Assembly (NCBI RefSeq): GCF_963921235.1
Contig: NC_086108.1
Coordinates: 61,382,001-61,446,000 of the forward strand
Length of the DNA stretch: 64,000 bases
Origin: Mobula hypostoma
Taxonomy: Eukaryota
Direction of reading: 5' to 3'
The notes under the pieces were generated by a model. It was not told where the DNA came from and did not search any database. It saw only the letters and a list, made by a program, of their open reading frames with translations. This document shows positions 1 to 64,000 of the stretch, one piece after another. Made by a program: the position numbers and the translations under genes. Numbering within the stretch: the stretch's first letter is position 1; each line of letters begins with the position of its first letter.

Positions 1-388
1 TAATTAGTTATTAATTACATATTGCAGGTGATTAAAAGTGCCTGGTTATTTTGTAATACTTATCCAAGAAGATTGAAGATCCAAACACTGTTTCAAGATT
101 TAAGATTATCACTTGGGTTGATGCTTAAGTGCAGTACTGATGAAATACTACATAAATGAAAGCATCAGCATTCCTAGAGGGAGAGAATCATTAGATGGAT
201 ACAATCACATAAATGAAAGACTGGAAACATATGAGTGTGGAGGGACAAAGAGGGTGGAGGTGTAGTGAAGATAGGATTCGTTAGTTCCATATCACTGGCA
301 AGATATTAAGCACGTATCTTCATTCAAATATTATCATTACAAATTCGCCTATCCAAACTCAGCAGACATAAACCAGGGGTAGATATTT

Positions 389-512
389 TAGATAGATGGA
401 TAGATAGAATCTTTATTGATCCTAAAGGAAATTACAGTGTCATAGTAGCATTACAAGTGCACAGATATACAAATATTAGAAGAGGATTAAGAAAGAATAA
501 AAATAAGTTACC
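389..512 (-). mobile_element. 3' tail fragment of a Rex1/Babar-type LINE
   Basis: On the minus strand AATTTCC..GGATCAATAAAG is followed by a (TATC)n microsatellite tail; same 3' motif as the short insertion at 59699-59744. Confidence 0.5.
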
Positions 513-807
513 TTAAAAATAAGATGCACAAGATTTACAGGTCAAAGATTCCCCAGCTATAGATAAAACATAGACAACATTCTCCTGTTAAGATAGTCAT
601 GCTATCAAGCTTTAAATGACACTGGACCATTTCTTTTTTTAAATATATTTTTATTGTAACCTTTATTTATTTTAAAATGAACACCAAATCTTTAAAGTCA
701 TCTCTTTTTGGAACTTAAGAATTGCTTGACAAAACAAAAGCAAATTCCATTTTGATTTGCTTTCTACCAATCATGTTTTTGCAATATTCGGAAGATGAGT
801 TCTTAAG

Positions 808-916
808 CATAGAAACATAGACTACCTACAGCACAATACAGGCTCTTCGGCCCACAAAGCTGTGCCAAACATGTCCTTACTATAGAAATTACCTAGGCTA
901 CCCATAGCCCTCTATT
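808..916 (-). mobile_element. CR1 LINE 3' end fragment
   Basis: CATAGAAACATAG tail then TACAGCACAATACAGGC..TTCGGCCCACAAAG; closely matches the CR1 3' end at 55183-55290. Confidence 0.7.
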
Positions 917-1380
917 CAACCCATGTATAGGTTGACTCATTATAGATTCTGATGGCCAAGGGTAAGAATGACCTCATATAGTACTCTTCTGAGCAGCGCA
1001 GTTGTATGAGTCTATAACTGAAGGTGCTCCTCTGTTCAGCCAAGGTGGCGTGCAAAGGGTGAGAAACATTGTCTAGATTTACAAGGATTTTTTGTAGGGT
1101 CCTTTGCTCTTTCACAACCTCCAGTTTGTCCATTTTGACTCCTAAAGCAGAGCTAGCCTTTTTAATCAGTTTATTGACCTGTGTTGATGCCATTGTCCTA
1201 GAACACTACTGGTTAGAAAATTGTCCTGGCAACAACAGACTGGTAAAACATGTAAAGGAGAGGCCTGATACCCCAAAGGACCTCAATCTCCTCAGGAAGT
1301 AGAAGCGACTCTGGCCCTTCTTGTACCCTAGCCTCTGTGTTGGTGTTCCACTCAAGTCCGTTATCCAGGTGCACCAGGTA
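917..1380 (-). mobile_element. Rex1/Babar-type LINE, C-terminal ORF remnant
   Basis: ORF 912-1193 reads NKLIKKASSALG..LDNVSHPLH..RLIQLRCSEEYYMRSFLPLAIRIYN, the typical Rex1 ORF C-terminus (HPLH...SFxPxAIRxxN). Confidence 0.8.
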
Positions 1381-2311
1381 CTTTCACGAAAGGTTAGGTT
1401 TGGTTTAGTGTGCCCTCACTCCAGCCCCCAAAAAAATCTGCCAATTCTGGTGGAGTTAATACTCCTTCCAATGAATTGCTGGGCATGAGAGTGAGACAGG
1501 TTATCTCAAAAATATCTTGGGAGTCCAATTGACGGGACAACACTGCGATAAACATGAAGGGCTGAATGCTCTCCTTCTATACCACAAGAAATACAAATGT
1601 AAAGATGCCAAAATCTGAGTATCCGTGGAGAAATAAAGTGAATGTTTGTTTTCCACATTATCAGGATGTGACCAACAATGTAATACATGAATTATTCTGG
1701 GACAGCTTTTGCTCTCTATGCCTGCAATAAATTTGGATGCAAGGAAAAGAGAAGAGATATTTAAAAATGACAGCATTAACTTAGATTCATGCTGCAAAGT
1801 ACAGCTGAATACAGTGAGGATGACCAGAGTTGGCAGGAAGATAGCAAAAGAAAAATCAATGGAATGAAGTGTTAACAGTCTTTTTTAAAAAAAAATAAAA
1901 CAAATATTATATCTGAATAGAATTGAAATGTGCATTTTCACGTTGGTGTTACAAGTAGAAAACTGGTGTTGAACTAAAAAAGGAGTTGATACATCTCGAG
2001 CTTGGGTGCAATTCTAGGATTGCATTAAAATGATGATTTTAGATGCTTGGATAGGATATACAGAATCATACCTCATTGCAAGTTTGATAACTGCTGGAAA
2101 TGCAGGGACACTGAAGGTAAAGTGAAAATTTCATCTATGTATTCCTCATTTTAGGAAAGTACATTGATTAGATTCTCCCTTAGGCATATAAGAGTGAAGG
2201 AAATTTCGTCCTGGTTGATTGGGGAAAATTTACCAAACGGGGGTGGGGGGGGTCAAAAGAACTTCTTTTTGCATTAAGGATCAACATTTAAGTCATGGAA
2301 AACTTATCAAG

Positions 2312-3020
2312 CTCAAAATTCAAAGTAACTTTATTATCAAGATACATATACGTCTTCATATGCAACCCTGAGATGCAAGAAGCATAATATAATCAATGAA
2401 AGACTGTCTCCAATGGGACAGACAACAACCAATGTGCAAAAGACTACAAACTATGCAAATACAAAACAGGAAAAAATAAAATAATAATAAAGCAATAAGT
2501 ATTGTAAAAATGAGTTGTAGAATCATTGAAAGAGAATCCATAGGTTGTAGAAACAGTTTGGTGATGGGCCGTCTGAAGTTATCTGCTCAGGTTCAAGAAC
2601 CTGATGGTTGTGGGGTAACAACTTTACCTGAACCTGGTGGTATAGGTCCTGAAGTTCCTGTACCTTCATCCTGATGGTAGCATGGCCGAGATGGTGAGGG
2701 TCCTTAATAATGGATGCTGCTTTCCTGTAACAATGCTCCTTGTAGATGTGATCAATGGTGTGGAAGGCTGCATCCACTACTTTTTCTAGGCTTTTCCATT
2801 CAAAGGCATTGGTGTCTCCACTGATGTAACCAGTCAATATACTCTGCACTGCACATCTATAGAAGTTTTAGATGAAATGCCAAATCTTCCAAAAAAGTAA
2901 AGACGGTGCAGTGCTTTCTTTACATGCTGGCCTCAGCACTGATCCTATGAAATGATAACACCAAGGAATTCAAAGTTGTTGACCCTCTCCATCTTTGATC
3001 CCTCAATGAGGACTGGCTGT
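2312..3020 (-). mobile_element. Rex1/Babar-type LINE 3' fragment
   Basis: ORF 2523-2849 reads SILTGYIS..KSLEKVVDAA..KAASIIKDPHHLGH; 3' UTR ends TTGATAATAAAGTTACTTTG on the minus strand. Confidence 0.75.
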
Positions 3021-3330
3021 TGGTTAGTTAGTTCTTAACATTTTACAAAGAAAGAATATGAAAAATATATTAAAATGCTGAACATTTAGATGAGAGAAAG
3101 CTCCACTTATAACAGCATGATGGATGAATTGTCACCTGAATGGAATAATTTATTTATTTGTCCATAAGTTTTGTATTCCTCCTTTTTTCCCACAGATTGC
3201 AACCATATTTTCAATAAAAAATGAACATGACATTATAAGCCACCTACCTGAACACTTCTGAAATACAAATACTCAGATATTGCCAGGTCAGAACAATTAT
3301 TGAAGCACATCTGTAGAAAGCTGCTTTTAC

Positions 3331-4345
3331 AAGTTCAAGTTCAAGGTTATTGTCATCTGACTCTACATATACTGTACACAACCAAATGAAACAATGTCCT
3401 TCTGGAGCATGGTGCACTCACAAAGTACATATCACACACAGCACATAAACCAAGATATTATCATAAATGTAGCAGTGTGCAAAAGTCTTTAGGCACTTAT
3501 ATATAGCTAGGGTGCCTAAGATCTTTGCACAGTACTGTAGTTGTCAACGTGCAGTAGAGAGCGAGTTTGTAAATCTGGTGGGAGCAAAGGATGCTGGGAA
3601 TGGTAAGGGTGGAGTGCTGTGGGAGGGGTTTGGGACAGGTTGTAGAGAAGGAATGCCAGGGTCATGGGAGGAGCAGGTGCAGACATAGCGAGCCCTGAAA
3701 CACCAGGCGTCATTTCATTTCAAATAATTGGTTAACTGATTATTACTGAATGTTTCTCTCATACCTCCTGCTCATTCTCCTCTACATTCCCCTTTTTCCA
3801 ACCATGATACCCCTCTCCCTGTCTCCTTCCTTCTCTCAGTCCACAATAGAGACCCATGTCAGAATAAGGTTTATCATCACTCACATATGTCATGAAATTT
3901 GTTTTATTTTTGTGGCAGCAATACAGTGCAATAAAATTACTACCTTACTGTGCAAAGATCTTAGGCATCCTAGCCAGATATATGTGCCTAAGACTTTTGC
4001 ACAGTGCTGTAAGTTAATAAAAGTGAAAATGCATGTAGAGCACAGCACAGGAAAACAGTAAACAGCTCGCTGTCCTAGTGACGAGACTTCAGTGCTGGCA
4101 GGGTATTCATTAGTCTCACAGCCTGAGGGAAGAAGCTGTTGTCCCATCTAGCCTTCCTGGTCCTGATACCTCTGTACTTCTTCCTTGAGCTAGTGAGAGA
4201 TGGGTCATTGGGATCCTTTACAATGCTTCCAGCCTTTAGTCTGCAATGCTCTAGGCAAATGTCACACATGGAGGGGATGGTGACACCGGTGATCCTCTCA
4301 ACAGTTTTTACTATTCTCTGTAGGGTCTTGTGGTCCAATGCAATT
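3331..4345 (-). mobile_element. Rex1/Babar-type LINE 3' fragment, interrupted by a MITE
   Basis: ORF 4075-4338 reads DHKTLQRIVKTVERITG..KAGSIVKDPNDPS..RWDNSFFPQAVRLMN; (AAGTTC)n tail at 3331. Confidence 0.8.
3470..4011. mobile_element. Tc1/mariner-type MITE with about 65-bp terminal inverted repeats
   Basis: Left TAGCAGTGTGCAAAAGTCTTTAGGCAC...TTTGCACAGTA is the reverse complement of right TACTGTGCAAAGATCTTAGGCA...CTTTTGCACAGTGCTGTA; TA at both ends; termini resemble Tc1 CAGTG..CAAAAGT. Confidence 0.75.
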
Positions 4346-4357
4346 TGTGTACCACAG

Positions 4358-5061
4358 TTTTGGCATTTGAACAGTGGCCGATATGAGATTGGGATTTATG
4401 AGCAAGTACAAATTGAGGTAAGGCAGGGCAAGCTGAGTGGCTTTTGTTGTAGTGGACAGTCTTAGAGTGGGGGTTTTAGACTTCAGCTCTTTGAGGCTTC
4501 AGCGAAGAGAGTTAGAGTGGGGGTTTTAGACTTCAGCTCTTTGAGGCTTCAGCGAAGAGAGACTTGAGTGAGAGAAGGTGGAAAGCTGCAGGTAGAGTCT
4601 TTTCAGCTTATTTATTATTTCCTTCTTTATAATCGCATAGTTGGAACTGCAGGGACGTCAGGAAGAATAGTAGAATGCTTCTCTTGCAAGATGTGGGAAG
4701 GCAGGGAGACCTCCAGTGTCCTTGATGACTTCACATGCAAGGTGCATCCAGCTGCAGCTTCTAACACTCCGCATTAAGGAGTTGGAGCTGGAAATGGATG
4801 AACTCTGGATCACTTGGGAGGCTGAAGGGGTGATAGATAGGACGTTTAGAGAGGTAGTTACACCCAGGGTGCAGGGCACAGGAAACTGGGTGACAGGAGG
4901 GCCAAAGAGTTTAAACATCTAGTGTAGAGTACCCCTGTGGCCTTCCCTCTCAATGACAGGTAGACTTCTTGAGATACTCTTGGAGGGGGTGGGGTGACCT
5001 AGCAGAGGAAAGTCACAGTGGTCATGTCTCTGGCACTGAGTTGGGTTCTGTGACTCAAAAG
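4358..5061 (+). mobile_element. CR1 LINE 5' UTR and ORF1 N-terminus (zinc finger/leucine zipper), 3'-truncated
   Basis: VECFSCKMWE..DDFTC and CIQLQLLTLRIKELELEMDELWITWEAEGVIDRTFREVVTP (ORFs 4568-4777 and 4716-4922); homologous to 40220-40560. Confidence 0.8.
4462..4561 (+). repeat. Perfect 2 x 50-bp tandem duplication in the CR1 5' UTR
   Basis: TTAGAGTGGGGGTTTTAGACTTCAGCTCTTTGAGGCTTCAGCGAAGAGAG at 4462-4511 and 4512-4561. Confidence 0.95.
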
Positions 5062-5071
5062 ACCCTGAGAT

Positions 5072-5345
5072 CATAAAACCATAAGATATAGGGGCAGAAT
5101 TAGGCCATTTGGATCATCGAGTCTGCTTCGTCTTTTGATCACGACTGATTCATTTTCCATCTCAGCCCCAATCTCCTGCCCTCTCCTCATATTTCTTCAA
5201 GCCCTGACCAATCAAGAATCTATCAACCCCTGCCTTAAATATATGTGAAGAATTCGCCTCCACAGCCACCCGTGGCTACAAATTCCACAGATTCACTACT
5301 CTCTAGCTAAAGAAATTCCTCCTCATCTCTGTTCTAAAAGTATAC
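5072..5345 (-). mobile_element. CR1 LINE 3' end fragment
   Basis: CATAAAACCATAAGATATAGG tail; reverse complement of CR1 3' ends such as 39100-39355 (CAAATTCCACAGATTCACTACTCTCT). Confidence 0.8.
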
Positions 5346-6329
5346 CACCAATAGAAGCTCTCAGCTAGAGCAAAATCCACCTTGAATTGTCTATCCATTT
5401 CCATACATGATGACTACTAATAAATTTAACAAGCAGCAAAAGGTCTTGTTTTTTATTTGTTGCAATACTTGTTCATCAATTATTTAGAAACAGGTGGGAG
5501 TAATCAGAACAGTGTGAAATATAGATTAGTGATCCATTCTTTCCCCAGACATTTGATCACTTTTGACTCATGTCTGCATTTTTTATTAATTGCAAATGAA
5601 TGAAATTCAATCATTAGATTAATGCGATAGAGTAATTTAATAGACAAGGAAAGAAGTGGCTCTTAGCCTTTCAGTTGATTTGCCAATAAACTCAATGCAA
5701 GGATGATTTATTCATAGTAATTCTGCTCTACCTCTTCCATTTGCATCCTCATGCTTAGCATGAAGGAAGCAAGATTGTATGCATAACTGTGAAATAGGTG
5801 CCCATATCAATACATGCAATCAGAACGATGCCGCCTTTATTACAACTTGGTTGGCTATTTACCTCAAATTACAACTGTGACTTGGGCTTTATCAAAACTG
5901 AACAGATGAAAAACTAAACACAGCAAATTTCATTGTATTACATAACTTTATTAAAGGCAGTTGCAGAATAATAACATCCAGAAACTCTTGCTCGTCTCTA
6001 AAAAGGTTGTTAATTTGTAAATGCAGCCAAGATACAAGATGTCAACTCTGATCTTCCCCTATCACCCATTTGTCAAACTGCTAACTAGAGCAAAGATTTA
6101 CAGGTGAGAAGCCTAGACACACAGGTCTTTGCTATGAAATTCAAACAGGGTTAAAGGATGATCAAAAAGATATGCAAATGATTTAAACAAGATCATAGTC
6201 AAATACATTTTCCATTGAAATCTTTTAGAAATAAATTTAACATACTTATTTCCTCAAGTTCAATTTGAATATGTTTGTATAATTTTACCTTGTAGATGAA
6301 AAGCCTGTCAGAAAATAAACAGACACATG

Positions 6330-7238
6330 GGCAGGGGAGAGCCTGCAGTTCCTGATGCTCTCATGCCCATGAAGCCCTTGTCATTCTCGGTTAAAAGGTT
6401 CATAAGAATTTTGAAATCTTGTTGGAGCAGCTTGGGGGATGTGTCATAACTAAACTGCATGTTCTAAATGGGACTGTGCACTCATGTTAGAACTAATGAA
6501 TCTTTAGAATAGCTGATGGCATACCAATCACATGGGCTGCTTTGTCCCGAATCGTTAATTTTTTGAGTGATACTGAAACTAAATCTAACCAGACAAGTGG
6601 TAAATATTTGATCGCACTCCTAATTTGTGCTTTATAGTTGGTGAACAGTCTTTCTAGTGTTGGAGGATAGGGCTGGGACTGGGAAGAGGCACTTACTGCA
6701 AGGTATCCAGACACTGACCTGCTCTCGGAGCCACATTTTTACATAGTTTACCCAGCTGAGTTTCTCCACAACAGTGACCACTGCAAGATACTGATGGCAG
6801 GGCAGTGGTAATGCTACTAAATGTCATGTATAAGTGATGGGGCTCTCTCATGTTAGAAATGGTCCTTGTCAGTGTGGCACAAGAGTGACATGCCACTTAT
6901 TAATTCTTACTTGTATGTTATCTAGGTCTTGCTGCATGGTCTGCTTCACTTACTGAGAAGTTATTAGTCAATCAAAAGACGGCTGGGATCATTGACTTTC
7001 AATCAATACAATCATTATCCTTTGTGCAAGATATGATTCCAACCACAAGGGTGTTTTCTCCCTGGTGTCATTGACTTCAGATTTGCTGGAGTATCTTGAC
7101 TCTGCAATCTATCAATATTCTCCTTTAATGTCAAGGGTAGTCAGTCTTAATTTAATTTGCAGAGCCAGGCTAAGTGGTAGAGGCAAAACACAAACTAGGC
7201 ACTGGTGAGCAGGTGAGTAGCTGCCACTTCATAGCACA
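6330..7238 (-). mobile_element. Old, degraded CR1/L2-group LINE RT fragment (probably continues at about 7965-8515)
   Basis: ORF 6493-6714 reads YKAQIRSAIKYLPLVW..KKL..IRDKAAHVIG, resembling the YKAQVRxxMEYxxxxW motif; similar sequence at 37512-37950 and 39356-39485. Confidence 0.55.
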
Positions 7239-7957
7239 GTGACACAACGGCAAAAAACTTTTCCTTCAATGTCAGCAAAACAAAAGAGCTGGTCACTGAT
7301 TTCAGGAAGTGGGTGGGGGGGGTGCAGTGCACATGTTCACATCTACATTAACATTGCTGAGGTTGGGAGGGCCAAGACCTTCAAACTTCTTGGAGTGAAC
7401 ATCACCAATAGCCTGTCCAATCACAAAGATGTCACAGCTAAGAAAACTCATCAATATTTCTACTTTCTCAAGTGGCCGAAGAAACTTAGCATGTCCCTGT
7501 CAATATTTACCCATTTTTATTGATGCACTGTAGAAAGTAGTCCTGTCTGGATGTATCACAGCTTGATATGGCAACTGCTTTCCTCGTGACCTCAAGACAC
7601 TGCAGAGAAATGTAGATACAGCTTGGCATATCACGGAAACCATCTTCCTTTCCATGGACTCTGTTTCACTTCTCACTGCCTCAGTAAAACAGCCAGCCAG
7701 ACATTCTCTCTTCCTCCTCCATCTCATCAGGCAGAAGATACAAAAATGTGAAAGCATGTACCACCAGGGTCAACGACATTTTCTACCCCATTGTTATAAC
7801 ACTACTGGTTATAATAAGATGGTCTTTTGACCTCACACTCTACCACAATACGTCCTTGCACCCTAATGTCCACCTTCACAGTACTTTCCCTATAGTTATA
7901 CTTTACTGGACAAACTTTTCACTGTACTTCGGTACATGTGACAATAATAAACCAATT
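7239..7957 (+). mobile_element. Rex1/Babar-type LINE 3' fragment
   Basis: NVSKTK..FKLLGVNITNSLS..KKTHQYFYFLKWPKK; 3' end CATGTGACAATAATAAACCAATT. Confidence 0.8.
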
Positions 7958-8520
7958 TCTATTGCAAGTGTGATGATTGAGAGTAAATTGATTTAGTAAT
8001 TCGTCCTTTTTTTTGTGAACAGTGTACACTGGGCAACTTTCCACATTGTAGGTACCAGAACAGGTGATTCTGAAGCATAGGTATTCAGTCTAAACCTAAT
8101 ATCTTTTCTGAGGTATCCAATGCTCTCAGCCTTTTCTTAACTTGTGCAGGATAAGTAGAATTCATCGACAATACTTGCGGAGGAAGCAGAGTTATATCAT
8201 CCTCTTGGCACTTCTGGGCAAACACAGCTGTGAATTCTGGGCCCTGCTTTTGCTTATGATAATGGTTCTTTTGGATCCTTGCCTTTTTGCGAGTTATTTA
8301 AATGTCCACCATCCATAACTAGATATGATATGAATGCAGAGACACTATTACAGAATTGTTCAGGAATTGCATACTGTTTTTGCTTTATAGCATAGATGTA
8401 GTAATGAAAGTCTGCTTCAACAGGCTGACATCTTATTTTCAGATAGTCCTGTTACTGTGTTCAACATTTTCTTTGGCACTCCTCACAGAACCAAATTTAC
8501 TCTTCTAGCTTGATATTAAT

Positions 8521-8721
8521 TGTGTCTGTGCACAACTACATATATACTTAATAAATGCACATATGAGGGAGATGGCTTTAATTGGTGTATTCACATTGCA
8601 GAGAGAGAGAGAGAGAGAACAATGTGCATGCGTAGACAACAGCGCATGCACAGACAACAGATCAATATGTACTGCTAAAGGGAGGACGATTGCTCTAAAA
8701 GAAATAAATCCATACATTATA
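8521..8721 (-). repeat. 3' LTR of the Gypsy element
   Basis: Diverged direct repeat of 14979-15172 (TGTCTGTGCACAACTACATATA...GCTCTAAAAGAA..ATACATTA). Confidence 0.85.
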
Positions 8722-9134
8722 CTTGCTCCCCTTTTAAATTAATGCAACAAAAAGCTGCATATGTACAGAACATTCAATTTCCCTTTCATAAACCCATATT
8801 CTAAATAAACATGCTTTCACAATAACAGTCCATAACTAACATCATAGCTCTAAAGGTTCAGTCTTTTAGGTGGCTCTCTGTTTCTTTCAGGATAGCGTCT
8901 CTGGAACCATGGAGTGGCATCAGGTTTGGTAGATGTATTGTCTAAGACAACATTCTTGGTTTCTGGTGTCACGTTGCTGTCATTGACATGATTTTCACTG
9001 CAAGGTAATGGTAGTCGTGGAAATTCTTATTCCACATTCTAGACTAAGGGCCTCTCAGTCATTCTATGTGTAGGTGCCTTCTGCTCCTGTTTGTGATCTT
9101 GAAGCAGACACAATCGGACATTCAGATCCACCTT

Positions 9135-11131
9135 TCATAATGTGTGACAAAACGGCTCCGATACCTGTACCATAAGGGGGCGTATTGCATGCCAATCTGA
9201 TGGCCAGGGATGGGCGAGCAGTTCATCAGATGTTATTATTCTCTTTGTTTCCTTCAATGCTTTTTCACATCTTTCTGACCATTCCGACTTTGCTCCTGTC
9301 TGTAACAGTATGTTCAATGGGTGCAGTACTGAGACAATGTTTGGGAGAAACCAGTGGTAGTAGTTTACAAGGCCCAAGAATGACCTGAATTGTAATACAT
9401 TTTCCAGTTTGGTGCCTGTAGCATTGCTTCAATCTTCTCCTGTGACTTACGTAAGCCATGCTTGTCAATGACATGTCTACAATATGAGATTTCATTCTTG
9501 GAAAAACTCACATTTCACTCTCTTTGTGTGCAGACTGGTAAATACTTACCAAGGTTCTGGTGGCACTGTTCATCACTTTGCCAGTCACAATAAATGTCAT
9601 CAAGGTAACATTGTGTTCCTGGGATATCTTGGAGCACTTGCTCCATTGCTCTTTGCCAAGTTGCAGGAGCTGATGCGATGCCAAAGACGAGACAATTTTA
9701 CTGGTGAGTGTTGAATGTGAGGAATTTCCTGCTCGATTCCTCAATCTTCATTTGCAGATGGGCTTGTGACAAGTCAATCTTTGAAAACCTTTCCCCACCT
9801 GCCAAAGATGCAAAAATGTCTTCTTTTCACAGCAGGGATACTGCACAGTATGCAGCACAAGGTTGATGCTCACCTTGAAATCCCCACATATGCGAATGAC
9901 TCCAGCTTTCCTTTTCTTGATCACCTGGACTATGGGCTCCAATCACTCCACTCAGACTTGGAGTGAATGTCAGATGCTTCTGAGCTCTGAAGTTCAGCAT
10001 CCATTTTAGGACATAGTGTGTAAGGCACTGGACGTGCTTTACGGAATCTTGGTGTTGCTGCTTCATCCAGTTCAATTCTGACATTCCTGCCTTTGAGTTC
10101 ACCAATCCCCTTCTCAAACACCTTCTCATTAGCCTTAAGCAGCTGTGCCAGTCTCTGGATAGAGCTACCATCTTGGCTACTGTTGCCAATTGACGTCATA
10201 CTGAGACCCCTGACTGAGTGGGGTTAACTGTTGTGTTCAGCCTCTGTACATCACATTTACTTTCAGTTTGCCTTTGGGAGACACTTTTTCACCTGTGCAG
10301 GTCTTTTACATCACTGAGGTCTTCTCTAACGATATTTTAGAAAACAGTCTGTAGTAGTCAGCCTCGGGAATTATAGATAAATTTGACCCTGTATCCAGCT
10401 CCATTTTCAGTTTTACACCAGACACATCTATTGTGATCCAGACGATTTTGTGATCTGCTTCAGTTATACTATGCATTTCTAAGCATGACAGTTCACCTTT
10501 GTTAGACTCTATATTGTCTGATTCTGTTTTATATTTAGTAACTTTATGCATTTCTTGGTTTTGTGTTTGAGACTTTTCACCCGGTTGTGCTTTTGATCTG
10601 CTTTGCACATTCTCTTTATGCGACCTTGTCTGTGACACTTTCTGCAGATTTTTTTCTTTGTACCAACAGTCATTTGTATCTTGGGAGGATTTGCCATATC
10701 GATAACATCTTTGGCTTTTTGCACCATTCAGGGACATTTTGCGCATTTCACATTCTAAACTCTTTTTCTGTAGTTCTGCTGCATCCTTTACTGCAGTCTC
10801 TAATGATATTGCAATGCCCGTTCTAAGGTTAGGTCTCTTTCAGATAACAGCCTCTTTTGAGTGCTTTGATGATGCATGTCACATCAACCCTGTCCCTTAA
10901 TGCATCGGAAAGTTCATCTCTAAAGTCACAGTACTGGGAAAGTTTGCGCAGTTCTGCAGTGTATTCAGAAATGTTTTCATCTTTTCTGTGGTTCCTTTTG
11001 TAAAATCTAAATATCTCAGCTATTACAATTGATTTTGGGCTCAAATGATTTTGAAAAATTGTAACAATTTTTCAGGGCTTTTCAGGGGTTATTAAGTTGC
11101 ATAAGAGACTGCGCATATTTGGGCCCATTAA
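9135..11131 (-). pseudogene. Gypsy gag-pol remnants (gag, zinc knuckle, aspartic protease, RT), frameshifted
   Basis: IAEIFRFYKRNHRKDENISEYTAELRKLSQYCDF (gag); CRKCHRQGRIKRMC; KMELDTGSNLSII (protease); PRFRKARPVPY, IRICGDFKVSIN and GLVNYYHWFLPNIVSVLHPLN (RT). Confidence 0.9.
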
Positions 11132-14100
11132 GGCACTGAGTCTGACTCTGTGGTGCAGAAGGGTGGGATGGAGAAGAGGAGAGCTATCGTCATTGGAGAC
11201 TCTATAGTCAGGGGAGCAGACAGGAGATTTTGTGGACGTGAGAAGGACACCCGCATGGTTTGTTGCCTCCCAGGTGCCAGGGTCTGGAATGTCTCTGACC
11301 GGGTGCATGACATCCTGGTACAAGAGGGAAAGCAATCAGAATTTGTGATACATGTTGGTACCAACGATATAGGCAGGAAGAGGGATGAGGTCCTGAAGTG
11401 TGAGTTTCAGGAACTAGGCAGAAGGCTGAAGAACCGGACCACAAGGGTGGCATTCTCAGGATTGCTGCCAGTGCTACGTGACGGTGATGGTAAGAATTAG
11501 AGGGGATGGCAGTTGAATGCATGGCTGAGGAGTTGGTGCAGGGAGCAGGGTTTCAGATTTTTGGATCATTGGGATCTCTTCTGGGGAAGGTGGGATCTGT
11601 ACAGATTGGATGGATTGCACCTGAACTCGAGGGGGAGCAATATCCTTGCAGGTAGGTTTGCTAGCATGGTTCGGGAGGGTTTAAACTAATTTGCGAGGGG
11701 GATGGGACCCAGAGCGATAGAGTAGTGAAAGAAGTGCATGGAGTAAAGCCAGATCTAACAATCAGAGAGGCTTTAAGGAAAGAGAAGCAGAATAAACGGT
11801 GTAAAGGTAGTAAGGTAGAAGGGTTGAAGTGTGTGTACTTCAATGCAAGAAGCATCAGGAACAAAGGTGATGAACTGAGAGCTTGGATACATACGTGGAA
11901 TTATGATGTAGTGGCCATTACAGAGACTAGGCTGGCACCAGGGCAGGAATGGATTCTCAATATTCCTGGATTTCAGTGCTTTAAAAGAGATAGAGAGGGG
12001 GAAGAAGGGGAGGAGGGGTGGCATTACTGGTCAGGGATACTATTACAGCTACAGAAAGGGTGGGTAATGTAGCAGGATCCTCCTTTGAGTTAGTATAGGT
12101 GGAAGTCAGGAACAGGAAGGGAGCAGTTACTCTATTGCGGGTATTCTACAGCCCCCTGGTAGCAGCAGAGATACAGGGGAGCAGATTGGGAGGAAGTTTT
12201 TGGAAAGGTGCAAAAATAACAGGGTTGTTATCATGGGTGACTTCAACTTCCCTAATATTGATTGGCTCCTGTTTAGTTCCAAGGGTTTAGATGGGGCAGA
12301 GTTTCTTAAGTGTGTCCAGGACGGATTCCTGTCACAGTATCTTGACAGGCCGACTAGGGGAAATACCATACTAGATCTAGTACTAGGTAATGAACCGGGT
12401 CAGGTCACAGATCTCTCAGTGGGTGAGCATCTGGGGGACAGTGACAACTGCTCCCTGGCCTTTAACATTATCATGGAAAAGGATAGAATCAGAGAGGACA
12501 GGAAAATTTTTAATTGGGGAAGGGCACATTATGAGGCTAAAAGGCTAGAACTTGCAGGTGTGAATTGAGATGATATTTTTGCAGGGAAATGTACTATGGA
12601 CATGTGGTCGATGTTTAGAGATCTCTTGCAGGATGTTAGGGATAAATTTGTCCCGGTGAGGAAGATAAAGAATGGTAGGGTGAAGGAACCATGGGTGACA
12701 AGTGAGGTGGAAAATCTAGTCAGGTGGAGGAAGGCAGCATACATGAGGTTCAGGAAGCAAGGATCAGAAGGGTCTATTGAGAAATATCGGGAAGCAAGAA
12801 AGGAGCTTAAGAAGGGGCTGAGAAGAGCAAGAAGGGGGCATGAGAAGTCCTTGGCGAGTAAGGTAAAGGAAAATCCCAAGGCATTCTTCAATTATGTGAA
12901 GAAAAAAAGGATGACAGGAGTGAAGGTAGGACCGATTAGAGATAAAGGTGGGAAGATGTGCCTGGAGGCTGTGGAAGTGAGCAAGATCCTCAATGAATAC
13001 TTCTCTTCGGTATTCACCAATGAGAGGGAACTTGATGATGGTGAGGACAATATGAGTGAAGTTGATGTTCTGGAGCATGTTGATATTAAGGGAGAGGAAG
13101 TGCTAGAGTTGTTAAAATACATTAGAACGGATAAGTCCCCGGGGCCTGACGGAATATTCCCCAGGCTGCTCTATGAGGCGAGGGAAGAGATTGCTGAGCC
13201 TCTGGCTAGGATCTTTATGTCCTCGTTGCCCACGGGAATGGTACTGGAGGATTGGAGGGAGACGAATGCTGTCCCCTTGTTCAGAAAAGGCAGTAGGGAT
13301 AGTCCGGGTAATTATAGACCAGTGAGCCTTATGTCTGTGGTGGGAAAGCTGTTGGAAAAGATTCTTAGAGATAGGATCTATGGGCATTTAGAGAATCATG
13401 GTCTGATCAGGAATGGTCAGCATGGCTTTGTGAAGGGCAGATCGTGTCTGACAAGCCTGATAGAGTTCTTTGAGGAGGTGACCAGGCATATAGATGAGGG
13501 TAGTGTAGTGGATGTGATCAACATGGATTTCAGTAAGGTATTTGACAAGGTTCCACATTGTAGGCGTATTCAGAAAGTCAGAAGGCTTGGGATCCAGGGA
13601 AGTTTGGCCAGGTGGATTCAGAATTGGCTTGCCTGCAGAAGGCAGAGAGTCATGGTGGAGGGAGACATTCAGATTGGAGGGTTGTGACTAGTGGTGTCCC
13701 ACAAGGATCGGTTCTGGGACCTCTACTTTTCCTGATTTTTATTAACGACCTGGATGTGGGGGTAGAAGGGTGGGTTGGCAAGTTTGCAGACGACACAAAG
13801 GTTGGTGGTGTTGTAGATAGTGTAGAGGATTGTTGAAGATTGCAGAGAGACATTGATAGGATGCAGAAGTGGGCTGAGAAGTGGCAGATGGAGTTCAACC
13901 CAGAGAAGTGTGAGGTGGTACACTTTGGAAGGACAAACTCCAAGGCAGAGTACAAAGTAAATGGCAGGATACTTGGTAGTGTGGAGGAGCAGAGGGATCT
14001 CAGGGTACATGTCCACAGATCCCTGAAAGTTGCCTCACAGGTAGATAGGGTAGTTAAGAAAGCATATGGGGTGTTAGCTTTCATAAGTTGAGAGACAGAG

Positions 14101-14687
14101 TTTAAGAGTCACGATGTAATGATGCAGCTCTCTAAATCTCTGGTTAGGCCACACGTGGAGTACTGTGTCCAGTTCTGGTCGCCTCACCATAGGAAGGATG
14201 TGGAAGCATTGGAAATGGTACAGAGGAGATTTACCAGGATGCTGCCTGGTTTACAGAGTATGGATAATGATCAGAGATTAAGGGATCTAGGGCTCTACTC
14301 TGGAGAGAAGGAGGATGAGAGGAAGGAAGGAGGAGACATGATAGAGGTATACAAGATATTAAGAGGAATAGATAGAGTAGACAGCCAGCGCCTCTTCCCC
14401 AGGGCACCACTGCTCAATACAAGAGGACATGGCTTTAAGGTAAGGGGTGGGAAGTTCGAGGGGGATATTAGAGGAAGGTTTTTTACTCAGAGAGTGGTTG
14501 GTGTGTGGAATGCACTGCCTGAGTCAGTGGTGGAGGCAGATACACTAGTGAAGTTTAAGAGACTACTGGATGGGTATATGGAGAAATTTAAGGTGGGGGG
14601 GTTATGTGAGAGGCAGGGTTTGAGGGTCGGCACAACATTGTGGGCCGACGGGGCCTGTAATGTGCTGTACTATTCTATGTTCTCTGT
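11132..14687 (+). mobile_element. 5'-truncated CR1 LINE (ORF1 SGNH esterase; ORF2 APE endonuclease-RT) inserted in Gypsy gag
   Basis: ORF1 IGDSIVRG..HVGTND..DGLH; ORF2 [70 protein letters not shown] tail; several stops and frameshifts. Confidence 0.95.
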
Positions 14688-14694
14688 AAGATAT

Positions 14695-14830
14695 CAAGTG
14701 TAGGGGCTTTCTTTTGCTCCTCTACATTGCTTGAGTTACAATGCAGTTCAGTCCTCCCAATATACAACTCTCAGCCTTCATTAGAGCGATCAAATTTGTC
14801 AACTTTGCCAACTGAAGCCATCACCATGTT
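14695..14830 (-). pseudogene. Gypsy gag N-terminus, separated from the rest by the CR1
   Basis: MASVGKVDKFDRSNEG*ELYIGRTELHCNSSNVEEQKKAP continues into LSALMGPNMRSLLCNLITPEKP at 11072-11140. Confidence 0.75.
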
Positions 14831-14978
14831 ATCTTCACTTTAAATTTAGTTCATCTTTCACTGCTACTCACACATCCTTTGGCTTTCTCATGTTGTTTAA
14901 CCCTCGCTGTTTCGTCCCATAACTGTTGGTACAGTTCTGAATATTTTCTGACATTCAGGTTTGTACTCGTTGTCAATT

Positions 14979-15172
14979 TGCAATGTCTGTGCACAACTAC
15001 ATATAAATTAAATAAAAGCGTACATGCAAGATTTGGCTTTAACTGGTGAATTCACATTGTAGCGACAGAGAGAGAGAGTGAACCATGTGCATGTGTAGAC
15101 AACAGAGCATGTTCAGACAACAGTGCTAAGGGGAGGACCATTGCTCTAAAAGAATTAGATCAATACATTACA
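14979..15172 (-). repeat. 5' LTR of the Gypsy element
   Basis: TG...CA termini (TGCAATG..CATTACA); adjacent minus-strand TGACAACGAG resembles a decayed TGGCGACGAG primer-binding site. Confidence 0.85.
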
Positions 15173-15214
15173 GTATTCAGTGCAATGATAATAGATTACG
15201 ATTGTAAGTCTTGA

Positions 15215-15990
15215 TCTGGCAAATGGTACTCAGTATAAGAAAATGTGAAATTGGCCATCTTGGCAGGAAAAATAAAAAGATTTTATCTAAGTTGTGAGAG
15301 ACTTCGAAGTTGGAGGATCTGGGTTTCTTTATGTACGATTCATGAAAAGCTTTTTAATAGCTGTATTCAGTGATTAATTAAGAAAGTTAACAGAACTTTG
15401 TTGTTTGCTTAGGGAGATGAATAAATAGTAAGATTATGCTTCAGTTTTATATGACGTTGGTGAAACCACAACCAAAATACTGTGTACATTCTTCATCTTC
15501 TTATTTAGAAATGGATTTAGTATGTTGGCAGCAGTTCACAGATATACAAGACAGATGCCTGGAGTGGGCAAGTCATAAAATAAAGAATTGTTGGGCAAAC
15601 TAGGTTGCATTCATTAGATACGAGAAGAGTGAGGGAGACGATTAAAATAGCTAGAACCTTGGAGGTCATGACAGGATGTGAAGAGGATGTTTCCTCTTTT
15701 GGATAAATCTAGATCTCGGGATTACTATTAATAATAATGAGTCATCCACTTAAGACAGGGATGAAGTGATTTTTTTCTGAGAATGTTCAGTCTTTGGGAC
15801 TTTTTCCTCGAAGATTGCTGGGAGCAGTATCTTCAAGTATTTTTGCAGTAGAGATAGATCACTACTTGATAATCATGTAGAGTGAAAAGTTATTGCAGAT
15901 AAGAAAGATTGAAGATCAGGAATGTGGAAATGAGGTTACAGTCAGAACCACAATGATTTTGTTAGATGGCATTAAAGATTTGTCTGGCCT
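15215..15990 (+). mobile_element. Old degraded CR1 ORF2 3' portion
   Basis: Decayed similarity to CR1 WQM..KCE..H.GRKN and LV.P...YCV regions elsewhere in the window. Confidence 0.55.
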
Positions 15991-18247
15991 GCACGTAATT
16001 CATATAGTTGTATTTATTTCTGCAGTTGTTGCTTATCCAAAATGTTTCATGGATGTCTGGTTTCATTTAGAAAATCTATAGTGTCACTCAAATACTGGAG
16101 GGTGTCCTCAGTAACTTTAAATGGTCACTTGCCTCTCTACTATCATGGACAGGAGCATCTGCCACGGGTAGGCAAGTCAAGAACTGGTTCATCACTTGTG
16201 TTGGTTGACTCATTAACTGCAAGAAAAGTATATGGGTGAAATGGCCTGTTCTGGTCTCTGTCTTTCTCACATTGCTCTTCAATGGCTTGTCCACTTTGTA
16301 TTTATGCAGGCATAAAGTCAGTGATAAATTGAAGTGTGAGGAGATTAATGCAAATTATATCAGGCAGCTATTTATGCATGTTTTTCCTCTTTTCTATTGT
16401 AAGATGAGTACAATGCACTCCAATTTGGTTGTGGGGTATGCTAGCTCAATATTTTCAGCCATCGGTCTCTCTGCTAAGTTCCTGGTGGCTGCTTTTTATG
16501 ACAGGCAGAGGAGATTCTTAAAAAACGTTCTATTCTCCCTGAATATTCAAATTAGGGGTTAATGCCTGCTGAACAACCCTACTGAGAAATTCATTGATAA
16601 TGAATGGGAAAGTGTTGGGCATTCATCAGTGAAATGTTGATTTAGGGAATTAAAACTTGTTTTTTTAAAAATATGAACACTGTTTTCCCAGGAAAAGCAA
16701 GTGCACACTTATCCTGTCCCTGCACTTGTTTCTCTTGGTGTCCAAACATGCATCATTATAAGTGAACAGCAGCACTCCTATGAGATGGAGATTCCAAAGA
16801 TTAATCAGGTTTTGGGGTTGGTCACATACATCTCTCAGGACTAAACAGCCCACTTCTTATCCTGACGAAGACTTCAATCTATCATGATGGAATGTTCCAT
16901 GCTAGTTGCTAGCTAACCCCACAGGAGCGTAATTGATACATATGCCTGATCCCTGTGCACAGTTCTGATTTGTGAATATTTAATGTGTAACAGAATAGGC
17001 ATCTCGGTATTGAGAATCTACAATAAGTGTTTATTTATAACTTCTTGTACTCTTGAAATAAATTATTATGCACCTTTTAGTATGCAGACAGGACATAATG
17101 GTTAATAGACTCTCTGCATTTCTTAATTTACTGGCTTGATCAATTTAAAGCTGAATTCTTCAAGCAAACGGGTTAATTGCTGCTTGGAGCTAGCACAGAG
17201 AGTTACAAGATGATAGATTGAAATGTTTGCCGGCAGTTTAGTTCTGAAAAATCTAGATCACCAATCCCTTATTCTAATGCACTTTTCACTCAGAGAGTTT
17301 TGAAGTTTTCCATTCCATAGGGGTACAGAGATCTGGTGGATGAATATATTAAAGATTGATAATGACAGGTATTTCAACACCAAGGGAAGCAAGAATAGGA
17401 CAAGGAAGTGTGATGAGAGAGTCAAATATACCAAATGGTTGGCGGAAGGTGTTCATAGGAACCACCTCCCGACCCTCATATCGCTTATACTTTATGACTA
17501 TTCTGGCCATAATGATAGCCTTTATTCGAGATGTGAATGTGTGATTGGAAAATGGAGTTACTTGCTAATTTACAGAGTATAGAGCTGCAGTGACTATCCA
17601 CTTACTCCTTTGTGAAATGCATTGTTCTTGTGATCAATGGCACTGTCTTGTAAGCATGGGCAAATAGGTTCCAATTAATACATTGCCACAATGAGCTAAC
17701 ATGGTAAAACAAGATTAACATTTTTGTGTTATATGACTCTAAAAGATTTAAAAGAAACGAAAAAAAAAAACCCCAAAGGAAGAAATTAGGTTGTGCCTAT
17801 TCATCTGACTTGTTATAAAGCTAAATCTAGCCTCGGTGGGTATTGATAGAGACTGGGGGTTGAACAAGGATGGGTATGTGGAGGAGTGATTGAGGCAATC
17901 ACTTCAGGCTCCCTTGCCAAACTTATCCAGTGACAACGACTGGACATCAACTTACCTGTCCTGCATTTGAGTAAGAAAAGAATCGACCTGATCTACAAAT
18001 CTTCCCAGAATGAAACAGACTGCCAATGATCAGATAAGTAATGTAAAATTTGTATGTGCTGCATGCTAAAATTTATTTGTTGAATTAATGGCATCAGATA
18101 TATTCCACATTTCTTTAACTTCACGTATTTTCTCCCATCCATGTAATGCATCAACGGATAGAAATTACCAGGAACAAGCAGTGACTAGCATTATCTTGCC
18201 ACTCAGATCTGGGTGCATTTGTAAGAGTACTCGTATGTGCAAAGCTC

Positions 18248-18330
18248 ATCAGAATCAAAATCGGGTTTAGTATTAATGACATTGGTTGTGAAATTTGTTA
18301 TTTTGCAGCAGTAGTACACTGCAAGACATC
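18248..18330 (-). mobile_element. Rex1-type LINE 3' tail
   Basis: ATCAGAATCAAAATCGGGTTTA..GACAT..GTGAAATTTGTTATTTTGCAGCAG; reverse complement of the Rex 3' end type at 34320-34385. Confidence 0.6.
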
Positions 18331-18337
18331 AAAAGGA

Positions 18338-18639
18338 TGTCGCCGATCACCCTGGACCTCGGACTCCTGCTCGGGGTCTCACCCCATTAGCGGATTCACA
18401 GCACCTTGTCCATTCTCTGTCTCTCTCTCTCTCCCGCCTTTTCCCCAAAAACCCGCGCATCACAATATCTTACAGACACACAGAAAGAATAACATCTATC
18501 CTAATTGGTTCATAACATCCTCTTATCAATAACATAATCCAAACAAACTGCTGGTGGGAGGATTTTCTCAGCAGTTAACATAACAAAGAAGCCATTTTAA
18601 TTAGACTACGCAGTAACATAAAAGAAGAAACCCCTTACA
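18338..18639 (-). repeat. 3' LTR, internally deleted (302 bp)
   Basis: Matches 21431-21732 (about 17 substitutions and a CT indel by manual count); starts with TGT. Confidence 0.9.
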
Positions 18640-18652
18640 CTCTCCCCCCACC
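18640..18652 (-). other. Polypurine tract
   Basis: Plus strand CTCTCCCCCCACC (minus GGTGGGGGGAGAG) abuts the 3' LTR. Confidence 0.85.
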
Positions 18653-19134
18653 AAATAAAGTCATGTCTTCATGACTTCTATATAACTCGCCAACCAGTCC
18701 TACCGACACAAAAACCCATCCAGATACACACAGTGACATTGCTCCCCAAACAATAGACCTTCCGCCCGTCCACAGGCACTACATAGGCCAACCTATCTGG
18801 GAGCTTCCTAATCCTCGGAGACCTCCGTACCCCCTCACCTAAACCCTAAAGGCTCGGACACTACTAGGGATACCTCAAGTCTGCTTGCCAACTCCTCTTT
18901 CACTCATGCCACCACTACAACTCGGAGCCCCCTGTCCTGTGTCTGGGGCCCCACTTCTTTTCCTTCCTGGTCCTGCTGTAACTGAGACTGCCCACAGCTA
19001 GCCCTCCCCACTACACCTGACTCAGTGGGAGAAGGGCCAAAGGTCTCTTCCTCAATCACGGGGAAGTTAGCGGAAGGCAGCATGTACCACATGTCCGGCA
19101 CATCATCCTTCGAATCCATATTCTTCCTCATTCC

Positions 19135-19940
19135 CTCGATCGGTAGCTGCTGTTTGAGTTTCTCCAAACTGAAGCATTTAGCTGGGGCAACCCCTTCAGC
19201 CTCCTGCAGTCAAGACATCAGCTTCTTCTGGGACTCCTCCAACTCTCGCCACAGCCTCAGCAGCTCTGACTTAGGGTTCTTGGCCATCTCCATCTGGGAC
19301 GCAGTTACCCCACCAGCTGCTTCCACCCTGACCTGAAAAGCAACAGTTAAACTTCTTCCAGGTCAACTTTCAGTTTTTCCACTTCATTTAAAGTGTCGAT
19401 AGTCGTCTTCAGGTTCCTTTCAAGCGTCCTTTTTCCGAGATCTGTCCTCCATTTCTTCACCTCCTCGGGAGTGTAGTCAAACTCCCTTCCCTGGGCTCTC
19501 GGTTTTCTGTTGGCCTTAGTCAGACCACTTCCTTGATCTTCCCCAACTTGTAAGTCTTCCAATCTTTTCTGGATTGATGACTTGAGTTTCTGCTGATCCC
19601 TTCGAAGGTGGGTCATTGTTTCGTCTCGCTGGATTAATTCATCAGTATGACCGCAGTGTCAGCTCGGAGTTCCATTTCTCCTTCTCCACTTTGACGAGCA
19701 TGAATTCCAAGTCTGCAATGGTCTCCCTGCAAGAGCGGCACTCCATCTCCGGCCTGCATTTCTGAGTGTTCAGTTCAGCGGTGCAAATCCCCCCTCTCCC
19801 ATGTCTCATTCCAATTGACGACCTGGGTCCACCACGTCTGTTCCAACACCAGGAAGTTCAACTGGTATGTTGGGTCATTTTTCTCACATTGCACCAAACT
19901 CCTCCGGTCAAAAACTCCTCCACATTTTGCACTTTGCTTC
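19135..19940 (-). pseudogene. Captured, intron-less, degenerate myosin heavy chain rod (S2/LMM) fragments, MYH16-like
   Basis: Manual translation: [132 protein letters not shown], collinear with class II myosin rod motifs (EKNDL, DLELTLAKVEKEK, LDDLQAEEDK, RLEEAGGATSAQIE, AKCSSLEK). Confidence 0.85.
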
Positions 19941-19957
19941 TGTTGCCCAGGCTCAGC

Positions 19958-20223
19958 CACTCGCCTCGCCTCGCCTCATAGTCCCCCCAGGCGAATCCAA
20001 GCTCTAGGCGGTCATCCACATACGTCAAAACTCCACACACCTTCACTTCCCCCATGGTCTTCCTCATGCCCTGCGGGAAGGATGCAGGAGCTCCGGATAT
20101 GCCCTCTGGCATCTTTTCGGATTGGAAGAATCCTAGGGAACTAATAACGGCCGTCTTCTCCTCATCAGCCGCACTCCTCGGGATCTGGCAACATCCACTC
20201 CTCAGATCCAGCTCATTAAACCA
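19958..20223 (-). pseudogene. Gypsy reverse transcriptase fragment
   Basis: ORF 19858-20241 reads [52 protein letters not shown]. Confidence 0.88.
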
Positions 20224-20559
20224 CATCGCATAAATCCACACATTCGCTGCCTACATCTTCCGTGGTGCCAGGGTCCAGTCGCCGCGACCTCTCTCTCACT
20301 GAGGTGTCTTCAGCAGTCAACTCCCCTCCCTCATGGTAGCTCGGAGCGACTACTAAGAGGGTCTCACCCTCAGCTACTTCCCCCAGGCCGTACCACAGCT
20401 GGGTCTTGTTTAAATTCGGTACCAGCTCAAGGCTGCTACACACGTCCTCAGAAGCAACTCGACACGCTGGCTGCCCAGACAATTTCCCATGAACTCCAGG
20501 GTCATTAACCAATCATCATCTTCTGGATAACTACTGGCACTGGTACCCCAAATCTCCGG

Positions 20560-20690
20560 TGCTTAAGGGTAAATGCTTCAGACACAGGTTGTAAAACGAA
20601 CTGTACAACAACTTGACCTGCGCGCCGGGGTCGAGGATGGCTTTAGCATTGCTTCCCTCTATCCGTAACGACACCCTGAGGCGTGGTCCC
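20560..20690 (-). pseudogene. Gypsy aspartic protease remnant
   Basis: Minus-strand translation [49 protein letters not shown] is a decayed LDTGSQV active site. Confidence 0.75.
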
Positions 20691-21007
20691 TCTCAGCCTT
20701 CAGGAATAGGCTCTTCTCCTTTTGGAAGTTCATTGGTACATTGCTGGGAACATGCTTCCCCAGAGACCCCAAGCCGCTCCCCCACTGGGCCTCCACTAAG
20801 TTTCCCGACACCCCTCTGATCAGCTGAACAACTGACGGAGGGGCTGATCCCCTGAAATGATCCCCCGGCACTGCAAGCAATTTAGCCGCCCTCCTAGCCA
20901 GAGAAGACACACTGAAAACTTTTCCCCCTCTTTCAAACAACTGGAACCCACAGAGACACACATTACTGATTTAAACCGGGCAAGCACACAGCATACCACT
21001 AAATCCA

Positions 21008-21025
21008 ATCCTGGACGTGCCCCCA
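21008..21025 (-). other. Primer-binding site complementary to tRNA-Pro
   Basis: Minus strand TGGGGGCACGTCCAGGAT versus canonical tRNA-Pro PBS TGGGGGCTCGTCCGGGAT (16/18), 2 nt from the LTR end. Confidence 0.85.
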
Positions 21026-21027
21026 AA

Positions 21028-21732
21028 TGTAGCCCCCCCGCCCCCCCATCGGCCAGCCTCAGGGTCACTCAACTCGCTGTTGTCTAGGGAAACAGCCCTC
21101 AGTCCCACCAAACTGGGTAATAGTTTGTGTGGATGCTGTGTGATGTACCCCTCCCTGCCCAAATAACAGACAATACACCAGATACGATTAAATGATTTAC
21201 AGTTTATAGATATTACTGAAACTATATAATTAATAGAGAATAAAATATAAAAGGAAAATAAAAAGTGCCACACTTATCAAAGTTCATTCTCTTCGTGCCC
21301 AAACAGTTGGAGCTCAGGACCCTCCTTCTTCACCCTGCGTCTCCCCTTTGGACCACCTCGACCTGCCACCTGGGACCAACAACGGTGGTCAACCAGACGC
21401 TACACACGAGTCCGTCTCCGTCTCCTTTCCTCGCCGAACACCCTGGACTTCGGACTCCTGCTCGGGGTCCGACCCCATTAGCGGACTCACAGCACCTTGT
21501 TCATCCTCTGTCTCTCTCTCTCTCTCCCGCCTTCTCCCCAAAAACCCGCGCATCACAATATCTTTCAGACACACAGAAAGAATAACATCTATCCCAATTG
21601 GTTCGTAACATCCTCTTATCAATAACATATTCCAAACAAACTGCTAGTGGGAGGACTTTCTCAGCAGTTAACATAACAAAGAAGCCATTTTAATTAGACT
21701 ACGCAGTAATATGAAAGAAGAAACTCCTTACA
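21028..21732 (-). repeat. 5' LTR (705 bp)
   Basis: TGTAGC...CTTACA, bounded by the PBS and the AGGA TSD. Confidence 0.9.
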
Positions 21733-24368
21733 AGGACATATAAGTAGATGTAGAAGTGGACGTGCCCAAGTAGGTACCAGACCCAATCAGTTATATAAAA
21801 AAACTACAGATCTCTTTCTGCAGCTCTCATGTGGGGCACCCAGACAGCACAACTGCTGATCATCACTTTCTGATTCCACCAATACCCTTCATCCCATCTT
21901 CACCTCCACATGCGTACACATCTCTAACTCAACCCTTTCCACTCTGATCACAAAGCTGGCCTTTCCCCACAGCAGCACCTGATCAACCACTTATGCCTTT
22001 ACCTGCATTTTTTCAATTACCGATTTCTAATTACTCCACCCAATTGATACACTAACTCTCACCGCAAGCTTCTCCCTTCTGCTCCCGTGCCCATGATACA
22101 CAAACAACTTCTTTTCAGCTCTTTGTATCAAAGTGGTGCAAGAACTGGGGCCTCTTGTCACAGTATCAGGCCCTACAAACTGCAAAATCTGTGGGCTAAC
22201 TGGTTGGCAGGTCTCTCCTGCAGCCAAATAATTTCTCAGACAACTGTTCAGATTTCTGTGCGAAGATTAGGTGGTATATTTTTACTTTATACTGTATAAT
22301 GCAGCATCATTTATGTTCATCTCAAACGTTGCTGCACTTGGGTACATGGGAAGAGATAAAAGAAGTTGCAGATGTCATGACACCCATTTCTCTACACAGA
22401 TCATGCACCGTAGGGCTCTGTTGAATTAAGCTTCAGCACCAGTGAGAACAAATCAATGTGATTTGGAGAAATTTCCTGCACAGTCTCTGATTAATGCAGA
22501 TTGAGATTTCATCTTGTCACCGTAAACATTGATCAACAATAGCAGCTTCCAGTGGAATCATCTTTTACCAATGACCTTCTGGTATTCCTTTAGGATATGG
22601 CTCAGAAATCCTATTGCAAAACTCAAAACTCTTCAATATTAATAAAAATAATCAATAATTAATCAGCAAAGTGCACAATTTAGGTCTCCCCCTCCAGCCA
22701 ACAAAAGCACCTTCACAAGTTATAGCAACCTTTGTTCATAATTTCAACAGCATTTCCTTATGCATGCCAAATGTGCAAGTTTAAGATGAAACAAAATTTC
22801 AAGTGTACTAATACTGCAGCTGAACATTAGCATTCCTCCATGTTGTTCTGTAACTATTAATTTCTGTTACTACTGTGAATTTGAAGCAATGTGGTAAGAC
22901 CTAGAGACAATGTAAAACTGGAGCTCCCAAGAGGAGCACCTTGGGGGGTTTCCAAGAGTGATTCTCAATAATAGGTGATGCTCAATAATCAGAGGTGGAA
23001 CCGGGGAGAGAAAATCTCAGGGGTAACGATTGGAAAGACGGAGAGCTGAGGAGAGGGAATCCTAAGCAATTGTTATTTTGCAAGGAAAGGACCAATAATG
23101 TGGGTTGGGGGGGTTGGGGGGGAAAGTTAAACTCATGATTAGCCTTGCTTCCTTTTTAAAGAAATGTTCATGCAGAATAATAATTCTGCAAAATATACCA
23201 AATCTGTCAAAAGAAAATGTATGCAAATTATATGCTAGAATATATCACAGCATACTAAAACCCTTTTCTGAAATTCAGCTCCTTTGGAAACAACAAATTT
23301 GAATTCAGGAAGTGCAGATCAAAAAGCAAATGCTAAAACATTGCAATGTTTAGAGTTCGTGACAGAGGCCAAGTTTCTGTCCCTACAGTTTCTATGAGGG
23401 CTACATACTCAGAGATATTTCAGAAGGCAGACTGATCACAATCTAAAGCAAATGCCAGCAGCAGCATTTTAGGTATATCTTGAACCTGCTGCATTAAAAT
23501 ACATGGGAAGCTTGCAAATGCTAAAACATCCATTTCCTCAACAAACTGTGGTCCAAGGATGCCCGGAAGATGTTTGTCCTGAAATTGGACTGAATTATTT
23601 CCTCTCATTATTTCAACTATCTATCGTGGCCACTATTATGTCTATAAATGAGGCACCTAATATTCTGGTAACAGGAAATTGGTCAAAGGGACTCTGAGCT
23701 AAATTGTATTTGTTGTGCAAGGATCCGGAATTCACTGCCAGTGGGAAAAAGTCAGTTTCCTTTTTGATGCAAATAGGAACACCAGGAGGGCTGCTGCTAC
23801 TGATCTACGGCACTACAGATGCTGCTGATCCACCACAGCACCGGTGGTTCCACTCTACAGCTTTGCTGCTGCTTAAAACCACTCCCAAGATGCTGCCTCT
23901 GGACGGCACTCCAGCCACTACGATCAGCCCTCCCTCACCAGCCTCCTTACAGCCCCACCTCTCTGGCAATTACCCAAAAGTTGCCCCGGCCGGGACTAGT
24001 GGGCAAATAAATAAATCACCTGTCTGGTGGACAGTGTGTAAGGGACCAATGATTGCCACCAGCTCGCACTGATTACTTCAGCCGGGACTTGCGTCTACTG
24101 ATTCAGTTGGGCAGGGGTGCTGCCTCTGTCTAAAAAAGAGGAATAAATAAATCTGATCATCATATTCAGTGTCTTGCAACCTTCTTGCTAATGTGTGAAG
24201 TATCAATGATTATATCAGTAGTATAAGGCATAAAACCAGATCTCATTCCACATTCAGAGTGACTACTTCTTTGTGTATACAGTACCATAGTTTAATAAAC
24301 AAGACCATTAGGGGGTCACCAGTCTGAGTCTATGTCAGAATGCTAGGTTACATAAATGCATACGTATA

Positions 24369-24941
24369 TACTCAGTGGCCGCTTTATTAGGTACAGCTGT
24401 ACACCGGCTTGTTAATGCAAATATTTAATCAGACAATCATGTGGCAGTAACTCAATGTCTAAAAGCACACAGACCTGGTTAAGGAGTTCCGTCATTGCTC
24501 TGACCAAATATTATAATGGGATGAAAGGTGTTCTCAGTGACTTTGACTATGGAATGACTGTTGGTGCCAGATGGGTTGGTTTGAGCAGCTCAGAAACTGC
24601 TGATCTCCTAGAACTTTCATGCACAGAAGTCTCTAGACTTTATAGACTTTGGTGTGAAACCCACAAAAAATAAATCCAGACAGCAACAGCTCTGTGGGCA
24701 AAAATGCCTTGTTAATGACAGAGGTCAGAGGAGAAGGGCCAGCCTGGTTCAACTCATACAGGAAGCCGACAGTAACTTAAGTAACCATGTTTTACAATAG
24801 TGGTGTGCAGAAGAGCGTTTCTAAATGCACTGCACATCAAACCTAGAAGTGGGTGAGCAACAGCAGCAGAAGGGCACTGACATACGCTCAGTGGCCACTT
24901 TACTGAGTACTAGAGCTGCCAAATAAAGCGGTCAATGAGTG
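24369..24941 (+). mobile_element. Internally deleted Tc1-like DNA transposon
   Basis: TIR TACTCAGTGGCCGCTTTATTAGG / CCAAATAAAGCGGTCAATGAGTG; transposase HTH remnant GVLSDFDYGMTVGARWVGLSSSETADLLELSCTEVSRLYRLW (ORF 24455-24673). Confidence 0.85.
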
Positions 24942-27644
24942 CAAAAACACTTACAACACAGTCAAAATGGTCTCAATTTTAAAAGATTTTCAAAGTTTCT
25001 ACGATTTGGCCACTGTTGCTATTAAATATTCTTTCAATACAAGGTAATTTAATTCAGTCTGAAGATTTAATTAATTTTTCAAAGATTTTCTACAGGAGAA
25101 GGCAGTGAGGGAAGAGGAGGTGATGGCGTCATAGCAAGATGATTGTGATGCATGATTAACTTGTGGCCATTTCAGGGAATGAGCCAGCACTGCAATATCT
25201 ATTGCTTACAGGTGATGTCTTCTGCCTTTATTCTGTGCCCCGTCAAGCATTCACTGCCTGAATGCATTCACAGGAGCCTCACTAAGGAGCAAGAATTCAA
25301 GGTGGAGGGGTAGGTTGCACGGAAGGCCCCTAAATGCATGACAACGTGAAATGAGGGACAGATACCTGTAGAGGTTCATGCCAAGAATGTAGTCCTGGGC
25401 ACAGATCCCAAATACCTCCTCATTCAAGATACCAAAATCAGTGAATACATTTTCAAATGACAAATCCTGCCAACAACTTCATCAACCCCATCACCATTCA
25501 TTCCTCAATTCACAATTTCCACCTAAAATTCACATGTGCTGTCTCATCCTCCCAGCACTGTAGTTACAGCTCACATTTTGCTTATATAGGCAGCTATTAA
25601 TCCATGATCGTCATAAATATAAATTCACTGACACACTACCTCTCTTGGAGAACAATGTAGAAGTGGAGGCAGCAAAAAACAAGCAGAGGAAAAGCGGTCA
25701 GCACATCTGAACTCTTAGTAGATGGTGCTTACCGTCCAGAGGCCTTAGCCTATGTTGCAGTGTCTTCACAGCTAATCAGTCACTCATTCCACAAACACTG
25801 GAACCTCATTCAAAGGACAGCTGACATTACTCACGGTGTAACTCTAGTTTTATAACATTTTTACAGCAGGTACTCAAGAGGAAGGGTACTGTGATGAGGA
25901 AACTTATTGCTCAGTTTCATCGAAGCAAAACTGAGGCAGGATCTGTACAAGGAGGCAGCCCAGACAGCACTCAACAGAGGGCAACACCACAGAAGTGCTG
26001 CTACGGATGTCAACGTGCCTTAAGGCTGGCAGGTGTCCTTGGTGCATTGGAAAGCCTGACAAAAAGTTGGCACTCAGCATTAAGGAAGGTGATGGAGCCT
26101 ATCCTTCCCACCATGGAAAATGATTACGAAACCAATTGTGATGAGATGACTGAGGACAAATGCCTCAGCTTCCACTGCAGCATAAACAACCACCCAACCT
26201 CTGGTGTTCATACTGCTGTGACTTAGGCTCTGGACACCATTGAACACAGGCTCTTCCACAGTGTCACAGCAGCACAGCAAACTGTTTCCCCAGGAGACCA
26301 GTCCTACCGATGTGTCACCCAAGTGAAGTGTGATAGGTCCATTTCGAGAAAAGTAGAATATAAAAGCAAGGATGTAATGCTGAGACTTCATAGGCATTGG
26401 TCATAGTTTCTGCAGAAGTCAGCAGAGAATTACTTCAACTTTTGCCGTCTTAATCCTGAGACACAGATCAAGAAACTTAACACATATAGAACACTCGACA
26501 GGATAATTATAGGAGCAACTAGAAGCAATAGTCAGTAATTGAGTAGTGTATTATGTATTCATGTATGTTTTGACCCTTACGGGTTGCTGTCAAACTTCTC
26601 TGTATGTGTAACATACTGAACATAAAGACATAATGTGAGAGGGCATTCTGGGTAGATGACTTTCAAGTAAAGTAAACAACACACGTCTTGTTCTTCATCT
26701 CTATTTGTCTCTCATGTGTGTTTTCCAAGGACACCAGCTTCTCCACACCACAAATATAAGAAAGTAAATATTGGAAAATCCCAATAATCACTGGTGCGCA
26801 CCTTTATATGGAGTTAGCCGGATTTAGCACACAGAACACATCCAGGAGCTACTGGCAGAAACGTTTTATTTTAAATCACAATAAATCTCATGCTGATACT
26901 TTCAGTTATGCCTAAAACATAAAAGGATTGACTCACTATCACTCTGCTGCTACTCCATCTTCTCCTCCCTCCACTCACTTCCCTGCTCTCTGCTCTGTTC
27001 ACTCCTCTCTCACTACACTCCCTTACTGTGCCAATCACTTCATCCACACTCCCCACTCACTCCCACCTCAGTAGCCACGCGCTCCTCCAAAACGCTCCCA
27101 TTACTCTTAACAATTAATAGTATAACTCAAACATTCACACATTTCTGCATGTGCTTAACGATCATTTAATAAAAGATGATATTGCAAAATAATGGGAAAG
27201 AATAATAGAAAAATATATCATCTTTGTCTCTATAATGATCCAATACAAAAAGAATATGATATTTTTGTGATTTATGCTTCCCAAAATATATGGGCCATTT
27301 CCCATCATATTACAAAAAAATATTTTTTTTGATGGCTCCAATTTGAATATGCTATGTAGAATATCAATTGATGATCAAAGGCAGGAGTTTTAAAATCATA
27401 GTCCAGAAAGATAACTTATTAAGAATCTCTAGTGAAGTCCAAGCTGTTAGAAAATGAATAATTTATAGATGAAAATATCTTCCATGGGCTTCCATGAAAA
27501 GTAAATTCTGAAGGAAAAATCCACACCAGTGGGAACTGTTACACATAATATTGTCTGATTCCATCAGTAATACAGTATGTAAGCAAGATGTAGAATTAAA
27601 AAAGAAGTTTGGACATTAGACTGTGCATAAACAATGACAACAGT

Positions 27645-27953
27645 GGCAGCACGGTAGTGTAGTGGTTGGCACAACGCTTTACAGTACAGATGACCCGGGT
27701 TCAATTCCCGCCGCTGTCTGTAAGGAGTTTGTATGTTCTCTCCTTGACCACGTGGATTTTCTCCCGGGTGCTCCGCTTTCCTCCCAAAGTCCAAAGGCGT
27801 ATCAGTTGGTAGGTGAATTGGTCATTGTAAATTGTCCTGTGATTAGGCTAGGATCAAATTGTGGGATTGCTGGGTGGTGTAGCTCAAAGGGCAGGTAGGA
27901 CCTATTCTGTTCTCTATCTCAATAAATAAACAATAATAAATAAATAAATAAAT
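27645..27953 (+). mobile_element. tRNA-derived V-domain SINE (HE1-like)
   Basis: A box TAGTGTAGTGG (27655-27665), B box GGTTCAATTCC (27698-27708), V core GGAGTTTGTATGTTCTC..CCGGGTGCTCCGCTTTCCTCCCA, (TAAA)n tail. Confidence 0.85.
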
Positions 27954-27954
27954 A

Positions 27955-28320
27955 TGGTTGTGGTATCTTATTAAGTTACTGGACTAGGAACCCATACATC
28001 AGGACCAAACCTGAGTTCAACTCCCACCTTGGCAACTATGGATTTAAATTAAGTTAATAATCTAGAAATTAAAATTACTTGTTTTTGTGATGCTGACCAC
28101 AAAATCGGAGCGTCATAAAAACTCACTTGTTCGCTGATGTGTCTTTGGAAGTGGAGGTCTGTCATGTTTAACTGGTTTGGAATTCATTTAAGATCATACT
28201 CACAGCAATGTCGTTCACTTTTAAAATAGCCTAGCCAGTCATTTTGTTCAGGGGCAAAGGGGAGTGATCAATAAATGCTGGCCCCACCTCTGCTGTCCTC
28301 AGACATGAATAAATATAAAA
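27955..28320 (+). mobile_element. Older tRNA-derived SINE
   Basis: B-box-like GAGTTCAACTCCC; 3' end CAATAAATGCTGGCC..ATGAATAAATATAAAA; related reverse copy at 46615-46795. Confidence 0.6.
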
Positions 28321-31300
28321 ACGGTAATAAACTCAAACATGCTTGGTGTGCTGGCACTTCCAAACAAAGCACAGTTCATCGCTGGAGATTACTGATGTGT
28401 TACTAAGTGATTAGTGACCAGGGACTCAGCAGCTTATGGGAACAATTCTGTTCAGCTGTTCTCACCAGTGGAGTGGTAAATTAAAGCATTAGCTGCTCTT
28501 TTTAATTAAGGGGTTCAAACTAAGGAAACAGATAGTGTCTTAGCTTTAATGAGCACTTTCTTAAGTTTTAAAATATATGCATTTTCATAAGGTATCAAAA
28601 TCAAGTAAAATGTTATTTTAGATGGAAAGCACATTTCAAACTTAGCAAAATTTTTTTTTTACTTTTGCAAAGCATACAGTCAATTTCACACAACAGTCAA
28701 AAATCTGCAAAATAACCATAAAGCAGCCAGAAAGCCTTGCAAAAATCTCCAGAAATATGAACAGCTTTATAATCTTCCATTTAAAAGACACGCAGATATA
28801 ATCGATTATATGTACTTCTTATGCTAATTATGTTATTCTATTTATTATAGCTTCTTCCATGGGTTGTTAAGAATTAAGTAATAATTTGCATATTTGTATG
28901 AAGATTGGAGTCTTACATCCATTGAAGGTCTGTGGGGATTACTAGAGAAATAAATGATTTAATAAAACATTCATGCTTCCTTTTTTAATTAAGTATACAG
29001 TATGATTGGGTATCCGCAATGATAAACGACAAAAGTAAAACTCAGGTGCTTGTCTTCTGTTACACCCAGACTCCACCACTGCCTGAGGGTACTTGTTAAC
29101 ATGCGGTATTCAATCAAAACAAAATAATAATTAAGCGTTACCCATCGAGCCACACCAGCAAGTCTGAAGATGGGATTCCAAGATTACCATTGGGTCTGTG
29201 GTGCAGGAAGCAGGTGCACTGGTATTCACACAAGAGTTCCCTCGTGGGTATCTGAGATGATATCGCAATCGTTACAAGCCCCAAACGTCCTTGGTTGTGT
29301 AAATGAGATCCAGAATTTCACACAAAGCTCCCCAAAGGAGCTCCTCTCCCATCCCCAGTGGACCCCTAATTAAATTCACTGCCTGCCTTTTAGTGACACA
29401 AACCATCTACTATAGCATTCATGCCTGCTGTATAATGGGAGTACCTTTCATGAAAGAATGTGAACTTGTATATTTTTTTTCAAAATTTGTGAAATTCTTT
29501 ATAAGATTGAGAAGGGTAAGGGACCTCCTCCTGTGTGAATTTCATGTATTTCCTCATTGGAAATGTATAGAAATGTTCTTTAATTTAATCATATCAAAGG
29601 GAAGTTGAATCAGTGGCTGGGGGATTGCTGAAGTAGGATGTACACCTATAATTTAAGTCCAATTTATTTTCAGGTTTCCAGATTTAGATTTCTCACTGCT
29701 TGATATTTTGTGGAAACTAATGATGACAAAATATCTGAATGCATTTGAAATCTCACTGGGACAGGCCCAACTCTGGCTAAAGGGTACAGGGAGCATCAAA
29801 AGAGAGTACATGTGATGGATGGAAAGAATTCAGAGGTTTGAATGAGGAAAGGACATGAAGCAGGGAGAGGATGTAATAAAACTTCTTTTCTCCCTTTCTT
29901 GAGATCCACAGAAACAGGCCCCTATGGCCCACTTCAGCTATGTTGACTGCAATGCCTATTTGCGTTAATGTCATTTGTCTATGTTAGACACATATCTCTT
30001 TTCTCCTCCCCTTCCTATCATCATCTCCTCCCCTTTCTCTCCCCTTAGCCAATGTTGTTACTCCCCTTCTTCCACAATACTTCTTCCCTTTTACTGCTCT
30101 TTTCTCACCCCTGTAACTGCTCCTGATCCTCTTTACAATGACTTGAGTAAAAGCACTGCATTTTAAGAGGTAAACCCTGTCAATCATGGATAAAAATATT
30201 TAGTCAAATATTTTGGTGCAAAAAAGAACTCAGGTAAAGATTCATCACCAATATTGATTTTAATTCAATTTGCTGTTTGAAAAATGCATGGTAAATATCA
30301 AATCCCTCAGACCAGGAATGGTAGCTGCACAGACACACAGAGACCTTAGAAGAATTCCTGGCAGATGCTTACAATATTGCACTATCTTTGGGATATGTTT
30401 GCTAAGGCAATTTCCTCAGAGGTGGGAACCTAGGAATATTTCTGGAGAGATGCTGATATGAAATTGGTACTTCACTGTTGTGCAGTGATCCTGAAGGAAC
30501 TGCCACCATCTGTTCTCTGCTCTTAGGCACATCCTTGACTTCAGCTCTTGCGCACTGGAGGTCAGATTGTAACATACCTGACTCCCTGCTCCATCACTGG
30601 ACTCACAACTGAGTGAAGGTAATCTCTGGGAAATAACCAGTTACGGTGCTGGGCACCCTTTACATTAACCTGCCTACTTTACACCAGACATGGTCACAAA
30701 ACTTCATAACAAAGGTCAGCGCAGTTAATTTTTTAAAAGTTTGCTTTGTATTTATGTTTCCACATAATTAACACCAGTATAATGTGTTTTATTTTAATGA
30801 CTTCTAATTTTTTTTATGTTATAACCTTAATATACATCAACATCTTTTAACTGACTCAGAGATATTTATATCAGTGAAGCTGCCTTTGACTGTGGCAATC
30901 TGTCAAAGGTGATCAGAGCAAAGCTGCTGGCATAGTCTCAGGCTCTGTCTCCAGAGGCCTAGTTACCACTTACAACCCATTCTGTCTTGAAGAAGGTTTG
31001 TGGAGTGGAGCCTCATCTCATAGGTATGAGTGCCCTTGGGATGAGCAAAGAGTCTCAATGTGAGCAATGGGTCAGATCAAGAATGATGTGCTCAGTGTTT
31101 ATCATGCATCAATAGACTATTTAGCCTAACAGGTCCATGTCACTGTTTATGCTCCAAATGAGCTTCAACTGTTTAATCTTATCTACATCTACTCCTTTAT
31201 TCCTCTTGTTTCTCCTTAAGTGCACTAAAACTATTTATCTCAGTTGCTCTTGGTGGAGTAAATTCCACATTCCAACCAGCCTGACTAAATTTTCTCCAGA

Positions 31301-31616
31301 ATTCCCCAATGGATATCTTACTATCTTATATTCTTGTTCTCTGCTTCTTCTCTGACCTGCAAATGGAAACATCTTCTCTAATCCATCAAATACTTTCACA
31401 ATTATAAAGACCCTTCAGCCTTCAGATAAAGAGACCCAGTCTGCTCTGATGAATATAACCTCTCAATGTCAATATCATTTCTCAAAGATATTTTTGCAAC
31501 TTTGTCATTACCTTTATGCTCTATTTATAACACACAAAGAAAAATTGTGATTTAAACAAATTCGGAGACAAAATTAAATTCATTTATCTGCTTTTAAATT
31601 TTCTTTGAATGGAAAT

Positions 31617-32830
31617 AAATGGATGTAGTGTACCTGGACTTTCAGAAAGCCTTTGATAAGGTCTCACATAGGAGGTTAGTGGGCAAAATTGGAGCTCATG
31701 GTATTGGGGATAGGGTACTGACATGGATAGAAAGTTGGTTGGCAGACAGGAAACAAAGAGTAGGGATTAACGGGTCCCTTTCAGAATGGCAGGTAGTGAC
31801 TAGTGGGGTACCGCAAGGCTCAGTGCTGGGACCGCAGCTATTCACAATATACATTAACGATTTAGATGAAGGGATTAAAAGTAACATCAGCAAATTTGCA
31901 GATGACACAAAGCTGAGTGGCAGTGTGAAATGTGAGGAGGATGTTATGAGAATGCTGGGTGACTTGGACAGGCTGGGTGAGTGGGCAGATGCATGGCAGA
32001 TGCAGTTTAATATGGATAAATGTGAGGTTATTCACTTTGGTGGCAAGAACAGGAAGGCAGATTACTATCTGAATGGTGTCAAGTTAGGAAAAGGGGAAGT
32101 ACAACGAGATCTAGGTGTCCTTGTTCATCAGTCACTGAAAGTAAGCATGCAGGTACAGCGGGCAGTGAAGAAAGCTAATAGCATGTTGGCCTTCATAACA
32201 AGGGGAGTTGAGTATAGGAGCAAAGAGGTCCTTCTGCAGTTGTACAGGGCCCTGGTGAGACCACACCTGGAGTATTGTGTGCAGTTTTGGTCTCCAAATT
32301 TGAGGAAGGGCATTCTTGCTATTGAGAGAGTGCAGCACAGGTTCACAATGTTAATTCGCAGGATGGCGGGACTGTCATATGTTGAAAGATTGGAGTGACT
32401 GGGCTTGTATACACTGGAATTTAGAAGGATGAAAGGGGATCTGATTGAAACATATAGGATTATTAAGGGATTGGACACGCTAGAGGCAGGAAACATGTTC
32501 CTGATGTTGGGGGAGTCCAGAACCAGAGGCCACAGTTTAAGAATAAGGGGTAGGCCATTTAGAACGGAGTTGAGGAAAAACTTTTTCACCCAGAGAGTTG
32601 TGGATCTGTGGTATGCTCTGCCTCAGAAGGCAGTGGAGGCCAATTCTCTGGATGCTTTCAAGAAAGAATTAGATAGAGCTCTTAAAGATAGTGGAATCAA
32701 GGGATATGGGGAGAAGGTAGGAACGGGGTACTGATTGTCGATGATCAGCCGTGATCACAGTGAATAGCGGTGCTGGCTCGAAGGGCCGAATGGCCTACTC
32801 CTGCACCTAATGCCTATTGTCTATTGTCTA
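31617..32830 (+). mobile_element. 5'-truncated, relatively young CR1 LINE (RT C-terminal half and 3' UTR)
   Basis: ORFs 31619-32398 and 32405-32734 ([43 protein letters not shown]) separated by one in-frame TGA; (CTATTGT)n tail. Confidence 0.95.
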
Positions 32831-33074
32831 ACTACATATTTTTGGTTCATGTAAACCCCCAACCTCAGCACTAGTGGTCTATGTCTGTCTGTCCTTCTTT
32901 TCTCTGCTCCTCTGTCCCATTTAGATACTCCACGAAATGTGTGCCATCTATAAGTAACGTGGTACTGTCAGTGAGTTCATGCAAATTCAATCATATGAAT
33001 ATATAGGCAGATGTTATGGTTGTCAATAACTTCACATAACTAGCAAATGCAGCTATGACCGTATCAACCTTACT

Positions 33075-34385
33075 GATGAAAGGCATCAGGCCCCAATGGT
33101 GTATTTGACAGGGTACTGAAGACCTGTGCTAGAGACTGGCTAGAGAGTTTGAGGATATCTTCAACCTCTCACTGCTCCATTCTGAGCTTCCCACCGGCTT
33201 AAAAAGGGCATCAACCATACCAGTGCCCAGAAAGAATAGGATGAGCTGCCTCAGTGACTATTCCCCAGTTGCAATCACATCTACTAAAGAGCTTTGGGAG
33301 GTTGCTCATGGCCAGAATTACCTCCTGTCTGAAAAAGAACCTGGACCCGTTTCAATTTGTCTCCTACCACATTAGATCTACAGTGGACGCAATCTCACTG
33401 GCTCTCCACTTAGCTTTGGAGCACCTGGACAACCGCAAAACATATAATGGGTGATCAATTACAGTTCAATGCAATCAACCCTCTCCCTGCTAATGAACAC
33501 TTCACAATCTGGACCTCTGTACCTCCCTCTGCATCTGAATCCTTGCCAGGAAAACACAGTCAGTGCAGATCAGTCATAACATCTCCTCCTCACTGGCAAT
33601 CAACACTGAAGCACCAGAAGAGCATATTCTTAGCCCGCTGCTCTAAGCTCTCTACACTCTGTACAGTCATCAATGTGTTGCCAAACACAGTTCAACACCA
33701 TATATTAATCTGCCAATGACACCACGTCATCAACAGCAAGAAACTGATCGTGCACTTCAGTAAGGACACATCTGGAGATCACACGCCAGTCATCAATGAG
33801 AGGTCATTTGGGAAAGGGTGAGCGGCTTCAAGTTCATGGATGTCAATATCTCAGAGGAACTCTTCCGGCCCCAATTCATTGATGGATCCATGAAGAAGGG
33901 ATGCTAACAGCTATACTTCATTACAAGTTTGAGGACATTTTGTATGTCACCAAAGATTCCTGTGGATTTCCACGGATGTATTGTGGTGAACATTCTGACT
34001 GGTTTCATCACAGCCTGCTCCAATGAACATGAGGCTGCAGAGGGTTGAAGATGCAACCAGATCCATCACGGACACAACCCTCTCCACTATTGTGGGCATT
34101 TTCAAGAGGCGGTATCTCACGAACGGCGCATCTATCATTCAGGACATACCCTTTTCTCATTACTACCATCGTGAAGGAGCCTGAAGACCTACATTCAATG
34201 ATTCAGAAACAGCTTCTACCCCTCCGTCATCAGATTGCTGAACGGTCCATAAATACTATCTCGCTCTTCATCTTTTACACTATTTATTTATTTTGTAACT
34301 TATAGCAAATTTTACGCCTTGATCTGTACAGCTGTCTCAAAACAACAACAGCACATGTCAGTGATAATAAAGCCGATGTTGATTT
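33075..34385 (+). mobile_element. Degraded Rex1/Babar-type LINE (RT to 3' end)
   Basis: KASGP.G, LKSFGRLLM..NLDPFQF.Y...RSTVDAISLALH..LEHLD; 3' end CATGTCAGTGATAATAAAGCCGATG. Confidence 0.8.
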
Positions 34386-34705
34386 TCTGACACTGTGTAT
34401 GGAATGTGAGCTTCAGAACACCAGATGTTTGTAAGTGAGCTGGTACAAGAGGAAAATTATAAAGGTAAAAATCTAACACATAACTAAATATCAGTGGATC
34501 AAGCTAGACATTGCAATCAATAATTTGAGCAAGACAACCTTGCTCACTGGGCTTCTCTTTCATTGAATTCAGCTCTCAGGGAAATCAAACATTCAACTCG
34601 CCTCTATGTATTGACAAGGTGGAGTTACATTAGACTGGGCAGAGATATGAAGGCTGGGTTTGTGTGAGCAGGGCTGGTGTTAGGAACTCTGGTGATTTAA
34701 GCCAC

Positions 34706-35600
34706 TAGAACAAAGAACAGTACAGCACAGTACAGGCCCTTTGGCCTATAATGTTGTGCAGATCGTTTAACTTACTCCAAGGTCAATCTCACCCTTCCCT
34801 CCCACACAGCCCTTCATTTTTCTATCATCTGTTTAACTATCTAAGAGTTTTAAAATGTCCCTCGTGTACTTGTCTCTCCCACTACCCTCGGCAGGACTTT
34901 ACATACGCCCACCACTCTCTGTGAAAAATAAATTACTCTGATATCTCCCATATACTTGGCTCCGATCACCTTAAAATTATGCACTCCCATATTAGCCATT
35001 GCTGCCCTGGGAAAAAAAAACTACTCTATCAATGCTTCATATCAAGTCACCTCTCATCCTCCTTTGCTCGAAAGAGATAAGCCCTAATTCGCTCAATCTT
35101 TCCTCATAAGACATGCTCTCTAATCCAGTTAGTAAATCTCCTCTGCTCCCTCTCTGAAGCTTCCGCAAAGAATTCCACCAGGATTGTGAGGCACAACCTG
35201 CCCTTCATAAATCCATGCTGACTATCCCTAATCAGGCTATGCTACTCAAATGCTCGTAAATCTTGCCTCTAAGAATCCGCTCTAATAGTTTGCCCACCAC
35301 TGATGAGAGACTCTCTGGTCTACGAGTCCCAAGATTATCCCTATTACCTTTCTTGAACAAAGCAATAACATTTACCACCCTCCAATCTTCTGGTACTACT
35401 CCAGTGGATAGTGAGATTAATGAAGCAATCCTTCCCTTCATTTCCTGTAATAACCTGGGGTTTATCCCACCATATTGGTTTTCTTAAAAGCTCTAGCACA
35501 TCCTCTTTCTTAACACTGACATGTTCCAGCATAATAGCCTGTTCTATGCCATCTTCACATTCACCAAGGTCCTTCTTATAGGTCTCTCTCACCAACAGAC
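34706..35600 (-). mobile_element. Degraded, internally deleted CR1 LINE
   Basis: TAGAACAAAGAACAGTACAGCACAG tail; ORF 35232-35441 reads GVVPEDWRVVNVIALFKKG..RPESLSSVVGKLLERIL. Confidence 0.85.
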
Positions 35601-36714
35601 CCAAACTCTTTAATTGTAAACAGGGTCCCCAACTAGGGAAATAAGACAGATCATAACCGGGTGAGATTTGTAAATGTTAACACTTTGCCTGATTCCTAAT
35701 CAAATTGATATTGCATATGTTTATCTTCCAGCTCACCTCACCGCAGACGAATGGTGCAACCTTTCTGATAAAAGGGTCCTTTTGTTTGGTAGCATCAGGA
35801 GAGCTGTGAGTCATTATGGGCCAGAAATTTTCCCAGGCAGTGCCTACAAAACAGGCTATGTGATGGACTGGAAGACGAAATGTGATAACTAAATGCACCT
35901 AATACTTGTACTGAAGTGCTCTGTGCCCATGATGTGCTCATACGCAGAACACATAGAGTTTGTTATGATGATGTCAATCAGCATATACAGCACACTTGAC
36001 ATTTCTGCTGTGGCAATTAAGCATACATATGAGCAAAGGAAATTGAATGGAGCAGCGAACCTTTCAAAATTATATTTTAATTTTTTTTAGATTATTTTAT
36101 GGCCTGTTTGCAAGAAGATGAAAGAATAATACACAGAATTTAATACATACACTGTGGAACCTTTAATGTAATAGTATGAAAAGATGAAAGTAACTGGAAC
36201 TTAGGAAAGTCCAGGGTAAAGATCAAAAGCATAGAAATAGGAACAAAGAAATAGGGATAACAGGATAGAGGGAGAATTGTATGTTATGGAGTCCCAATGA
36301 GCGACCAACACAAGAAGAGGAGGTGCAAAGTTTGCCAGAGTAGGAAGAGCAGAGGAACTGCAATGTCTAAGGATGAGACAAGTTATAAAGGATGTAAATG
36401 TTACCATTACTTTAAAATAGAGTCTTCAACTATTGGAAGGAAAGTTGGAAGAATGGCAAAGAAATGCTGAGGATATTCCACATGAGGAAAAGAACCAGTG
36501 GTATATACATTCAAGAAGATGCCGCTAATAACTCATGATGGAAGTGAAGAGGATCTATGAGTTTTAAAGTACTCAATGCTCTATCATTTCTATTCATTTA
36601 CAAAATGCTTTTGACAGTATAATTAGAACCAAATTGCGAAGAAGGATCTATTCTTTTTTTAAACAAAGATCCTAGCATTTTCTGATTGTAATTTTTCTCT
36701 CTTTTGTGCAAAAG

Positions 36715-37500
36715 AAATTCTGTCTCACAAATCTGAATGAGTTTTTGAGGATATCACTGAGTAAATTTATGAAAACAAGACAGAAGACGCAGTAGCCTTG
36801 GATTTTAGCAAGGCACGTGGCAAGATCCCACATGGTAGGTTGGTCAAGATAGTTATGGCACATGGGATCCAAGGTGTTTTGGTAAAATGGCTTGCTGATT
36901 GCAGGCAGAGTTTCGTGGTGGAGGATTCTTATCTGACTGGTAACCTGTTACCATTGGGGTACAGTAGGGATTGGTGCTGGGACCTTTATTGTTACATACA
37001 AGTGACTTGGATGAGATTGTCTGTGGTCTGATAATAATTTTTGCTGATGAAATGAAGATTTCTAGAATTTAGATGGTGATGCATAACATTACAGAGGAGC
37101 ATAGATCAACTGGGAACTTGTGCAGAGGGGTGGCAGATGGAATTTAATCCAGACAAGTGTAAGGTAGTGCATTTTAGGCCATCTAATACTGGTTAGACAT
37201 ATACTGTAAACAAAGGGACATGAAAAGCATCAGCATGAAGGGGCCTTGGAGAGCAAGTTCATTGTCCCCTGTAAAAGCAACACAGGTGGATAAGGTAGTG
37301 AAAAAATGATTAGCTGGCTTGCCTTCATAGGCATGGGTAGTGAATAAAAGAGTTGGTATGCCATATGGCAGCTGTTCAAGACATTGGTTGGGCCACATTT
37401 GGAATTTTGTGCACTGTTCTAGTTATCCGACTATGCGAAGGATATCGTAGTGCTTGAAAGAATGCAGAAGACACTCACCAGGATGTTGCTTGGAAGGGAG
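36715..37500 (+). mobile_element. Degraded CR1 RT fragment
   Basis: DFSKA..KIPHGRLV..HGIQG; decayed FADE and WQMEFNPDKC motifs. Confidence 0.75.
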
Positions 37501-37511
37501 AGCATGGTTTT

Positions 37512-37950
37512 ATTCATTCAAGCAATGTAGACTTCTCAGCTGAACTAGTGTTTACTTGCCCATCCCTAATTAGAGTCAAAGAGTCATAGAGTCAACCAGC
37601 ACAGAAACAGGCACTTCAGTCCCATTGGTGCATGGCAAACAAGATTCCCATCTAAGCTAGTCCTATTTGCCTATATTTTTGGCACATAACCCTCTAAGCC
37701 TTTCTGCTTCGTGTACCTGTCCAAGAACCTTCTAATTGCCCATGAGAAGGTGATGATGAAATGACTTCTTGATCTGCTGCAGTCCGAGGTGTGGGTAAAC
37801 TCACAATGTTGTGAGGGAGGGTTTCAGCTTTTTAACCCAGCCAGGAATGGAAATATTTTTCCAAGTCAGAATGATGCGTGACTTGTGGAGCAAATTTCAG
37901 GTGGTGGTGTTCTCATGTTTTTGCTACCTTTGTCTTACTAGCTGGTAAGG
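37512..37950 (-). mobile_element. 3' part of an old CR1/L2-group LINE (resumes at 39356-39485)
   Basis: TTGCCCATCCCTAATT/GCCCATGAGAAGGTG..CTGCAGTCC; shares its 3' end with the SINE type at 27955-28320; split by two insertions. Confidence 0.55.
37572..37731 (-). mobile_element. Short CR1-type 3' end insertion with 6-bp TSD
   Basis: Imperfect (AGAGTCAT)n tail; CTAATT duplicated at 37566-37571 and 37732-37737. Confidence 0.7.
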
Positions 37951-37954
37951 ATCT

Positions 37955-39355
37955 TCATGAAGGGAGAGAGGCAGAAGAAAGAAAACTATAGACCAGTTAG
38001 CTTGACCTTAGTGGTTGGGAAGATGTTGCAGACGATTATTAAGGATAGGGGCTTAGGGTACCTGGAGGCTCATTATAAAATAAGCCGTAGTCAGCATGGT
38101 TTCATCAAGGGAAAATCTTGCCTAACTAATCTGTTGGAATTCTTTGAAGAAATGACAAGCAGAATAGACAAAGGGGAATCGGTTGATGTTGTGTACTTGA
38201 ATTTTCAGAAGATCTTTTCCAAGGTGCCACACATGAAGCTGCTTAACAAGCTATGAGCCCATGGTATTACAGAAAAGATCCGAGCATGGATAAAGCAGTA
38301 GCTGATTGACAGGCAGCAGAGTGGGGATAAGGGGAGTGTTTTCTGGTTGGCTGCCAGTGACTAGTGGTGTTCCACAGGGTTTGTGTTGGGACAAGTTTTT
38401 TTATGTTATGTATCAATGATTTGGATGATGGTATTAATGGCATTGTTGCAAAGTTTGCAAACAATATGAAGATAGGTGGAGGGGTAGATAGTTCTGAGGA
38501 TGTAGAGTGGCTACTGAAGGACTTAGACAAATTACAAGAATGGGAAAAGAAATGGCAGATGGAATACAGAGTTGGGAAGTGTATGGTCATGCACTTTGGT
38601 AGAAGAAATGAAAGGGTGTACTATTTTCTAAATGGAAAGAAAATGCAAAAAAAAACTGAGGTGCAAAGGGACTTGGGTGTCCTGGTGCAGCATTCCCTAA
38701 ATATAATTTGCAGGTTGAGTCTGTGGTGAGGAAAGCAAATGCAATGGTAGCATTTATTTCAGGAGGACTAGAATATAAAAGCAAGGATATAATATTGAAA
38801 CTTTATAAAACACTGGTGAGGCCTCACTTGGGGTTTGGTGAACAGTTTTGGGCCCCTTTTCTAAGAAAGGATATGCTGAAGCTGGAGAAGGTTCAAAGGA
38901 GGTTCATGAAAATGATTTCGAGTTTGATGTCTCTGGGCCTGTATTCACCAGAATTCAAAAGAATGTGGGGTGACCTCTTGAAACCTATCGAATGGTGAAA
39001 GGCCTTGATAGAGTGAATGTGGAAAGAGTGTTTCCTATGGCAGGAGAGTCTAAGACTAAAGGACACAGCCTCAGAATAGAGGGGTGTTCCTTTAGAATGG
39101 AGATGAGGAAGAATTTCTCTAGCCAGAGAGTGGTGAATCTGTGGAATTTTTTGCCACAGGCAGCTGCAGATGTCAAGTCTTTATGTATATTTAAGGCTAA
39201 GGTTGATAGATTCTTGATTGGTCAGGGCACGAAGGGATACAGAGAGAAGGCAGGAGATTGGGGCTGAGAGGAAAATGGATCAGCCATGATGAAATAGCAG
39301 AGCAAACTCGATGAGCCAAATGGGTTAATTTGGCTCCTGTATCTTATGGTCTTAT
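37955..39355 (+). mobile_element. 5'-truncated CR1 LINE
   Basis: ENYRPVSLT, QHGFIKGKSCLTNLLEFFE, KFANNMK, LVRPHL; TCTTATGGTCTTAT tail. Confidence 0.92.
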
Positions 39356-39719
39356 TGGTTTGAAAAGCGTTTTCTAGGGAGTCTTGGTGAACTGTGCTGT
39401 ACATATCATAGATGGAACAAACTGCTGCTACTGTGTGTTGGTGCTAGAGTGTGCAGATGTTTACGGATAGAGAGTCTATCAAGTTAAGATTGGATAAGCT
39501 GCAATTGTTCTCAAAGGAGCACGGGTGGCTGATGCGTGACCTTATATAGTTTATAAAATAATGATGGACAATATGATGAAGATACCCTTTTTGCAAGTTA
39601 ATGGAATCTAAAATCAGAGGATATGGGTTTAAAGTGAAAGGGCGAATATATAAAGGAGATCTCTGGGGCAAGATTTCCACAAAGTGAAAATTAAAAGAAA
39701 AACTGTGCCTTGTTGGAGA

Positions 39720-42700
39720 GAGTGATATCTTGCAAGGCGTGAGCAAGTGTCATTGGGAGTGAGTCATTACTTGAGCCAATAAAAAGAAAGGAGGTGTAAG
39801 TGGAGTGGTCATTGTGTGATTGAGGCAGTGTTAGAGTAGTTCGGCTTTGGCTCAACAGGCTTAGGCAAGAACAGACTTGTCCAACCACAAGCACAGGATA
39901 TAAGTAAGTTTCGAGTATGTTTTTTTTTCCTGTTAGTACATCACTAGTGCCCTGAGAATCAGTTCAGAGTTGGTGCTATGTCCCTTGTCTGAGATATATA
40001 TAACCATATAACAATTACAGCATGGAAACAGGCCATCTCGGCCCTTCTAGTCTGTGCCGAACTCTTACTCTCACCTAGGCCCACATTGATGACGGTTTAT
40101 GGGGAGAAGTAAGGAGATTGGGGCTGAGGAAAATTGGAACAAGCATGATTAAATGGCAGAGCAGGAGCGATGGGCCAAATGGCCTAATTTTGCTCCTATG
40201 TCTTATGGTTTTATGTGGGGGCACCAGAATGACGTCACATGTGGGTGAGAGTTTGTATTCAAAAGCTGTTTAATGGACGTTGGAGTGTGTTAAAGAACTA
40301 GATCTGCAGTTTAATGACATTCATTCCTACGGGAGCATGAGGAGGTAATCGATAGGAGTTACAGGGAGGTAGGCACCCCTAGATTGAAGCAGGCAGGTAC
40401 TGAGGTGACTGTCAGGGGAGTGAAAGGGAATAGGCATCCAGTGCAGAGGACACCTGTGCTGTTTACCACTTTGGATACTGTTGGGAGTGATGACTTACCA
40501 GGAAGAAGCCTCAGAGAGCAGGTCTCTGGCATGGAGTCTGGATGTGTCTCAGAAGGGAAGAAGGGAGAAGAGATAAGCTGTGGTGATAGGGGATTTGGGT
40601 GGTTAGGGGAACAGAAAGGAGGTTCTGTGGATGAGGACAAAATTCCCAAATGATTTGTTGCCTCCCAGGGAGAGGGACATCTCGGATCTGCAGTATTTTT
40701 AAGTGGGAGGATGAGCAGCCTGAGGTCATGGTCCACATTGGTACCAATAATATAGGTAGGATGGGTGACGAGGTCCTGGAAAGTGAGTACAGGGAATTAG
40801 TTTCTAAGTTAAAGGACAGCAAATCCATGGTTGTGGTCTCAGGATTGCTACCTGTGCCACATGCTAATGGAGTCAGAAATAACAAGATCATACAGCTTAA
40901 CACATAGCTATGGAGTTGATGCAGAATGAAGGGCTTCAGATTTTTGGATCATTGAATGCTCTTTCAGGGAAGGTGAAACCTCTACAAATGGGATGGCTGG
41001 CACCGGAACTGGAGGGGGACTAATATCCTAGCAGGAAGGTTTGCTAGTGCTGCACAGGGGTGGAGGGTGCTGTTTAAACTAGAGCTCCAGGGGGACGGGG
41101 AGCCGAGTGCCGGAACAGGCATTGGAGTAGTTGTGGAGAAAGATGAAGTCAGGAATCAAAAAGTCGAGCATGGTGGGACTTACGTTCTCATTTGCGTATA
41201 TTTCAATGCAAGGATTATTGCAGGAAGGGCTAATGAGCTAAGGGCATGGATCAGCATGTGGCATTAGGACATTGTAGCCATTTGTGGACTTGGTTGCAGA
41301 AGGGGCAGGACTGGCAGCCTAATGTTCCAGGGTTCAGTTGTTTTCGATGTGAGGAGGGATAGCATTACTAGTCAGGGAAAATGTCACGGCAGTGCTCAGA
41401 CAAGACAGATTGGAGAGCTCGTCTAATGAGGCTTTATAGGTAGAGCTGAGAAATAAGAAAGGAATAATCATGTTAATAGGATTATATTGTAGATCATGCT
41501 ACAATCCACAGGATTTAGAGGAGAAAATTTGTAGAGAGATCACAGACTATTGCATGAAACATTAGGTTATGATAGTAGGGTTCTTTTAACTTACCACATA
41601 TTGACTGGGACTCCCATCCTGTAAAAGGGATGGTTGGGAAAGAGTTCGTCAAATGTGTTCAGGGAAGTTTCCTTAATCAGTATATAAAAGTCGCAGCTAG
41701 AGACAGTGCGATTCTAAATCAGCTATTAGAGTCAGGGCAGGTGACAGAAGTTTGTGTAGTGGGATACTTTGCATCTTCTGATAATAATACCATTAGTTTC
41801 AAGGTAATGATGGGAAAGGATAGGTCTGGTCCTTGGGCTGAGATTCTAAATTGGAGAAATTTTAATGGTATCAAAAAGGATCTGGCAAGTGTGGATTGGG
41901 TCAGGGTTGTTCTCTTGCAAAGATGTAGTTACTAAATGGGAGGCCTTCAAAAGTGAAATTTTGAGAGTACAGAGTTCGTCTGTTACTGTCAGAATAAAAG
42001 GCAAGGATAATAGGTGTAGGGAACTTGGTTTGCAAGAGATAATGAGGTCCTGGTTCAGAAGAAGAAGGAGATGCATTGCAAGTATAGGTAGGTGGGAACA
42101 AATCAAGTATTTGAGGAGTATAAGAAATGCAAGAGGACACTTATGAAGGAATCAGGAAGGCTGAAAAAAAAGACATGAGGTTGCTCTAGCTGACAAGGTG
42201 AAGGAGAACCCCAAGTGCTTCTACAGATATATTAAGAATAAAAAGATAGCAAGGGACAAAATTGGTCCTCTGGGAGATCAGAGTGGTGAACTATGCATGG
42301 AGTTGAAAGAGATGGGGGTATATTTTGCATCTGTATTTACTCAGGAGACAGACAGAGTACAGAAGTGAGGCAAAGCGGCATCAACTTCATGGACCCTAAA
42401 CAGATCACTGAGGAAGAAGCGTTTGCTGTCTTGATGCAAATCAGGATGGATAAATTCCCAGGGCCTGACAAGGTGCTACCTCGGACCCCGTGGGTAGCAG
42501 AAATTGCTAGGGGCCCTAGCAGAGATGGTTAAATCATCCTTAACCATGGGTGAGATGCAAGAGGATTGGAAGAGAGCTGATGTTGTTCCATTGTTTTAGA
42601 AAGTCTCTAAGAATAAGCCTGGAAATTATAGGTTGGTGAGCCTGTCATTAGTAATGGGAAAATTATTAGAAGGTTTTTAAGGTACAGGATAAGACCATAA

Positions 42701-43515
42701 GACTATAAAACAGAGAAGCAGAATTATGCTATTCAGCCCATTGACTCTGCTCCACCTTTCCATCATGGCAGATCCCGGATCCCACTCAACCCCATTCTAC
42801 ACTCGCCATATCCTTTGATGCCCTGACTAATCAGGAAACCACCAACTTCTGCCTTAAATATACCCACAGACTTGGCCTCCACTGCAGTCTGTGGCAGAGT
42901 TTTCACAAATTCACTACTCTGGATTAAAAAAAATTCTTCCTTACCTCCATTCTAAAAGGTCACCCATCAATTTTGAGGCAGTGCCCTCTAGTTCTGGATA
43001 CCCCCACCATAGGAAACATCCTCTCCACATCCACCTTACCTAGACCTTTCAAGGATCTAAAGTATTTGGATAGACAGGGACTGATTAGGGATACTCAACA
43101 TGACTTTGCATGTGGTAACTAAGTTGTAATGTGCTAAACTAGATTAGCAAATTTGCAGATAACACCAAGATTGGGGATGTAGTGGATGAGATCTTAGGAT
43201 ATAGGAGCAGATATATGGCTTTTGGTCCATTGAGTCTGCTCAATCATTTCATCGCAGCAGATAGTGAGGAAGAGGATCAAAGACCAGCTGGAAAAAAAGA
43301 TGGAATTTAATGTAAACAAGTGTGAGGTGTTACGCTCTGGGAGGACAAACCAGGGTAAGTCTTACACAGTGAGAAGTAGGGCACTGAGGGGTGCGCTGAA
43401 CAGGGGGATCTGGGAATACAGATCCATAATCCATTGAAAGTAGTTCAACAGGTAGATAAGGCTGGAAAGAAAGCTTTTGGTACATTGGCCTTCATTAGTC
43501 AAAGTATTGAGTATA
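39720..43515 (+). mobile_element. Long degraded CR1 LINE (5' UTR, ORF1 esterase, ORF2) with nested CR1 3' fragments
   Basis: MVHIGTNNIG..SGLLPVP (ORF1); CVYFNAR and DKFPGPD (ORF2); nested CR1 tails at about 39995-40085, 40090-40215, 42693-43050 and 43190-43260. Confidence 0.85.
42693..43050 (-). mobile_element. CR1 3' end fragment nested in the long CR1
   Basis: GACCATAAGACTATAA tail followed by the reverse complement of CR1 3' UTR and ORF2 end. Confidence 0.8.
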
Positions 43516-43689
43516 GTGAAGTGGTAAACAGATAAGTACAATCATAAAGTATGAAAAGCATTTGGACAAGTGCATTGATAGGAATGGGCCAAATGCAAGA
43601 AATGTGATTAGCCTAGATAGGCATCTTAGTCAGAATAGACAAGAAGGGCTTGTTTCAGCAGTACAACTTTGACTTCATGTCAGGTAGTA

Positions 43690-43830
43690 ACTCTGGAAAG
43701 AAAAACTGAGTTAATATTTCAAAGATTACTATTTTAATAAAAGATCAAAAACCTGAAAAAAAACTCTATTTCTCTTCTCCACTGATGCTGCCTGACATGC
43801 TGAGAATTTTCAGCATGAGCTGTTTAATTC
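43690..43830. repeat. Degraded Penelope-type terminal repeat fragment
   Basis: GATGCTGCCTGACATGCTGAGAATTTTCAGCAT matches 63719-63755. Confidence 0.5.
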
Positions 43831-45377
43831 CCTAACACGAAAGGACCAAGTCATGTGGAAAATGGTTCTAGTCATCAATAAAATGAGACAACGAAAAAAT
43901 CACTCTCTGGAAGAAGATAGCAAAAAATTGTATAAAATTACTTCAAACTAAAATGAAGGGAGTAAAAATTCAAATTAATAAAATATTTAATATAGATGTC
44001 AGAAAGATTTTCCTGACAAAAACAGGGAAATGAAATGAAAATAAAAATCATGAGCTTTATAAGAGTTGTGGTTATGCCACATGTACAATGCAATGTTCAC
44101 AATTCATCTTAATTAGGAATCTGGGTTACAGTAAGGATGGTTGGTATGGGAACTGGATCACTGTCTGACTCCAGTGGGGTCCTCTTTGGAGCTGGTGTAG
44201 CGAAAATAGTTGATGCAATTTAGAAATAACTCTCCCTTGCATTAATCACATGCCGTGACTCGGGACTGGTTGATGCTGGCACTGAACCTTAAACTGGGAA
44301 ATAATGTGTTTCCCAAAACTCCTCACCTTGAGGAATACAGTTTCACCTTCAACGAAACAAATATTGCACGGGCTATTGTTCATCACTTATAAAATTAGGG
44401 CATTGCATCTGATGATGACACAGTTATCGTGGAGCAGAGGGACATCTCCAAATTAATGTTATGGCACTGAGTCTCGGAGTACCTTCTGAAACCGAATATC
44501 ATTATGCAGATTCTCATAGTTAACTGAGTTCTGTGCAATAATGAATATTTGATAAAGCAAGATTTAAAATAAAAAGCATACTTTGCTTGAATTAATTTGC
44601 AAAAAACCTTTATTGTTAATGGTGAAATTTAATTTTTGTACATGTTGTATCTAACAGCATACATATATTAAGGCAGAATAAAAATCATTTTGAATCAATC
44701 AGGTATTTTTTTCCTCCATTGGAAATAAAACTCCAACAGGATATAAGATCTATTTTTCTAATAAAATTGTGAAATAATCCATAGCTATAATTTGTAATTA
44801 CAAATTAAGACAGTCTGAAAATTTGTTCTGTGATGAATCATTATCAACTGGAGAACCAGATGGCTGTGGAAGACAAACACCAGATATTGTTACCAAAACC
44901 TCTATTATGCTGTTTTTCACTAAACAATGTGCTTAGGTAGCTCTTACTTTAGTTTACATCAGCATACATTTCCTTTCATCGATGTAACACTATTTCATTA
45001 CAATGATTATCATTCAAACACTCCAGATTATGGATAAACTCTACTTTTTGACTTCACAAAGCTATGATGCAGCTTGTCATGGACTTTGGTTTAAGTAGCA
45101 TTATTGTTGGTTCCCAGCTAAAAAGTACTTTTTTGCAAAATCTTTGATGTATGTGCTGCTGAAATTTTAATTTCACAGATACATCATTTTAATATAATTA
45201 TTTGCATTATGTGTAGATCAATAGCTACATTACACCCTTTGAAATTCAGTTCTGTGGTTGTTTTCCCTTCTGGGAGCTTTTCATTCCCTTCCAAGGTTTA
45301 TTTTGATGAATTCTCTAGTGATACAGTAAAGCTTAAAAAAACCAATATTCAACACTAATTTGCATCGTAATGAAATA

Positions 45378-46304
45378 CAGTGGATTCCGGTTAATTGGAC
45401 TGTTAGTTATTCGGGGCAGCCACTTATTTAAGACAACTATTAAAGAACAAAAACAAATTGGGAAAAAAGCCAGAATTCACTTTGTTTATTTGGGACGCTA
45501 TGCTGCTTAATTGGGGCAGGTGACTGTTGCTCAACATTTTCTAACATGACGTGTCAATTGCATGCACGTCATGTGGCTGTTAGACTCTACACCATACTTG
45601 GACTGAACCGTTTTTAAATAGCAGACGAGAGGAAATCTGTAGATGCTGAAAATCCAAGCAGCACACACAAGATAGTGGAGGGGCTCAGGAGGCCAGGCAG
45701 CGTCTATGAAAAAGAGTACAGTCGACATTTCAGACATGCTTATGTTCAAAAAGCAGTGATTTTTGTCCCTGATAGTTAAACAGTACAACAATTCAGACCC
45801 GTTCTACTCACTGCAGTTTCAAGCATTCAGGCTTGAAGATGCCAGAAATTGCTAGGTGTGGAAGTGAAACAATTTCACTACCTCAACAAGTTAGGACTAC
45901 AAAGAATTTGAAGGTATCAACAATAATCTTGAATGTTACAAATTAAATTAAGATTTGGAGGATACAGTCATCAAAAGAATGCTTTGAAGGCAGTCCACTA
46001 TCTGCACTTGAGGCCTGCATTGATTTTGTCCGTTTAAAGTCAATCAAAGGAACACATAAGTAAACACTGAATGAAGTACTCCATTGATAACTATAGGAAC
46101 TCATACATAGTTTTATAATACTGCAGTACTTTTGGTAGTGTTCTAATTTATTCTGTATATCCCCTAAAAACATAATTTATTTCTCTGTTTGTCTATTTTA
46201 TACCTTTTTAACTATTTCCATGAAACTTTGACTAATTGGAGCAGATGTTTAATTGGGCCAAAATATACTTGTCATGATGTGTCCCAAATAATTGGAATTT
46301 ACTG
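45378..46304 (+). mobile_element. Non-autonomous pogo/Tigger-like DNA transposon
   Basis: TA-flanked imperfect TIRs CAGTGGATTCCGGTTAATTGG / CCCAAATAATTGGAATTTACTG; internal ..EFEGINNNLECY resembles a Tigger transposase C-terminus. Confidence 0.7.
45625..45733 (-). repeat. Penelope-type terminal repeat fragment nested in the Tigger-like element
   Basis: Similar to 63270-63380; ends within the hammerhead motif (minus GAAATGTCGACTG). Confidence 0.65.
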
Positions 46305-46614
46305 TACTTGGGGAAAGAACTTGAAATGCTACCTCATTATTATTGTGCTACTAGATGAAGGAATGAAGCACACTAGGACTCACAGATTGGGACACACAAC
46401 CTTTGTACACGACCCATACTCAAACGTTCCTGACAAGTAAACAACCTTCAGGATCTTAAAGGCTCTAAAAGTGAAATTTTCAAAGAAATAGTGAAGAACA
46501 ACCAAAACCTAAAAACCTCGATTGTTTGAGGAAAATTCAGTTGATAGGCTACGAGAGGAAATAAGTCATGACTGTTTTGCCCAGTAAGCAAACACTATTG
46601 GTGTGCTTCTTTGC

Positions 46615-46795
46615 ATTTTTCTTAAAAGTGGACATCACTGACAATGCTAACATTAATTATCCATCTTTTTCTGCCCTTGAGCTGATGGCCTGCTAAACCA
46701 TTTTAAAGAGTATTTAAGAGTCAACTGCACTGGTAGGTCTGGGGTTATTCATGAAGAGACCAGGCTTCCTCCTCTGCAGCACATTGATGAACCAT
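46615..46795 (-). mobile_element. SINE 3' fragment (family of 27955-28320)
   Basis: Reverse-complement similarity (TGCCCTTGAGCTGATGGCCTGCTAAACCATTT..AAGAGTCAAC). Confidence 0.5.
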
Positions 46796-46969
46796 GATGT
46801 ACATTGATGGCACACTGGAATCTGTTCTGGTTGGGAGCTGGTCCCTCCTATTGGTACTGTCTTCTAGTGCTTCCCCGGTGCTGGCCCCCCGTGCACACCC
46901 AGTGCTATGCTCTTGTCTTTGCTTGGTGCTGATCTCCAGTGTTCACTCACTGAAGAATAAGTTGGATAC

Positions 46970-47165
46970 TCAGGGACTTGTGCTATATTTATTTCTCTGT
47001 GACTATTTTTTTTTGAAACTATAACCAAATACACTATTTGTGCTATCTGCTGTGTGCTCTATGCTGTTGGTAATGTGTTTTGCTCCTTGGCCCTGCAGGA
47101 ACATGTTTCATTTGGCTATATTCATGCATGGTTGAATGATAAGTAAACTTGAACTCGAAGTTGAT
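46970..47165 (+). mobile_element. Rex1-type LINE 3' UTR
   Basis: Similar to the reverse complement of 3331-3460; AAACTTGAACTCGAAG tail. Confidence 0.55.
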
Positions 47166-47297
47166 CCACTTGTGTTTATGTGATGACGTAGTAGTTTTCA
47201 AATTATCGCTACCTGGACTAGTTGCTTTTATTACGAATTTCGATTTGTATTTCACAGTTGCAATGATAGTTTTGAACTTGGCTTTGCTGACAATTCT

Positions 47298-47432
47298 GGA
47301 GACACAAGAGGCTGTAGATGCTGGAATCAGCAGCAACACACAAACTGTTAGAGGAACTCAGTGGGTCTAGTTGCATCTGTAATGGGAAATGAATTGGCAA
47401 TGTTTTGGGCTAAAATTTTGCATCGGGACTGA
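47298..47432 (-). repeat. Degraded Penelope-type terminal repeat
   Basis: GTAGATGCTGGAATC..AACACACAAACTGTTAGAGGAACTCAG; decayed hammerhead (minus CAGTCCCGATGCA..GCCCAAAACATT). Confidence 0.55.
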
Positions 47433-50400
47433 GTGGGGAGAGAGAGTTCCTGCTTATCACACTTGAACAGCTGTCTCCACCTTCACTTCCCCTACCCCCC
47501 ACAAACATGTTCCAATGCCTTTTTCTTTGCTTGCCTCCATCTATCATCAATCTCTCTCTCTCTCTCCCCCGCCCCCAACTCAACCCTTCCTGTTCATATG
47601 CACAAGTACATGTATGCACAGGTACAATGAAAAATTTACTTGCAGGAGCATAACATAGCATTAGAGACACAATATTCACAAGAACTCCTGAATTTTGAAA
47701 TAAAGTTTTGTAAAAGACATTTTCCCTGTCTTATAGCTTTGTGCGTAGCATGTACTGGCTGTGATCCGATTGGAGTTACAGAAATAATTCACTTCGATTC
47801 AATAAAATCAAGCTGTACAATTCATTAATCCAAGCCAGAGTCACTGATGCAGTCAAATCCTGTTTGCTGTGCAGAGATCCTGTTCCTTTAACTCGCCATC
47901 TGCAAACACTCCTTAGTTTACCTCTAACTCACAGATTTCAACTGATCTAGTTCTCAGTGGACTTCTTCCTCCTTATCTACTCTCTCTTTGAACTCACTGA
48001 TAAATCCTCTCCAGAGAAGCCATATTTGTGATTGTGCACACTACTGAACATGAGAGTCAGAGAATGCTATACATATGTGGATTGATACTCGTGGTCAGTC
48101 AGAATGTTTCCTCCTTGTTATGCAGAACAAAAGAAAATACACACCATTATTCCCTGTATGATACCTTGAAAGAGAGCACATTGGAAGTCACTGTGGCATA
48201 TTACATTGCAATGCTATCTCTCTGAGGAAGTGAATGACTGACTGAACATGTACAGTATGTTAGGACAACAAACAGAAGATGCTATTAGCCAATTCTTACC
48301 GCCATTTGTGTTATTTTATTAAAAGGGCAACATCCTGGAAGAAACAGGATGGATCACTCACACAAACTAGCTTAAAGAAAGAATAACTTACTGAAGAGTA
48401 AGTGATAAAACCAGCTAAAATGAAAACATTAATTCCTTGCACCTTCTGGCAGTCACAAACAGCATTGAAGTGATCTGGTGGATGTCTTCCAAATTACATA
48501 GTGTCATCGAATACTACAACACAGAAGCAGGCCCTTTGGCCCATCTAGTCTGTGTTGCACTACTATTCTGCCTAGTTCCATCAGCCTGAACCTGGACTAC
48601 AAATTATATTAAACCATACATAATATTAAAAAAGATCCAATTTGTGTATATACTAGCAGAGACTAAAAGTAGGATTTGGAAAAGATTTCTCATCGTATGC
48701 AATCACTGTGAAATAGTTATCAATAAGACAAATCAAGTACTGACTGCATCCAGAAGTTATTGACTTGCAAGTCAGAATAAGTTATTCTAACATTATACAA
48801 AATCAATGGCGAGGAAAGTTCTGATATACAGCACAGTGAATGTCATTTCACCTCAGAAAATTGTATCGATGTAGTAGAGAGAGTTCAGGGAAATGTAATT
48901 AGTACAATTTTAGGCCTCAGGGAACTGAAGTATATGGACAGACTTTCACTAGAGGAAACCAAATAAAAGTCAACCTTTGCATACCTTTAAATGTATACCT
49001 TTAAAATAACACACAAAAAAATGGAAGATATTTTGAATGGAGACTAACTTGGTTAAAATGCAGATCATGAAATCACAAACAGAATGTTTGCAAAACTTGA
49101 GTAAGGCTAAATCCTTCGTTATACCATTTTAGTTGAAATACTCAGCTTGGGGAGTTACATCAATTCATACTTGTTAAGAGGCTTCAAGTAAAAGTCATTG
49201 TAAAAGGGAGCTGAAGTTAATTCTCAATAATATAAACATTGTGTTGGAAATGTCGCATTATTGTTTGTTTGGTAGAATAGTTAGAGTGAATGAGACATTT
49301 AATTCAATTCTCTCCCTACACCAGCTGTGTAGGGACTTATGCAAGAGTCCTTCTGGAAATCCCAGTTTCCTCTAACAGGGCTGATTTGAGCCAACAGCAA
49401 CAATAACTGCTGCTGTACTACTCTGGTGGACTCAACATAGGGTCAGGTGGGGCAGCTCTCAGGCTGCGAAGCCTCTTAATAGCACAGCAATCTCTTTTCA
49501 AATGATTAGCAGAAATTAGTAGATCAGTATTTTTGTTTTTGTTAATTATTTATTAACATTACTTCCTGTATTTTAATTGTTTTTATTGCATGTATCTGTT
49601 TTAAATGTAAATTATTTTTGTAGTTTTATTTTTTGTGCATTTATTTAGAACAGGAATTGGTGCTGACCATGAGAAATTCAAGTGGCCAGTGCCACCACAC
49701 CTCTGACAGCCTGTGTTCAGAGGGATTCTTCTGCCAGTAGTTTGAAGAAGAAACACTGGCAGGGAGTTCTTTGTGGGCCAGCTCATTCTGAGTATCCAAG
49801 TCCAGGTACAGAACAGACCAGGTACTGAACTAATGGACTAGGGACACTTCACGTCTGGCTCCCCAGCTTTACATCACTCAAGACTGATAGAGGTAGTACA
49901 TTTGAATTGGGCTGCTAACCATGAATGAAAGATGAGTGCAAGGAAAAATGCTGATTTGGATCTGAGGATCTACAGTATATTATTTTATATCACCTAAATG
50001 TATCTTTAAATAATTTTTTTTCCAAAATTTCCTTCCTAAAATTATCTAAATCTTATTGAATAGTTTTAAAATGTTTCTAATCATTTAAATGCAATTCAAA
50101 AGCTTCTTACAATAGCAAACATCAATAGATCATCTGTATTGGGGCAGGGTCTCAGAATATTCCAGCTAAATCTTACAACTGGTTTTGGGCTGCACCACCT
50201 GACAGAACGGCCCCTGTCACCAGGATCTACGGGCTGTCATTAAGTGTGACCATGAGAGTAGCACTGGGGCAAATGTTAGTGGATTGAGTTCAACTCATTC
50301 ACATCGGCATGTTAATTCAATACTTTTTATTTGTATTTTTCATTCTAACTAGCTAATATATATTTTATTATCTGATGGACTATTTATTCAAGAAGGCTAT

Positions 50401-51274
50401 GAAAATCTATTACTTTTTCTGACAAGTTAATAGTACTTGTCCCTGCTTCAATCCACCTTGAGTTGGATGGAAGCAGAGAGCTATTTTCAGCTTAGGTATG
50501 AGTGGAAGACTGACATTGATGGTATCAACCTTCCATTATGCTCTTCATTTCTATTGCTGATAATGATAGGTGGTGCACTGTAACCACCAATGTTCTGCCC
50601 TGCTGAAACGAAAAGTGAATTTCATTATACAATATCCATGACTTCTGATTTGTGGACAAAATCCCTATTTACCAACCATTTCTCCCCATTTCAGCAACAG
50701 TTAATGCAACAAAATTATGGATAAGTACAGAAAAACACTTCCATTTCACGAGCTCTGAGGCATAAAGGGGTGGGGTTCTCTCAAGCCTTGTTCAGATAAC
50801 ATCTGGAGCTCAGTACTGCTCCTTAAGGGAGAGTATACTGAACTTGGTATGGCAGTAGCACAGAATACTCAGAATGATAGCATGTTAAGTTATGAGAAAA
50901 GATATCAGGACTTATAGTCTCTCAAGTTTAGAAACTAAGTTGTTTATGATGTGGGCAAAGGATTCGATGGAAACTCTCATCAGGTCAGGTAGTATTTGTG
51001 CAAAGACAGTTTCCGGTCAATGGCATATTTTTCAGAACAGATCTGACAATTTCTTAATTCTATTTCTTTTTTCCTGACATGACAGAATGCTGCCTGACAT
51101 TCTAAGTGTTTCCAGCATTTTAGTTTTTATTTCAAGATTCTGATATCTGTAGATTTTTTTTAATTTTCAAAGGAGTAGCAACAAGTCATGCGATAAGGCA
51201 GTAGCCAGCTAGAGCAAGTTTAGTAATTCAGAATAGCTAGGGGCATAGCAAAGGCTGACCCATAATTAGGAGGT

Positions 51275-52105
51275 ATAGTGAAGAAGGTTATTGAAGATTA
51301 CAGGGTCACCTTGATCAGTTAGGGAAGTGGGCCAAGGAGTGACAAATGGATTTCAATACAGATAAGTATGAGGTGATATATTTTGTAAAGTCAGACTAGT
51401 GTAGGACTTATACTATGAACGGGAAGGGACTAGGGAGTGTAACGGAACAGAGAGGTCGAGGAGCAAAATTACATACTGTAGTTTGTTGAAAATGATGCTA
51501 CAGTTGACAGGATGGTGAAAAAGGCATTTAGCATGCTGGCTTCATCTGCCAGGACAATGAGTATAGGACTGGGGACATTATAGTGCAAATGTGTAAGTCA
51601 TTGGTGAACATACGTTTGGAGTACTAAGTACAGTTTTGGTCACTATGTTATAGGAGAGACATTGTAAATAGTGAAGAAAATTTATGTTGCTAGAACCAGA
51701 GACCTTGAGTCATGGGAAGGGGTTGGCCAGGGTAGGTCTTTATTTCTTGAAATGTAGGAGAATGATCAACGATTTTATAGAAACGTATAAAATTATGAGA
51801 GGCATAGATAAATTAACAGTCTTTTCCCGAGGATAGGGGAGTCAAAAACCAGACTCATAGCATAGATTTAAGGTGAATAGAGAAAGACTTAAAAGGGACC
51901 TAAGGCACAACTTTTTACACAGAGTGCGGTGAGTATATGGTAGTGGTTGAGGCAGATACAGTAGTATCATTTAAGATAGGTTACATGGACGGGAGAAGGC
52001 TGGAGGGATGTGGGCTGAATGTGGGAGATTGGTGCGAGTGGATGGGCACATCTGGGCTCATTGGCTAAAGGCCCTGGATTATGCTGGTTTGCTCTATGAT
52101 TGTGA
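51275..52105 (+). mobile_element. Degraded CR1 ORF2 3' portion and 3' UTR
   Basis: Decayed CR1 motifs (QM.FN..K.EV..F; V..QFWS) and CR1-like 3' UTR. Confidence 0.7.
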
Positions 52106-53325
52106 TATGATAGGTTGGTACAAATGATACAAATTATGATACAAATGGAGACATTATGATAGGCAAGAACAAACTGAGGGCTATGAAGTTCAAGCAAGAC
52201 AATTAACAAACAAAGTAATTAAACACTTCATATGAAGATGAGTGCAAAATCTGTGGAGGCTGCTTGACTGAAAACTGTGACTCACAGATCTCTGTAAGGT
52301 AATGGAAGCAGAGGTATTATTGGTTGTGGAATCAAGGCAGAGAAGTGGAGTTAAGAAACAGACCAGTCATGATCTACTTAAATGCTTTTATGTAAGAATA
52401 GTTCATAGGTTCACCTTCAGATTAACACAACAATTGTGTAAAAACCAGAAGTATTGATATCATGATTATGCGAAATAGAGGATAACTAATGGTGCATTTG
52501 GAGAAAGTGTACTAATATAGATGTACAGTCACAGCAGAAAGCCTCCACTAAAATATAAACAGGTTCATTTGTAAACAGTAATCTATGTGATTGCTATAAC
52601 AACAAGGCCATTTGAGTGTTGTTGGAGAACCTAATGGAAGCAGTACATTAATGCTAGTGTCAACAAAAGGATAAAGATTCAGGATATAGTTGATTTGTGA
52701 AGCTCAAGTTGCTTTTCATGGAATTTCTTGTTCCTATGAATAGTACAAAGAGACAGACTGTCTGAAAATCATACGAAAGAAATGGCTGAAGAGCCACCTC
52801 AATGGTATAACAAAAGTTAGAAGACAAGAACATGGAAGATTATGGGCAAGAGACCAAAATGTCATTACAAACAGAAAGACAGTAGGAAATAACAGATAGG
52901 ATGAGCCAGCCTCATGTTATGCAAGAACTAGACAGTCTTATAGTAAATGATGGGAAATTACTCAATGTAATAGTAGACTGCTAGCCTGAGGCATATATCT
53001 GATATGCTCACTTACTCTGAATAATCAAACATAAACTGTCAGAATCATCAAGATACCTGTGGCTAAAACATAATAAATCCATCCCAAGCTCAAATTTATT
53101 CTGATTCACAACTAGTAAAGTGAGACTCATTAAACTTAGTTAGAACCAGTGTCAACAACAAAAGACCAAAGTAAGATACTTGCACCATTAGGATAAGATT
53201 CAGCGTTGTTACGTTTGTAGTAAAACCTCAATGATTATGAATTTCCTACACTTTGTGAAAAGGCTGAAGAATCTGTATGATGTCAACACATTAGCTGGAA
53301 GTTCAAAGTAAACTTATTATCAATG

Positions 53326-53860
53326 AGGGGTGTATGGGGTGTCTAGGGAGGGGTAGCACCTCTGGTGGGGGGGGGCCTGCTGTGCCCTTTTCAGGGCAAC
53401 TCGTCCACCTTTGGTCCCCACCTGGCGCTCAGCTCTCACCTGTGGCTCCAAGTAGCTGTAACACGCGTAGCAGCCACACCCCAGTAAACCGTCTCCGCAG
53501 ACAGGCCAAACCAGGTGAGGGTAGCCGACGGTCTTTGACCCTCGGTGAGGTAGGGGATCTGTCTGTCCCAGCGTGTGAAGTCTGGACCTGGCAGATTGAG
53601 CGGAGGAGACCGATTAATGGTCCAACGGTCAAGAAGGCAGGCCCAGCAGGCGTTGTGGAGCGCTGAGAGCATGACAAGGCACTTAGACGTCCTGGTCATC
53701 CACTGCAGCAGGAGAGGTCTCCAGCCCTAACGGTTGTCCGTGCCACTGGATCAAGGTCTCTTCTGCCGAGAGAGTGGGATTACCCCTGTGCACCGGCTGT
53801 TCCACTTAAAACTTCATCACGCACAGGTTTGTGTCTTCTTCGAATCCGAAGGACTACCAT
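53326..53860 (+). mobile_element. GC-rich non-coding, non-autonomous retroposon, probably derived from an RTE-clade LINE
   Basis: Clean interruption of a Rex 3' UTR; no credible ORF; HDV-like fold at its 5' end. Family assignment is inference. Confidence 0.6.
53327..53521 (+). ncRNA. Predicted HDV-like self-cleaving ribozyme
   Basis: P1 GGGGUGU/ACACCCC, P2 CUCUCACCUGU/ACCAGGUGAGGG, P3 GGC/GCC, L3 UCCAAGUA plus hairpin, P4 CCGUCU-CCGC-AGACAGG, J4/2 CCAA, all in HDV order; P1.1 partner is AG instead of GG. Confidence 0.7.
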
Positions 53861-55182
53861 TACATATATGACAACATATACAATCTTGCAGGCATTCACT
53901 GGGAAACAAAGAAATGTAATAGAATCAATGAACTACGTAAAAAAAAATGCTGACAAACAACCAATTTTTAGAAGAAGAAAAATTGTGCAAATGAAAATAA
54001 ATACATCAATACATAAATAAATAATAACACAGAACATGAGCTGTAGAGTCGTTGACACAACACATCAATGCATTAGCAAATATAAAGGCCTCACAATGGA
54101 CAGCTACTGCAAATTATTTGATTAATTAATTTAAAGATGAGATATTGATCAATTCTGGTTGAAAACAGCTTGCATCAACATAGCCTATTAATATAAAATA
54201 TACAAAACTGCATCGCAAAAGCATAACCAGACAAGAGGCAAAACACCGAGTAGCAGACTTTAAAGAGCTTCTTAAGGAGAAAGAGGTGGCAGAGCGTTTC
54301 TAGAGGACAAGCTAGAACTTAAGTGACAAGACTGGTCAGCTGAAGGAACAGAGGGGATAGTACTATATGAATACAAGAACCATAGAGGCGCGTGAGACTC
54401 CAGGAGTGATGGAGCTAATATGTAGGCCAATGCTGAGAGCTAACTACAAGGATCAGATTGTTAAGATCAAGCACTGCGGAACCTGGATTCGAGTGAATCT
54501 GGTTCAAATAAAACAGTGGCCAGGGAAATTAGAAACTGCTGATTTTGGGGCCATTGCATTAACTGTGTAAGCAAACATCTTTCTGGCTGTGGTGGGAGGA
54601 TGCATGGCTTTAGACGGGAAGACGACGAAGCAGACGAGCTGAGCAGGAGCAGGAGCGGAGGGAATGAAACCATTGGGTTAGAAGCACATAGGTTTTTCGC
54701 TGGAGCCCCATCTCAGGCCCAGGCAGAGTATCAAGACTACAAGCAACCTACAGTACGTCACCCTCAGACTGAACCCAGGGAAGGTAATCACTGGAGAATT
54801 GCTCAGAGAAGGAACAATCAGAATAGACATAGTCGTTTCCAAATTTATGATTTATGAAGTTAATTGTTTTTCCTAATCTTTTCTCTCATTTTGTGCTGAT
54901 CTCCATTCTCATGGCATGAATATATGGATGAAACTGAAAGTATATAAAATATGATGGGCATAGTAGGATAGAGAGTCTTTTTCCCAGGGTGGTAGTGTCA
55001 AGTATCAGCGGACATAGTTTTAAGGTGAAATTTAAAGGATATTTACAAGGTAATTTACTTGAGGCATTGAATGGTAGGTGCCTGGGTGCATTGCCAGGCA
55101 AAATGGTGGCAGCAGATACAAAAGCAGTGTTGGTCAGACACATGAACAGATAGGGAGTAGAAGTATATAGACCAAGTACATG

Positions 55183-56478
55183 CATAGAACATAGAAAACC
55201 TACAGCACAATATAGTCCCTTCGGCCCACAAAGTTGTACCGAACATGTCCCTACCTTAGAAATTACTAGGCTTGCCTATAGCCCTCTATTTTTCTAAGCT
55301 CCATGTACCTATCCAAAAGACTCTTAAAAGACCCTATCGTATCCACCTCCACTACCGTTGCTGTCAGCCCATTCCACGCACTCACCACTCTCAGAGTAAA
55401 AAACTTACCCCTGACATCTCCTCTGTACCAACTCCCCAGCACCTTAAACCTGTGTCCTCTTGTGCAACCATTTCAGCCCTGGGAAAAAGCTCTGACCATT
55501 GTCATGTGTGACACCCAGCAGAGCTACCGGACGGATGATGCTAATGAGAGAGATAAGAAAGACAATGGAGAAACATTCAAAATGCTAATAAGAGAGAAGA
55601 GAGGGATTAACGGGAAAGAAACACAATTAAGATAGTGACAGACTGGTTGCTTTGAACCTGAACTGTTTGAAGTTTGATAGACAGGTAATACCCCAGCAGG
55701 GGGATAAAAGGAGCAGGATTGCTAAGGCACGCGACACACCACGAGACCCTGGAAAGAGTAGTGTGCTCCCACAAGTGGTGGGAGTTGGTGGAGGTCTGGT
55801 TCACGGGAACCGACCAGAGGCTCACAGGGTGCAAAAGTATGATCGGTGGGAACCTGGGGTGTGTGTCCGCCCTTGCCAGGGTGCCGGGTTCACCGTGGAA
55901 GAACGATCATATCCAGAACGGAGGGGTCACAGTCGGTGACCACAGCGGGATTAGAAGACATCAAAAGGTCTGCCCGAAACCAACTGCGAAGACATCAAAA
56001 GGTCTGCCTGAAACCAATTGCATCTCTCTCTCTCGCCCCAACAGTACGACAACAGCGATTACTGCGAACTGCACTAAACTGAACTGAACTCTGCTTCACT
56101 TAAGACTGATCATTTTATCCCTAGACTGTGGTAGAGCTTGGTTGATTCCTATTACCCTAGTTCTGTGTATATGTGTGTATTATCATTGCTAACCTGTTAC
56201 ATTTATATCCTTACGATTAGTGTACTGTATTACTTATTTCTTTAATAAAACGTTATTGGTTCCTAGTAATCCAGGTTCCAACGAGCGTTCCATTTCTGCT
56301 GGTTTGGCAACCCAGTTACGGGGTACGTAACACTATCCACACGATCAATGCCTCTCATCATCTTATACACCTCTATCAGGTCACCTCTCATCTTCCGTCG
56401 CTCCAAGGAGAAAAGGCTGAGTTCACTCAACCTATTTTCATAAGGCAAGCTCCCCAATCCAGGCAACATCCTCGTAAA
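55183..56478 (-). mobile_element. CR1 LINE 3' fragment interrupted by a solo LTR
   Basis: CATAGAACATAGAAAA tail; ORF 56263-56490 reads FTRMLPGLGSLPYENRLSELSLFSLERRKMRGDLIEVYKMMRGIDRVDS. Confidence 0.9.
55500..56332 (+). mobile_element. Solo LTR (833 bp)
   Basis: TGTCATGT...ACGTAACA termini; 4-bp TSD CCAT/CTAT (55496-55499, 56333-56336); TATA-like GATAAAA near 55704; AATAAA near 56244; internal 34-bp tandem duplication at 55954-56021. Confidence 0.88.
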
Positions 56479-58489
56479 TGCAGGTGGCATTAGATTAATT
56501 TGACATGGTTAGCAGAGACATCATTGGCCTGTTCCTGTGTTGTTCTGTTCTTTGTTCAGTATTGGGATCTTTGTTCTATTGCGGGTGTAGATAAACATTT
56601 TACCTCATCTTTATTTCACATCTACCGAAAACCAGATAACATCCTGAAATTTGTGACTCATCAATGTCTCTATCTCCTGATATGCCTGTCTACATAAATA
56701 CATGGAAATCACAAAGTTGTCATCAGAAATATTCCAATTTTCCATAAAGTGCAGTGCTGTTGTTTTTGCAGGTCAAATCTATAGTGATCATTGATTTATC
56801 ATGAACTAATCAGCTATTATTCTTGCTGCATAAACTTATCATAACAAATCAAGAGTAAATGAGACTTTAGCAGAATAATCAGGTGCTGAGAAATGAATTT
56901 TATAGGTATGCAATCTTATTTTCACTAAAGGAAAAGATAAATTTTATGAAAATCTGGATTTTGCTCTTTCAGTCTCTCCTTTTCCCTCAGCTGATATTGT
57001 AATAAAGTCAGACTTTCCTTTCTGAACAGTGATTTTAAAGGTGGTTTACATTTCCTCCTTCATTTCCTCTCTTGCCTTCTATGTAAATGGTTCAGTGGCT
57101 AGATTATCAGTCTGCCTTCGACCTGCTTAGCTGCCTGCCGTTGGAGGTTATAGATACATAGAATGTGCTGAAGACAAAGTAGAGCAGATGAATTCCGTGC
57201 TGTATAAGCTGCTTCAACTTGGCCCAGTGGCACAATTGAAGGATAAGTGTGAGTCTTTGGATCACCACTAATGTAGGATCTGTGCCATCAACACAGCCCA
57301 CTGGAAGGTATAAGGTGGGCAGATCACTACTGTTCACGGTAAAAATAGTTCAGCAGGAACAGAAAGAACAATTTCCTCTGGTCAACTTGTGTCAGCAATA
57401 TATAATTAAAATGAGGGATTAAAATATTCCTACTATATCTAGAATATCTCTAACAAAAAAAAATCATAATCATGTAATTGTATCTTTTATGCAAATATCA
57501 TTTGCAGAAGGCAGGAAATCATTTGCTTAACTTTTTATTGCTTTATGATGGCATGGTTATTTTACTAATTTTTAACTGAAGAAAGGTTATGCTCTTCTGA
57601 ACTTTGGTCTCCTACTATCAACCATCTAAATGTAATCTGTGTTCAAATATTCCATTCCATATGCAGTTCCTCCTCTCAGCAGTCTTTTTGAATTGAAATT
57701 AAGACCTGATGTAATTGCTTCTGGTGGGGTTGGAATGAGAAAAGAGGAAACAGGAAATAATTCTACTTGACCTGAACCACTCACCACACACACTCTTCCA
57801 CTCTAAAGTATTCTTCTGCAAATTGATAAAAAAATTTTCACATACTTGACTGGGACACCATTTAACTTTGTGAAAAAGTACAGGAAAACGTTTGTGACCC
57901 ACCAAGTCCCACATGGTATATTATGTAATTTATTCTACATGTTGTTATTTTCAATTACTGGTCTGTTAATCATTAAAATTCGAGTCCCTTTTGTTGATAA
58001 AAGATGGCATGGTCATGAGATCTGCACCAAAATTATGTATTCTGCAGGCAATGCTTTCAGAAAATTTGTTTTAAATGTAAGGAATTCAGCATGGAAAACG
58101 GGATGTCCAGGTCAATGGCTTGATATCACTAGACCCCTCCCACAACTCACCTTATCAGATAAATCCTTCTATTCCTTTTCTCCCTTGCACATTTAGCATT
58201 TTCCTAAACAACTCTATATAATTTGTCTACAAGATTGCAAGTTTCATTAGTGAGAAACCATTTTCCCTCAGTGCTCTTTTTCCTGAGTTGATCTGGAGGA
58301 TGAGCAGAAGGTAGGGAAACTGCATTTAGTAGGTGTGGATAACATGATGCTCAACGATTGTAGAGTGAAATGACAATCTTAGTAGGTGGAAGCAGCATTT
58401 CATCTGACTGGGCTTTATCATTCAGATCAGCAATATGGAATGATTAGGTGAGCCATCTCAACAAAAGGAAATGGAAATTTTTTTCTCTC

Positions 58490-58822
58490 GTTCTCTCTGG
58501 TATGTCAAATTATTAGATGAATGTGTAGTTTTTGGGGTACTGCAAGTCTGTGTCTTTATTGATGCTTTGCTGCATGCTTGAGTGTTTGATGGAAAGTGCT
58601 GATGTTTTTTTGCTGGTGGAGGTGGGGGGGGGTCATTACCTTGTTCCTGCTTGTGCCTGGGAGGGGGAGTTGGGGGTGAGGGCTTTGGGGTTCTAATGTT
58701 TTAACTGTCATACATTCTTTGGGACACTCCTCTGATTTTGTGGATATCTGCAAAGAAAAAGAATTTCTGAATGTATATTGTAGACAGTTCCCTGACATTA
58801 AATGCACCTATTGAAACCTATT
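58490..58822 (+). mobile_element. LINE 3' UTR fragment (Rex/L2-type)
   Basis: Ends AAGAATTTCTGAATGTATATTG..GACATTAAATGCACCTATTGAAACCTATT with a short repeated tail. Confidence 0.45.
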
Positions 58823-59554
58823 AGTACACAAGCCAGGATACACCAAGTATTGTGTAGCTACCCAAATAACTTTTCACTGTTCCTTTGGGCCCTTTCATCA
58901 GTAACCTGATCAGTGATCTACCTACCACACCCTTCTGCTTCATGGTGAATGACAAAGCATGCCGCCTTAGTATCCACTGAATTCATCAGTCAATATACTT
59001 TCCATTTTGAATTTGCCTATGTGGTGCCCAGTATTTAAGTGCACTGCACACATTGCTGGAAACATTCAGTGAGTAAAAGCCCTTCCTCTTGATATATATC
59101 ACAGAGTTTTAAATTGTGCCCGGCAGCACTATGTGAGAATGGCTAGTTGACCAGCAAGCCAGCCATAGTAAATGTCTCTATGTCTCTGCTCCACATGGAA
59201 CAATCCATGGTTTATAAGTTTAGGTGGACACCAGAAAGTGTTATTCATCATCTTTCAGCTCCCCAGCATTAAATCATCTTGGCTGGCATATGATCTATAG
59301 CCTCGGGGAACCAAGGTCTTGTCAAAGTCACCCTTCCACAGGTCTGTGTGATTGATTGAAATCTGCAAACTAGTTGTAAAATCTCACAGTTTTCTCCTGT
59401 GTTGTTTTCTGAAGCCAGATTCTTCACAGAAATTTCTGTACACCCTTTTGGTCAGACATGGGGAAGGGATACCCTCATGATTTTGCAACCATACTGCTTT
59501 ATTATAATACAAAAGACCAAAGTAACCAAATCTATAGTTCTCTGTAAGTGGTAG

Positions 59555-60835
59555 CACAGGTAGAAAGCAGGATAGACAAAGGAGAGTCTGTGGATGATGT
59601 GTACCTGAATTTTCAAAAGGCCTTTGACAAATTGCCTCACATCAGGCTGCTTAGCAGGATAAGAGCCCATGGTATTACAGGAAAGATTCTAGCATGGACA
59701 AATTCCCCCGGGATTAATAAAGTATGACTATGACTATGACTATGAAAGCAATGGCTGATTGGGAGGAAGAAAAGTGTGGGAGTATAGGGAGCCTTTTCTG
59801 ATTGACTGCCAGTGACTAGTGGTGTTCCAAAGGGGTCAGTGTTGGGACCGTTACATTTTACTTTGTATGTTAATGATTTGGGTGACAGAATTGATGGCCT
59901 TGTGGCCAAATTTACAGACAATGCAAAGATAGCTTGGAGGGGGAGATAGTGCTGAGGAAGCAGGAAGGCTGCAGAAGGATTTATACAGATTAGGAGAATG
60001 GACAAAGAAGTGTCCAATGGAATACAGTTTCAGGAAGTCTATGGTTATGCACTTTGGTAGAAGAAATAAAACTGTAGACTATTTTCTAAATGAGAAGAAA
60101 ATTCAAAAATGTGAGGTGCAAAGGGACTTGGGAGTCTTTGTGCAAGATTCCCTAAATGTTAACTTGCAGGTTGAGTCAGTGGTAAAGAAAACACATGCGA
60201 TGTTAGCATTCATTTCGAGAGGACTAAAATATAAAAACAAGGATGTAATGTTGAGGCTTTATAAAACATTGGTAAGGTTTCACTTGGAGTATTGTGAGCA
60301 GTCTGGGCACCTTAACAAAGAAAGGATATGCTGACATTGGAGAGAGTTCAAAGGAGGTTCATGAAAATGATTCTGGGTATGAAATGCTTATCGCATGCAG
60401 AGAGAGCATTTGACCACTCTGGGCCTGTACTCACTGGAATTTAGAATATTGGGAAGCAGTCATTGAAACCTATCAAATGCTGATATAGCGGATGTAGCCT
60501 AGATATAGTGGATGTTACAAGCATGTTTCCAATAGTGGTGGGGTCTAGGACCAGAGAACACAACCTCCAGAATAGAGGGATGTCCATTTATAATGATGGT
60601 GAGGAAGTTCTTCAGCCAGAGGCTGGTGAATCTGTGGAATTTGTTGCCACAGGCAGCTGTGGAGGTGGGGTTATTGAGTGTATGTAAAGCAGAGGTTGAT
60701 AGATTGAAGATAAGTCAGGTTATGGGGAGAAAGCTGGAGAATGGGGTTGAGCGAGAAATAGATCAGCCATGATCAAATGGTGGAGCAGACTCGATGGCCA
60801 AATAGCTTAATTCTGCTCCAATGTCTTATGGTCTT
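59555..60835 (+). mobile_element. 5'-truncated CR1 LINE
   Basis: DDVYLNFQKAFDK, GVPKGSVLGP, KFTDNAK; ORF 60017-60334; TCTTATGGTCT tail; same subfamily type as 37955-39355. Confidence 0.9.
59699..59744 (+). mobile_element. Extremely 5'-truncated Rex-type LINE tail inserted in the CR1
   Basis: AAATTCCCCCGGGATTAATAAAG followed by (TATGAC)n interrupts CR1 GCATGGA|AAAGCA; compare intact GCATGGATAAAGCA at 38284. Confidence 0.7.
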
Positions 60836-60839
60836 TAAA

Positions 60840-61152
60840 GCCATGATGAAGGTGGCACATGGCATGCTTACCTTCATAGGTTAGGGCCTAGAATATACCG
60901 GTTAGGCTATACTTGGGACATTGTGTGCATTTCTGGTCACCACACTATGGGAAGGATGTGGTTGTGTTGGAGAAAGTGCAGGGGGGATTCACTAGTACAT
61001 TGTCTAAATTGGAGGGATATAGTTCTGAGGAGGGACTGGATAGGCTGAGCTATCTCCTGGAGCAAAAGGGCCTGACGGATGACCCAACAGAAGAACGTAA
61101 GATTATGAGAATCACAGATAGAGTAGATAATAAAAATCTTTTTCCCATGGTT
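60840..61152 (+). mobile_element. Degraded CR1 fragment
   Basis: ORF 60913-61212 reads HCVHFWSPHYGKDVVVLEKVQGGFT..DRVDNKNLFP. Confidence 0.75.
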
Positions 61153-63264
61153 CATTTGTGTGTTCATCCATCCTGCAATGATGAGAAACACTCTAACTAT
61201 CCGCTGAACTAGTCTGTGGGTACGCAGGCGGCTGGACAGGCCAATCCACACTTGAAAATTCTTTGGCGGTGTGGACAAAAGATGGCAGCCGCGTTGGGCT
61301 GCGGGTCACTGGCTTGGGCTTTCCTGGCCAGCCTATGTCTCTCTGCTGCAATTGTCCCTTCTGCCTCATGCGTGACTGCATCGAGCTGGTGGGCAGAGTG
61401 CCACTCAACCCAATCCTGGGTGACATGTTCCCATGTGTCTGGGTTGATGCCAAAGGCTTTTAGTAAAGTTTTCAGAGTGTCTTTACAACATTTCCTTTGG
61501 CTTCTGTGGGAATGCTTTCGTTTACATAGTGCACCATAAAACAGTCTCTTAGACAGCTGATGGTCTGGCCTGAGCTACATGACCTGCCCAGTGTAACTGG
61601 AACTGCATCAGGAAAGTGTAGATACAGGACAGGCCCACCTTAGTAAGTATCTCAGTGTCAGGAATTCTATTTTGCCACTTAATGCTGAGGAGCTTTGCGA
61701 GGCCGACTGTATGGAAATGGTTCAATTTCTTGGCATGCTGTTGGTACACTGTCCATATTTCACAGGCCTAAAGCAGAGTGGGAAGAACTATGACTCTATA
61801 AACATTCTGCTTCGTCTGTAGACTTATACCTCTTCTGTTCAGGACGACGGTATGAAGTCTACCTAAGGGTACACTTCCTTTGCCAATCCTAGTGTTTACT
61901 TCATCGTCAATGGCAATGTTCTGGGACTGTGTGATGCTAAGATACGTGAACCTATTCACTGGGTTGAGCCTTTGGCTATTGATTATGATGTTTGGCTCAA
62001 TGTATCATTTCCCCGGTGCATTACTTCAGTCTTCTTGGTGTTGATGGTAAGCCCAAAATTGGTACATGCATCAGAAAACATGTCAACGCTGCACTGCATA
62101 TCATCTTCTGAGTCAGCATTAAGGGCACAGTCATCAGCAAACAGGAGCTTTTCTGTTAGTACTGCACCTCCTTCCCCATGGGCCTCAGCTGGTATTGCAT
62201 CTGATCCAGGAGCTTTGCTGCTAGAGAGCAGATGTATTGCTGCCTGTGTCTCTGCTAAGGTCAGTGGGACATCCAGTGCTTCCTTGACAGGTACTTGGGG
62301 CAGGTGATTAGTGGCTTTGTCATTTATAGTCGAAGGATGATTCAGAACACTTTTAAAGTACTCAGCCCACCTATGAAGAGTTTTCTCTTTTTCCATGATC
62401 AGTGTGTTCCCACGAGCACTAAGGAGAGGGGAAGATCCTGATGATGTGGGGCCATAGACTTCTTTTAGTGCAGTGTAGAAGTTCTTTAAATCATACTTAT
62501 CTGCGTACATCTGGATCTCATCAGCTTTATTGCTCAACCAGGAATCCTGCATCAAGCACAGTTTGTGTTGAACAGTCTTTGATCTACTATTGAAGGCATC
62601 CTTCTTTGAGATGGACTTAGGGTCACTGAGGAAAGCATTGTAGAGTCGATGTTTCTCATCCAGCAGTTGTTCGATGTTGACACAGTTTTCATCAAACCAG
62701 TCCTTGTGCTTTCTGGTTGCAGGCCCCACAAACTCCGTAGCAGTGTTGTAGATCAGTTCTCAAAGGGTTGACCAAGCAGCTTCCACATTCTGATTGTCCG
62801 GAGGGCAGGATTTTAAGTGGTCTTCCAGAGGGTCAACAAAAGACTGCTTTATGTTGCTGCTTACCAGCTTGGAGACATTCTGCTGTCTTGGGGCTTTCTT
62901 TCCATGAGGGCGTCTCTTAGGCTGGATATGGATGTTCAGATTAGAAATGATGAGTCAATGGTCTATGCAGCATTCAGCACTGCACACAGATTTTGTCACC
63001 TTTACATCTTGCCCGTCTCTCTTCCTGACAATGATGTAGACAATTAGGTGCCAGTACTTAGAGCGGGGATGCATCCACGAAGTTCTGTTACAGGTGGGAA
63101 AGCAGAGACTGTGCTGGTGATTAACAATTCATGTTCAGCTCATGTCTGAAGTAGTAGAAGACTGTTGTACTTGCAGCGGCCAACACCATCATTCCCAATG
63201 ACCCCACCTCTGGAATTGATGTTAGAAGCTACTCTTGGGTTGAGATCACCAAGGATGATAAGTT

Positions 63265-63757
63265 CGAAGATGGGAGAATTTGTAGATGCTGGAAATCCAA
63301 GCAAACACACACAAAATGCTTGAGGAACTCAGCAGGCCAGGCAGCATCTATGGAAAAGAGTAAACAGTCAACGTTTCGGGCCAAGATCCTTCATCAGGAC
63401 TGAAAAATAAATGATGAGGAGTTAGAGCAAGAAGGTGAGGGGAGGGAAGGAAGTAGTACAAGGTGGTAGGTGATAGGGGAAACCAGGAGGGGGGAGGGGT
63501 GAAGTAAAGAGCTGGGAAGCTGATTGGTGAAAGAGATAAAGGGCTGGAGAAGGGGGAATCTGATAAGAGAGGATAGAAGACCATGGAAGGAAGAAAAGGA
63601 GAAGAGCATCAGAGGGAGGTGGTAAGCAAGTAAGGAGATAATGTGAGAGAGAGAAAAACAGGAATGGGAACGCTGAGGGGTCTCAACCCAAAATGTTGAC
63701 TGGTTACTCTTTTCCATAGATGCTGCATGGCCTGCTGAGTTCCTCCAGCATTTTGTG
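63265..63757. mobile_element. Penelope-type insertion with inverted terminal arms, nested in the RTE
   Basis: Arms at about 63312-63390 and 63675-63757 are inverted repeats; TSD AAGGATGATAAGTT (63251-63264) / AAGAATGATAAGTT (63758-63771). Confidence 0.8.
63365..63402 (-). ncRNA. Minimal type I hammerhead ribozyme motif
   Basis: Minus strand CAGUC-CUGAUGA-AGGAUCUUGGCCC-GAAA-CGUU-GACUG: stem I CAGUC/GACUG, intact CUGAUGA and GAAA core boxes, palindromic ACGU stem III. Confidence 0.75.
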
Positions 63758-64000
63758 AAGAATGATAAGTTTGTCCACTATGGGGACAGTTGCAATAACT
63801 GAATGCAGTTCTTCATAGAATTTATCCTTGACATGATTTGGGTTGGTCATGGTTGGGGCATAAACGCTGACGATGGTGACAAGCTTCCTCCCATGCAACA
63901 GGGGGAGTTTCATGGTCATACACACTCTTTGGATGTCCAGCAAGCTTGCCCGGTATCTCCATTTTCTCTGCAAATCTAACCACATCAGTCTTGATTTCCT

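Follow-up and report, generated by a model that had tools for sequence, protein, structure and literature searches.

The window analysed here is a stretch of 64,000 nucleotides of Mobula hypostoma DNA (GCF_963921235.1 NC_086108.1:61382001-61446000), and all positions are counted from its first letter. Inspection of the sequence places the bounds of an LTR element, read on the minus strand, at TGT (18338) and ACA (21732). It belongs to a non-autonomous Gypsy family of rays, and this copy is dead. The original prediction, made from the sequence alone, described a bounded LTR element with TGT/ACA ends, an AGGA target-site duplication (TSD), a primer-binding site (PBS) and a polypurine tract (PPT), and all of these are present. 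The minus-strand peptides that it quoted, LDPGAQV and YVDD included, are all present in the window, spread over three minus-strand frames with stops. The parts of the element are as follows.

21733..21736, no strand: target-site duplication AGGA, 5' side of the element (sequence)
21028..21732, minus: 5' LTR, about 705 bp, TGTA...CTACA (sisters' LTRs about 700 bp)
21008..21025, minus: primer-binding site (sequence)
20807..20963, minus: gag remnant with ATG at 20963 and a degenerate zinc knuckle (sequence, sisters, parent)
20800..20806, minus: G GGA AAC heptamer at the gag/pol -1 frame step, parent-derived (sequence; W and B copies and parent)
20488..20799, minus: protease remnant, LDPGAQV (parent: LDTGSQV; RVP E=0.25, weak)
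19969..20223, minus: reverse-transcriptase fragment with YVDD at 20011-20022 (RVT_1 E=3e-5, below the curated cut-off)
19829..19910, minus: RNase H remnant including EKNDPTYQL, bounds approximate (14/29 residues as in the parent RNase H)
19135..19828, minus: captured spliced myosin rod, donor exons C-N (collinearity with donor exons)
19135..19139, minus: TCGAG microhomology at the myosin-to-pol junction (host exon and 4/6 parent copies examined)
18904..19134, minus: post-integrase pol tail, up to the family stop codon at 18904-18906 (69-76% nt to parent)
18640..18653, minus: polypurine tract (sequence)
18338..18639, minus: 3' LTR, shortened to its first 300 bp, end CGACA (LTR comparison)
18334..18337, no strand: target-site duplication AGGA, 3' side of the element (sequence)

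The PBS at 21008-21025 would be of the tRNA-Pro type. The two LTRs are unequal, with 283/300 positions identical over the retained part of the 3' LTR, while sister copies have two LTRs of about 700 bp each. Other losses are private to this copy, namely a gag deletion of about 370 bp that is absent from the sisters, a further deletion of 61 nt, and frameshifts and stops. The predicted pol tail after the myosin is present, but the peptide quoted for it, RRSPRIRKLPDRLAY, lies 3' of the family stop codon. The family has Ty3/Gypsy features (TG...CA LTRs, PBS, PPT and short TSD), which are complete in the sisters, and its remnants are collinear with the gag-PR-RT-RH-IN order of an integrase-bearing parent and of P0002; integrase, which follows RNase H in the parent, is missing from the family. 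Features needed for autonomy are absent, the reverse transcriptase being cut and the RNase H remnant only 29 aa long. LINE-like reverse-transcriptase frames are also present in the window.

The myosin insert and its donor gene

The coiled-coil sequence had been identified as class II myosin rod, and matches to PDB and to host exons agree. A 97-aa frame in the window matches myosin-7 residues 983-1077 in PDB (E=2.7e-4), and the rod of a sister copy matches myosin-4/7 (E=7e-14). Pfam did not recognise the rod fragments of the window, and a long-protein homologue search with the sister's rod piece, a weak search, returned nothing. In the window the insert measures 0.69 kb, and alignment to the donor divides it, on the minus strand, in this way.

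19672-19828, minus: exon C
19569-19671, minus: exon D
19482-19568, minus: exon E
19352-19481, minus: exon F
19333-19351, minus: exon G
19294-19332, minus: exon H/I
19240-19293, minus: exon J
19229-19239, minus: exon M
19135-19228, minus: exon N

The myosin had been given a longer extent, 19135-19940, which we correct to 19135-19828, as EKNDPTYQL, read earlier as myosin, belongs to the RNase H remnant EKNDPTYQL(NFLVLEQ) with ERNYPTHKLEFLALKWAVVD as its counterpart in the parent. The description of the insert as standing in place of RNase H and integrase is right for all of the integrase and most of the RNase H, a short remnant of which is kept. Similarly, the pieces do run in the order of the myosin rod, being collinear with host exons, but the mRNA piece is interrupted by family-wide deletions of 27, 126 (21+105), 624 and 9 nt, located at short repeats. 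Prolines in the rod break the heptads. One further sequence, TTAACTGTTGCTTTTCAG, lying 5' of RVEAAGG, was considered as an intron remnant or splice acceptor; it is donor exon G sequence, which rules that idea out.

The donor is an MYH16-class gene at G000:C68:14.5-14.7 Mb, and the insert is its spliced mRNA. This gene was located, at 14.73 Mb, by way of a rod exon of another myosin gene at C36:112.7 Mb, which it replaced as candidate donor, the C36 gene matching the insert at only 71-77% nt and in short pieces. Donor exons C-N have AG/GT ends throughout and 541 open codons, and the insert keeps to their order, at 79-83% nt, in 30/30 copies; a generic coiled coil with no collinear myosin, the possibility named beside the original prediction, is thus not what is found. 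Among the same 30 copies the intron-free joints are C/D in 29, D/E in 30, E/F in 30, I/J in 30 and M/N in 26, and the F/G joint is contiguous in the four sisters examined in full and lost from the window copy. Since these six joints are contiguous across donor introns of 2.7-38.9 kb, the insert derives from spliced mRNA. The rear of donor exon J, which is deleted in the family, matched the donor alone (1/1 candidate), and a search with that exon part only found no copy retaining it. In the ESM Atlas donor exon J drew a generic myosin-tail name only.

A protein tree of 21 rows, 10 of them from elements, was built with spurious segments of two rows masked. All 10 element rows group together (96/90), and the C68 donor is their sister (97/94); a Narcine myosin comes next outside donor and elements (100/99), followed by the C36 gene. 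This donor/C36 group stands apart from seven other myosin genes of the genome (100/100), in a tree that holds no named MYH15 or MYH16 row. The end branch of the donor is 0.009, and therefore nearly all of the amino-acid change lies on the element side. The donor and the C36 gene share an intron at ..SQ|IEM.. that the fast-cluster and C2 genes run through, a comparison that covers these genes of the genome. A review passage (PMC6402096) describes MYH16 as the vertebrate MYH furthest from the others, with five additional introns. The tree and the extra intron agree with the MYH16-like class predicted for the source, in a set of sequences with no named MYH16, and together with the review passage they support that class for the donor indirectly. 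RefSeq names are automatic here, the Narcine relative being labelled 'myosin-6-like'. Passages of PMC11050549 and 10.1101/2025.10.28.684953 contained no mention of a further MYH16-class gene in rays. RNA of this second MYH16-class gene must presumably have been present in the germ-line cells where the element replicated.

Copies, parent family and capture

Searching the genome with the insert DNA, we scored the best 40 of 866 candidates, and 40/40 of these loci matched; the 30 loci retrieved match the element in long collinear blocks. A 24-nt pattern over the myosin-to-pol junction gave 231 exact matches, and its reversed control gave 0. This number is a lower bound and covers one subfamily, W. 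The predicted non-autonomous family with a shared junction is therefore real, at least 231 copies carrying the myosin-pol joint, and the insert is not an isolated pseudogene absent from sister copies. Full copies are 4.0-4.2 kb long. Of 20 copies checked, 11 have resolved ends, with their own perfect 4-bp TSD in 6/11 and an imperfect one in 5/11. LTR pairs are 91.0-96.2% identical in the 15/20 copies that aligned well, and 93.3-97.7% identical in the 11/20 that did so in a second set. A tree of 46/49 copies, three low-coverage copies being left out, is star-like with a median end branch of 0.046.

Subfamilies A and B, represented by 25 loci found via protein search, have the 3' junction of W and a later 5' junction, so that the 5' junction of the insert differs between subfamilies. 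Their deletions are of 72, 876 and 219 nt, their inserts are 84-89% like the donor, and the rod pieces kept differ among subfamilies. The deletions of 126 and 624 nt are common to the subfamilies and are also seen in gene models of dasyatid rays. It was by their open frames that the A and B copies and the RefSeq models came to light, which makes them a biased sample. Across the family, inserts are 11-21% diverged from the donor.

RefSeq models with both the fusion and the 3' junction occur in Hypanus sabinus, Hemitrygon akajei, Mobula birostris and M. hypostoma. Only the two dasyatids are counted as independent species, one Mobula model being 97-99% like a locus in the genome. The Hypanus sabinus models form a cluster of 10, three of which are 729 aa long and lie at different loci. 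A profile-free search gave 19 hits, 17 of them looked up or named, and no shark or skate element was among them; with one representative per 50% cluster, this does not prove absence. The inserts of the genome and of the two dasyatid rays are one old capture. Hits bear names such as myosin-16-like, myosin-7B-like and cardiac- or skeletal-myosin-like; in addition, an SDHAF3 isoform model is fused to the insert and one Hypanus model is named as a TMEM192 isoform. The suspicion that such elements would give spurious myosin-like gene models was well placed, 'myosin-16-like', 'myosin-7B-like' and 'putative uncharacterized protein MYH16' all being element-derived. The family thus explains false myosin and 'isoform' models in RefSeq that would distort counts of ray myosin genes.

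An integrase query detected a large integrase-bearing family in the genome (best 150 scored of 16,278 candidates). The parent read across gag-pol is one copy of this family, with frame breaks of its own and an LTR pair identity of 94.6%. Aligned to a W copy, it agrees at 66-81% nt over a collinear series of blocks (LTR, gag, protease, reverse transcriptase, RNase H and the post-integrase tail), and the 5' LTR region, measured on sister L089, has patches 67-81% like the parent's LTR. Compared with the parent, the family has had about 1.7-1.8 kb of its RNase H-integrase region replaced. At the 3' junction, TCGAG (5 nt), a candidate switch-point microsimilarity, is common to parent and myosin. 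Neither a poly(A) tail nor a TSD of its own was seen at the 3' end of the insert in 30/30 copies or at the 5' end in 29/30.

These junctions bear on how the myosin arrived. A processed pseudogene made by a LINE might have landed in a Gypsy copy that then multiplied, and the spliced state of the insert and the LINE-like frames in the window would fit. Both insert ends, however, are in mid-exon, far from the 3' end of the mRNA; poly(A) and TSD are missing, the 3' junction has microhomology, and the RNase H-integrase segment was replaced rather than interrupted. The junctions have already largely refuted such an origin, and we regard it as very improbable. The host-gene transduction by an LTR element that was originally proposed is borne out by the donor, the spliced joints and the shared junction, and we are nearly certain that a Gypsy element captured and spread a myosin mRNA.

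The evidence shows that a Gypsy element (gag, a -1 step and PR-RT-RH-IN, with a PNMA-type-related Gag) acquired spliced MYH16-class mRNA, which entered in place of most of the RNase H and all of the integrase. We infer that two reverse-transcriptase template switches onto co-packaged mRNA produced the hybrid, which has kept its LTRs, PBS and PPT and been shortened by further deletions. It has also split into subfamilies and been copied to hundreds of sites, the window holding one dead copy. Later copying probably used the parent's proteins in trans, because the cis elements are shared and LTR age is similar. Taken whole, capture, spread, copying in trans and selection on the frame (discussed below) make up what we consider the best explanation, and a probable one.

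The mechanism of capture is known (Tan 2016); the scale, the age and the keeping of the frame are the variant. In LTR-mediated retrocopies of animals, as described in passages of Tan 2016 (PMC5131818), a partial mRNA replaces part of the internal ORF, the marks being microsimilarity at the junctions, no poly(A) or TSD and possible further retroposition, with cases in zebrafish, chicken and mouse; the template-switch model of capture comes from the same text. The ray family shares the spliced host mRNA between LTRs, the lack of poly(A) and TSD, and retroposition; a candidate microsimilarity is seen at one junction only (the 3' TCGAG). The published cases, as presented there, are young and single- or few-copy, and 14/21 older non-fly cases have loss-of-function changes (PMC5131818), whereas in rays a single capture is found in two families, with one subfamily alone numbering at least 231 copies, others in addition, and the frame kept. 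This is a host-gene capture that became a large, long-lived family rather than a single retrocopy. Two further precedents are summarised in PMC5131818, whose citing text is our source: maize Bs1, an LTR element with host mRNA pieces from three genes in place of pol and a functional chimera, and human FAM8A1/HERV-K, with host mRNA in place of pol, an untranscribed processed pseudogene. Set against these, the ray family has one donor and its amino acids drift neutrally. We found no account of this family in the literature covered, a search that lay outside most subscription journals and Repbase/Dfam. Oncogene-transducing defective retroviruses fuse host coding sequence in frame to gag-pol and depend on a helper. 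Their captured protein is selected, whereas the ray element shows neither conservation of the myosin nor an env.

The reading frame of the family

Frame was scored over 50 W copies at 11 joints left by deletions or by the capture. At 11/11 of these the most frequent step is 0, with a -1 step from gag to protease in 38/44 copies. In-frame counts by joint are 20/41, 37/44, 43/44, 37/47, 37/47, 27/47, 27/33, 32/33, 47/49, 49/50 and 42/49, the weakest being the gag1-gag2 joint (20/41) and the RNase H-myosin joint (27/47), two counts that speak against selection on the frame. Three copies picked for long frames are open through 812-836 codons. Columns with a majority stop number 0 in the coding frame, versus 48 and 52 in the other two. 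The insert has 101 fixed differences from the host, spread 31/39/31 over the codon positions, and none is a stop; because 4.3% of private changes are nonsense, about 4 fixed stops are expected (by our arithmetic, P about 0.01). Between W and B about 7 stops are expected and 0 seen, in a comparison for which B was picked via its open frame and which overlaps the host test. Amino-acid choice presents another picture: the ratio of synonymous to nonsynonymous changes between subfamilies equals that of private changes in PR-RT-RH, myosin and tail (Fisher p 0.10-1.0), and by this measure the residues are without constraint and the protein drifts neutrally.

A Gag-PR-RT-myosin-tail fusion protein that works for the element or the host, by letting Gag enter the parent's particle and drag its own RNA along or by using the coiled coil as a spacer, would account for the retained frame, gag ATG and -1 heptamer, and it would give a meaning to the 729-aa models at three Hypanus loci, to the one named as a TMEM192 isoform and to the fused SDHAF3 model. 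It is difficult to square with the missing amino-acid constraint, with the prolines in a rod whose pieces vary by subfamily, and with a protease motif that is now DPG; for Gag the comparison took in just 51 codons, and Gag may be constrained. We think a working fusion protein unlikely.

The open frame may instead be a by-product of capture and spread, with inert cargo: in-frame microhomologies would have been favoured, master lineages few, and no stop would have happened to fix. In the myosin part, 45-69% of microhomologies in heptad-coding sequence are in frame (null), and so in-frame deletions are partly expected. The neutral ratios in all compared regions and the broken state of most copies fit as well. 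One stop did fix near the end, since the family's frame closes 273 nt short of the 3' LTR and that of the parent nearly reaches it. What tells against a by-product is that 11/11 joints in frame at 55% each has, by our arithmetic, P about 0.001, that none of the expected stops is fixed in either comparison, the second being biased, and that lineages with different deletions are nonetheless open. We rate this account as possible, short of an even chance.

Selection for an open frame and not for the protein is the reading that we lean slightly toward. Master copies may have been selected for translatability over the whole stretch that starts in gag, passes the -1 site and ends at a stop close to the 3' LTR, a weaker part of the scheme; premature stops would probably destabilise the element's RNA or lower its packaging, and the myosin piece would serve as stop-free filler and not as a working coiled coil. 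Whether masters were selected only for end-to-end translatability since before the mobulid/dasyatid split, or across a transfer from one lineage to the other, with the rod as filler, we consider an evenly balanced question. If frame-only selection is true, the family could be used to learn whether RNA surveillance or translation-coupled packaging makes non-autonomous LTR elements retain their reading frames, its hundreds of neutral copies serving as the internal control. It would amount to a natural experiment showing that a parasitic LTR element prospers by being translated in cis and not by virtue of its protein.

The heptamer at the gag/pol step is a candidate site of programmed -1 frameshifting. 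GGGAAAC, read as G GGA AAC, is carried by 37/44 covered W copies, 12/16 B copies, 0/3 covered A copies and the parent, in which the gag stop follows five codons behind. Given the low divergence among copies, the family retains the heptamer about as often as expected, and the stem-loop predicted after it has ordinary stability (z -0.8 to +1.6). According to passages of PMC5009743, G_GGA_AAC is one of the -1 heptamers most prone to shift, and Ma3 shifts at a classical heptamer. The family's Gag is related to that of P0002, which carries PF14893 and PF20846 (PNMA/Ma-type Gypsy lineage); P0002 is a single frame of 1950 aa, whereas the ray family has the -1 step. An upstream G GGA AAG run, whose fold has z -0.9 to -2.2 in 5 copies, was dropped as the frameshift site, since in the parent it is G GGA AAC that the gag stop closely follows. 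A 2-nt slip, which counts against selection on the frame, is present in 10/49 copies and scattered, with 9 changes on the tree versus a shuffled mean of 9.3, the tree being star-like.

The donor myosin gene

The captured myosin rod has its donor at G000:C68:14.48-14.74 Mb of the M. hypostoma genome (loci L053-L079), a gene which is probably a second MYH16-class gene. The rod part of this gene alone spans more than 250 kb, and the fast myosin cluster (C68:15.3-15.9 Mb) lies about 0.6 Mb away; the review PMC6402096 describes mammalian MYH16 as having no linkage to other MYH genes. The donor exon preceding the captured part (L072:496-645, G000:C68:14480496-14480645) seems to end at ..QEKSA, with GT following, about 7 codons short of the counterpart exon in the paralogous gene on C36. 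The Narcine myosin model P0026 reads QQKSA at this position.

The gag-pol joint and the pol region

In several element copies (L142, L143 and L134), as in the Hypanus 729-aa models (P0001), gag and pol are fused in a single frame through a small change in G-run length upstream of the GGGAAAC heptamer. L142 falls in one small clade of the tree of element copies, and L143 and L134 in another. The stem predicted 5-35 nt behind the heptamer is CTC/GAG in the integrase-bearing parent and CCC/GGG in the myosin-bearing family (W copies), a difference that looks like a compensatory change, although this is one observation and the folding z is not significant. The C-terminal part of pol in the parent copy (L157/L167) holds units of about 84 bp in tandem:

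G000:C40, about 64402990-64403640: ~84-bp tandem array in pol of the parent copy

Of the Hypanus RefSeq models P0019 and P0001, one joins the SDHAF3 N-terminus to element sequence, while in the other the element sequence is annotated as a TMEM192 isoform; these joins are possibly exonisation or annotation artefacts.

The element's 3' LTR and other repeats in the window

The 3' LTR of the window element is only 300 bp long, yet its end (18338-18345) has a CA terminus and a perfect TSD. Two events could account for this: a deletion within the LTR, or the integration of an element whose end was already shortened. The window also holds three reverse-transcriptase frames, presumably of LINE type, which are ordinary repeats, and a second Gypsy-like remnant unrelated to the myosin element.

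Other repeats in the window
4462-4561: perfect 50-bp tandem duplication, two copies
9165-10839, minus strand: second Gypsy-like remnant; weak match to the PNMA-type Gypsy protein P0002, zinc-knuckle-like frame
12089-14700, plus strand: reverse-transcriptase frame, presumably LINE-like
31619-32395, plus strand: reverse-transcriptase frame, presumably LINE-like
61986-62759, minus strand: reverse-transcriptase frame, presumably LINE-like

Follow-up and report, generated by a model that had tools for sequence, protein, structure and literature searches.

A ribozyme-headed short element of Mobula hypostoma and its proposed origin from an RTE-like LINE by repeated joining at a predicted long-range stem

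The window, a stretch of 64,000 nucleotides from Mobula hypostoma (NC_086108.1), contains at positions 53327..53859 of the + strand an insertion that a preliminary description presented as a short non-coding retroposon headed by an HDV-like ribozyme. The locus raises the question of what kind of element carries such a ribozyme and how its short copies come into being. The reading that we favour, at a probability of roughly two in three, is that the parent is an RTE-like LINE with a 5′ HDV-like ribozyme, whose short copies were remade repeatedly at a predicted long-range stem.

The insertion was compared by blastn with two full-length copies (L031 and L033) of a ~4.0-kb APE/RT LINE, referred to here as family A, and matched nt 1-508 and the last ~30 nt of the LINE. 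The whole insertion is thus bipartite, a decayed copy of this RTE-like LINE with an internal deletion, in which LINE nt 1-503 (5′ UTR) are fused to the last ~30 nt. Downstream of the ribozyme, alignment to LINE copies places the rest of the kept 5′ UTR, up to LINE nt 503, at 53522..53830 (+). [quoted passage not shown] According to 3′-end alignments, the LINE 3′ terminus with its terminal hairpin and CTA/CCA tail occupies 53831..53859 (+), the match to the LINE 3′ end being 53833-53859. A possible degenerate target-site duplication (TSD), read from the sequence at 53317..53326 (+) with a partner at 53860-53871, is not clean, and no clean TSD was found around the window copy by TSD scripts.

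Three copies extended past nt 508, and longer stretches of them led to the 4.0-kb LINE with its endonuclease and RT domains. The LINE has a single ORF with APE and RT and no ORF1, a short 3′ UTR, a CTA/CCA microsatellite tail and variable TSDs. Intact homologues, at 55-62% identity, each consist of one ORF of 1030-1090 aa in which only APE/RT domains are present, and a PDB search gave only L1, R2 and group II RTs. The LINE is called RTE-like from its architecture and motifs. Short copies of family A consist of the 5′ and 3′ ends of the autonomous LINE and have TSDs (7-17 bp in 42 of 70), which is the anatomy of SIDEs or bipartite elements. Judged from these alignments, the ribozyme belongs to an autonomous APE/RT LINE, of which the short element is a copy that lost its interior. 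A search of the animal's own genome (3.48 Gb) returned 40 scored matches, 39 besides the window, with 89-93% identity over ~530 nt. The number of family-A copies with the sampled region was estimated from two overlapping samples (26 × 48 / 14) as ~90, a lower bound. The 3418 candidates of a first look were rejected as a copy number, the remainder beyond family A being sister families.

The rest of the window is rich in CR1-like RT fragments. CR1-like LINE copies are found at 11665-14703 (+; almost complete, its APE/RT ORF being broken), 31600-32800, 38150-39350 and 59560-60840. A decayed, internally deleted RTE-like ORF is located at 61983-62759 (-), and a match (L390) to the 5′ UTR of sister family D lies on the same strand just past the window end. 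Direct repeats of ~300 nt (18340-18639 and 21431-21732; 85-95%), which flank a C-rich stretch at a spacing of 3.09 kb, may mark an LTR-type or similar element, and a 177-aa frame at 10306-10839 (-) resembles by eye the Gag/protease part of an LTR retrotransposon in decayed form. Short MITE-like elements with terminal inverted repeats of 53 and 84 nt are present at 3489-3991 and 63310-63757.

Family-A junctions were sampled by searching for two exact patterns that lie upstream of the join, which gave 26 and 48 hits, 14 of them shared, and so 60 copies. These comprised 28 joins at the base of the stem, 10 within it or at its top, 19 long copies and 3 others. The 38 short copies contained 29 junction strings, all at the base, within or at the top of the predicted stem; the commonest was present in 10 of the 38, and its eight aligned copies have no variant in common. 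Among all 92 copies, for which sampling was mixed, 54 base joins with 31 strings and 14 top joins, all different, were counted (copies L142 and L086, which join elsewhere, were excluded). A hand count that started from the 3′ end gave 28 bipartite copies among 55 exact 3′-end hits, one of them joining from nt 485.

In base joins, the 5′ part ends at nt 503-505 and the sequence resumes at nt 3994-3996. The base junction is 0-20 nt long, with the modal length in 14 of 54 cases; upstream, length changes affect 3.3% per 10-nt window. An insert starting with A, with 1-5 extra A, is carried by 28 of the 54. Insert bases, which are not independent counts, were A in 71 of 95 cases at the joins (a tally that took in three misparsed rows) versus 10 of 33 at 5′ junctions, where the extras are mixed. 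Inserts of top-of-stem joins are not rich in A. Contigs of other organisms (runs X1, X10 and X11) contain an identical join with AT, AAT or AAAA between the two parts; these may be orthologous insertions, not new events. Spliceosomal splicing was considered and rejected: AG|GU is present at nt 499/500 and AG at nt 3993, yet no junction joins them, and at least GUU is kept. Other internal deletions are frequent in long copies (L061, L064, L100, L118, L123, L125, L139, L142 and L144), and one copy (L048) shows an apparent double jump from 508 to ~531-541 to 3981.

The stem predicted in full-length family-A copies pairs nt 504-521 with nt 3976-3993 (17 of 18 pairs) and is the best ungapped helix of the 3′ segment against the whole element (35.5 vs 25). 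Shuffling gave p values of 0.01-0.03 in four of the eight long copies tried and was not significant in the other four. The ungapped-helix scan replaced a duplex-energy scan that missed the stem in the positive control, where it chose a G-rich site in J1/2 of the ribozyme.

A search with the ribozyme core pattern retrieved 143 hits and led to sister families B, C, D and E. Family D is an older LINE, for which the stem site was predicted first and 13 3′ ends were then aligned. In D, nt 503-521 form 18 of 19 possible pairs with the 19 nt that precede the terminal hairpin; the sequence is unrelated to that of family A, and the helix is the best of 900 nt (34.5 vs 26.5). Three of 28 family-D loci join at or near the stem, most D copies being long. 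Family C, an older short family for which no LINE parent was found, is joined at the position homologous to the stem base of A, with one spacer length in 26 of 30 copies (the sample came from a whole-element query and is biased accordingly). In family E, a young short family with 840 exact 28-mer hits, one hairpin join with four loop strings is present in 27 of 30 copies, and a 12-bp hairpin is kept at the homologous place; in the single long family-E copy the helix is shorter, has one mismatch and lies outside the top four helices. Families C and E are uniform in structure, with fixed joins at the homologous place, SINE-like and abundant. Copies of family E (L395-L454, with LINE copy L455), which are bipartite and ribozyme-headed, are 95-96% identical to each other.

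Family B (L241-L284) consists of nt 1-380 of A, and so of a whole ribozyme, plus a piece from elsewhere, ~140 nt and the tail of another LINE. It is a hybrid short family with 148 exact 25-mer hits and a near-uniform small hairpin junction, and as a hybrid of two LINEs it resembles R2/R1 hybrid SIDEs. The added part, which in copy L283 continues into an ORF, presumably resembles BovB-type 5′ sequence.

The same scan was applied to 14 metagenome RTEs for which both ends were available. Their best helix lay 260-400 nt before the ORF in only four cases (3.6% expected, p 0.001), and a top-3 helix did so in nine; the helices are only 8-12 bp, and this interval was picked after the family-A stem was known. 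The result is suggestive.

The origin that we favour for the short elements may be described as follows. Within a read-through host transcript, the ribozyme would cut before G1. The helix, if formed in vivo, would loop the LINE RNA and place the 5′ UTR beside the 3′ end, and RT primed at the 3′ hairpin would cross over to the 5′ UTR. For base joins, cutting or trimming would bring the looped RNA down to the base of the stem, the 5′ piece would gain a short A tail, and RT would jump end-to-end from the 3′ piece onto the A-tailed 5′ piece. Top-of-stem joins look like template switches that would happen once RT has read through the stem. An occasional bipartite product may turn master and amplify as a SINE-like family, as proposed for C and E. 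The stem would likely steer recurrent deletion during retrotransposition. The modal cut, 504/3995, has RNase III geometry, corresponding to a 2-nt 3′ overhang on the excised part; no Drosha-type lower stem was seen there.

The same stem could also act on uncut RNA, with RT stalling at the duplex, adding untemplated T and resuming on the neighbouring 5′ strand. No additional enzyme would be required, R2 RT is able to add T at initiation, base joins have a sharply defined 3′ side (nt 3994-3996), which a stall would produce, and some 5′-truncated copies stop near the stem (3971, 3986). According to PMC11581009, untemplated additions by an R2-derived RT are mostly purines, and the enzyme jumps to template 3′ ends; the purine preference would give T or C, not A, on the sense strand. 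The mixed 5′-junction extras and the composition of the top-of-stem inserts also speak against stalling, which we consider unlikely. A cut and an A-tailed 5′ piece are favoured because the properties of the R2-derived RT, albeit another RT, would not yield sense-strand A.

The preliminary description had supposed a SINE-like family without a Pol III promoter. The second part stands: no tRNA was found, and no box A/B pattern is present in the window copy or in family A. The first part corresponds to a conventional family in which one or a few short masters were amplified, junction variety having arisen later or within masters. One junction in 10 of 38 copies, some pairs with a common junction and variants, and the behaviour of families C and E are what such a family would produce. 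Against it, there are 29 strings in 38 copies, all 14 top joins differ, and the copies of the commonest junction are not united by a variant. The tree of 71 copies is a star (internal branches make up 6.7% of its length), short copies form no clade, and no site separates short from long among these 71. Non-CpG divergence is 3.5-4.1% in all copy classes, the short copies being of the same age as the long ones. Copies with the same junction shared 0.89 variants vs 0.67 for others, a difference that is not significant (p 0.17). Some re-amplification of short copies has occurred, because the window copy and copy L023 have an identical junction string and four variants in common. By these comparisons, the behaviour of the short copies of family A is not that of a single SINE family, and we regard an origin from few masters as improbable. 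Frequent A>G or T>C changes at non-CpG sites nt 133, 235, 238, 269 and 352 may reflect weak sub-lineages or editing.

Deletion at the DNA level after insertion, provoked by the 18-bp inverted repeat, is still less probable. Breakpoints do sit at the inverted repeat, and non-homologous recombination is the origin favoured for R2 SIDEs in PMC3414825. However, about two in three copies are affected, there are oligo-A inserts, both arms are gone to within 1-2 nt in base joins, and family D, with an equal repeat and a greater age, is yet mostly long.

The remaining question is whether the 5′ structure is that of an HDV-like ribozyme. The P1 5′ strand (53327..53333, +) forms 7 of 7 pairs with 53476-82, with cleavage predicted directly 5′ of G53327. 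It is followed by a J1/2 of 99 nt (53334..53432, +), for which RNAfold predicts nested stems sequestering most of a second GGGGUGU; the outer stem is the same in the window copy and in four family majorities. The 5′ strands of P2 (53433-43) and P3 (53444-46) occupy 53433..53446 (+) and are identical in families A, C, D and E; their partners are 53510-21, with C53511 bulged, and 53473-75. The L3 core (53447..53454, +) keeps the equivalents of U20, C21, C22 and G25, in what we take to be the genomic HDV numbering; in the four-family comparison, U, C, C, G and the last A are identical. An extra hairpin (53455-71, within 53455..53472, +) is inserted in L3 between the equivalents of 27 and 28. Next come, at 53473..53488 (+), the 3′ strands of P3 (53473-75) and P1 (53476-82), P1.1, which is GG in the copy majority and a decayed AG here, and J1.1/4. 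P4 (53489..53504, +) is properly paired at 53489-94/53499-504, and 53505..53521 (+) holds the unpaired G53505 (G74 equivalent), the putative catalytic C53506, J4/2 and the P2 3′ strand.

As can be seen, the segments that the preliminary description had arranged in HDV order (P1, P2, P3, L3, the hairpin, AG at 53483-84, C53506) are all present; its P4 helix holds as well, with the exception of the proposed end at 53505. The majority of 30 copies restores G at 53483 (24 of 30), which confirms the CpG decay it had proposed for P1.1, and also G at 53472, 53496 and 53503 and C at 53468. Position 53506 is C in 28 of 30 aligned copies and in all four families, while 53507 varies between C and U. In the window copy, pair 2 of P4 is a C-A mismatch, and the L3 hairpin is weaker than the 5 bp of the family. 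With a custom HDV descriptor, the family majority scores 11, a value reached by none of 1000 dinucleotide shuffles (best 10). The majorities of families A and C both pass with the nested double-pseudoknot order P1, P2, P3, P1.1, P4; the window copy fails at P1.1, and 13 of 71 copies pass. The HDV-type fold is a family property, and the window copy is probably crippled by decay of P1.1 and P4. Plain MFE folding of the window element gave no signal (z -0.29), as expected of a pseudoknot. An Rfam scan gave no hit in the window to E 10 and none in copies L007 and L240 to E 5. Owing to the hairpin insert of 18-20 nt, L3 measures 26-28 nt, longer than the compact L3 of ~8 nt. An alternative P3, in which GCU at 53455-57 closes an 8-nt L3, was disfavoured, since P3 and P1 would then be separated by 18 nt and the conserved hairpin would be lost.

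Families A, C and D agree at 56/58 core positions; identity is lower elsewhere, with 13/21 around P4, 13/18 across the L3 insert, 73/98 across J1/2 and 155/309 downstream. P1, P2, P3 and P1.1 pair in each of families A, C, D and E. Across these four, P4 shows compensatory, two-sided changes at three pairs (2, 4 and 5); no two-sided changes were found in P1, P2, P3 or the L3 hairpin, P1-P3 being invariant save for one G-U. Among four related families such identity comes in part from ancestry. J4/2 reads CCAA or CUAA, its first C always kept, and the L3 residues U, C, C and G and the J4/2 C and A are invariant. Family E has GG-GCAA-C after P1 and an L3 of UCCCCGUA, both of which we take to be close to genomic HDV. 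The extra L3 hairpin of the preliminary description is a family feature: its outer four pairs are invariant in the four family majorities, and the loop varies in length and sequence. The preliminary description had also proposed covariation among copies as a test; it is absent within family A and present in P4 between families. Its absence among copies would mislead as a refutation, because the tree of the copies is a star and their decay is neutral. Neither nhmmer nor blastn found homologues of the ribozyme in 77 metagenome RTE loci, and the HDV descriptor gave only weak hits there, of a kind also present in reverse-complement controls. In the L3 hairpin loop (equivalent to window 53460-53467), a 6-nt palindrome reads GCAUGC in C and E and GCUAGC in D and is lost in A. 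The swap, a single event, preserves self-complementarity, and the loop is a possible kissing-loop dimer site.

The 5′ boundary was determined from 32 family-A copies with a clean TSD, of which 19 start at nt 1, 7 at nt 2-8 and 6 are truncated. The first base of the element is G53327 itself, the position of predicted cleavage, as the preliminary description had placed it to within 1 nt; G53336, its alternative, drops out, none of the 32 copies starting at nt 10, the second GGGGUGU. In contigs of another organism, loose ends occur at nt 1 (115) and nt 5 (127). Family-A RNA likely cut itself from host transcripts by means of the predicted ribozyme. That the structure is instead a promoter or protein-binding element, its boundary being a transcription start, is very improbable: the lack of an Rfam hit and of covariation in P1-P3, an L3 insertion that could block the active site, and the promoter Pr77 of L1Tc, a precedent for such ends (PMC3383444), are outweighed by the full HDV order with correct spacing (0/1000 shuffles), the C conserved at the catalytic place beside a variable neighbour, the P4 covariation and the coincidence of boundary and predicted cut.

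The favoured reading, a ribozyme-headed RTE-like LINE with short copies remade at the stem, can be extended, though we would bet against the extension as a whole. RTE-type RNAs might generally be looped by a 5′ UTR/3′ helix ~310-350 nt before the ORF, cut at its base on both strands, A-tailed and rejoined end-to-end, so that each round can deliver a ribozyme-headed SINE precursor. This would be a general reason for bipartite SINEs, and among active HDV-like folds the family-A ribozyme would be the first to carry a helix grafted into L3. On the favoured reading itself, family A shows the birth stage, with dozens of separate joins at a single RNA helix, while families C and E show the end stage. 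The origin question for bipartite elements becomes testable by mutating the 18-bp helix. If the RNA does cleave, its insertion in L3 broadens the HDV fold and accounts for misses by standard searches.

HDV-like ribozymes are described at the 5′ ends of RTE, R2 and L1Tc/ingi non-LTR retrotransposons (PMC5786205, PMC6765202, PMC3774820). The family-A ribozyme resembles those of R2 and RTE in its nested double-pseudoknot order, its long J1/2 (216-498 nt reported for R2) and a predicted cut at the first base of the element; a duplicated P1 5′ strand is also discussed for R2. Unlike in these, L3 of family A holds an inserted hairpin kept in four families. No report of such an insertion was found in the literature searched, which lay outside Ruminski 2011, Webb and Luptak 2011, Repbase and supplements, and its novelty is uncertain. 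In the same searched literature, no report of an RTE 5′/3′ helix as a breakpoint was found.

Ribozyme-headed, internally deleted LINEs are already known as R2 SIDEs of Drosophila (PMC3414825) and NARTc/RIME of trypanosomes (PMC4035085); like these, family-A short copies are non-autonomous, combine a LINE 5′ ribozyme with a LINE 3′ end and have no Pol III promoter. R2 SIDEs form few, old, single-origin families, whereas family A has dozens of independent joins at one structural site, and, unlike them, it derives from an APE-type LINE with dispersed insertion sites and TSDs of 7-17 bp. Family A shares with U6/L1 chimeras (PMC6789731) the repeated joining of two pieces of RNA, at variable junctions, ahead of retrotransposition or in its course; it differs in that the joined pieces are the two ends of a single RNA and the structural site is fixed, and its A inserts fit tailing or untemplated addition better than RtcB ligation of a cyclic phosphate. 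RTE UTRs serve as gene-writing templates (PMC13708176), for which a 5′/3′ helix favouring cargo-skipping would matter.

Bipartite RTE derivatives are common: RTESINE1/2, WALLSI3 and Bov-A (PMC5786205, PMC7245038) combine, as in family A, the 5′ UTR and 3′ terminus of an RTE-type LINE, and families C and E are of that kind. According to Kojima 2018 (PMC5786205), few LINE groups make bipartite derivatives, “for unknown reasons”; the stem is a candidate answer to why RTE LINEs spawn them. Unlike the elements of Kojima, in those described here a 5′/3′ stem marks the breakpoints, and family A probably shows the birth stage with its many junctions. What is likely new is the proposed stem-guided, recurrent origin of bipartite elements.
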